DNA of 32,000 nucleotides from contig JAFGBS010000004.1 of assembly GCA_016933055.1 (NCBI GenBank), positions 240,001 through 272,000 on the forward strand, in the 5' to 3' direction. The notes under the pieces were generated by a model, which had not been told where the DNA came from, ran no database searches, and saw only the letters and a list, made by a program, of their open reading frames with translations. Positions within the stretch are counted from its first letter, which is position 1, and every line of letters begins with the position of its first letter. Shown here one piece after another: positions 1 through 32,000 of this stretch. This DNA is from Promethearchaeota archaeon. Lineage in GTDB: Archaea > Asgardarchaeota > Lokiarchaeia > Sigyniarchaeales > Promethearchaeaceae. A program made the position numbers and the translations under genes.

Positions 1-220
1 CACTCAAGGCGATAGCGTACTTTTTAATACCCGGGAGACACGCAACATTGCTAATTTGATCCAGAGTTTTATCTTGTTTGATCTTTCTGAGTAAAAATTC
101 ATTAGCATATACTCTAGCAGGGACAAGCATATCGAATTTCTGTATATCATCATGAACTTTTACGACTTTGCTTTGCTTTGAGATCTCATAGATATTATCG
201 TCAATTTTCTCAATTTGCAT
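1..220 (-). CDS. rtcB: RtcB tRNA-splicing/RNA ligase, 5' partial (runs off the left edge)
   Basis: Not in the ORF track. Manual translation from ATG at 220: MQIEKIDDNIYEISKQSKVVKVHDDIQKFDMLVPARVYANEFLLRKIKQDKTLDQISNVACLPGIKKYAIALS. This matches the archaeal RtcB N-terminus (M.VP.R.YA..LL.....D.TL.Q..NVA.LPGI.K..I). An archease gene lies about 1 kb away. Confidence 0.9.
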   Translation of the reverse strand, partial: MQIEKIDDNIYEISKQSKVVKVHDDIQKFDMLVPARVYANEFLLRKIKQDKTLDQISNVACLPGIKKYAIALS

Positions 221-436
221 TTTTTTTGCCTTTTTATGAATTTAATATTGCGATCAATCCATCGAATTTGAAAAATCTTCCCACTAAGTCTTATAGATTA
301 CAATTTCCCAGAATTTTTATTGAAAGCGATGAGGATTTTTTTAGGAACAAAATACCTATTATAATTATACTAATAAAAATTGGAATAGAGTACATTTATA
401 TCATCAAATTCCTATTGAAAATCCAAGTGAATCATA

Positions 437-1150
437 TTGATCCATTCTGTCTACGTCATCCATCAAGTTACTGGTATATGTGTCATCTATCGGAAATATG
501 GCACTATTGAGTTCAACGAAGATTTGATTGCGGGATTTCTCACTGCCTTGGGTGATTTCTCAAAAGAGGTTACTCGAGGAAAAGGTAATCTCAAAATCCT
601 TGATATGGTCGTTTATAACATTCATCTTGTGTTTAAAAATAGAATTTTGGTCGCAGCCGCCAGTGATAAGAAAGATTCAAAGGAAATTGCTCAAAATAAA
701 TTAGAGATTATTCTCAATCAATTTATTGATCGATATCTTCATATATTTGAAGATTGGAAGGGAGATGTTCGAATTTTTGAAGAATTCGACGAATACATCG
801 ATTATACACTCAGAAATGGGAAAGCTGCAGAAATACCGAGAACATTGCCATTATTACGCATATTCGATAAAGACTATAAAAAAGCACAAAAAGCTCTGAA
901 AAAAGGAGCTACATTAGGAGAAGATATACTTGAAGAAAGCGTATCAGTCGAATGGAAAAATAAAAGATTACCGGAACAAGTAATTAAACAAGGAATGTTA
1001 ACGGAAAATGAATATAAAATCGCTCATTTATGCGATGGATCTAAGGATATCAATGAAATTGCAGAAGAAATTGGAATCACCTTTGAATCAGCGCAATTAG
1101 TGATCGATAAACTTGATCGTTTAGATATGATTAAACTTGTTAGATTGTAA
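437..1150 (+). CDS. Longin-like domain protein with C-terminal winged HTH
   Basis: TTG start. N-terminal beta-beta-alpha pattern 'SVYVIHQVTGICVIYRKY...EDLIAGFLTALGDF' is typical of Asgard longin/sedlin-like domains. C-terminal 'LCDGSKDINEIAEEIGITFESAQLVIDKLDRLDMIK' is wHTH-like. Confidence 0.7.
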   Translation: MIHSVYVIHQVTGICVIYRKYGTIEFNEDLIAGFLTALGDFSKEVTRGKGNLKILDMVVYNIHLVFKNRILVAAASDKKDSKEIAQNKLEIILNQFIDRYLHIFEDWKGDVRIFEEFDEYIDYTLRNGKAAEIPRTLPLLRIFDKDYKKAQKALKKGATLGEDILEESVSVEWKNKRLPEQVIKQGMLTENEYKIAHLCDGSKDINEIAEEIGITFESAQLVIDKLDRLDMIKLVRL

Positions 1151-1195
1151 ATCTTCTTTCTCAATTTTTTAATTCAATAAAATCCATCCTTGTTT

Positions 1196-1633
1196 ATGCC
1201 TAACTTTTATGAATTCAAAGAACACCCCGCAGACATTCAAGTACATGCGGTGGGGAATACTTTAGAAGAAGCTATCGAGCAGGTAGTTATTGGAATGATG
1301 GATATAATGACTTCAGTAGAGACAGTCGATACTAAAATCTCAAAACAGATTAAGGCATCTGCCCCTGATCTTGAAATGTTAGTTGTGGATTATCTCACCG
1401 AATACTTGTTTTTTTTTGACACTGAACAATTACTGTTTTCGAAAGTTAAGGTATCACCTATTGAATTCGATGAACATACTCAAACATACCAACTTAATTC
1501 TGTTTCAAATGGAGAGTCTTTTGATTCGAGCCGCCATGAAATGAAAACAGAGATAAAAGCAGTAACCTACTCATTTCTCGAAATTCAACAAAAAAAAGAA
1601 AAATCTGAAATTTGGATTATATTTGATTTGTGA
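1196..1633 (+). CDS. Archease (RtcB cofactor)
   Basis: Motifs 'YEFKEHPADI', 'GNTLEEA' and 'TEIKAVTY', plus terminal 'IIFDL'. ATG at 1196 preferred over TTG at 1190. Confidence 0.93.
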   Translation: MPNFYEFKEHPADIQVHAVGNTLEEAIEQVVIGMMDIMTSVETVDTKISKQIKASAPDLEMLVVDYLTEYLFFFDTEQLLFSKVKVSPIEFDEHTQTYQLNSVSNGESFDSSRHEMKTEIKAVTYSFLEIQQKKEKSEIWIIFDL

Positions 1634-1639
1634 GGAACA

Positions 1640-2260
1640 TTATTCCATGGGTTTCGTAACAGCCTTTAAGTTTTCCCACATTGCATTTACTTCGTCGCGT
1701 TCTTTCTCAAGTTGTTCGCCCTTCTTTTGGAGATCCTTTTTCTTTCGATTGTATTCCCGTTCCAAATCTTTAAGTTTCATTTCCGTGGATGCAATTTTTT
1801 CTGCAGCAACCATTTTATTTTTTGCAGCTTCGATCTTTAAACCAGCATCTACTACTTTACGACGTATTTTGGCTATGTCTACCATGATATCTGCATATTC
1901 CATTCGTTTTTCTAATAACGACTTCTTTTGGATAGCTAAATCTTTCAACTTATCGTAATATTTTTCTTTTATATCAATTGCACTATCCAAATGACGGACA
2001 TATTCTTTGTTATCTTCGACTTCATCTTTGGAAATTCCAGAACGGTCTTCTCGGCTTAAAATCTCTAATTGTTTACTGAGATCTCGCAATTTTCTAACGA
2101 AAATCCCCATAAATCGTGTATAATCTCCATATTGATCCGCTAATTTTTTTTCTGCACTTGCAATTGATTTTTCACGATTACTCATTTGTTTCATCATATG
2201 AGCAATCTCAATTTCGAGTGCACTCAACATTTTCTCATCTTCATGAGTAACAATCGGCAT
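1640..2260 (-). CDS. All-helical coiled-coil protein, possibly BAR-like
   Basis: 206 aa, K/E-rich, almost no Pro or Gly, three long amphipathic segments. No recognisable catalytic motif. Confidence 0.6.
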   Translation of the reverse strand: MPIVTHEDEKMLSALEIEIAHMMKQMSNREKSIASAEKKLADQYGDYTRFMGIFVRKLRDLSKQLEILSREDRSGISKDEVEDNKEYVRHLDSAIDIKEKYYDKLKDLAIQKKSLLEKRMEYADIMVDIAKIRRKVVDAGLKIEAAKNKMVAAEKIASTEMKLKDLEREYNRKKKDLQKKGEQLEKERDEVNAMWENLKAVTKPME

Positions 2261-2384
2261 ACGGTTTTATCACATCTTTTATATTTTCATAAGGAAAAGA
2301 TCGGTATTATTTTTGTAATCTTTCACCTATACTTGATAACTATGACATAAAATAAAGTAATAAATACTTGTAAAAATTTTTGAG

Positions 2385-2780
2385 TTATTCACTAAGAGCT
2401 CTTCTCTTTTTGAATAACTCTTTCAATTCACCCATAATGGATGAACGCAAGGAAATTGGATTTGCGGGAGCTTGTGGTCGGGGGGCTGGGGCTCCTGGAG
2501 GTGGGGGGGGTGCTCCTGGTACTCCTGCTCCTCCAGATCTTGGAGCAGCCGTTCCCGGAGAGATGGTCGCACCCGAAGCGATTTGTGCTTCTAATGTAGC
2601 AACTTTGGATTGTAGATGATTTATCTGGGAGTTCATTTGAGAGATTATCGAATCCACTCTCTCAGGGATACTCATTATTACTATCATCATCTTCTCGATA
2701 ACTTCCGAAAGTCCCTCTACTTGTTCTCGAAGTGGAGCTTCTCTCATGGAGTTTAATACTGCGTTAAATTCATCTGCCAT
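2385..2780 (-). CDS. Small coiled-coil / polyproline / WH2-like motif protein
   Basis: ATG start. Heptad helix at residues about 17-68, GAPPPPPGAPAPRP at 89-102, C-terminal 'LRSSIMGELKELFKKRR'. Confidence 0.75.
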   Translation of the reverse strand: MADEFNAVLNSMREAPLREQVEGLSEVIEKMMIVIMSIPERVDSIISQMNSQINHLQSKVATLEAQIASGATISPGTAAPRSGGAGVPGAPPPPPGAPAPRPQAPANPISLRSSIMGELKELFKKRRALSE

Positions 2781-2919
2781 TTAAAAACATCCTGTATTGT
2801 TGTCGTTTTCCTTTTTTATATTATCCAAAATTAAATTATATCTAAACTATATGTATATTATATTGATTTATCTTTAATAAGTTAGCAAAGCCAAAGAAAC
2901 TAAAAAGGGGGTTATATCA

Positions 2920-3879
2920 ATTTTTTTATTCAAGATTTCCTTCATTTCTACAGATGTTCGGGATAAAATTTTATTCTTTGATCTAATACGTGCAAATCTG
3001 GAGTTATCTAATTTCAATAATACTTCCTACTCCGACACCATCGGAGTTAACATCTCGGTAAAACATCTCTACGATCAAAACGAACAGATTGCAAAGATCA
3101 TCATCTGGGATATATCACCTCAGAAATTCTTTCAGTGGGTTCGCCCATTATTCTTTAATGGCTCTATAGGGGCAATCGTTCTCCATTCAGATAATTCTGC
3201 TGAAGGGGTATCTCATACTGTAAAATTAATTCGGGAATTTCGAAAACATGCCTTTTTAAAATATCTGGTTATCCTCACAAAACCCTTCGAGATTGACATT
3301 CCTATTAAAGAATTGGTAGCAGAAGCACAGGATCTCGGATTCGAAATCAGGTACTTTGATATAGATGAATCTTATAACTCCGAAAATCTACCTTCTGAGC
3401 AAAATTGTGCGGAAATTTATCAAAATCTGAGGAAATTTTATGAAACTATTATCCTAGATCTATTCTCAGATGCAGTGAGTAAAATTCCTAAGAATGCCTA
3501 TAATATTACTGAATTTCGGGATATCTATTTCGACACTTTAGAAGAATATGATAATTCTTTAAAAAAAATGTATGAAATTTTAGATAGGTTAGGATTTGCT
3601 CATGATCATCGCAATATATATGTTGATATTGAAGAAGGCTTATTTTCTATTAATATTTTCACTGGTGCTTGCTATTTTCATTATCCGCATTCTTGTACTC
3701 AGCAGACAAAATATTTATGTTTGGAACCTGCAATTAAAGATTTTTCAGGATGGTCAAACATTATGTATTTACCGAAGACTTTTATGCTCTCGATCGCCAA
3801 AGCTTTCTATCTTCTTGAACACGATTTCGATAATATTGTGCTTGACCAATTGGAAGAAATAAAAAAGAAATTAATGTAA
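2920..3879 (+). CDS. Degenerate Rab/Ras-like small GTPase domain plus unknown C-terminal domain; non-canonical start (ATT 2920 or ATA 2914)
   Basis: The frame of ORF 3313..3879 is open back to 2881. The upstream part reads FLFKISFISTDVRDKILFFDLI...SYSDTIGVNISVKHLYDQNEQIAKIIIWDISPQKFFQWVRPLFFNGSIGAIVL, colinear with Rab FKI...TIGV...IWDTAGQ..F....YYRGA.G. A GGGGG SD-like run sits at 2907-2911. Confidence 0.75.
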   Translation: MFLFKISFISTDVRDKILFFDLIRANLELSNFNNTSYSDTIGVNISVKHLYDQNEQIAKIIIWDISPQKFFQWVRPLFFNGSIGAIVLHSDNSAEGVSHTVKLIREFRKHAFLKYLVILTKPFEIDIPIKELVAEAQDLGFEIRYFDIDESYNSENLPSEQNCAEIYQNLRKFYETIILDLFSDAVSKIPKNAYNITEFRDIYFDTLEEYDNSLKKMYEILDRLGFAHDHRNIYVDIEEGLFSINIFTGACYFHYPHSCTQQTKYLCLEPAIKDFSGWSNIMYLPKTFMLSIAKAFYLLEHDFDNIVLDQLEEIKKKLM

Positions 3880-5253
3880 TCTATCTATTAAATCAAGTAC
3901 TTTGGCTGCTTGATCCCGAATATGGGAAATGCTGTCTCCACTTGAAGAAAAAATTGATTTCGCAGTACCATGTATCGATGACAGAATAATCTTATTCGGA
4001 ATTGCCACAATTCCCATTAAAAGAAGAAAAACTTCTTGAATCAGCTGTGTTTTGACTCTTATTTGCTCTTGTTTCTCTTCCTCAGAGATTTTGCTTTTTT
4101 CATTTCCATCGCCGAAAATTCTATCAACTTCCATTTCTTCCCAAATATTTGATTTTAATCCATCAAAATTCACCCCTAAGTCTAATAGTGCTTTCTTAAT
4201 CCCTTCATAGAAAAGTTGAATCATTTCTTCTGGTGGAATTTCATTAAATTTGTCTAAAATCTCAGGCGGAGCTATATCAGTAAGTAATTCTATAATGGTA
4301 GCTTTGTAATCTTGCACAATATCTAGAGGAAGGGTTAATTCGGTCACTTTGATGGAATTATTATATAAATGTCCGATAAGTTTGGCAATAGCTTCCTTTT
4401 CACATGTTTTCTCAATTATTCTTCCGTTTTCGTTGAATATATGAACCAAGAGAAATCCTATGATTCTTATTACATCCTTTTCATAATTTTTGAAATATTC
4501 CATAAATTCATAAGAACTCATTTCCATTTTTTCTTCTATTACTATAACTAATTGCTTTTTGATTGCATCCAATGGTCTGGATAAAATATCATCAGCATTA
4601 TCGAAATCAGAATCCATAAGAAAAGGTCTTTTCAAAGCTGAATCTAGCTGCTGTATGTCTTGATTCAATTCTGACTTATGTACAATATGACATTTGAGTT
4701 CCAAAACATCATCTCCCCTACAAAAGCACTTCGTTTCTTGCATCAAAATTCGATAATCATTTTTTTTCAATTCCAAAATGAAATTAGCTGTTTCTTCAAG
4801 CATACCGACTAAACCAGTTGCATAAAAACTTTCTTCTGGTTGAATTTTATTACAATCAACAGAATCTAACGGAGAAGAACCATACCCTCCACATATAGGG
4901 CATTTAGAGATCCGAAAAATTAGATCGGGATATTTTTCTCCTTCTCGAGGGATTTTCTGTAATTCATATTCATCTAATTTGGTTCCAAAAATAACGAACC
5001 AGATTATATCCAATGTTTCCATTACCCTAACTGGATCATTAGGAAACATACGTAAGACAGTCATTTGTCGACGGGCAGATTCAAAAGTTCCATTTAATCC
5101 AATCATCTTTAATATCTGAGAGGCTTGTGTCTCGTTTCCCGTTACTTCTACGATTTCTTTATACATTTCTCGATACAGAAGCGTGAAAAATAATAAATTT
5201 ACACTGCGACCAAAGAATTTTGCAGTGCGCCCTACTAAAAATCGAAATACCAT
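3871..5253 (-). CDS. TRAPPC3/Bet3-V4R fold protein with long helical C-terminal extension
   Basis: 'LFFTLLYREMYKEI...ASQILKMIG...IIWFVIFG' resembles Bet3 (LFTLTYG..V.QL...V.K.L..MG). V4R-type 'CPICGG' and 'ETKCFCRGDD' are present. Confidence 0.7.
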   Translation of the reverse strand: MVFRFLVGRTAKFFGRSVNLLFFTLLYREMYKEIVEVTGNETQASQILKMIGLNGTFESARRQMTVLRMFPNDPVRVMETLDIIWFVIFGTKLDEYELQKIPREGEKYPDLIFRISKCPICGGYGSSPLDSVDCNKIQPEESFYATGLVGMLEETANFILELKKNDYRILMQETKCFCRGDDVLELKCHIVHKSELNQDIQQLDSALKRPFLMDSDFDNADDILSRPLDAIKKQLVIVIEEKMEMSSYEFMEYFKNYEKDVIRIIGFLLVHIFNENGRIIEKTCEKEAIAKLIGHLYNNSIKVTELTLPLDIVQDYKATIIELLTDIAPPEILDKFNEIPPEEMIQLFYEGIKKALLDLGVNFDGLKSNIWEEMEVDRIFGDGNEKSKISEEEKQEQIRVKTQLIQEVFLLLMGIVAIPNKIILSSIHGTAKSIFSSSGDSISHIRDQAAKVLDLIDRLH

Positions 5254-5257
5254 TGGT

Positions 5258-5734
5258 TTATTCCTCCCGTTCTTTAATTTGGTAGGTATGAATACAAGAA
5301 AGATCCCCCAAAGCTACTGATTTTATGACAGACGATCTCTCTATGTGATGTCCATATTTTTCACAGATTTTCGAAATCATAGACACAACAACCCAACAAG
5401 GTGAAATTGAAAGATCTTCACGCTTATATTTACATAAAGGGCATTTTTTATCTTCCACAATCACTTCATGAGATTCATTCTTGATGTCAATTTTGCTCTC
5501 AAAAATATTCGTGTAAATATTTTCTATCAACTCTTCAACAGAAGAACCAAAGAATTTTTTCTCTACTGCAATAGTTTCAGCAATATTTTTACCCATCCGT
5601 TGTAATTTCTGTTGGATATCCGAATCACCTATCCCTCTACTCATTAAAAACCGCAGGAAATGGTATAGATTATTTCTCATTTGATTCATAGTTGCTGTCT
5701 TACCAGCAAGCTCTATTCGTGTATAATTTGGCAT
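5258..5734 (-). CDS. TRAPPC3/Bet3-like (V4R fold) single-domain protein
   Basis: 'IQQKLQRMGKNIAETI' parallels Bet3 'QLDKMGFNIGVRL'. Cys residues in 'KCPLC', 'SPCW' and 'GDLSC'. 158 aa. Confidence 0.72.
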   Translation of the reverse strand: MPNYTRIELAGKTATMNQMRNNLYHFLRFLMSRGIGDSDIQQKLQRMGKNIAETIAVEKKFFGSSVEELIENIYTNIFESKIDIKNESHEVIVEDKKCPLCKYKREDLSISPCWVVVSMISKICEKYGHHIERSSVIKSVALGDLSCIHTYQIKEREE

Positions 5735-5777
5735 TATATGGATGTCCTTTTGATAATACCACTTAGCGATTGCAAAA

Positions 5778-6596
5778 TTAAAGTTTTAGTGTTGTCTTTA
5801 TCGGTCCAGAGATAGGGACTGCTATCGCAATTCCTACACATACCTGTAATAAATTAAATGGCATCTCCGAATACGCAGTAGCAATTCCAATAATAAAAGT
5901 ACCATAGATCAGATACCCGATAATCATGAAGATACCACCAACAAACATAGCTATAATTTTCAATGAAATTCGGGAATCAACGAATACATATATCAAAATT
6001 ATACTAAGCAAATTTATTCCCGCGATACCGGACCAGAATATGTACGTAAATTTTATATTAAACACATATAAATCTTTAAATCCGCTAATTTCAGCTGGTC
6101 CGATGTAAAAAATAAACCCTACTGAGAGAATTATTATGGTAATTATAATAGCAATGAAAATTACTGTAACTGTTTCTCTGGTTTTACTATTCCGTTTCTC
6201 TTGAACATTATGTGCTATCTGCATTAGTTTTTGATATAAAAATCCGACAATTAGCGCCTCTACTCCTTTTATAACAAGAGTACCAAGTGCATAATGAGTG
6301 TAAGTTAAAAAAATATCCGCTAAAGCAGCTCCAACGCCGCTGGATATCGCACCAATGTACGGTCCAAATAAAATGGCGGTAAGATACACCATTGATTCCC
6401 CGATATTAAAAAAACCATTAGACAAAGGGAGATATACTGTAAAAACAACGGTCACTACTGTATTTAAACCGATCATTATTGCTGTAATCGCTATATGCAA
6501 AATAATCTGTTTCGTAAATCCTTTTGCGGGAAATACTACTCTCTGTTGGTTCTCATTTGTATTCTGATCTTTATTTGCGTTTTTCGAGTTTTCCAT
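5778..6596 (-). CDS. ECF transporter S component
   Basis: 'GFFNIGESMVYLTAILFGPYIG...GVGAALADI' and 'GTLVIKG' are S-component motifs; multiple TM helices. Start is either ATG near 6596 or GTG at 6605. Confidence 0.85.
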   Translation of the reverse strand: MENSKNANKDQNTNENQQRVVFPAKGFTKQIILHIAITAIMIGLNTVVTVVFTVYLPLSNGFFNIGESMVYLTAILFGPYIGAISSGVGAALADIFLTYTHYALGTLVIKGVEALIVGFLYQKLMQIAHNVQEKRNSKTRETVTVIFIAIIITIIILSVGFIFYIGPAEISGFKDLYVFNIKFTYIFWSGIAGINLLSIILIYVFVDSRISLKIIAMFVGGIFMIIGYLIYGTFIIGIATAYSEMPFNLLQVCVGIAIAVPISGPIKTTLKL

Positions 6597-6681
6597 CGAG
6601 ATCACATAAAAGAGTACCTAGAGCAATTTGATTTTTTTGGTAAGACACATATTAATAATGAAAAACTAGCCAAATGTAAAC

Positions 6682-7692
6682 ATGCGGATGCTTATGAAAA
6701 ATAAACAAAGTACTATTGAACAAAAGATTAGTGCATTAATTAATGAATTGGTAGAGAGTACAACACAAAATCCTAAAGATAATTCCAAAATCGATTCTAT
6801 TTTAGATAAACTTCATACTATCAATACTTGGCAGATCATAGATCCTATCAAATCGGTCCTAGATATACCTGAATATCCGATCCGTGTAAAGCAAGATCTT
6901 TTGGCATTGGTAGGAAAAGTTCAGGACCCGCGAGCTGTCTCCCTACTGGGTTCATATCTAGAGAGTTCGAATCCAAAACTACGTAATATGGCGATAAAAA
7001 CATTAAGTTTTATAAAAAATCCTAAAGTTACTTCTTATCTGCTTAACGTGGTTACAAATGAAGAAGATAAATGGACAAAGATCTTCGCAATTCATGGGTT
7101 AACAAAAAACACCTCACCTAAAGTGGTTCAACCGTTAGTTCAATTATTAGGTGATACTGAGGAAGAAGTTCGAAAAGAAGCGATTAATGCATTGAATAAA
7201 ATAAAACTGGATATCGTTGATGATATATTAATCGATGCTCTCAATTCCCAAAATAGATATATTCAATTAGGGTCCGTCAGTTTATTAGGAATGAGAAGAG
7301 TTAAAAAATCGACACAATCCTTAATAGAATTGCTCGGAAATGAAGACCTTCGACTAAATCTTCTTACATGCAATTCACTATCCCAAATTTCAGATTCGGA
7401 ATCAATAAAATCTCTTTTAGAATATGCATCTAACGAGGAAACAAATACTAACCCTTACATCTTATGCATCCAAAAAATGGATAAGAAAATCATTCCCTCA
7501 TTAATTGATCTGTACACGCAAGCCAAAGATGATCAACTCATTTCCTTAATTGAATATATTTTATCTAAACGGGGATTTGAAACACATGAAGAGATTATAA
7601 ATCGAAAATTACACGAGAAGGATCTGGAAGTAAAAGAAAAATTACAAAATTTATTGAATAGAATAGATATCACATCAAAAAAGCAGGAATAA
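6682..7692 (+). CDS. HEAT-repeat (PBS lyase HEAT-like) protein
   Basis: Repeated 'L...L.D....VR..A..AL..I'-type units, e.g. 'LVQLLGDTEEEVRKEAINALNKI'. Confidence 0.85.
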   Translation: MRMLMKNKQSTIEQKISALINELVESTTQNPKDNSKIDSILDKLHTINTWQIIDPIKSVLDIPEYPIRVKQDLLALVGKVQDPRAVSLLGSYLESSNPKLRNMAIKTLSFIKNPKVTSYLLNVVTNEEDKWTKIFAIHGLTKNTSPKVVQPLVQLLGDTEEEVRKEAINALNKIKLDIVDDILIDALNSQNRYIQLGSVSLLGMRRVKKSTQSLIELLGNEDLRLNLLTCNSLSQISDSESIKSLLEYASNEETNTNPYILCIQKMDKKIIPSLIDLYTQAKDDQLISLIEYILSKRGFETHEEIINRKLHEKDLEVKEKLQNLLNRIDITSKKQE

Positions 7693-8134
7693 GAGCAACA
7701 ATGGCCCATTTTTGACTATAGATTACCATATACTCCAAAAATTTTCGAATTTCTTCAATTCTCTCTGGTTCCTTGATTAAATATTCACAAAACACTTTTG
7801 GTCCAATAGCAGCGAGATATCCATTAAGATTGTTTTCCCTTTTTATTAACAACCATAAGGGTGCATCATTTTCTTTGTTGCTAGCTAATATTAATATCAT
7901 AGGATTATTCGTCCAATCTTTATCATTAGGATCAGTTATTTTCTGAATGGATTTCTCCACGGAATATGCTTTGTTTAGTTTTATTTCTTTGATAAGATCA
8001 TCAAAATAGTTGCGTCTGATTAAGATATATTCTCCAAGTACGGCATTTCCGTCATAAAGGTTGAAAGAATGACCCGAGCCAGAATTAGAACGGATTTTTA
8101 CTGTCCATGATTTTTCTGGGAATTTTTTACTCAT
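7670..8134 (-). CDS. Hypothetical protein
   Basis: 154-aa ATG ORF filling the gap, with globular composition. No family recognised. Confidence 0.65.
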   Translation of the reverse strand: MSKKFPEKSWTVKIRSNSGSGHSFNLYDGNAVLGEYILIRRNYFDDLIKEIKLNKAYSVEKSIQKITDPNDKDWTNNPMILILASNKENDAPLWLLIKRENNLNGYLAAIGPKVFCEYLIKEPERIEEIRKFLEYMVIYSQKWAIVALIPAFLM

Positions 8135-8232
8135 TTTGATCTCGCATTAATTATATTAAATATAATATTTATTGTGTATTTGTGTATCATTTGTGTGATG
8201 TGACTTAAATCTCATTTGGAAACCGATTCAAT

Positions 8233-10884
8233 ATGACTAATGACATAAAAATCGAATTTTCAACTGGCATTCCACCTTTAGATAAATTATTGCAAGGGCT
8301 TATGCCTGGGGACAATGTGGTGTTTAAAGTGGATGATTTAGAGGATTTCATTCCATTTGTTCATCGGTTCGCAATCCAAGCACAGAACGATAAGAAAAAA
8401 TTGGTTTATTTCCGTTTTGCACAGCATGATCAACTGATTCCCGAAAACGTGAATGCAGAAGTAATTCATTTAAACCCTAAGAAGGGATTTGAAAACTTTA
8501 TCTCGGAAATTGTGGATACAATCGACGATATTGGGGAAGGATGCTATGTATTTGATTTATTAACTGATTTAACTGTATCTTGGTACTCTGATGTAATGGT
8601 TGCCAATTTCTTCAAATTAATCTGCCCCTACCTCTATAAACTTCCTACTATCGGGTACTTTACTTTATTACGCAATCGACACGAAGAAAATACTATTCGA
8701 GATATTCAAGAAACAGCTCAATTGATATTCGAGATCTATAAACTGGATGACCACACACGGGAATTTCTTTATATTCATCCTCTAAAAGTATTTAATCGCT
8801 TTACGCCCAATCTCTATGCACTTCATAAATGGATAAGAAATTCTGGTGAATCAGATCAACTGCAGTGTATCGTAGAATCATCTTTTATTTCAAAAATATT
8901 AGCCGAATCCTATCACCCTTTCTCAGAACGGGTTAAACAACGCGGCAATTGGCATTTAACATTTAAACTAGCAGAAGAAGTAGTGGAAAAGTTACTGGAT
9001 AAAGATTCTCCTATCAAAGTTTCAGCTTCCCAAGCAGAATCGTTAAAAAATGAACTCCTAAAGATGATTATGGTAAAGGGACACTTACTTTTCGTACTTG
9101 CAGTTAATTATTTCAACTTAAATGATCTTGTGTATAAGATCGGGAATAGATTAATCGGTACGGGCTCTATAGGCGGTAAAGCCATAGGAATGCTCATAGC
9201 TCGAAACATATTAAAACGATATCGAAAATGGAGAGATCTATTAGAAGAAGTAGATTCTTTTTACATTGGAACAGAGGTTTTTTATACATATTTAATCAGA
9301 AATGATTGTTGGTGGCTCAGAAGGCAATTATGCAATACAGCTACATTTCTTGACGGGCAAGATAAGGCGAGAGAACGAATATTGAGAGGTAATTTTTCTA
9401 AACAGATATTGGAAGAATTTGATCGCCTATTGGAATATTTTGGACAATCACCAATAATTGTTAGGTCCAGTAGTTTACTTGAAGACGCATACGGAAATTC
9501 ATTTTCAGGTAAATATGAAAGCATTATTCTCTCAAATCAAGGCACTCCTGAAGAACGAAAACAAAAATTTGTAGATGCTATACGAAAAGTGTATGCGTCT
9601 ACCGTAAGCACAGATGCATTGACATATAGAAAGGAACGAAATTTACTCGATCAGGATGAAGCTATGGCAGTTTTAGTTCAAAGATTATCTGGATCTGAGT
9701 ATGGGAATTATTATTTTCCCCAAGCAGCGGGTGTTGGGTATTCCTTTAATCCTTATGTATGGGATCCAAAAATTGATCCCAAATCTGGCATTTTACGCCT
9801 AGTAATGGGATTAGGAACCAGAGCAGTAAACCGAACGGATGACGATTATACAAGAATTACTCCTTTAAATCAACCAGAACTTAGACCAGAACACAATTTT
9901 GATCAAATTCGAACTCATTCTCAGAAAAAGATCGATGTTGTGAATCTGAAAACTGATAAATTTACTACGGTACATTTTGAAAAAAAAAACATCGATTTAA
10001 CCAATTTTCCGATTGAATTATACGCAGAGAAAGATCCTTTAGTAGAAAACTTGGGTTTTGAATTAGATGATGATAAAAAACCTTTTCCATGGGTTTTGAC
10101 TTTTACTGAGTTATTAAAAACTAATTTTCCCAAGGATATGAAAGAAATGCTGAAAATATTAGAGGACGCCTACCAAACACCCGTAGATATAGAATTCACT
10201 GTAAATTTCGTAGATAAAAGTAAATATTTCATAAATCTCTTGCAATGCCGTCCCTTACATATCGAACAAGAAATATTAGACATCGACCCACCGAAAAAAG
10301 GTATTCCCGAAGACCATATTTTGTTTCGAACATCTGGTCCAATATTAGGAGCAAGTCAAGCCGTAGATATCGATTACATAATATTTGTCGTCCCTCGAGT
10401 ATATGGAAAACTCAGCATGAGTGAGAAATATGAAATTGCTAGAATGATTGGGAAAATAAACAATAAATTACCTACAGAGGATAAAAAAGTAATGTTAATC
10501 GGTCCTGGAAGATGGGGTACTTCCTCTCCCAGTTTAGGAATACCGGTAAACTTTGCAGAAGTTAGTGGGGTCTCTGTAATCGGAGAGATTGCAGAAATGC
10601 ACGAAGGGTTGGTTCCCGATATTTCCCTGGGTACTCATTTTTTCAATAACATTGTCGAACTTGAAGTACTATATTTTGCGATTCAAAAATTAGATGAGGA
10701 GGATAATCTACTAAATCATGAATTTTTCGATAAAACACCTAATTTTCTTCATCAATTTTTACCCGATGAAGAAAAATGGGAACATGCTATCAAGATAATT
10801 GATATAAATCAGTTGAAAAGTGTTCGTAAAATCAAAATTCACATGAACTCGTTTTCTCAATATGGATTGTGTTATTACAAATGA
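8233..10884 (+). CDS. PEP/pyruvate-binding (PPDK_N, ATP-grasp) domain protein with degenerate RecA/KaiC-like N-terminus
   Basis: ATP-grasp motifs 'IGGKAIG', 'IVRSSSLLEDAYGNSFSGKY', 'MAVLVQ', 'GLGTRAV', 'PVDIEF' and 'LQCRP'. N-terminal 'TGIPPLDKLLQGL' has no Walker A. Directly upstream of gdhA. Confidence 0.85.
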   Translation: MTNDIKIEFSTGIPPLDKLLQGLMPGDNVVFKVDDLEDFIPFVHRFAIQAQNDKKKLVYFRFAQHDQLIPENVNAEVIHLNPKKGFENFISEIVDTIDDIGEGCYVFDLLTDLTVSWYSDVMVANFFKLICPYLYKLPTIGYFTLLRNRHEENTIRDIQETAQLIFEIYKLDDHTREFLYIHPLKVFNRFTPNLYALHKWIRNSGESDQLQCIVESSFISKILAESYHPFSERVKQRGNWHLTFKLAEEVVEKLLDKDSPIKVSASQAESLKNELLKMIMVKGHLLFVLAVNYFNLNDLVYKIGNRLIGTGSIGGKAIGMLIARNILKRYRKWRDLLEEVDSFYIGTEVFYTYLIRNDCWWLRRQLCNTATFLDGQDKARERILRGNFSKQILEEFDRLLEYFGQSPIIVRSSSLLEDAYGNSFSGKYESIILSNQGTPEERKQKFVDAIRKVYASTVSTDALTYRKERNLLDQDEAMAVLVQRLSGSEYGNYYFPQAAGVGYSFNPYVWDPKIDPKSGILRLVMGLGTRAVNRTDDDYTRITPLNQPELRPEHNFDQIRTHSQKKIDVVNLKTDKFTTVHFEKKNIDLTNFPIELYAEKDPLVENLGFELDDDKKPFPWVLTFTELLKTNFPKDMKEMLKILEDAYQTPVDIEFTVNFVDKSKYFINLLQCRPLHIEQEILDIDPPKKGIPEDHILFRTSGPILGASQAVDIDYIIFVVPRVYGKLSMSEKYEIARMIGKINNKLPTEDKKVMLIGPGRWGTSSPSLGIPVNFAEVSGVSVIGEIAEMHEGLVPDISLGTHFFNNIVELEVLYFAIQKLDEEDNLLNHEFFDKTPNFLHQFLPDEEKWEHAIKIIDINQLKSVRKIKIHMNSFSQYGLCYYK

Positions 10885-10905
10885 TGAGCTTTGAGAACCA
10901 GTTAG

Positions 10906-12324
<1,419 letters not shown>

Positions 12325-12387
12325 AAATAACATTAAATAAAAAATTGTATTAATATATGTCTTTTCTTTAAGATAGCGAAAAATAGC

Positions 12388-12405
12388 GTGACTTCGAAAG
12401 GTCAC
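12388..12405 (-). terminator. Possible hairpin plus T-run terminator at the end of the RHH gene
   Basis: GTGAC-N8-GTCAC inverted repeat overlapping the TGA stop, followed on the minus strand by gcTATTTTT. Confidence 0.35.
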
Positions 12406-12596
12406 TCTTCCATCAAGTTAGGGATCCGAGTTGTTTTTTCTTGAGAATATTTAATAAACCCTCCGAGCTCGTTTTTCAGTAAATCTCGAATTGCTACTCG
12501 AATTGCCTCACTGCGATTTGGATATGCATCCGCCGCGATTAATTGATTAATTGCGTCCAAATAAGCTTCTGGAATATGCACTGTTATAAGTTTCAT
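12402..12596 (-). CDS. Ribbon-helix-helix (CopG/Arc/MetJ family) transcriptional regulator
   Basis: 'MKLITVHIPEAYLDAINQLI...YPNRSEAIRVAIRDLL' is a classic archaeal RHH signature. Confidence 0.9.
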   Translation of the reverse strand: MKLITVHIPEAYLDAINQLIAADAYPNRSEAIRVAIRDLLKNELGGFIKYSQEKTTRIPNLMEE

Positions 12597-12844
12597 GATT
12601 CTTCATTCCTATGATTATGTATATTGAATTGTGTTTTCTCTGTAATCCACAAGTATCATTAAGATATTAGAGAATACGTATCATTTGGGAATATACATTT
12701 TGTCGACAATCTAAATTTTAAACTTAAAGCAAATGATCGTGGATTAATGTCTTTCTTTTTACCATTTACGGGATGATCTCTACAGAAGTGTAATCATAAT
12801 GTTTTTATGGATTAGAAGAACATCTAAAAAAACAGTGAACAATT

Positions 12845-14296
12845 ATGGCACGAAAAAAAATTCTTAGAGAGCATCACCGACAGCCATTGGGGACAACCGT
12901 CGCATTTGGCTTAGGTGCCATGACAGATCAAATGTCACATCAAATGTTCCAATTTTTGATTTTTGTATATTATTATTCGGTAATTGGTATCTCAACTCAA
13001 GCATTAGCACTAGGTTTTTTTATTTTCGCTATATGGGATTCGATTAATGACCCGATTATGGGCCCGATTTCGGATAGAACAATAACCAAATTCGGAAGAC
13101 GCAAGTTCTGGATTTTAATCATAACTATTCCCTTTGCCCTCGTGAATTTCTTCCTATTCTTCTTCCCAGGTCTGCAAACTCAAAGTGAACTGATTAAAAC
13201 GATATATTTCATCGGTATCATAATGTTTTATGATCTCTTTTACACAATCTTTTCCACTAATCAGCTTGCCCTTTTTCCAGAGATGTTTAAAACTGAACGT
13301 GAACGAGGTCGTGCAAATATGTGGAAAAATATCATGACAATTGTGGGGGTTTTAATAGGATTTGTATTGCCGACAATTTTTATCGGAGGAAATTTAGCAC
13401 CAGAGGGATCAATTGATCAATCTTTTATCTCCAAATATTGGATTACGGGAGGGGTAGTTGCGCTTTTAGTCATCATTGGGGGTTTTATGTTCTATAAATT
13501 TGGGATGAAGGAAGATTCAATAGAAATTGTAGAAAAACGAGAAGATCCTAGTATATTTCACTCCCTCAAAATCGCATTTAAGAATAAAGCATTTATCTTG
13601 TTCATTACAGCGAATTTATTCAATTGGTTTGTGTTTAAACTCCTAACAACCGTCATTCCTTTATATGGACAATTTGTGTTGGGAATAGAAGCGGGGGATT
13701 TCACCCTCACTCTTATGTTGCTCGTTGCATTCCTGAGCGCTACCGCATTTTTCCCTCTGATGCGTTGGTTAGGGAATAAAATTGGAATGCGGAATGCATT
13801 TATCGTTGGAGAATGTGTCTGGATTGCAGCATTAATTCCTTTTGCCTTTTTACAAGACGGAGGGGTCTGGCTTGGTTTACCGCACACTACATGGGCCATT
13901 CTCTTCATGGGTTTGAATGGAGTCGGCTTGAGTGCCGCGATGTTCTTTGTAGACATAATTATGGGCAATATTATCGATGAAGATGAACTGAATCAAGGAA
14001 CCCGCAGAGAAGGTGCATACTACGGGGTAAATGCTTTAATTAATCGTTATTCCACTATTCTCAGCATCGGAGCGATAGCTATAGTATTTAGTGGACAGGG
14101 ATGGGATAGATATTTAATCAATCCAAGTGAATTAGAATCATTTGCTTTGGTGCAAGGAGTAAGATGGTTAATGGCAGGCTTTACAATCGGTGGTATAATC
14201 TTAGTCATCTTGTTTCTAGCATTATTTCCTCTACATGGGAAGCGATTGGAAAAAGTAAAACGAGAAATTGAATTAAAACACACTGTTCAGAATTAA
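12845..14296 (+). CDS. MFS transporter, GPH/MelB-like (glycoside-pentoside-hexuronide) family
   Basis: Motifs 'WDSINDPIMGPISDRT.TKFGRRK.W', 'LFPEMF...ER' and 'IIDEDE....RREGAYYG'; about 12 TM segments. Confidence 0.92.
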   Translation: MARKKILREHHRQPLGTTVAFGLGAMTDQMSHQMFQFLIFVYYYSVIGISTQALALGFFIFAIWDSINDPIMGPISDRTITKFGRRKFWILIITIPFALVNFFLFFFPGLQTQSELIKTIYFIGIIMFYDLFYTIFSTNQLALFPEMFKTERERGRANMWKNIMTIVGVLIGFVLPTIFIGGNLAPEGSIDQSFISKYWITGGVVALLVIIGGFMFYKFGMKEDSIEIVEKREDPSIFHSLKIAFKNKAFILFITANLFNWFVFKLLTTVIPLYGQFVLGIEAGDFTLTLMLLVAFLSATAFFPLMRWLGNKIGMRNAFIVGECVWIAALIPFAFLQDGGVWLGLPHTTWAILFMGLNGVGLSAAMFFVDIIMGNIIDEDELNQGTRREGAYYGVNALINRYSTILSIGAIAIVFSGQGWDRYLINPSELESFALVQGVRWLMAGFTIGGIILVILFLALFPLHGKRLEKVKREIELKHTVQN

Positions 14297-14317
14297 TGCC
14301 TGTTTTATCATCCTAAC

Positions 14318-14773
14318 TTAATTATCTTTCTTCTTTTTCTTTCTTTTTGGTAATTCGATTAGTTCTAGTAATAATCCAGATTGCTTAGTCGAATCTAAAT
14401 ATGCCCATTTCGTCCGCATATATTCCCCACGTGCAATTAATTCTACACCCGCAATAGAATATTTTTGCACTTCGCTCTCTAAATCCTCCACATATATGGC
14501 AATATGGTGGATTCCCCCGTTTGGATTCTTTTCCAGAAATTCGCTATGTGCGGACTTCCCGTTTATAACTTGTATCAATTCGAGCTGGATTCCACTTAAA
14601 AATGCAAACCCTGTTTTAAGCTGAAAACTGGTTTGTTTTCCATGGAGTTCACAAGTTTCAGCTTCCCTAGGAAGGACATTAAAAGGTCCTAATCCCATTA
14701 CTTCTTCGAAAAATTTAATTGTTTTTTCCATATCCGGTACTACAATTCCAATTTGACTAATTTTTTCGATCAT
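14318..14773 (-). CDS. VOC/glyoxalase family protein (methylmalonyl-CoA epimerase-like)
   Basis: 'ISQIGIVVPDME', 'QLELIQ', 'GGIHHIA' and 'LLELIE'. GGTGG RBS upstream. Confidence 0.88.
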   Translation of the reverse strand: MIEKISQIGIVVPDMEKTIKFFEEVMGLGPFNVLPREAETCELHGKQTSFQLKTGFAFLSGIQLELIQVINGKSAHSEFLEKNPNGGIHHIAIYVEDLESEVQKYSIAGVELIARGEYMRTKWAYLDSTKQSGLLLELIELPKRKKKKKDN

Positions 14774-14791
14774 CTAACCACCAGCGTTCTG

Positions 14792-16225
14792 TTACTGTAA
14801 TTCTTTAAGACAATTTTTCAAGCAGAGTTCAAAGCGATCACAAATGAGATTCGCTTCCTCTTCATTAATAATCAATGGAGGCTTGATTTTTAATACATTT
14901 CGAACCATTTCTCCCGAGGGTTTGACAATTGGCATCATTCCTTGGAAATAGATTGCTTGTTTCCATCCCTCCTTTTTCATTGCTTCAGAGAGGTCCGTAA
15001 AGGGTTCTCGTGTTTTGGGATCTTTTACGAATTCAATACCAATGAACAAACCCGGTCCCCGAACATCCCCTATTTGTGGATAAGTTTGCTGTAATTCCAA
15101 TAATCGTTGTGTGATAAGTTGTCCCATTTTTCGCGCATTCTCCGGTATTGCGTGTTTTTGCATAATTTCTAAAACTACTAAACAAGCTGCCATTGGGACT
15201 GGTGTAGATGAAAAGGTGCTATGCTCTTCAGCTTCAGAAAACTGTTTATATTTATCAGAAACTAATAATATCCCTAAGGGATATCCTCCCCCTGCAGCTT
15301 TTGCTAAGGTCATCATATCAGGAGAAACATCTAATTCACCTATTTTGTTATAATAATCGGTGGCAAACATATATCCCGTCCGACCAAATCCCGTTTGGAA
15401 TTCATCATAGATGATTTGAATTTTATTTACTTTGCAAATCTCTTGTAATCCTTGTAACCATTCAACAGGGGCAGGGATCTGGCCTCCTGCGCCTTGAATA
15501 GGTTCCAACATCACTGCAGCTACATCAGAATTCGTGTTTTCTTCAATAAAGTTTTGAAAGAGCTGCAAACATTCAAGTTTACATTTCTTATCTTTTTTTC
15601 CTCCTAGCCCACCTTTATACCCCCATGGACAACGGTAACAATACGGGAAAAAAGCACGTTCCCATCGATCTAATCCAAGCGGTCGATATCTTGTAGCAAT
15701 TCGAATGTATTGAGTTGCTCCTGTCATTGCTAATGAACTGCCATGATATCCTCGGGAAAATACGACAATTTGTTGTTTTTGGTTTCGTTTCTGGGAGACA
15801 TAGGCTAAGCGGATTGCAGCTTCGTTACTTGCACTCCCTCCCATGTTGTTAAAAGCAACTTTTCCTCCCTTAAGCTTTCCTGGAGCAATAGAAGTTAGTT
15901 TTTTTGCAAGTTTCGCACGAGTTTCATCCAAAAATCCAAATTGATGATGAGTGAATTTTCGTGCTTGGACATAGGCTGCATAAGTTGGTTCTATTGCACC
16001 ATGACCTAATGCAAGTACCCATGCTTGGGAAGTGCAATCTAAAAATTCTCGATCATCCCCTCGTATTTTAAAAAAAGGAGTCCCATTTCCTACAGAGGAA
16101 TCAAAAACTTGTTCAAATACTGGGGTGAGTAAATGGTTTTTTGCATTCTCTAACTGTTCATCTGAAAGGGATTCTTGTATTATGTCTTCAATTTCCTTTT
16201 TTGATAACCATTTGGGATTTTTCAT
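14792..16225 (-). CDS. Class III PLP-dependent aminotransferase (substrate unknown)
   Basis: 'GYHGSS', 'EPIQGAGG', 'DEFQTGFGRTG', the PLP lysine in 'PDMMTLAKAAGGG', 'DVRGPGLFIGIE' and 'KIKPPL'. Confidence 0.93.
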   Translation of the reverse strand: MKNPKWLSKKEIEDIIQESLSDEQLENAKNHLLTPVFEQVFDSSVGNGTPFFKIRGDDREFLDCTSQAWVLALGHGAIEPTYAAYVQARKFTHHQFGFLDETRAKLAKKLTSIAPGKLKGGKVAFNNMGGSASNEAAIRLAYVSQKRNQKQQIVVFSRGYHGSSLAMTGATQYIRIATRYRPLGLDRWERAFFPYCYRCPWGYKGGLGGKKDKKCKLECLQLFQNFIEENTNSDVAAVMLEPIQGAGGQIPAPVEWLQGLQEICKVNKIQIIYDEFQTGFGRTGYMFATDYYNKIGELDVSPDMMTLAKAAGGGYPLGILLVSDKYKQFSEAEEHSTFSSTPVPMAACLVVLEIMQKHAIPENARKMGQLITQRLLELQQTYPQIGDVRGPGLFIGIEFVKDPKTREPFTDLSEAMKKEGWKQAIYFQGMMPIVKPSGEMVRNVLKIKPPLIINEEEANLICDRFELCLKNCLKELQ

Positions 16226-16240
16226 CGGTATACGCTTTAT

Positions 16241-16300
16241 TCAGTGATGAGTGATCATCAACTGCATAACATAAAAACCTAACAATCTCTCATATTGTTA
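16241..16300. promoter_or_regulatory. Two palindromes flanking a TATA-like box upstream of the aminotransferase
   Basis: TGATGA-gtga-TCATCA (16245-16260) and TAACAAT-N7-ATTGTTA (16280-16300), with TTTTTATG between them on the minus strand. Confidence 0.45.
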
Positions 16301-17638
16301 ATTCCCATGTTCTCTTGCATCTTCCACTTTTTCGGTAAAAATATCTGGTTTGGATGTTGGTAAACAGACGGGAAACTCCCCTGATAGAATCCGTCGTTTT
16401 AATTCATTCATCAACTTGATTGCCCCATTTCTGTCCGATTGTCGTAATTTAATCGGGATCTTTTTTTCTTTCCAATAAATATGGCCCAATTTACCCACTG
16501 CGGCTCCTTCAGGACAAGTCCACACACAAGTTCCACAATTAAAACATAAAGCACGATTTATGCCCGATTTGATACTAAATGCGTTTGTTGGACAATTTTT
16601 TTCTGCTGGACAATTTTCTTTGTATTCACAATCCTTACAGTGAAGTTCTTGAAAATTTTCTTTTGTTTTAATAACAAGATCTATTTTATTATTCCATACT
16701 TGTCCGTAATCGAGTGTTGTCAACACGTCCCTCCCAACAATATCCACAACGTTTAACGCAACTTGGTCATCCGTCAATTTTAGGTTACTAAAGATTTTTT
16801 CATTCAATATAGGGATAGCGACGGCAATTGTACAGATAACTTCTGGTCCCATCGCTGTTTTAAAACCTCCCATGAATTCCGGTTTCATGTCGAATAGTGA
16901 TGCAATCGTCATAAGATTGGGACGCTCCTTTGATGAACGTGTACCAGAACCAATAATATATCCCAAAGCCCCATTCATCAATAGGGGAGTCCCGATCCCA
17001 ATTATTTCGAAATTAGGATCGTTTTCTAATGGATTTATTACTCCAGTTCCACAAATTGTAACTTCGCTCATATTTGGACCCATACCCATTACGGTGAATA
17101 TAGATCTAACAATTTCATCGCTAGGATTGGTAAATGCATTATAATTCTTAAACGCATGACGAATTCCCAGTACTTTTGCAAAATATATATCGTCGATAGT
17201 TAAGGTTTTTTCAATAATATCTCCTTCAATGGTTGTTGCCTTAATCTTGACAGGTTTATGCTCAACTAATTGCCGTAGCAGATGTCCTGCTCCATAATTT
17301 GGATCACTAAAACTCTTATCTGTCGCATAAATAATCAAGTCTACTATTCCCAAAGTTTCATTAGGACATGGTCCTACATAACAGGGAATATCATTCATAA
17401 ACAGGGTTTTAACTTTTACAAACTCTTTTGGATTACCGATACGAAATGAAAAAACTGCAGATGTACCACTCATAAGCCCTTTGGTTGCGGTAGTTACTAC
17501 ATCCACTTGATCAAAGGAAATTTTTTTGCCGGATTGAGTAAGTTGACATAATTCTTGAGCAGTCATTATCACTGCAGAACCATCTGAGATTTTTTTTCGA
17601 ATTTCTTCGATCGATCGTTTTTTCTTCATCCAGTTCAT
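16298..17638 (-). CDS. DUF39 / 'methanogenesis marker 16' metalloprotein with C-terminal ferredoxin domain
   Basis: 'AVIMTAQE', 'VDVVTTAT.GLMSGT', 'GPCPNE.LG', 'AFKNY', 'NPLENDP', 'GTRSS..RPNL' and 'MGGF.T..GPE'. C-terminal Cys motifs CxxC...CxxxxxC and CxxCxxCxxxCP. Start at ATG 17638 or 17629 is more likely than 17695. Confidence 0.85.
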   Translation of the reverse strand: MNWMKKKRSIEEIRKKISDGSAVIMTAQELCQLTQSGKKISFDQVDVVTTATKGLMSGTSAVFSFRIGNPKEFVKVKTLFMNDIPCYVGPCPNETLGIVDLIIYATDKSFSDPNYGAGHLLRQLVEHKPVKIKATTIEGDIIEKTLTIDDIYFAKVLGIRHAFKNYNAFTNPSDEIVRSIFTVMGMGPNMSEVTICGTGVINPLENDPNFEIIGIGTPLLMNGALGYIIGSGTRSSKERPNLMTIASLFDMKPEFMGGFKTAMGPEVICTIAVAIPILNEKIFSNLKLTDDQVALNVVDIVGRDVLTTLDYGQVWNNKIDLVIKTKENFQELHCKDCEYKENCPAEKNCPTNAFSIKSGINRALCFNCGTCVWTCPEGAAVGKLGHIYWKEKKIPIKLRQSDRNGAIKLMNELKRRILSGEFPVCLPTSKPDIFTEKVEDAREHGN

Positions 17639-17705
17639 CCTTAGTAAATTGATAACATGAACAACGATTATAGGGATAAAAATCTGTTCCATCAATTATA
17701 TTGAA

Positions 17706-19556
17706 TCATTTTACAGTAACTGATTTCGCTAAATTTCGAGGTTTATCGGGATCCAATCCTTTTTTGATAGAAATATAATATGCAAGTAACTGAAGCGAGA
17801 ATGCAAACGGAACAATAGATGTTTCAACAGCATACTTATTTTTACGAATAGGAATGCGAATAACATAATCAGATATAGAAGTAACATTTTCATCCTCGTC
17901 TGATACCACAGAATATACTATTGCCCCCCTACTTTTCATCTCCATAATATTTCCAACTATGCGTGAATAGGTTTGATCAGGAGGAGCTACAAAAATAACC
18001 GGGAACCCCTCCTCTATCAAAGCAATAGGTCCGTGTTTTGATTCCCCAGCAGCATATGATTCAGTATGAATATATGCGACCTCTTTTAATTTAAGTGCTC
18101 CCTCTAGGGCAGCAGCATAAGAAATCCCTCGTGCAAGGAAATAAATATTATTATACTCCGTTAATTTACTTGCTAGTTCCTTGATTATACCTTGCTTGAG
18201 TAAAATTTGCTTTGTGATCGAAGAGGTGTTTGCAAGGCTTTCTCTGTACGCCTTAATTTCCATCGGGGGTAATGTATGATAAAGTTCTGCAATTCGTAGT
18301 CCGATTAAAGTTAACGCAGTCACTTGCGTACAAAATGCTTTTTGAGATGCAACTGCAATTTCTGGTCCTGCGGTGGTGACTAATACTTGATCAGAATACC
18401 GTGTGAGAGATGAACCAATCTGGTTAACAATTGAGCATATTTTTGCATCCCCCTTGTCCCGGGCGTGTCGAACCGCTTCAATAGTATCTGCTGTCTCCCC
18501 CGATTGAGATACCGCAATAATTAAAGAATTTTTTGGTATATTTGGAACAAGATCAATAAATTCAGAACACAAAATCGCTTCAATGTAAGGTCCTCCAAAT
18601 TTCGTAATCTGAAATTTACCCGCAAGTGCTGCATAATAGGAACTACCCGCTGCCGTAATAAATACATGATCAGATTCCATGATTCCTTTACAAAATTCAT
18701 CAAGATCGGTTTGGGGGATTTGAACTTGTTCTTTTATCTTTTGAGGAACTTCATGTAATTCCTTGATCATATACCAAGGGAATTGGACTCCGTCTAAGGT
18801 TTTTTGAGCTGCATCCATGGTATAGCTTACTTCAAAAGGAGAAATTTCTTTTTGAGTTCCTTCATATACCCTAAATATTTCTACTTCTCCCGGTTTTAAA
18901 ATCGCTACTTCATCATCGTCAAGGATGATTGCTTCACGAGTTAAAGGTAAAAATGCAGGAATGTCGCTTGCACAATAAGTAGTTTCTCCAGGAATTATAC
19001 CTATCACCAAAGGAGATTCTTTTCGTGCTACTACCATATATTCTGGAGTATCTGCATGAATAACTACTACTCCATACGCTCCATGACATTTTTTCACGGT
19101 TTCTATGACTGCATCTTTAAGAGAAAATCCCTTTGCAATAAATTCTTCTATCAAATGTGGGAATATTTCGGTATCTGTATCTGATTTAAATTTATGACCT
19201 CTAAGAAGTAATTCTTTCTTAAGATCTTGATAATTTTCTACAATACCATTATGAACTATTGCAATTTTTTCCGTACAATCCATATGGGGATGGGCATTGA
19301 ACTGAATGGGTTTTCCATGGGTTGCCCAGCGAGTATGTCCCACTCCAAATTGCCCAGGAGTAGAATCAAACCAACCATGTTTATTAATAACTGCAATCCT
19401 CCCGGACTTTTTCCGTAATTCAATCTTTCCATTATTCACTAATGCAATACCGGCAGAATCGTATCCTCGATATTCGAGTCTCTCCAACCCTTCCCGGATT
19501 TGTCTGCCTACCACTAAATCTGGTTTTGTGGAGATGATACCAAATATACCACACAT
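17706..19556 (-). CDS. glmS: Glutamine-fructose-6-phosphate aminotransferase (isomerizing)
   Basis: N-terminal MCGIFG (catalytic Cys), 'LEYRGYDSAG', 'GHTRWATHG', 'SQSGETADT', 'ESKHGPIAL' and C-terminal 'PRNLAKSVTV'. Confidence 0.98.
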   Translation of the reverse strand: MCGIFGIISTKPDLVVGRQIREGLERLEYRGYDSAGIALVNNGKIELRKKSGRIAVINKHGWFDSTPGQFGVGHTRWATHGKPIQFNAHPHMDCTEKIAIVHNGIVENYQDLKKELLLRGHKFKSDTDTEIFPHLIEEFIAKGFSLKDAVIETVKKCHGAYGVVVIHADTPEYMVVARKESPLVIGIIPGETTYCASDIPAFLPLTREAIILDDDEVAILKPGEVEIFRVYEGTQKEISPFEVSYTMDAAQKTLDGVQFPWYMIKELHEVPQKIKEQVQIPQTDLDEFCKGIMESDHVFITAAGSSYYAALAGKFQITKFGGPYIEAILCSEFIDLVPNIPKNSLIIAVSQSGETADTIEAVRHARDKGDAKICSIVNQIGSSLTRYSDQVLVTTAGPEIAVASQKAFCTQVTALTLIGLRIAELYHTLPPMEIKAYRESLANTSSITKQILLKQGIIKELASKLTEYNNIYFLARGISYAAALEGALKLKEVAYIHTESYAAGESKHGPIALIEEGFPVIFVAPPDQTYSRIVGNIMEMKSRGAIVYSVVSDEDENVTSISDYVIRIPIRKNKYAVETSIVPFAFSLQLLAYYISIKKGLDPDKPRNLAKSVTVK

Positions 19557-19601
19557 CAATATCTGGAAATAGAAATATAATATAGTAAAAAAAAGTACGG
19601 A

Positions 19602-19808
19602 TCAAATCCTGAAATCTTCTATTTTTTGGGGAAAAATTTCCTTTAAATAAAATGCTGAAATACGTTTCGACATTTCACGTAGTTGTCCTTCGTCTTTTCT
19701 ACTGATAGCCCGTCGCAACATTATGTCAATAAGTTCTTGCATCTGATTAATTTGACTGGATGGATTTTGATACGTTTGAATAATTTTGACTAAATCATAG
19801 GATTCCAT
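19602..19808 (-). CDS. Small hypothetical helical protein
   Basis: 68-aa ATG ORF in an otherwise empty gap. No motif recognised. Confidence 0.35.
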   Translation of the reverse strand: MESYDLVKIIQTYQNPSSQINQMQELIDIMLRRAISRKDEGQLREMSKRISAFYLKEIFPQKIEDFRI

Positions 19809-19919
19809 ATCAAAAAAAAAAAGAAAAAATATGAAAAAGAGATGTATTATCTGGATGATACATATTTTTCAACTGATATAAGTGATAAATTTAACAGATT
19901 TATATGATAAGTATCTACT

Positions 19920-20786
19920 ATGGTATCTGGATTACACGATCTCAGTGAATCTCAAAACATCCGAATCCGCGAGATCTTAAAAAAAACTGAATTAATAGAC
20001 TTGGAATCTCTTTCTTCTGATATATGTAGAATAGAAAAAAGCAAGAAAAATCTAGTACTCTCAATAATTCCAGACAACCAAAATGCGTTCGTATTAAAAT
20101 TGTTTGATTCGAGCGGGTCATTGGAAAATGAAATGAAAATTTACACGATGAGAAATGAGCATATTTTCTATAGGGGGGAGGGACCTCATATGACAGAATA
20201 TGCTATTCCGAAGTTAATTCTAGGAGATCATGATTATATAATCACTGAATATATCCAAGGTGAAAATGTAATGGATTTGATTACTGAAAATATGGAAGGT
20301 CCATGGAATCCATCATTTTGGGAGTATTTGATATCCATTTTATTTAATTGGGTGATCAATTTTTCCTCTGTCTTCAAAACTGTTCCCTTAGACTGCCATG
20401 TTCGAAACTTTTTGTTGAAAAACATGGTCCTTTATGGCGTAGATTTTGAAGAATTAGGAAATCACGATGAACAAACGATTTTGAAGGTATTTGCTACAAT
20501 GTATTTCTCTATAATAGGATCATATCCAGGTGTAATAGAAGGTTTAGAGCTTCATAAGAATGCGAATATCGGTATTATTTTATTGAGATTAATATTACTT
20601 TCGCCAATCTTTAAGGAACAGTCTCTTCAAAGCGTACTCATGAGTTTCTTCGAGAATGTAGAAAAAGAGGCATCTGAAGTGGTTCAACGCCGAATTAAAT
20701 TACAAAGAGGAAAAAAATATGATCTATCTGAAATAAAAAAGAATGTGCAAACTGTATTATCCACAATAAAATCCGATTTTTCTTAG
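19920..20786 (+). CDS. Protein-kinase-like fold enzyme (RIO/Bud32/APH/Kdo-like)
   Basis: beta3 Lys in 'FVLKLF', alphaC Glu in 'LENEMK', hinge 'ITEYIQG', catalytic loop 'DCHVRN' and 'VDFE'. Confidence 0.75.
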   Translation: MVSGLHDLSESQNIRIREILKKTELIDLESLSSDICRIEKSKKNLVLSIIPDNQNAFVLKLFDSSGSLENEMKIYTMRNEHIFYRGEGPHMTEYAIPKLILGDHDYIITEYIQGENVMDLITENMEGPWNPSFWEYLISILFNWVINFSSVFKTVPLDCHVRNFLLKNMVLYGVDFEELGNHDEQTILKVFATMYFSIIGSYPGVIEGLELHKNANIGIILLRLILLSPIFKEQSLQSVLMSFFENVEKEASEVVQRRIKLQRGKKYDLSEIKKNVQTVLSTIKSDFS

Positions 20787-21487
20787 GACTTCTCTCTATT
20801 GTTAGATTTTTTAATACGTTTTACGCGATTGAAGGCCTCATAAATCATCCTCTGAAATCTTTGTGCATCTTCAGGAATTGGAGTTATTTTTGATTTCCCC
20901 AAGGTTAAAGCTAAATAATATAATTCCGCACTTTCTTCCACGATTTGGGCTAATCTTAATGCTTCATGTAGCGTTTTTCCACAGACTAATGCACCATGAT
21001 TCTTTAAAAGTACAGCTTTATGATCTCCTAAAGCTTCTACTGCATAATCTCCTAATTCCTTGGATCCTACTTGCGAAAATTTGGCGAGGTTAACCTCTCC
21101 ACCCAAGGCATTAATCATCTCTTCCAATAATGCCGGGATAGTGTTTCCTGTGGCACTTAAAACAGATGCATACCTGCTATGAAAATGAATTATAGCTTGA
21201 GCGTCGGATCGAGCTTTATATACAGCAGTATGCAACAGTTTTTCTGAAGAAGGAGTCCAATCACCACCCAATTGTTTTGTTTCGAAATCAATATGTGCTA
21301 TTTGATAGGGGGTTATCAATTCATAATCTATTTGTGAAGGAGTAATGAGGAGTTCTTCTTTATCAGGAATTCGAATACTTACATTTCCTGCTGATCCAAT
21401 ATTGAGCCCCAATTCCATAGTACGGATGGCAGTTTCACATACCTGTTCTTTTAATGACCAAAGGAGATCGCGATCTTTCGTTTTCAT
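20783..21487 (-). CDS. Class II aldolase/adducin family (fuculose-1-phosphate aldolase-like)
   Basis: 'GSAGNVSIR', 'LITPS', 'PSSE..LH..VY', 'HFHS' and 'LLKNHG'. ATG at 21487 preferred. Confidence 0.92.
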   Translation of the reverse strand: MKTKDRDLLWSLKEQVCETAIRTMELGLNIGSAGNVSIRIPDKEELLITPSQIDYELITPYQIAHIDFETKQLGGDWTPSSEKLLHTAVYKARSDAQAIIHFHSRYASVLSATGNTIPALLEEMINALGGEVNLAKFSQVGSKELGDYAVEALGDHKAVLLKNHGALVCGKTLHEALRLAQIVEESAELYYLALTLGKSKITPIPEDAQRFQRMIYEAFNRVKRIKKSNNREKS

Positions 21488-21574
21488 GATTTTCTCAAGG
21501 AAAATAGTAACTAATTGCACATAACATTTCGTGAAATGAAAAATGCGATTTGGATAGCACGAAAGTAAAAAAAG

Positions 21575-21650
21575 TGGGCATGGGGGGATTCGGACCCCCG
21601 GTCTCCCGGTTATCAGCCGAGCGCATTAAACCAGGCTATGCTACACGCCC
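21575..21650 (-). tRNA. tRNA-Ile (anticodon GAT), no intron, CCA not encoded
   Basis: Manual cloverleaf: acceptor GGGCGTG/CATGCCC, D-stem GCAT/ATGC, anticodon stem CTCGG/CCGGG with loop CT-GAT-AA, T-stem GGGGG/CCCCC with loop TCCGAAT. Confidence 0.96.
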
Positions 21651-21695
21651 TATCTTGTATAATTAAATGCTTGATGAATCAACCATCGAGTAAAC

Positions 21696-21738
21696 TATAG
21701 GAATAGTATTATGAATATAGGAATAGTATTATGAATAT
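21696..21738. repeat. Perfect 20-bp tandem duplication
   Basis: TATAGGAATAGTATTATGAA twice, plus TAT, in the tRNA-Ile/DUF371 divergent intergenic region. Confidence 0.9.
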
Positions 21739-21838
21739 TATTAAAGTTTTATTCATACAGATGTTTCGATCATCGTTATGAACTAATTTACGGTTTGGGT
21801 TATTTCCCTAGGTAAAATTCCAGAGAAATGGGAACAGA

Positions 21839-22273
21839 ATGAAAACACAATTGCTTGAAGAATTTAGTGTCCGTGGTCATAAAAATGTATTATCCACTCA
21901 TAAAACTACTTTAGAATTTACGAATGATTCCCACTTAACACCATCGGGCACTTGTATACTTGGTTTAACATCCCCTATAGCTTGTGAAAACTTAAAAGAT
22001 TCTACTAAAAAATTACTACTCTTGGGGGGAAAATTTCTAGTAAGAATTACATTAGGTCCCTATACTGATAGTTTTGTTGGGTACGGTCATCCAAATTTAA
22101 TTTTAACCAATCCACACGATATGGTATTCAGAAAAAGCACGTACATATGTAACCGTACGATTATGATTGGCTGTTCTAAGGCCGCATTTGATATTGATAG
22201 GAACTTGGTGAGATGCCTTCAAAATCCTACAGTCACCGCAATCATACGAATATTTAACATTCAAGAAGAATAA
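21839..22273 (+). CDS. DUF371 family protein
   Basis: 'GHKNVLSTHKTTLEFT.D..LTP.G.CI.G', 'G.GHPNL.L....MV.RKS.Y...RT' and 'KAA.D'. Confidence 0.9.
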   Translation: MKTQLLEEFSVRGHKNVLSTHKTTLEFTNDSHLTPSGTCILGLTSPIACENLKDSTKKLLLLGGKFLVRITLGPYTDSFVGYGHPNLILTNPHDMVFRKSTYICNRTIMIGCSKAAFDIDRNLVRCLQNPTVTAIIRIFNIQEE

Positions 22274-22274
22274 A

Positions 22275-23456
22275 ATGCAAGATTCACAAAAACGGACGCA
22301 AAATTTCATTGTGACACAACCTTACACGGTGGAATCTATTTTAATCCTTTTAAGAAAAGGTTTCCATGGAATCCATCAAGATTACTCCACCAAAATTCTC
22401 AAGGTTCCTAATGATGAGAGAATATATATCCCTATTACAATAAGAGATCCCAATAGTGTTGAACAAGCTATCCAAGATATGAAGAACTCTATAGGTTCTG
22501 ATATCACTATCAAAGAACTCCCTTGGGATAACACTTGGGCTAAAATACCAAGATCTGCCAGTCTCCATGATAATTTATTAGACAGAATCCCCTCTCCCGT
22601 TCTTGAATTTATTCCACAGACATTTGACATCATAGGGAGTCTTGCGATAATCGAGATTGACCGATGGGGAGATTTATCAAAAGTAGTACAAGATCCAGTA
22701 CTAATGGAACAGTATCTGTCGTTGATTGGAAATACAATCATAAGGTACCATAAAAATATTACAACCGTTCTGAATAAAGTGGGTAGTGTAGAAGGAGAAT
22801 TTCGACTCCGTAATTATGAAATCATTGCAGGAGAGCCCACTACCACGACAATTCATAAAGAAAACAATGTGAAATTGTGCGTTGATCCCACCAAGATGTT
22901 TTTTTCTCCTCGACTTAGCTATGAACGGGATCGTGTAGCATCAATAAAATTTCCAAAAGATTCCATGATAATAGATTGTTTTGCAGGATGCGGACCCTAT
23001 AGTATCCAAATTACACATAAACACCGCGTTAATGTCTATAGTATAGAAAAAAACCATATAGCATATCAATATCTTCTAAAAAATATCTCGCTCAACCAAA
23101 ACAAATTAAAAGGCAAGATTCATCCGTATTTAGGAGATTTTCGTGATTTTCGTGAATCCAACTTGGGTAAAGAATGCATTAATCGCACCAATTGTATGAT
23201 TATGAATCTACCTGAGCACAGTTGCGCGTTCATCCCCCATATATCCCCTTTTATAAAGGATACAGGGATCTATCTAGTATTTTACGCGTTTTTTCCCAGT
23301 TCAGACTCATTAAATCAAGTTATTGTAAAAATTCAAGCACTTCTTAATGAATACGATCTGAGAATTGTAAGGATTAAAGAAAAACGGGTAGTGTTCTCAT
23401 TTTCACCCGATCAGAATAATGTATGTGTAGATATGATAATCAAAAAAGCACATTAG
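22275..23456 (+). CDS. trm5: tRNA (guanine-37-N1) methyltransferase, Trm5/Met-10+ family
   Basis: 'FDIIG..AII', 'GEFRLR.Y..IAG', 'TIHKEN...VD...FFSPRL..ER', SAM motif 'DCFAGCGPY' and 'MNLP'. Trm5a/b versus Tyw2-like activity cannot be resolved. Confidence 0.8.
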   Translation: MQDSQKRTQNFIVTQPYTVESILILLRKGFHGIHQDYSTKILKVPNDERIYIPITIRDPNSVEQAIQDMKNSIGSDITIKELPWDNTWAKIPRSASLHDNLLDRIPSPVLEFIPQTFDIIGSLAIIEIDRWGDLSKVVQDPVLMEQYLSLIGNTIIRYHKNITTVLNKVGSVEGEFRLRNYEIIAGEPTTTTIHKENNVKLCVDPTKMFFSPRLSYERDRVASIKFPKDSMIIDCFAGCGPYSIQITHKHRVNVYSIEKNHIAYQYLLKNISLNQNKLKGKIHPYLGDFRDFRESNLGKECINRTNCMIMNLPEHSCAFIPHISPFIKDTGIYLVFYAFFPSSDSLNQVIVKIQALLNEYDLRIVRIKEKRVVFSFSPDQNNVCVDMIIKKAH

Positions 23457-23460
23457 TAAT

Positions 23461-24552
23461 TTATACCCTGGAACCTTTCACGAATGGTGTCATTAATGGT
23501 TCGGCTAATAAACTGACCAATTCTGGGATATCAGTAAATAATGCACGAGCTTTCTCTCCGGACACAATGCCTAAAGCAGCTTTTGCGCCATCAATGTTTA
23601 AAGCAAATATATTTCTTTCAGAAGTATTGGTTATTTGAGCTCCTACATTTCTGAGATCTTGAATGAAGTTTTGGTTTAATTTTTCATCCAACGGAACTGC
23701 AAGGTTTATAATTACTTTTTTTGAGAATCCCTTTACAATATCCATGATTCCATTATCCAGAAGAAATTGGACATTTGGAACCACCAAACGTAATGATCGT
23801 GAGATATTTTTCAAATTATCATGCAGAAATTCTATCAAGGAAGGCATGTCATTGATTACGCCACTATTATCATTCACAATACCCCCCTCTGATCGCATAT
23901 CTTCAATCTGTTTTGCTTTAGAATCGATTTCTTTTTTTAACTGCTCAATCTGCATAGTACTACCGAGTAATCCCTCTCCGCTATCTCTTACTTTTTGACG
24001 AAGTTCTTTGATCTTTTCTTTCTGTAAGTCTATTTGATGTTCAAGTTTTGTTATGGAATTTCGAAAATCCATTTTCTCATTCATGGCATGTTCCATAAAT
24101 TCCAATTTTTCTTTGAGTAACGCATCTTTTTCCTGGGTTATTTTAAAGATCTTCTCGTTAAGTTCTCGATTCTTTTCATCTAATTTTGCAATTTGGGTAT
24201 TTAATTCCGCAATTTTTTCTTTAGAATTTGAATAATGCTGAGTAGTTTCGGAGATGGACTTATAAGAAGAAGTTAGATTGTTTAAATTCTCAGTTAGTGT
24301 TTCTTTCTCCCTCAAGGCATTTTCCAATTGTATATCTAATTCACTTATTCTTGATTTTGCGCCATCTAATTCCATCTTCGTAGATTTATAAGATTTATGT
24401 AAGTCCTCCAGTTCTATCGTTAATTCACTAAGTTTTTCTCCTCTTGCACGAATTTCGGAATCCTTTTTTCGCAATTGGTCATTTAATTTCTCAATTTCTT
24501 CCAGTAACCGGTTTCTCTCCATGATTAATTTTGGATCTGGGGATTTTGGCAT
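23461..24552 (-). CDS. Long coiled-coil protein with C-terminal TrmB/PLD-like alpha-beta domain
   Basis: About 220 aa of heptad repeats, then 'LIEFL.......RSLRLVVP...FALNIDG.KAALG' with no HKD motif. Strong SD GAGGTGAGG. Confidence 0.65.
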   Translation of the reverse strand: MPKSPDPKLIMERNRLLEEIEKLNDQLRKKDSEIRARGEKLSELTIELEDLHKSYKSTKMELDGAKSRISELDIQLENALREKETLTENLNNLTSSYKSISETTQHYSNSKEKIAELNTQIAKLDEKNRELNEKIFKITQEKDALLKEKLEFMEHAMNEKMDFRNSITKLEHQIDLQKEKIKELRQKVRDSGEGLLGSTMQIEQLKKEIDSKAKQIEDMRSEGGIVNDNSGVINDMPSLIEFLHDNLKNISRSLRLVVPNVQFLLDNGIMDIVKGFSKKVIINLAVPLDEKLNQNFIQDLRNVGAQITNTSERNIFALNIDGAKAALGIVSGEKARALFTDIPELVSLLAEPLMTPFVKGSRV

Positions 24553-24711
24553 GTCCTCACCCTCACTCTGGTTTTGTTCCTATAGTGAATTGTTTAACCA
24601 TTGCTAAAAACTAATCTATGTTTGATGTCTCACACCAAATTCCATGAATTTACAAAGAAATTTTAAGTACCAATTATTCTATGACGTATTTTCATAGTAA
24701 GAATAATACTT

Positions 24712-24786
24712 GGATCCGTTGCCCAGCCAGGATAAGGCACCGGACTTCTAATCCGGTGATCGCAGGTTCGAATCCTGCCGGATCCG
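24712..24786 (+). tRNA. tRNA-Arg (anticodon TCT), no intron, CCA not encoded
   Basis: Acceptor GGATCCG/CGGATCC, anticodon stem CCGGA/TCCGG with loop CT-TCT-AA, T-arm GCAGG-TTCGAAT-CCTGC. Confidence 0.97.
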
Positions 24787-24791
24787 CTATG

Positions 24792-24803
24792 TTTTTTTGT
24801 TTT
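24792..24803 (+). terminator. Oligo-T terminator downstream of tRNA-Arg
   Basis: TTTTTTTGTTTT starting 6 nt after the discriminator base; archaeal terminators are oligo(dT). Confidence 0.6.
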
Positions 24804-25248
24804 AAGTTAGGGATGTTTGTTTCCTACAATCTTGATATATTTTCTTCATAATTTTTGCATACTCTCCCCACCAGATTGCACCCCTTTGGGATGTAAGCAT
24901 AGAATCCAGTTTATGAGAATTAAGACACAAAATTTCTTCTTTGTGTTCTTTTATCTTCTTTTTCCAAATGTTCGAAAAGATTTGCCGAGTATTTACCTTG
25001 ATTCGGGATTCTATTTGTTCATAGGTATCTTCTATATCAGCTTGTTTCTGAGCTTCTCTCATCTGTTCATATCTTTCTTTTTCATATGCACGGAGCAAAT
25101 CCTTACAATCAATAGAGATGGTTAAAGGTGAGGATTTCCCGTATCTACACCGTCGCTGGAATTTACACGGTACACAATATTCTTCAAAAGTGATTTCGAA
25201 CTCATTTAATCCACTAATGCGATAGATTAACGACAATTTATTCACCAC
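24802..25248 (-). CDS. Hypothetical protein with Cys cluster (possible Zn site)
   Basis: 'YCVPCKFQRRCRYG....ISIDC'. GTG start. Confidence 0.65.
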   Translation of the reverse strand: MVNKLSLIYRISGLNEFEITFEEYCVPCKFQRRCRYGKSSPLTISIDCKDLLRAYEKERYEQMREAQKQADIEDTYEQIESRIKVNTRQIFSNIWKKKIKEHKEEILCLNSHKLDSMLTSQRGAIWWGEYAKIMKKIYQDCRKQTSLT

Positions 25249-25327
25249 TCATAACATAATAAACATGGATGTTCATATGTACCTTCGGGTTGTTTAAAAA
25301 TTCTATAAGAGATCCAATACGAGAATA

Positions 25328-25852
25328 TTGATTGAAAAATTACTAATTTTTGAAAGTACGGGAATTTGTCTATTTTCTAAGAACTATAAAATCTCTATAA
25401 AAAATGACGATGATGAACTCCTAACGGGCTTTTTGGCAGTATTACTTGGATATATCGATACAAGTTTTGGACAGATATGTTGTATCCATACCTATGAGAA
25501 AATTCTATTAATTCGTAAAACCCAAGGAATATACATAATATTAATTTCAGCATGTTTTCAACAACAATCCATTTTTCAAGATGAAGAAGCACTGGAGATT
25601 CTAAATAGACGAGTAGAAAATATATGTAAAACACAACTCGCTCTTATTGAGAGAAAACTAGGCACATTAATACTGATCTTACAGCAACAGAATGAAAAAG
25701 CTCATAATTATAAATTTTCAATAATAGATCTGGAGGAGGATTTAGATCAGTTGATCTCCCAAGGAATACAGAAAATAAAAATAATACAAAAACTAATTCA
25801 AGAGAAATCCTTCAGAGTTGCTCTGAACCCACCGGATTTACAGACCAATTAG
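25328..25852 (+). CDS. Longin-like domain protein
   Basis: 'LLIFESTGICLFSKNY...DELLTGFLAVL' shows the same pattern as 437..1150. TTG start. Confidence 0.65.
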   Translation: MIEKLLIFESTGICLFSKNYKISIKNDDDELLTGFLAVLLGYIDTSFGQICCIHTYEKILLIRKTQGIYIILISACFQQQSIFQDEEALEILNRRVENICKTQLALIERKLGTLILILQQQNEKAHNYKFSIIDLEEDLDQLISQGIQKIKIIQKLIQEKSFRVALNPPDLQTN

Positions 25853-26298
25853 AATCTTAAAATTCGACTACAATATGCACAACGTAATTTTACTGGTTTC
25901 TCGGAAATCACCATGAATTCGGACATTACAGGCTCTCTCTCTGCATTTGAAATGCAATTCTCGTTTGTGCATGGAAAAAGTCCGATAAATTTGTCAGGAA
26001 TATTTAAGATAAATTTCTTTGATACTTTGAAATTTTTGATATAAGAGATCGAACATTTTGGTGAAATGAGAGAAATTTGATTCAATTGTTCATTATCGAG
26101 GAACACACTTTCTACCTTAATTATGTCCTTTTTTCCCCCAAGCTTTTTCGATTGAACATTTATAGCTACTGTTATGAGTCTTCCATCTTGACCATCTAAA
26201 CCCAAAATATTCAAAACCCTAATTGCTTTTCCCGGTTCAATGTGATCAATGACCGTTCCTTGCTTAATTTTTTCTATCCGTAAAGTTAATTCTGACAT
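25849..26298 (-). CDS. pyrI: Aspartate carbamoyltransferase regulatory subunit
   Basis: 'IKQGTVIDHI..GKA..VL', 'KKDIIKVE', and Zn cysteines in 'CTNENCIS' and 'LRCAYC'. Confidence 0.96.
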   Translation of the reverse strand: MSELTLRIEKIKQGTVIDHIEPGKAIRVLNILGLDGQDGRLITVAINVQSKKLGGKKDIIKVESVFLDNEQLNQISLISPKCSISYIKNFKVSKKFILNIPDKFIGLFPCTNENCISNAEREPVMSEFMVISEKPVKLRCAYCSRILRF

Positions 26299-26360
26299 TA
26301 ATATCAGATCCTATCCAAATAAACACAATTTAGTTTTTATCTTTTATTGTGATTCCCTGA

Positions 26361-27194
26361 TTAATTTTTTTTGATTTGAATAGTTGATTTTTCTCTTTTT
26401 TCATTTAACCTTTTCTTGCGCAGATAATTTGGATAAGATAGATTAATCTGTTCCGTTAATATTCCTTGAATATTTTCTTCATATTCTGTGATATTTAATA
26501 CCGACGGAGATGTATGACCTCGCTTAAATGATATTATTTTTGACTTTCCCTTGTATAAGTTACCAAAAATAGATCCAACAGGATTACATGCTGCAATTGG
26601 AACTCGGTTTTCTAGAACGCGAGCTTGTAAATAGATGTTCCAATTATACATGCCCTCCTCTTTGATCAGAGTAGGACTAAATAATAATTCAGCTCCACTT
26701 TCAACTGCCATTCGTGGAGTTTCAAAAAAAGCGATATCAAAACAAATTAAGACCGAAAAAGAAGTGTTTGAAAACTTATGATTAAATATCTGCAAACAAT
26801 CACCGGGAGTGAAGACTTGAGGTTCATAACTATACAGATGAAGTTTGTCTTGCCTCCCCAATTCCTTCCCGTCATTATCAAAAACATAACTGGTAATATA
26901 GTATCGTGAATCATTCCGCATTTCCCAAATTCCCCCTGATATAATGTAGCAATTATTTTTTCTAGCTAGATCTTGTATTAACTTGTAAGTATGACCTCGT
27001 TCCTCCTCAATGGCATTATAAAAATGTTCTTTAGGAGGAACCATACGCCAACGTTCGGGCAACATTAGGATATCGGGATTTTCTTCAACAGCAGAATTTA
27101 TCAAATGGGTAATATTTCTATCCGTCTCCTCTTGTCCTCGTAAAATTTCACATTGAACAAGTGACAGTTTAATGGACTTTGTCAGGAAAACCAC
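26361..27194 (-). CDS. Carbon-nitrogen hydrolase (nitrilase superfamily)
   Basis: Glu-Lys-Cys triad in 'LPERW', 'QDKLHL' and 'LICFD'; also 'LQARVLEN'. Confidence 0.9.
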   Translation of the reverse strand: MVFLTKSIKLSLVQCEILRGQEETDRNITHLINSAVEENPDILMLPERWRMVPPKEHFYNAIEEERGHTYKLIQDLARKNNCYIISGGIWEMRNDSRYYITSYVFDNDGKELGRQDKLHLYSYEPQVFTPGDCLQIFNHKFSNTSFSVLICFDIAFFETPRMAVESGAELLFSPTLIKEEGMYNWNIYLQARVLENRVPIAACNPVGSIFGNLYKGKSKIISFKRGHTSPSVLNITEYEENIQGILTEQINLSYPNYLRKKRLNEKREKSTIQIKKN

Positions 27195-27488
27195 CTACGC
27201 CGTTCGCTTAATTAGATGCCACCCAAATTTCGTTTTAACGGGTTGAGAAACTTCCCCTACATTCAGTGCTAATACAGCTTTTTCAAATTCGGGAACCATT
27301 TTCCCCCTTATGAAATATCCTAAATCTCCACCTTTATTTTTTGACGGACATTCAGAAAATTCTCTCGCAAGTTTATCAAATTTTTGTCCTGCTTCTAAAT
27401 TTTCCATTATTTTCAAAAGGTGACTATGTTTTTGGACTAAAATATGACTTGCTCGCATCTTACCGCCTGTGGATTTTGATTTTCCCAT
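27195..27488 (-). CDS. ppiC: Parvulin-type peptidyl-prolyl cis-trans isomerase
   Basis: 'RASHILV', 'F..LAREFSECPS...GGDLG.F..GKMVPEFE.A' and 'PVKT.FGWHLI'. ATG at 27488 preferred. Confidence 0.93.
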   Translation of the reverse strand: MGKSKSTGGKMRASHILVQKHSHLLKIMENLEAGQKFDKLAREFSECPSKNKGGDLGYFIRGKMVPEFEKAVLALNVGEVSQPVKTKFGWHLIKRTA

Positions 27489-27557
27489 GATAACACAACT
27501 ATTGTTTTTGTTTACCTCATGTAATACACGAAACACTTTAAAACATACGAAATGTAA

Positions 27558-28295
27558 TTATAATGAGTTTAAAATTGGTATTATTTCATTGAAACTATCA
27601 ACATCATAATCGGGGTTCACAGACTGCAGTTCGCTGAGGTAGGAATCCTTATATGGATCGTATTTTCCTCCACGATGTACTAGAACAGTTTTCATACCAA
27701 TTTGCTGAGAAGGAATAATGTCGTGGTCCACTCTATCTCCAATATACATCGATTCGTTTGCCGGAATGTTTAGGTACTTCAAACAAAATCGATAGAATTC
27801 AGGATTGGGTTTTTTCCATCCCACTTCCTCAGAAATAAAACAATCAGAATAATAAGATAACAAATTTAATCGGATTAATTTCTCATATTGCTTAACTGCT
27901 ATTCCATCACTAATTAGAATTAGCACATAGCCAAGTTCCTTTAACTGATCTAAAATTTTAGGTACTTCAGGAAAGGGTCTAATTTCTTTGACCTTTACTT
28001 CATGATATCCAATTACACCCGCTGCAACATATTTTGGAATACTGAAATTTGTGGATTGTAATCCATATTCATCGGGACTTGCTTTCATGCGGATCAGCAA
28101 TTCATCATAATGTTTTGAGTAGTTGCTACCGAACTCATCCACGATACTGTGAAGTAATTTTATTCCCTTTTCATAATTAAATTGTAATCCCAGTTGTTGA
28201 ATTTTTTTCAACCCCCCTATTCTGGATTCTGTAGCTAGATTGGTGGCATTAAAAAGAGTATCATCTAAATCGAAACCAATTAAACGGATGGTCAT
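27558..28295 (-). CDS. HAD-superfamily hydrolase (archaeal subfamily IA)
   Basis: Motif I 'FDLDDTL', motif II 'ISDG', motif III 'KKP', motif IV 'IGDRVDHDI'. Confidence 0.92.
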   Translation of the reverse strand: MTIRLIGFDLDDTLFNATNLATESRIGGLKKIQQLGLQFNYEKGIKLLHSIVDEFGSNYSKHYDELLIRMKASPDEYGLQSTNFSIPKYVAAGVIGYHEVKVKEIRPFPEVPKILDQLKELGYVLILISDGIAVKQYEKLIRLNLLSYYSDCFISEEVGWKKPNPEFYRFCLKYLNIPANESMYIGDRVDHDIIPSQQIGMKTVLVHRGGKYDPYKDSYLSELQSVNPDYDVDSFNEIIPILNSL

Positions 28296-28404
28296 TTTAG
28301 TCTACCAAATAATTTTCTGATTGTGAGTTTATATACACGGAATTTCTCATATATTTTAGGTAAGCTCTCATATATCAAATCATAGGATTCATCACAGAAG
28401 TATC

Positions 28405-32000: not shown

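What the first reader, a model, noticed from the sequence alone, without database searches (positions are those of the whole stretch)
437..5734. Candidate proto-trafficking/actin locus: longin, BAR-like, WH2-polyPro, pseudo-Rab and two TRAPPC3-like genes in 5.3 kb
Six of seven consecutive genes resemble parts of eukaryotic membrane-trafficking or actin machinery. In eukaryotes TRAPP is built from Bet3/TRAPPC3-fold plus longin subunits and acts as a GEF for Rab1/Rab11, while BAR proteins partner WAVE/WASP-type actin regulators. Individual Asgard TRAPPC3-like, longin and small-GTPase homologues are known. Their clustering with a WH2-like protein may mark an undescribed system. The genes lie on mixed strands, so this is not one operon, and chance clustering in an ESP-rich genome is a real alternative.
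Basis: inference. Interest (0 to 1): 0.72.

Follow-up and report, generated by a model that had tools for sequence, protein, structure and literature searches.

The report
Paired TRAPPC3-like genes, not one locus
The supposed six-gene "proto-trafficking" cluster of this Lokiarchaeal genome is a recent, genus-level juxtaposition of unrelated units, but it contains a conserved two-gene operon for two different TRAPPC3/Bet3-fold proteins that are predicted to form a heterodimer, like the core pairs of the eukaryotic TRAPP complex.

Summary
All seven ORFs exist at the stated coordinates. Four of the six fold resemblances hold:
- g1 (437-1150) is a longin domain plus winged helix.
- g5 (2920-3879) is a Ras/Roc-like pseudo-GTPase without a P-loop. 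It probably starts at ATT.
- g6 (3871-5253) and g7 (5258-5734) both have the TRAPPC3/Bet3 fold.

The other two do not hold. "BAR-like" (g3) could not be tested, and "WH2" (g4) is not supported.

The six genes lie together only in the same genus. In 60 related genomes the stretch splits into three units:
- A. rtcB, g1, archease, g3 and g4 form a neighbourhood kept across the order. One family has a 6-kb housekeeping insert in it, and most of the window's own family has lost it.
- B. g5 is genus-specific.
- C. g7→g6 is a tight operon in every locus examined in four families, and elsewhere it is never next to unit A.

The g6-g7 complex prediction scored 0.92 (best control 0.00), and conserved residues concentrate at the interface. 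The MK-D1 orthologue of g7 is the published "MKD1-TRAPPC3". Its partner gene (DSAG12_02085) appears in no paper I could search.

g4 and g1 belong to pan-Asgard families of unknown function. The scan holds notes on this window only; no look-alike stretch in other genomes was on record.

Verdict: not one system. The heterodimer operon is a new variant of a known kind.

The parts
2..220 (-). 5' end of rtcB (tRNA-splicing ligase); the gene runs off the window. It is divergently transcribed from g1.
   Evidence: 59% identical over 73 aa (E 6e-28) to the N-terminus of the L045 protein, which scores Pfam RtcB 7.7e-174.
437..1150 (+). g1: 237-aa protein with an N-terminal longin domain (1-135), a linker and a C-terminal winged helix-turn-helix (about 172-236). 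TTG start.
   Evidence: AF2 pLDDT 81 with beta-beta-alpha-beta-beta-beta-alpha-alpha topology. VIA Z 14.0 to Sec22 and 13.7 to VAMP7. Foldseek top hits are AP sigma, Sec22b, Bet5 and LAMTOR. Pfam gives only weak hits: Longin E 0.07 and HTH_47 E 0.0018. Orthologues occur order-wide, and a ~205-aa form is pan-Asgard.
1190..1633 (+). g2: archease, the RtcB cofactor; a housekeeping gene.
   Evidence: Pfam Archease 7.3e-40.
1640..2260 (-). g3: 206-aa all-helical/coiled-coil protein of no known family. It is single-copy and restricted to this order.
   Evidence: No family in Pfam or NCBIfam. PDB profile hits are designed coiled coils only. Found in 57/61 relatives, but in 26/28 order genomes against 1 weak hit in 123 other Asgard genomes. 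All relatives are 'hypothetical'.
2385..2780 (-). g4: 131-aa protein with an N-terminal coiled-coil helix, a Pro/Gly/Ala-rich linker and a conserved basic amphipathic C-terminal helix (core ELK). It belongs to a pan-Asgard family.
   Evidence: Alignments A5. Found in 113/151 Asgard genomes. Adjacent to g3 in families f2, f3, f4 and the own genus. No WH2 hit.
2920..3879 (+). g5: 319-aa pseudo-GTPase, a Ras/Roc-like G domain without P-loop, DxxG or NKxD, plus a C-terminal domain of about 150 aa with no known family. Probable ATT start at 2920; the frame is open from 2881. Genus-specific.
   Evidence: the G001 orthologue has TTG at the aligned codon. Pfam Roc 29.6 and Ras 24.9 bits. The only true orthologue is in G001, at 70% identity. 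dN is 0.22 with synonymous sites saturated.
3871..5253 (-). g6: 460-aa large TRAPPC3/Bet3-fold protein. The fold spans residues 19-195, followed by a helical C-terminal domain (225-460) that ends in a long hairpin. It is the downstream gene of the g7-g6 operon.
   Evidence: AF2 pLDDT 72. VIA Z 15.6 to 7yh2_A and 15.3 to 2cfh_A. Foldseek top 31 hits are Bet3/TRAPPC3. Found in 27/28 order genomes and 0/123 other Asgard genomes at 1e-5.
5258..5734 (-). g7: 158-aa small TRAPPC3-like protein with a four-Cys site (C98, C101, C113, C147). It is the upstream gene of the operon, 4 nt before g6, and the orthologue of MK-D1 WP_147663132.1.
   Evidence: Profile A1 against PDB 7YH3/7YH2: 4.5e-8 and 9.9e-8, with all four Cys aligned. 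Found in 58/61 relatives. Accession look-up. Published as MKD1-TRAPPC3 in PMC10933270.

Best explanation
The 5.3-kb stretch is not one system. It is a genus-level juxtaposition of three units that are inherited independently.

Unit A is a conserved Lokiarchaeal neighbourhood around the RNA ligase genes. rtcB lies divergent from g1 (longin-wHTH), followed by archease, then the pair g3 (coiled coil) and g4 (coiled coil, flexible linker, C-terminal basic amphipathic helix).

Unit B is g5, a young, lineage-specific pseudo-GTPase under purifying selection.

Unit C is the only part with clear evidence of a shared function. It is a tightly coupled operon, g7 then g6, that encodes two different TRAPPC3/Bet3-fold proteins. 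I propose that they form an obligate heterodimer through their two N-terminal helices. This is the same mode as the Thorarchaeal TRAPPC3 homodimer and the eukaryotic Bet3-Trs33 and Bet3-Trs31 pairs. g7 would carry the Zn-stabilised ligand-cavity fold, and g6 would add a helical C-terminal arm for further assembly.

Shown here: the folds, the synteny, the operon structure and the conservation of the interface. Inferred: actual binding, Zn or ligand binding, and any link to a GTPase.
For: Synteny:
- tblastn of all window proteins on +-10 kb around 20 g7 homologues finds g7->g6 adjacent and co-directional in all 20 loci (four families). g1-g5 are present only in same-genus G001.
- Gaps between g7 and g6 are mostly -17 to +16 nt.
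- Genome-wide positions of g1, g3, g4 and g5 homologues and gene maps of 20 further loci show rtcB/g1/archease/g3/g4 together in f2, f4 and the own genus. In f3 they are split by CutA1, nucleotidyltransferase, radical-SAM, GNAT and Pelota genes.
- The neighbours of g7-g6 differ by family: a PLP enzyme, thioredoxin, AAA/TPR, XPD helicase.

Folds.

Heterodimer:
- The complex score was 0.92 (runs 0.92, 0.91, 0.92) against a best control of 0.00. The tool states that this mark was reached by 58 of 80 solved complexes and 2 of 110 mismatched pairs. The runs agree in at least 94% of contacts, and partner pLDDT is at least 87.
- Predicted interface residues are more conserved than the rest of the domain. 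For g6 the values are 0.62 vs 0.49, with 7 of 9 invariant residues at the interface. For g7 they are 0.58 vs 0.49, with 6 of 12 invariant residues there.

g5 is a live gene: a 316-codon frame is intact in both genomes, with dN 0.22 and dS saturated.
Against: - The complex prediction may pass from memory of solved Bet3-family dimers, and my own shallow 17-row alignments were used, so it shows likeness and not binding.
- Homodimers of each protein were not tested, and Tran et al. modelled the MK-D1 g7 orthologue as a homodimer.
- hhalign did not detect g6-g7 sequence homology (probability 1.6%), so the g6 fold call rests on a predicted model with pLDDT 72.
- Within the genus the juxtaposition is improbable by chance, so a young functional association of g5 with its neighbours cannot be excluded.
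- Unit A could be inherited gene order rather than a functional unit.
Confidence: 0.7

Rival explanations
1. The six proteins form one proto-trafficking/actin system: a TRAPP-like assembly (two Bet3-like subunits plus a longin) acting on the pseudo-Rab, coupled to a BAR-like protein and a WAVE/WH2-like actin regulator.
For: - All four fold types of a TRAPP-GTPase module are present within 5.3 kb.
- The arrangement is kept in the second genome of the genus.
- A Heimdall longin-TRAPPC3 fusion is reported in PMC10933270, so longin-TRAPPC3 co-operation in Asgard is plausible.
Against: - There is no linkage outside the genus: g7-g6 is unlinked to g1/g3/g4 in f2, f3, f4 and the rest of f1.
- g5 has no orthologue elsewhere. 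It lacks P-loop, DxxG and NKxD, so it cannot be a GEF substrate in the usual sense.
- g1 sits with rtcB and archease, and outside the order its orthologues sit beside a membrane protein, not beside TRAPPC3-like genes.
- The WH2 and BAR assignments are unsupported.
- The genes lie in at least four transcription units.
Confidence: 0.06
2. g1 is a longin-sensor/winged-helix transcription regulator of the divergently transcribed rtcB (and archease). This would be analogous in layout to bacterial rtcR-rtcBA. g3-g4 would be unrelated passengers.
For: - g1 and rtcB are direct neighbours in all 16 loci of f2, f3, f4 and the own genus where both were captured, and they are divergent in most of them.
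- g1 ends in a wHTH, and its orthologues give weak TrmB/Crp/HTH_47 hits.
- Archease follows g1 after 39 nt.
Against: - In 20 loci of other Asgard families the ~205-aa orthologue is never next to rtcB or archease. In 17 of them it is convergently paired with a multi-pass membrane protein.
- Most of the window's own family lacks a g1 orthologue yet keeps rtcB-independent g3 and g4.
- Winged helices also serve protein-protein contacts (ESCRT-II, NPRL2-type proteins; my own knowledge).
- No operator was sought.
Confidence: 0.2
3. g4 is a membrane-tethered or partner-tethered coiled-coil adaptor. Its N-terminal helix oligomerises, in this order possibly with g3. The flexible linker spaces the two ends. 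The conserved C-terminal basic amphipathic helix binds membrane, like the MinD and FtsA targeting helices, or docks on a conserved partner, possibly in a small-GTPase context.
For: - The architecture and the C-terminal motif are conserved across 113/151 Asgard genomes, while the linker varies in length and composition.
- The motif alternates hydrophobic and Lys/Arg residues with helical periodicity (read).
- g3-g4 adjacency holds in f2, f3, f4 and the own genus.
- Ras-like genes lie within 6 kb of g4 in 10 of 20 non-Lokiarchaeal loci. The comparison sets gave 0/20, 3/20 and 0/20. In this window g4 abuts the pseudo-GTPase g5.
Against: - No structure, binding test or complex prediction was run for g4.
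- The 10 loci come from only about two or three independent lineages.
- The immediate neighbours are metabolic genes (phosphoglucomutase, a cDPG-synthetase-like gene, molybdopterin oxidoreductase).
- In closed genomes of the own family g3 and g4 are far apart.
Confidence: 0.25
4. g4 is an Asgard WH2/polyproline actin-assembly factor (a 'mini-WAVE') that recruits profilin-actin.
For: - In the Lokiarchaeal order the linker holds PPPPP-type tracts, followed by a short helix with basic residues.
- There is a weak profile hit of the N-terminal helix to BRICK1 of the WAVE complex (E 0.0096).
- Actin nucleation machinery is still unknown in Asgard (PMC9433394).
Against: - There is no Pfam WH2 match at E<=10 in g4 or five homologues.
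- The invariant core is ELK followed by hydrophobic and basic residues, not LLxxIxxGxxLKK[TV].
- Pro-richness is absent from Thor-, Odin- and other Asgard homologues, so it is not a family trait.
- The BRICK1 hit sits among dozens of generic coiled-coil hits with better E-values.
Confidence: 0.07

Closest known systems
MKD1-TRAPPC3 (WP_147663132.1) and Thorarchaeota TRAPPC3 (PDB 7YH2, 7YH3), Tran et al. 2024, Commun Biol 7:273 (PMC10933270)
   Same: g7 is the orthologue of MKD1-TRAPPC3. It shares the fold, the four-Cys Zn site and dimerisation through the N-terminal helices with Thor-TRAPPC3.
   Different: The paper treats these proteins as homodimers and, in the passages I read, says nothing of the adjacent gene. 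Here g7 always comes with a second, highly diverged TRAPPC3-fold protein of 460-560 aa (g6; MK-D1 WP_147663133.1). The predicted partner is this paralogue. g6 was not found outside this order at 1e-5.
Eukaryotic TRAPP core heterodimers Bet3-Trs33 (TRAPPC3-C6) and Bet3-Trs31 (TRAPPC3-C5), e.g. PDB 2CFH, 2C0J, 2J3R
   Same: Two paralogous Bet3-fold subunits pair through their N-terminal helices. The g6 domain matches Bet3 at VIA Z 15.3, rmsd 2.7 over 156 residues.
   Different: There is no Pfam TRAPP match. No conserved linkage to longin subunits or to a Rab was found, and GEF activity is unknown. g6 carries an extra helical domain of about 235 aa that eukaryotic subunits lack. g7 keeps a Zn site, which mouse TRAPPC3 has replaced with a hydrogen bond.
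Prokaryotic V4R domain proteins (PoxR, MopR, MJ1460), Podar et al. 2008 (PMC2253512)
   Same: Same superfamily fold, and a Cys-based Zn site in g7.
   Different: g6 matches PoxR less well than TRAPPC3 (Z 10.5 vs 15.6). Neither g6 nor g7 reaches Pfam V4R. The genome's one canonical V4R gene is elsewhere, at C17:521346-521531.
Longin domains of Sec22b, VAMP7 and TRAPPC4, and Asgard longin proteins (e.g. PDB 8YQG)
   Same: The N-terminal 135 residues of g1 have longin topology and match at Z 12-14.
   Different: g1 is fused to a winged helix rather than a SNARE motif, DENN domain or GTPase domain. It scores below the Pfam Longin cut-off (13.5 vs 26.2 bits). Its function is unknown.
Ras-superfamily pseudo-GTPases; Asgard small GTPase expansion
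   Same: The G-domain core of g5 (switch I to beta-5) is homologous to Ras/Roc, and the genome holds about 54 Ras-family matches.
   Different: G1, G3 and G4 are all degenerate. There is no C-terminal Cys for prenylation. g5 has a unique C-terminal domain of about 150 aa and probably a non-canonical ATT start. It was found in one genus only.

Membership tests
TRAPPC3/Bet3-V4R superfamily (g7) | Sequence homology to a member with a solved structure | tested here: met
   Profile A1 against PDB: 7YH3 4.5e-8 and 7YH2 9.9e-8 over 120 positions. Eukaryotic TRAPPC3 reaches only E about 0.6.
TRAPPC3/Bet3-V4R superfamily (g6) | Two-layer alpha/beta fold: two N-terminal helices, a four-stranded sheet and two further helices | tested here: met
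   AF2 model residues 19-195 (pLDDT 75-90). VIA Z 15.6 to 7yh2_A and 15.3 to 2cfh_A. Foldseek top 31 hits are all Bet3/TRAPPC3. This rests on a predicted model.
TRAPPC3/Bet3-V4R superfamily (g6, g7) | Pfam TRAPP (PF04051) or V4R (PF02830) above the gathering score | tested here: not met
   No hit at E<=0.1 for either protein. A genome-wide PF04051 search found nothing, but its controls did not ring either. PF02830 hits only C17:521346-521531.
TRAPPC3/Bet3-V4R superfamily (g7) | Four-Cys Zn site as in Thor-TRAPPC3 and PoxR | tested here: met
   C98, C101, C113 and C147 align with the four Cys of 7YH3. C101 and C147 are invariant and C113 is at least 90% conserved. Metal binding itself was not tested.
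TRAPP core (Bet3-family heterodimer) | Dimerisation of two Bet3-fold subunits through the N-terminal helices | tested here: met
   By prediction only: score 0.92 against a best control of 0.00, with the interface on g6 11-63 and g7 1-59. The interface is enriched in conserved residues.
TRAPP complex | Association with longin subunits (Bet5/Trs23/Trs20 type) and GEF activity on a Rab | not testable with these tools
   No conserved gene linkage of g7-g6 to any longin or GTPase gene in four families.
Longin domain (g1) | beta-beta-alpha-beta-beta-beta-alpha-alpha topology, with solved longins as the closest structures | tested here: met
   DSSP of the AF2 model. Z 14.0 to Sec22 and 13.7 to VAMP7, with 116-125 residues aligned. 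Roadblocks reach Z 10.9 or less with 105 residues or fewer.
Longin domain (g1) | Pfam Longin above the gathering score | tested here: not met
   13.5 bits against a cut-off of 26.2, E 0.071.
Ras-superfamily small GTPase / Rab (g5) | G-domain homology | tested here: met
   Roc 29.6 bits (cut-off 27) and Ras 24.9 bits (cut-off 21.6), profile positions 25-109.
Ras-superfamily small GTPase / Rab (g5) | G1 P-loop GxxxxGK[ST], G3 DxxG, G4 NKxD | tested here: not met
   The aligned stretches read STDVRDKI, DISP and LTKP in the window, and STETRDKV and LSDP in G001. g5 is therefore a pseudo-GTPase, not a working Rab.
Ras-superfamily small GTPase / Rab (g5) | C-terminal Cys prenylation motif of Rabs | tested here: not met
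   The protein ends in KKKLM, with no Cys in the last 50 residues.
WH2 domain (g4) | Pfam WH2 match, or an amphipathic helix followed by LKK[TV] | tested here: not met
   No WH2 family among hits at E<=10 for g4 and five homologues. The conserved core is ELK-x-[LF][FL]-x-[RK][RM][RK].
WH2 domain (g4) | Binding of monomeric actin | not testable with these tools
BAR/IMD domain (g3) | Three-helix crescent dimer; match to a BAR family profile or structure | tested here: inconclusive
   No BAR-type Pfam hit at E<=0.1. PDB profile hits are designed coiled coils. Helix breaks in alignment A4 suggest three long helices, which is not specific to BAR domains.
Archease (g2) | Pfam Archease above the gathering score | tested here: met
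   136.9 bits, E 7.3e-40, full length.

The most novel reading that the evidence does not exclude
The g7-g6 heterodimer is the Lokiarchaeal counterpart of the Bet3-Trs33/Trs31 subcomplexes. On this reading it would be an independently or ancestrally duplicated TRAPPC3 pair that nucleates a larger TRAPP-like particle with some of the genome's unlinked longin proteins, using g6's C-terminal helical arm. The particle would regulate one of the roughly 50 small GTPases. TRAPP-type paralogue heterodimerisation would then predate eukaryotes, and a defined archaeal pair would be available for biochemical study.
Probability: 0.12. Interest if true: 0.8.

Novelty: new variant of a known kind. Interest (0 to 1): 0.42.

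Why it matters
Asgard homologues of TRAPPC3, longins and small GTPases are already published. How they work together is unknown, because the genes rarely sit in operons (PMC10933270). This follow-up removes one attractive but false lead: a six-gene 'proto-trafficking/actin locus'. It replaces that lead with a narrower, testable one.

Throughout one Lokiarchaeal order, including the cultured Promethearchaeum syntrophicum MK-D1 (DSAG12_02084 and DSAG12_02085), the TRAPPC3-like protein is encoded with an undescribed large TRAPPC3-fold partner. The two are predicted to heterodimerise as the eukaryotic TRAPP core paralogues do. Confirmation would give the first archaeal example of the paralogue pairing that builds TRAPP, and a bait for finding its partners.

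Two side results may also be useful. g4 and the longin-wHTH protein g1 both belong to pan-Asgard families with no assigned function.

Tried and rejected
Sequence and family searches that gave nothing usable:
- Pfam and NCBIfam scans of g3, g4, g6 and g7 gave only sub-threshold coiled-coil noise.
- Whole-profile PDB searches of g6, g1 and g3 found nothing meaningful.
- hhalign of the g6 family against the g7 family gave probability 1.6%, matching only around the CxxC stretch. The g6 fold call therefore rests on the model.

ESM Atlas:
- For g3 and for the g6 C-terminal domain the best feature scores were 0.77 and 0.76, and no model was held.
- The structure rows for g4 had TM 0.54 or below and covered unrelated coiled coils.
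- The atlas fold search of the g6 model returned only orthologues at full length. The C-terminal hairpin (385-460) matches generic helical hairpins only.

Ideas tested and dropped:
- g5 is not related to the 591-aa gene that follows g4 in family f3 (BLASTP E 0.49). Only its G-domain core matches the ~600-aa GTPases of sister genera.
- I considered that the gene convergent with g1 in other Asgard lineages might be a diverged g3. It is a multi-pass membrane protein whose homologue in the own genome is unlinked.
- The ~440-aa gene between g4 and a Ras gene in Odin-like genomes is a cyclic-2,3-diphosphoglycerate-synthetase-like enzyme, not a GTPase regulator.

Full report
**What is there**

The window is G000:C6:240001-272000 of a 3.76-Mb, 36-contig, low-GC genome. 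Its relatives include the closed genome of Promethearchaeum syntrophicum MK-D1 (G010), so it is a Lokiarchaeal (Promethearchaeota) genome.

| Gene | Coordinates | Strand | Length |
|---|---|---|---|
| g1 | 437-1150 | + | 237 aa |
| g2 | 1190-1633 | + | 147 aa |
| g3 | 1640-2260 | - | 206 aa |
| g4 | 2385-2780 | - | 131 aa |
| g5 | open frame 2881-3879 | + | 319 aa from 2920 |
| g6 | 3871-5253 | - | 460 aa |
| g7 | 5258-5734 | - | 158 aa |

Left of g1, on the minus strand at 2-220, lies the start of rtcB. It is 59% identical to the N-terminus of a protein that scores Pfam RtcB 7.7e-174.

**Gene by gene**

- **g2** is archease (Pfam 7e-40), the cofactor of RtcB.
- **g1** has only weak Pfam hits (Longin E 0.07, HTH_47 E 0.0018).
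  - An AF2 model built on 18 orthologues (pLDDT 81) shows beta-beta-alpha-beta-beta-beta-alpha-alpha followed by a winged helix.
  - Solved longins are its best matches: Sec22 Z 14.0, VAMP7 Z 13.7, synbindin Z 12.3, Bet5 Z 11.2. Roadblocks rank lower, at Z 10.9 or less with shorter alignments.
- **g5** has no ATG, GTG or TTG before 3313.
  - The same-genus orthologue has TTG where the window has ATT (2920), and the two proteins are 70% identical over 316 codons. dN is 0.22 with synonymous sites saturated, so this is a live gene with a probable ATT start.
  - It passes the Pfam Roc and Ras cut-offs, but only from profile position 25 onward.
  - The P-loop, DxxG and NKxD positions read STDVRDKI, DISP and LTKP. 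It is a pseudo-GTPase with a unique C-terminal domain of about 150 aa.
- **g7**: a profile of 17 orthologues hits the crystal structures of Thorarchaeota TRAPPC3 (7YH3 at 4.5e-8), with all four Zn-binding Cys aligned.
- **g6** has no sequence hit anywhere.
  - Residues 19-195 of its AF2 model (pLDDT 72 overall, 75-90 in this domain) match TRAPPC3/Bet3 at Z 15.6 (7yh2_A, rmsd 2.7, 150 residues) and Z 15.3 (2cfh_A). PoxR/V4R follows at Z 10.5.
  - The remaining 235 residues are helical and end in a long hairpin of no specific kind.
- **g3** is a three-segment helical protein with no relatives of known function. The BAR idea could not be tested.
- **g4** is a coiled-coil helix, a low-complexity linker and a strongly conserved C-terminal helix. 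No WH2 model matches it or five homologues even at E<=10.

**Is it one locus?**

I located homologues of g1, g3, g4, g5 and g7 in 60 related genomes of four families. I also mapped the genes around 40 loci. The six genes are together only in the one other genome of the genus (L015). Elsewhere three units separate.

- **Unit C.** g7->g6 is adjacent and co-directional in all 20 loci. The gaps are mostly between -17 and +16 nt.
  - Its neighbours change from family to family: a PLP enzyme with PadR, thioredoxin, an AAA ATPase plus TPR protein, XPD helicase, EamA transporter.
  - It lies on other contigs than g1/g3/g4, or 280 kb away in G021.
- **Unit A.** rtcB, g1, archease, g3 and g4 are direct neighbours in f2, f4 and the own genus.
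  - In f3 a 6-kb block lies between g1 and g3-g4. It holds CutA1, a nucleotidyltransferase, two radical-SAM genes, GNAT and Pelota.
  - In most of the window's own family, including three closed genomes, g3 and g4 are hundreds of kb apart and no g1 orthologue was found.
- **Unit B.** g5 has no orthologue outside the genus. Its other matches are G-domain paralogues at E 1e-12 or weaker.

The genome has about 54 Ras-family matches and about 13 g1-like longin matches. A GTPase-like gene and a longin gene both this close to the single g7-g6 locus is therefore unlikely a priori. My estimate is on the order of 0.1%. The hypothesis was formed after seeing the arrangement, however, and selection has not kept the arrangement beyond one genus.

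**The TRAPPC3 pair**

The profile of g6 is found in 27 of 28 genomes of the order and in none of 123 other Asgard genomes at 1e-5. The profile of g7 is strong in the same 27 genomes and only weak elsewhere.

A complex prediction with both family alignments gave a score of 0.92 in three runs, against 0.00 for three controls. The tool states that this mark was reached by 58 of 80 solved complexes and 2 of 110 mismatched pairs. The runs agree in at least 94% of contacts, and partner pLDDT is at least 87. The tool also warns that pairs resembling solved complexes can pass from memory, and Bet3-family dimers are solved.

The interface is formed by the two N-terminal helices of each protein. This is the mode that Tran et al. 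describe for the Thor-TRAPPC3 homodimer and for TRAPPC3/C6. As an independent check, predicted interface residues are more conserved than the rest of the domain:

| Protein | Interface conservation | Rest of domain | Permutation p | Invariant residues at the interface |
|---|---|---|---|---|
| g6 | 0.62 | 0.49 | 0.0006 | 7 of 9 |
| g7 | 0.58 | 0.49 | 0.017 | 6 of 12 |

The permutation ignores the contiguity of residues, so these p values are optimistic.

The MK-D1 orthologue of g7 is WP_147663132.1, the 'MKD1-TRAPPC3' that Tran et al. modelled as a homodimer. The next gene, WP_147663133.1 / DSAG12_02085, is the g6 orthologue and is annotated as hypothetical. No paper in the searchable library mentions it.

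A different Asgard family (f10) has its own tandem pair of TRAPPC3-like genes. This suggests that paralogue pairing recurs.

**How it most likely works**

- Shown: the folds, the operon, the order-wide co-inheritance and the conserved interface.
- Inferred: g7 and g6 form a heterodimer of the Bet3-Trs33/Trs31 type.
- g7 keeps the Zn-stabilised cavity fold, which in Bet3 and PoxR binds hydrophobic ligands.
- g6 has lost the Cys site in many lineages. It adds a helical arm that could mediate higher-order assembly.
- Whether the dimer meets longin proteins or a GTPase is open. Gene order gives no support for it.

**The other genes**

- **g1.** Its first 140 residues identify a ~205-aa longin-wHTH orthologue in 124 of 151 Asgard genomes.
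  - Outside this order the orthologue is convergently paired with a conserved multi-pass membrane protein in 17 of 20 loci and is never next to rtcB.
  - That membrane protein is unlinked in the Lokiarchaeal order.
  - The g1-rtcB pairing is consistent with g1 being a local regulator. It may equally be inherited gene order.
- **g4.** The family is pan-Asgard (113 of 151 genomes).
  - The N-terminal helix and the C-terminal motif are conserved. The motif is basic-x-x-[LM]-x-[GST]-ELK-x-[LF][FL]-x-[RK][RM][RK].
  - The polyproline tracts are not conserved; they occur only in the Lokiarchaeal order.
  - This argues against a WAVE-like profilin-actin recruiter. It favours a tethering helix that binds membrane or a conserved partner.
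  - Ras-like genes lie within 6 kb of g4 in 10 of 20 non-Lokiarchaeal loci, against 0/20, 3/20 and 0/20 in three comparison sets. These loci stem from only two or three lineages, and the direct neighbours are metabolic genes.

**Comparison with what is known, and verdict**

Asgard longins, small GTPases and TRAPPC3/V4R proteins are published (PMC10933270, PMC2253512). That paper also notes that MK-D1 GTPase genes are generally not in operons with roadblock, longin or TRAPPC3 genes.

The six-gene 'locus' is not a conserved system. What is new is the obligate operon partner of the Lokiarchaeal TRAPPC3-like protein and the predicted heterodimer. I class this as a new variant of a known kind, with moderate interest. 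No expression data could be obtained.

Noticed in passing
window 2385-2780 (g4); loci L065-L084: g4 belongs to a pan-Asgard family (113/151 genomes) of 130-190-aa proteins. They share an N-terminal coiled-coil helix, a variable low-complexity linker and a conserved C-terminal helix with an invariant ELK core. Ras-like GTPase genes lie within 6 kb in 10 of 20 non-Lokiarchaeal loci, against 0-3 of 20 in three comparison sets. No function is known.
   Followed up: partly
window 437-1150 (g1); loci L085-L104: The ~205-aa longin-wHTH orthologue of g1 is found in 124/151 Asgard genomes. Outside the Lokiarchaeal order it is convergently paired with a conserved multi-pass membrane protein (alignment A6) in 17 of 20 loci. 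In this genome that membrane protein is unlinked, at G000:C17:229403-230164.
   Followed up: partly
G000:C17:521346-521531 and C17:522211-522702 (own genome, outside the window): The genome's only canonical V4R-domain gene (Pfam V4R 4e-9, 164-aa frame) lies about 700 nt from a full Ras-family GTPase gene on the same strand.
   Followed up: no
G066:C3:166753-167115 and 167412-167678; G133:C69:1965-2252 and 2557-2820: Another Asgard family (f10) has its own tandem pair of small TRAPPC3-like genes (about 180-200 aa each). Paralogue pairs of this fold therefore recur in Asgard archaea.
   Followed up: no
window 2881-2920: g5 probably starts at ATT (2920). The aligned codon in the same-genus genome is TTG, and no ATG, GTG or TTG exists in frame before 3313. 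Automatic gene callers would truncate the protein to 188 aa and miss the G domain.
   Followed up: yes
loci L029, L031, L032 (family f4): In family f4 the g7-g6 pair is preceded, co-directionally, by an AAA ATPase with a PRS2-type N-domain and by a TPR protein. This may be a four-gene operon specific to that family.
   Followed up: no
g1 orthologues in family f3 (e.g. G023:C56:15693-16421, G031:C94:59681-60400, G040:C58:18026-18739): Several f3 genomes show one to three in-frame stop codons inside the match to g1, although the open frames are about 250 aa. I did not check whether this reflects read-through of upstream sequence, assembly errors or real disruption.
   Followed up: no
window 5778-8134: Right of g7 lie an ECF-transporter S component (Pfam 3e-23), a HEAT-repeat protein (HEAT_2 4e-28) and a 154-aa protein of no family. 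The S component stays within about 2-9 kb of g7-g6 in most genomes of the window's own family, but not in the other families.
   Followed up: partly

Follow-up and report, generated by a model that had tools for sequence, protein, structure and literature searches.

A Rab-like pseudo-GTPase with a probable AUU start codon belongs to a widespread and apparently undescribed family of Asgard archaea

Introduction

Pseudo-GTPases are familiar mainly as eukaryotic scaffolds, and CENP-M, dynein LIC and p190RhoGAP pG1/pG2 are counted among those of class i. A class i pseudoGTPase neither binds nor hydrolyzes nucleotide, and the adaptor AAGAB/Irc6p is one such protein (PMC12490416). The pG1 and pG2 of p190RhoGAP are described as pseudoGTPases (PMC5593906).

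Initiation at codons other than ATG, GTG and TTG likewise has precedent. In E. coli, infC starts at AUU (PMC4705826), Ribo-seq in Haloferax detected near-cognate initiation sites (PMC7261190), and an ATT start has been inferred for atubA of Kariarchaeaceae, which are Asgard archaea (10.64898/2026.02.15.705738). In Sulfolobus, aIF1 rejects AUU in vitro (PMC4705826; PMC6237735).

Here we describe a gene that can be set beside both groups. It lies in a window of 32,000 nucleotides (C6:240001-272000) from the genome of a Promethearchaeota archaeon, which comprises 3.76 Mb, is 91% complete and holds 54 Ras-family matches. In the sister genome, the orthologous locus is identical to the Promethearchaeota MAG AMARA_1, which makes the host a Lokiarchaeial Asgard archaeon. 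Compared with Rab22A, Rab11/Ypt32, Rab23 and Thor-Rab (PDB 7EZB; Tran et al., 2024, PMC10933270), the encoded protein belongs to a family that has lost G1, the G3 glycine, G4 and G5 throughout, and it differs from Rab GTPases further in being fused to a domain of no known family and in having no C-terminal CAAX or CC motif. Whereas AAGAB/Irc6p, CENP-M, LIC and p190RhoGAP are eukaryotic and nucleotide-free by biochemistry, the Asgard protein is predicted to be so from its sequence; furthermore, AAGAB contacts its partner outside the switch regions, and in the Asgard family it is the switch face that is conserved. Like atubA, the gene has an ATT behind a Shine-Dalgarno (SD) motif that is taken as the start since the fold needs its first strand, and like infC it has a conserved near-cognate start behind an SD. 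In contrast to both, the position is backed by 13 loci with five different triplets, GTT among them, and in contrast to infC the pseudo-GTPase is no initiation factor and no feedback loop is evident.

Results

A sequence-only reading of the window had described a frame open from 2881 with its earliest canonical start at 3313, and both coordinates were recovered. Positions 2881-3879 form an open frame of 332 codons after a tandem TAA TAA, in which TTG 3313 is the earliest in-frame ATG, GTG or TTG. When coding-like ORFs of the genome were ordered by coding score upstream of their first canonical start, the 144 codons skipped here ranked fifth of 3105; they match Pfam Roc and Ras above cut-offs (E 1e-6 and 2e-5) as well as Rab22A in the PDB (E 9e-8). 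This skipped stretch amounts to more than half of the Rab-fold domain and is under purifying selection, and we regard it as almost certain that the N-terminal part is translated. An alternative genetic code or a frameshift is unnecessary because the frame is open throughout. The same reading had held that the N-terminal part was missed by annotation, which is only partly so: the NCBI protein of the contig (P0279, 321 aa) includes it and begins at ATA 2914, whereas in other assemblies the gene is called from TTG 3313 or, where the call concerns an orthologue, from an internal ATG. Late starts occur in at least 12 of 27 homologue records. The protein has 27 close homologues with 45-74% identity across nearly its full length, and its main parts are as follows.

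2920..3879, + strand: coding sequence for 319 aa, a Rab-fold pseudo-GTPase plus a C-terminal domain (close homologues, AF2)
2923..3498, + strand: Rab/Ras-fold domain, residues 15-206 of the open frame
2947..2970, + strand: degenerate G1/P-loop, both glycines lost and DK for GK; least conserved region, 51%
3034..3162, + strand: switch I, interswitch and switch II; partner-facing surface conserved, G3 degenerate
3274..3285, + strand: degenerate G4 position, TKPF; 53% conservation

The G-domain is predicted to contain six strands and five helices (AF2, whole-protein pLDDT 81). Every motif quoted earlier was found again, with the P-loop position at 2947-2970, switch I at 3034-3048, G3 at 3103-3123, switch II at 3142-3162 and the G4 position at 3274-3285. 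The P-loop had been called destroyed and G4 degenerate, and the comparison with relatives agrees on both points: GxxxxGK[ST] occurs in none of 25 aligned close homologues, all 27 close homologues are without a P-loop, and the G4 column of 56 family representatives holds no NKxD. Lost in the protein itself are both P-loop glycines, the Mg-binding Ser/Thr, the G3 glycine (DISP for DxxG) and G4, and with such a pocket it probably binds no nucleotide. In the clade, column conservation is 87-91% for helix 1, switch I, the interswitch and switch II and 51-69% for G1, G3, G4 and G5. The G2 threonine, or RabF1, is kept as TIGV at 3037-3048, and IGV is invariant in the clade. This conserved switch face is the surface bound by Rab effectors and regulators. 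Because the motifs are lost while the switch face is kept, we lean towards a role as a constitutive Rab-mimic adaptor or decoy.

The pocket might instead have been rewired, which would make the protein a class ii pseudoGTPase or a binder of another phosphorylated ligand. Most of the clade retains the G1 lysine and the G3 aspartate, and residual phosphate binding may persist because of that lysine; in addition, two Helarchaeota members have a full P-loop, and the loops that replace the lost G motifs are clade-specific and conserved within clades. However, those replacement loops are wholly different between clades, the G loops are the least conserved, and the P-loop glycines and Mg-binding Ser/Thr have been lost together with the G3 glycine and with G4, which leaves a rewired pocket unlikely. 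A Roco protein was also considered and rejected, since no COR was found in the protein or in 20 of the C-terminal domains (~125 aa) and the Pfam Roc match covers only residues 47-124.

A profile search over 400 Asgard genomes found the C-terminal domain in 146, and in most cases a degenerate G-domain precedes it. Carriers are named Promethearchaeota, Helarchaeota, Thorarchaeota and Freyarchaeum deiterrae, the proteins are nearly all labeled 'hypothetical protein', and in index-limited searches the named matches were archaeal without exception. Among 189 full-length members, two have a full P-loop, two others have the G3 glycine, and none has both. The sole members with a full P-loop, P0068 and P0280 from Helarchaeota, are without the G3 glycine and G4. 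No copy of the domain turned up in 12 further genomes from the host's own family, three of them single-contig, and its distribution is therefore patchy. A family tree built by a quick method does not settle the base, gives no number of P-loop losses and does not tell an ancestral from a swapped-in origin for the two Helarchaeota P-loops. The domain also occurs without a G-domain in frames of 206-232 aa (L100, L102 and L196), some members are in other fusions, and one family of the class carries up to six copies per genome (L186-L191). No published description of the family was found in the literature covered, which is incomplete, and a full-text search with similarly incomplete coverage found no paper joining pseudoGTPase or pseudo-GTPase with Asgard. 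The family is thus widespread among Asgard archaea and apparently undescribed.

Three features were located in the C-terminal part.

3499..3876, + strand: C-terminal domain of no known family, predicted as a long helix, a four-stranded sheet and two helices (AF2 pLDDT 88)
3718..3720, + strand: invariant Cys C280, in 100% of 204 family sequences
3748-3759, + strand: conserved GW[ST]N motif after C280; G in 99% and W in 98% of 204 sequences

The earlier description of a fused domain of no known family stands, with a length of ~125 aa, whereas its count of two cysteines does not: there are three (C264, C272 and C280). Four other cysteines are present in 84-86% of the family and absent from the window's clade, and probably constitute a zinc site. 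The domain had no match in Pfam, PDB sequences or Foldseek, and neither VIA-align nor ESM Atlas feature searches gave a usable match, all of which shows neither absence nor a new fold. Its top structural rows are mostly UBC/RWD folds with weak scores. The likeness to UBC/E2 and RWD consists of a helix, a four-stranded meander, a Cys followed by a Trp, and two helices, whereas distant family members carry a four-Cys insert that E2s do not. An HHalign comparison with 30 Lokiarchaeial E2s gave 0.65% (E 0.088), which is not above shuffled controls, and its best segment, although not significant, sets C280 on the catalytic Cys of these E2s. The domain has no HPN motif before the Cys and no PF00179 match. 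E2 identity was rejected because no sequence, profile or structure score was significant, and an E2-like domain is a weak lead. We consider it quite unlikely that the C-terminal domain is the working end of the protein, targeted by the dead Rab domain and acting through C280 as the active site of a thiol enzyme, be it E2/UBC-like and far diverged or of another kind. What speaks for such an enzyme, besides the UBC/RWD folds among the structural rows and the placement of C280 in the best HHalign segment, is that no residue but C280 is invariant, and that it persists in members without the four other cysteines.

The start of the protein was examined in 13 distinct loci of orthologous DNA, together with the following features upstream of and within the gene.

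2840..2857, no strand assigned: AT-rich conserved intergenic element; invariant columns in 9 orthologous intergenic regions
2873..2879, + strand: TATA-box-like TTTAATA; invariant in 9/9 close orthologues
2907..2914, + strand: Shine-Dalgarno motif; pairs with the host's own 16S 3' end
2914..2916, + strand: ATA, start in the NCBI record, disfavored; overlaps the SD, and the aligned codon is TAG in L052 and TAA in L046
2920..2922, + strand: ATT, putative start codon; aligned codons, synonymous bias from the next codon on
2983..2985, + strand: CTA, not a start site; an internal ATG (helix 1) in 12/12 of the other loci
3313..3315, + strand: TTG, first canonical codon, false start; no SD, -0.1 kcal/mol

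The GGGGG run at 2907-2911, the ATT that follows 8 nt later at 2920 and the ATA at 2914 are all present as first described. Pairing of the SD with the host 16S tail reaches -10.3 kcal/mol, which is stronger than for 97% of ATG genes, and its 5-nt spacing to ATT 2920 falls within the genome peak of 4-7 nt. GGGG(G) or GGAG precedes the aligned start by 8-10 nt in 13/13 loci. Of the 13 codons aligned with 2920, five are TTG, four ATT and two GTT, and ATC and ATG occur once each, such that ATT, ATC or GTT account for 7/13; the outgroup has ATG or TTG. When nine close loci were compared pairwise, differences in codons +1 to +8 were synonymous in 135 cases and non-synonymous in 14, nearly all at third positions, while codons -5 to -1 gave 25 versus 96 without position bias, in counts whose observations are not independent and whose thresholds we chose ourselves. 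The locus L052 has TAG two codons upstream of the aligned start and no canonical codon for 18 codons, with only CCG and GTT available as candidates between this TAG and strand 1, which the fold requires from residue 15 of the open frame (AF2). Based on the aligned codons, the SD, the onset of codon constraint and the stop in L052, we infer that translation begins at ATT 2920 and yields a protein of 319 aa, and initiation at exactly this position is very probable. The start position may vary from species to species: in the orthologue P0005, Phe occupies the position of 2920 and the start is predicted two codons before it, L049 and L050 have ATG or TTG six codons upstream, close to where transcription is predicted to begin, and a TTG lies two codons upstream in L031 and L050.

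Initiation of the same protein at AUA 2914, which would yield 321 aa, is where the NCBI record begins, and ATA is the commonest near-cognate candidate in the genome (8/22); moreover, L031 and L050 have their TTG at this position. However, AUA 2914 overlaps the SD and has a pairing energy upstream of only -5.0, the codons at -2 and -1 are without coding constraint, and stop codons align with it in L052 and L046, of which L046 comes from an error-prone assembly with frameshifts, while other loci have ACA, CTA, TTA or GTA. The earlier preference for AUU 2920 is thus upheld, and initiation at AUA is very improbable. Two later codons were rejected as well. The internal ATG at residue 35 has no SD in any locus as a family start, with pairing of -3.8 at strongest and mostly ~0, and the 20 codons before it are constrained. 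Starting at TTG 3313, likewise without SD, would cost five of the six G-domain strands (AF2).

The TTTAATA word peaks 27-32 nt upstream of ATG starts genome-wide, which would place the transcription start near 2900 and give a leader of ~19 nt. The element at 2840..2857 is probably a promoter for the divergent gene, or else belongs to the upstream sequences of the pseudo-GTPase gene. A sigma-70 promoter scan, whose model is not suited to archaea, gave results at chance level.

The gene appears intact and selected. In seven close orthologues, pN is 0.15-0.19 against a saturated pS of ~0.8, and pN/pS is alike whether taken over the first 20 codons, over the skipped part or over the remainder. Intact P-loops in orthologues would have pointed to decay, and none was found; the frame is unbroken and under purifying selection. 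That an ATG was miscalled in the assembly, from which ATT differs by one base, or that the gene is a decaying pseudogene is a negligible prospect and already refuted for the clade, given ATT, ATC or GTT in six other loci from unrelated samples, identical gene spacing in a run assembled separately, with the gene again called from TTG 3313, a frame free of stops and frameshifts, a pN well under pS whichever segment is taken, and a dead P-loop common to the orthologues.

Near-cognate starts may extend beyond this gene. Behind a strong SD in skipped coding stretches, ATT, ATC, ATA, ACG or CTG account for 22 of 52 in-frame codons versus 6.8 expected, spread over 19 ORFs, although these observations are not independent, the thresholds were self-chosen, and the test was designed after a looser SD-codon enrichment test had given a weak result (ATT 18 versus 10.2, p 0.014 uncorrected). 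About 19 host genes, that of aIF1 included, thus seem to start at near-cognate codons, and the AUU start would be a genome-wide minor habit rather than a peculiarity of this gene. Seven sites are listed here as probable near-cognate starts behind a strong SD.

C6:275198, - strand: CTG
C28:96669, - strand: ATA
C2:173475, - strand: ATT
C17:640331, + strand: CTG
C15:6288, - strand: ATA/ATT
C15:150616, - strand: ATA
C17:370470, - strand: ACG

The first three of these (CTG; ATA/ATC; ATT) are kept as near-cognate starts in the sister species, whereas other genera, where comparable, have ATG, which suggests a genus-level habit. A Rag-like GTPase gene with an intact P-loop (C11:27566-28531, + strand; L055) has no canonical start for 99 codons and an ACG 8 nt after an SD, and its orthologues in other genera have ATG or TTG. 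The aIF1 gene (C6 ~28130-28460; L054) has no ATG, GTG or TTG between an in-frame TGA and the zinc knuckle; ATA is the only candidate, here and in the sister species, and aligns with the ATG or TTG of relatives. In a comparison of L220-L253, aIF1 was without a canonical codon in 11 further Asgard loci, with ATT in eight of another family, CTG in a Thorarchaeote and ATA in one. By analogy, the aIF1 gene is a candidate for infC-like autoregulation. Since aIF1 of Sulfolobus rejects AUU, near-cognate genes could possibly respond to the aIF1 level; tolerance behind a strong SD fits equally well.

The surroundings of the gene were compared between clades.

2385..2780, - strand: divergent neighbor, 131 aa, with a coiled coil, polyproline and a short C-terminal helix
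3871..5253, - strand: convergent neighbor, 460 aa, 9-nt overlap, no Pfam match; near subclade only
5258-5734: weak Thor-TRAPPC3 match (PDB 7yh3, E 0.0035), adjoining the 3871..5253 gene and, like it, convergent with the pseudo-GTPase gene in the near subclade

The divergent 131-aa gene adjoins in all clade loci with enough flank, the outgroup subclade included, and does not adjoin distant family members. The cluster at 437-5734 comprises a longin-like plus HTH gene (437-1150), archease, a 206-aa coiled coil, the coiled-coil/polyproline gene, the pseudo-GTPase and two further genes, and its left part is conserved to the outgroup subclade. In the largest clade (L090-L101, L133-L162 and L194), a Rag/Arf-like GTPase gene with an intact P-loop adjoins in 30 loci and two other conserved genes adjoin in 38. 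In MK-D1, genes of small GTPases as a rule share no operon with those of their regulators (PMC10933270). Because the neighbors differ between clades and MK-D1 GTPases are rarely operonic with regulators, gene order names no partner.

Discussion

Taken together, we consider it rather likely that weak AUU initiation yields a low-level, nucleotide-free Rab mimic that delivers a Cys-containing domain to a GTPase partner. A short leader with an unusually strong SD would place the 30S subunit on AUU 2920, where the initiator tRNA would pair with a third-position mismatch and the 319-aa protein would be produced, probably at a low level. The simplest account of such a weak start would be tolerance in a lineage where a strong SD permits near-cognate initiation. 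With a Rab fold devoid of phosphate-, Mg2+- and guanine-binding residues, the protein would most likely hold no nucleotide and not switch, and its kept switch I, interswitch and switch II face could dock constitutively on a GTPase partner, such as an effector or a longin/TRAPPC3-type regulator. The docked mimic would bring along the C-terminal domain with its invariant cysteine.

By analogy, the protein most likely works like a class i pseudoGTPase, as it combines a GTPase fold and conserved loss of G-motif residues with an intact, selected gene. Judged by three motif criteria, G1, G3 and G4/G5, it does not belong among active Rab GTPases. No sequence link to AAGAB-type class i pseudoGTPases was found; these score below ordinary Rabs, and no special kinship is therefore shown. 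A highly speculative extension would have the dead Rab-like domain target an E2-like thiol domain to GTPase partners Asgard-wide, with output in this genus tuned by aIF1 via the near-cognate start. If true, Rab-type and ubiquitin-type machinery would have been linked before eukaryotes.

Taken by itself, the start codon has precedent and modest weight, and it is the family that carries the larger result. For annotation, the findings mean that standard gene calling shortens real genes in Asgard genomes and that counts of Asgard 'Rab GTPases' include dead members. The protein family also offers a concrete, soluble target for structure and binding work. Its presence in Loki-, Hel-, Thor- and Freyarchaeum genomes suggests that Rab-like switches were turned into fixed adaptors long ago, and furthermore suggests that this conversion was available to the archaeal ancestor of eukaryotes.
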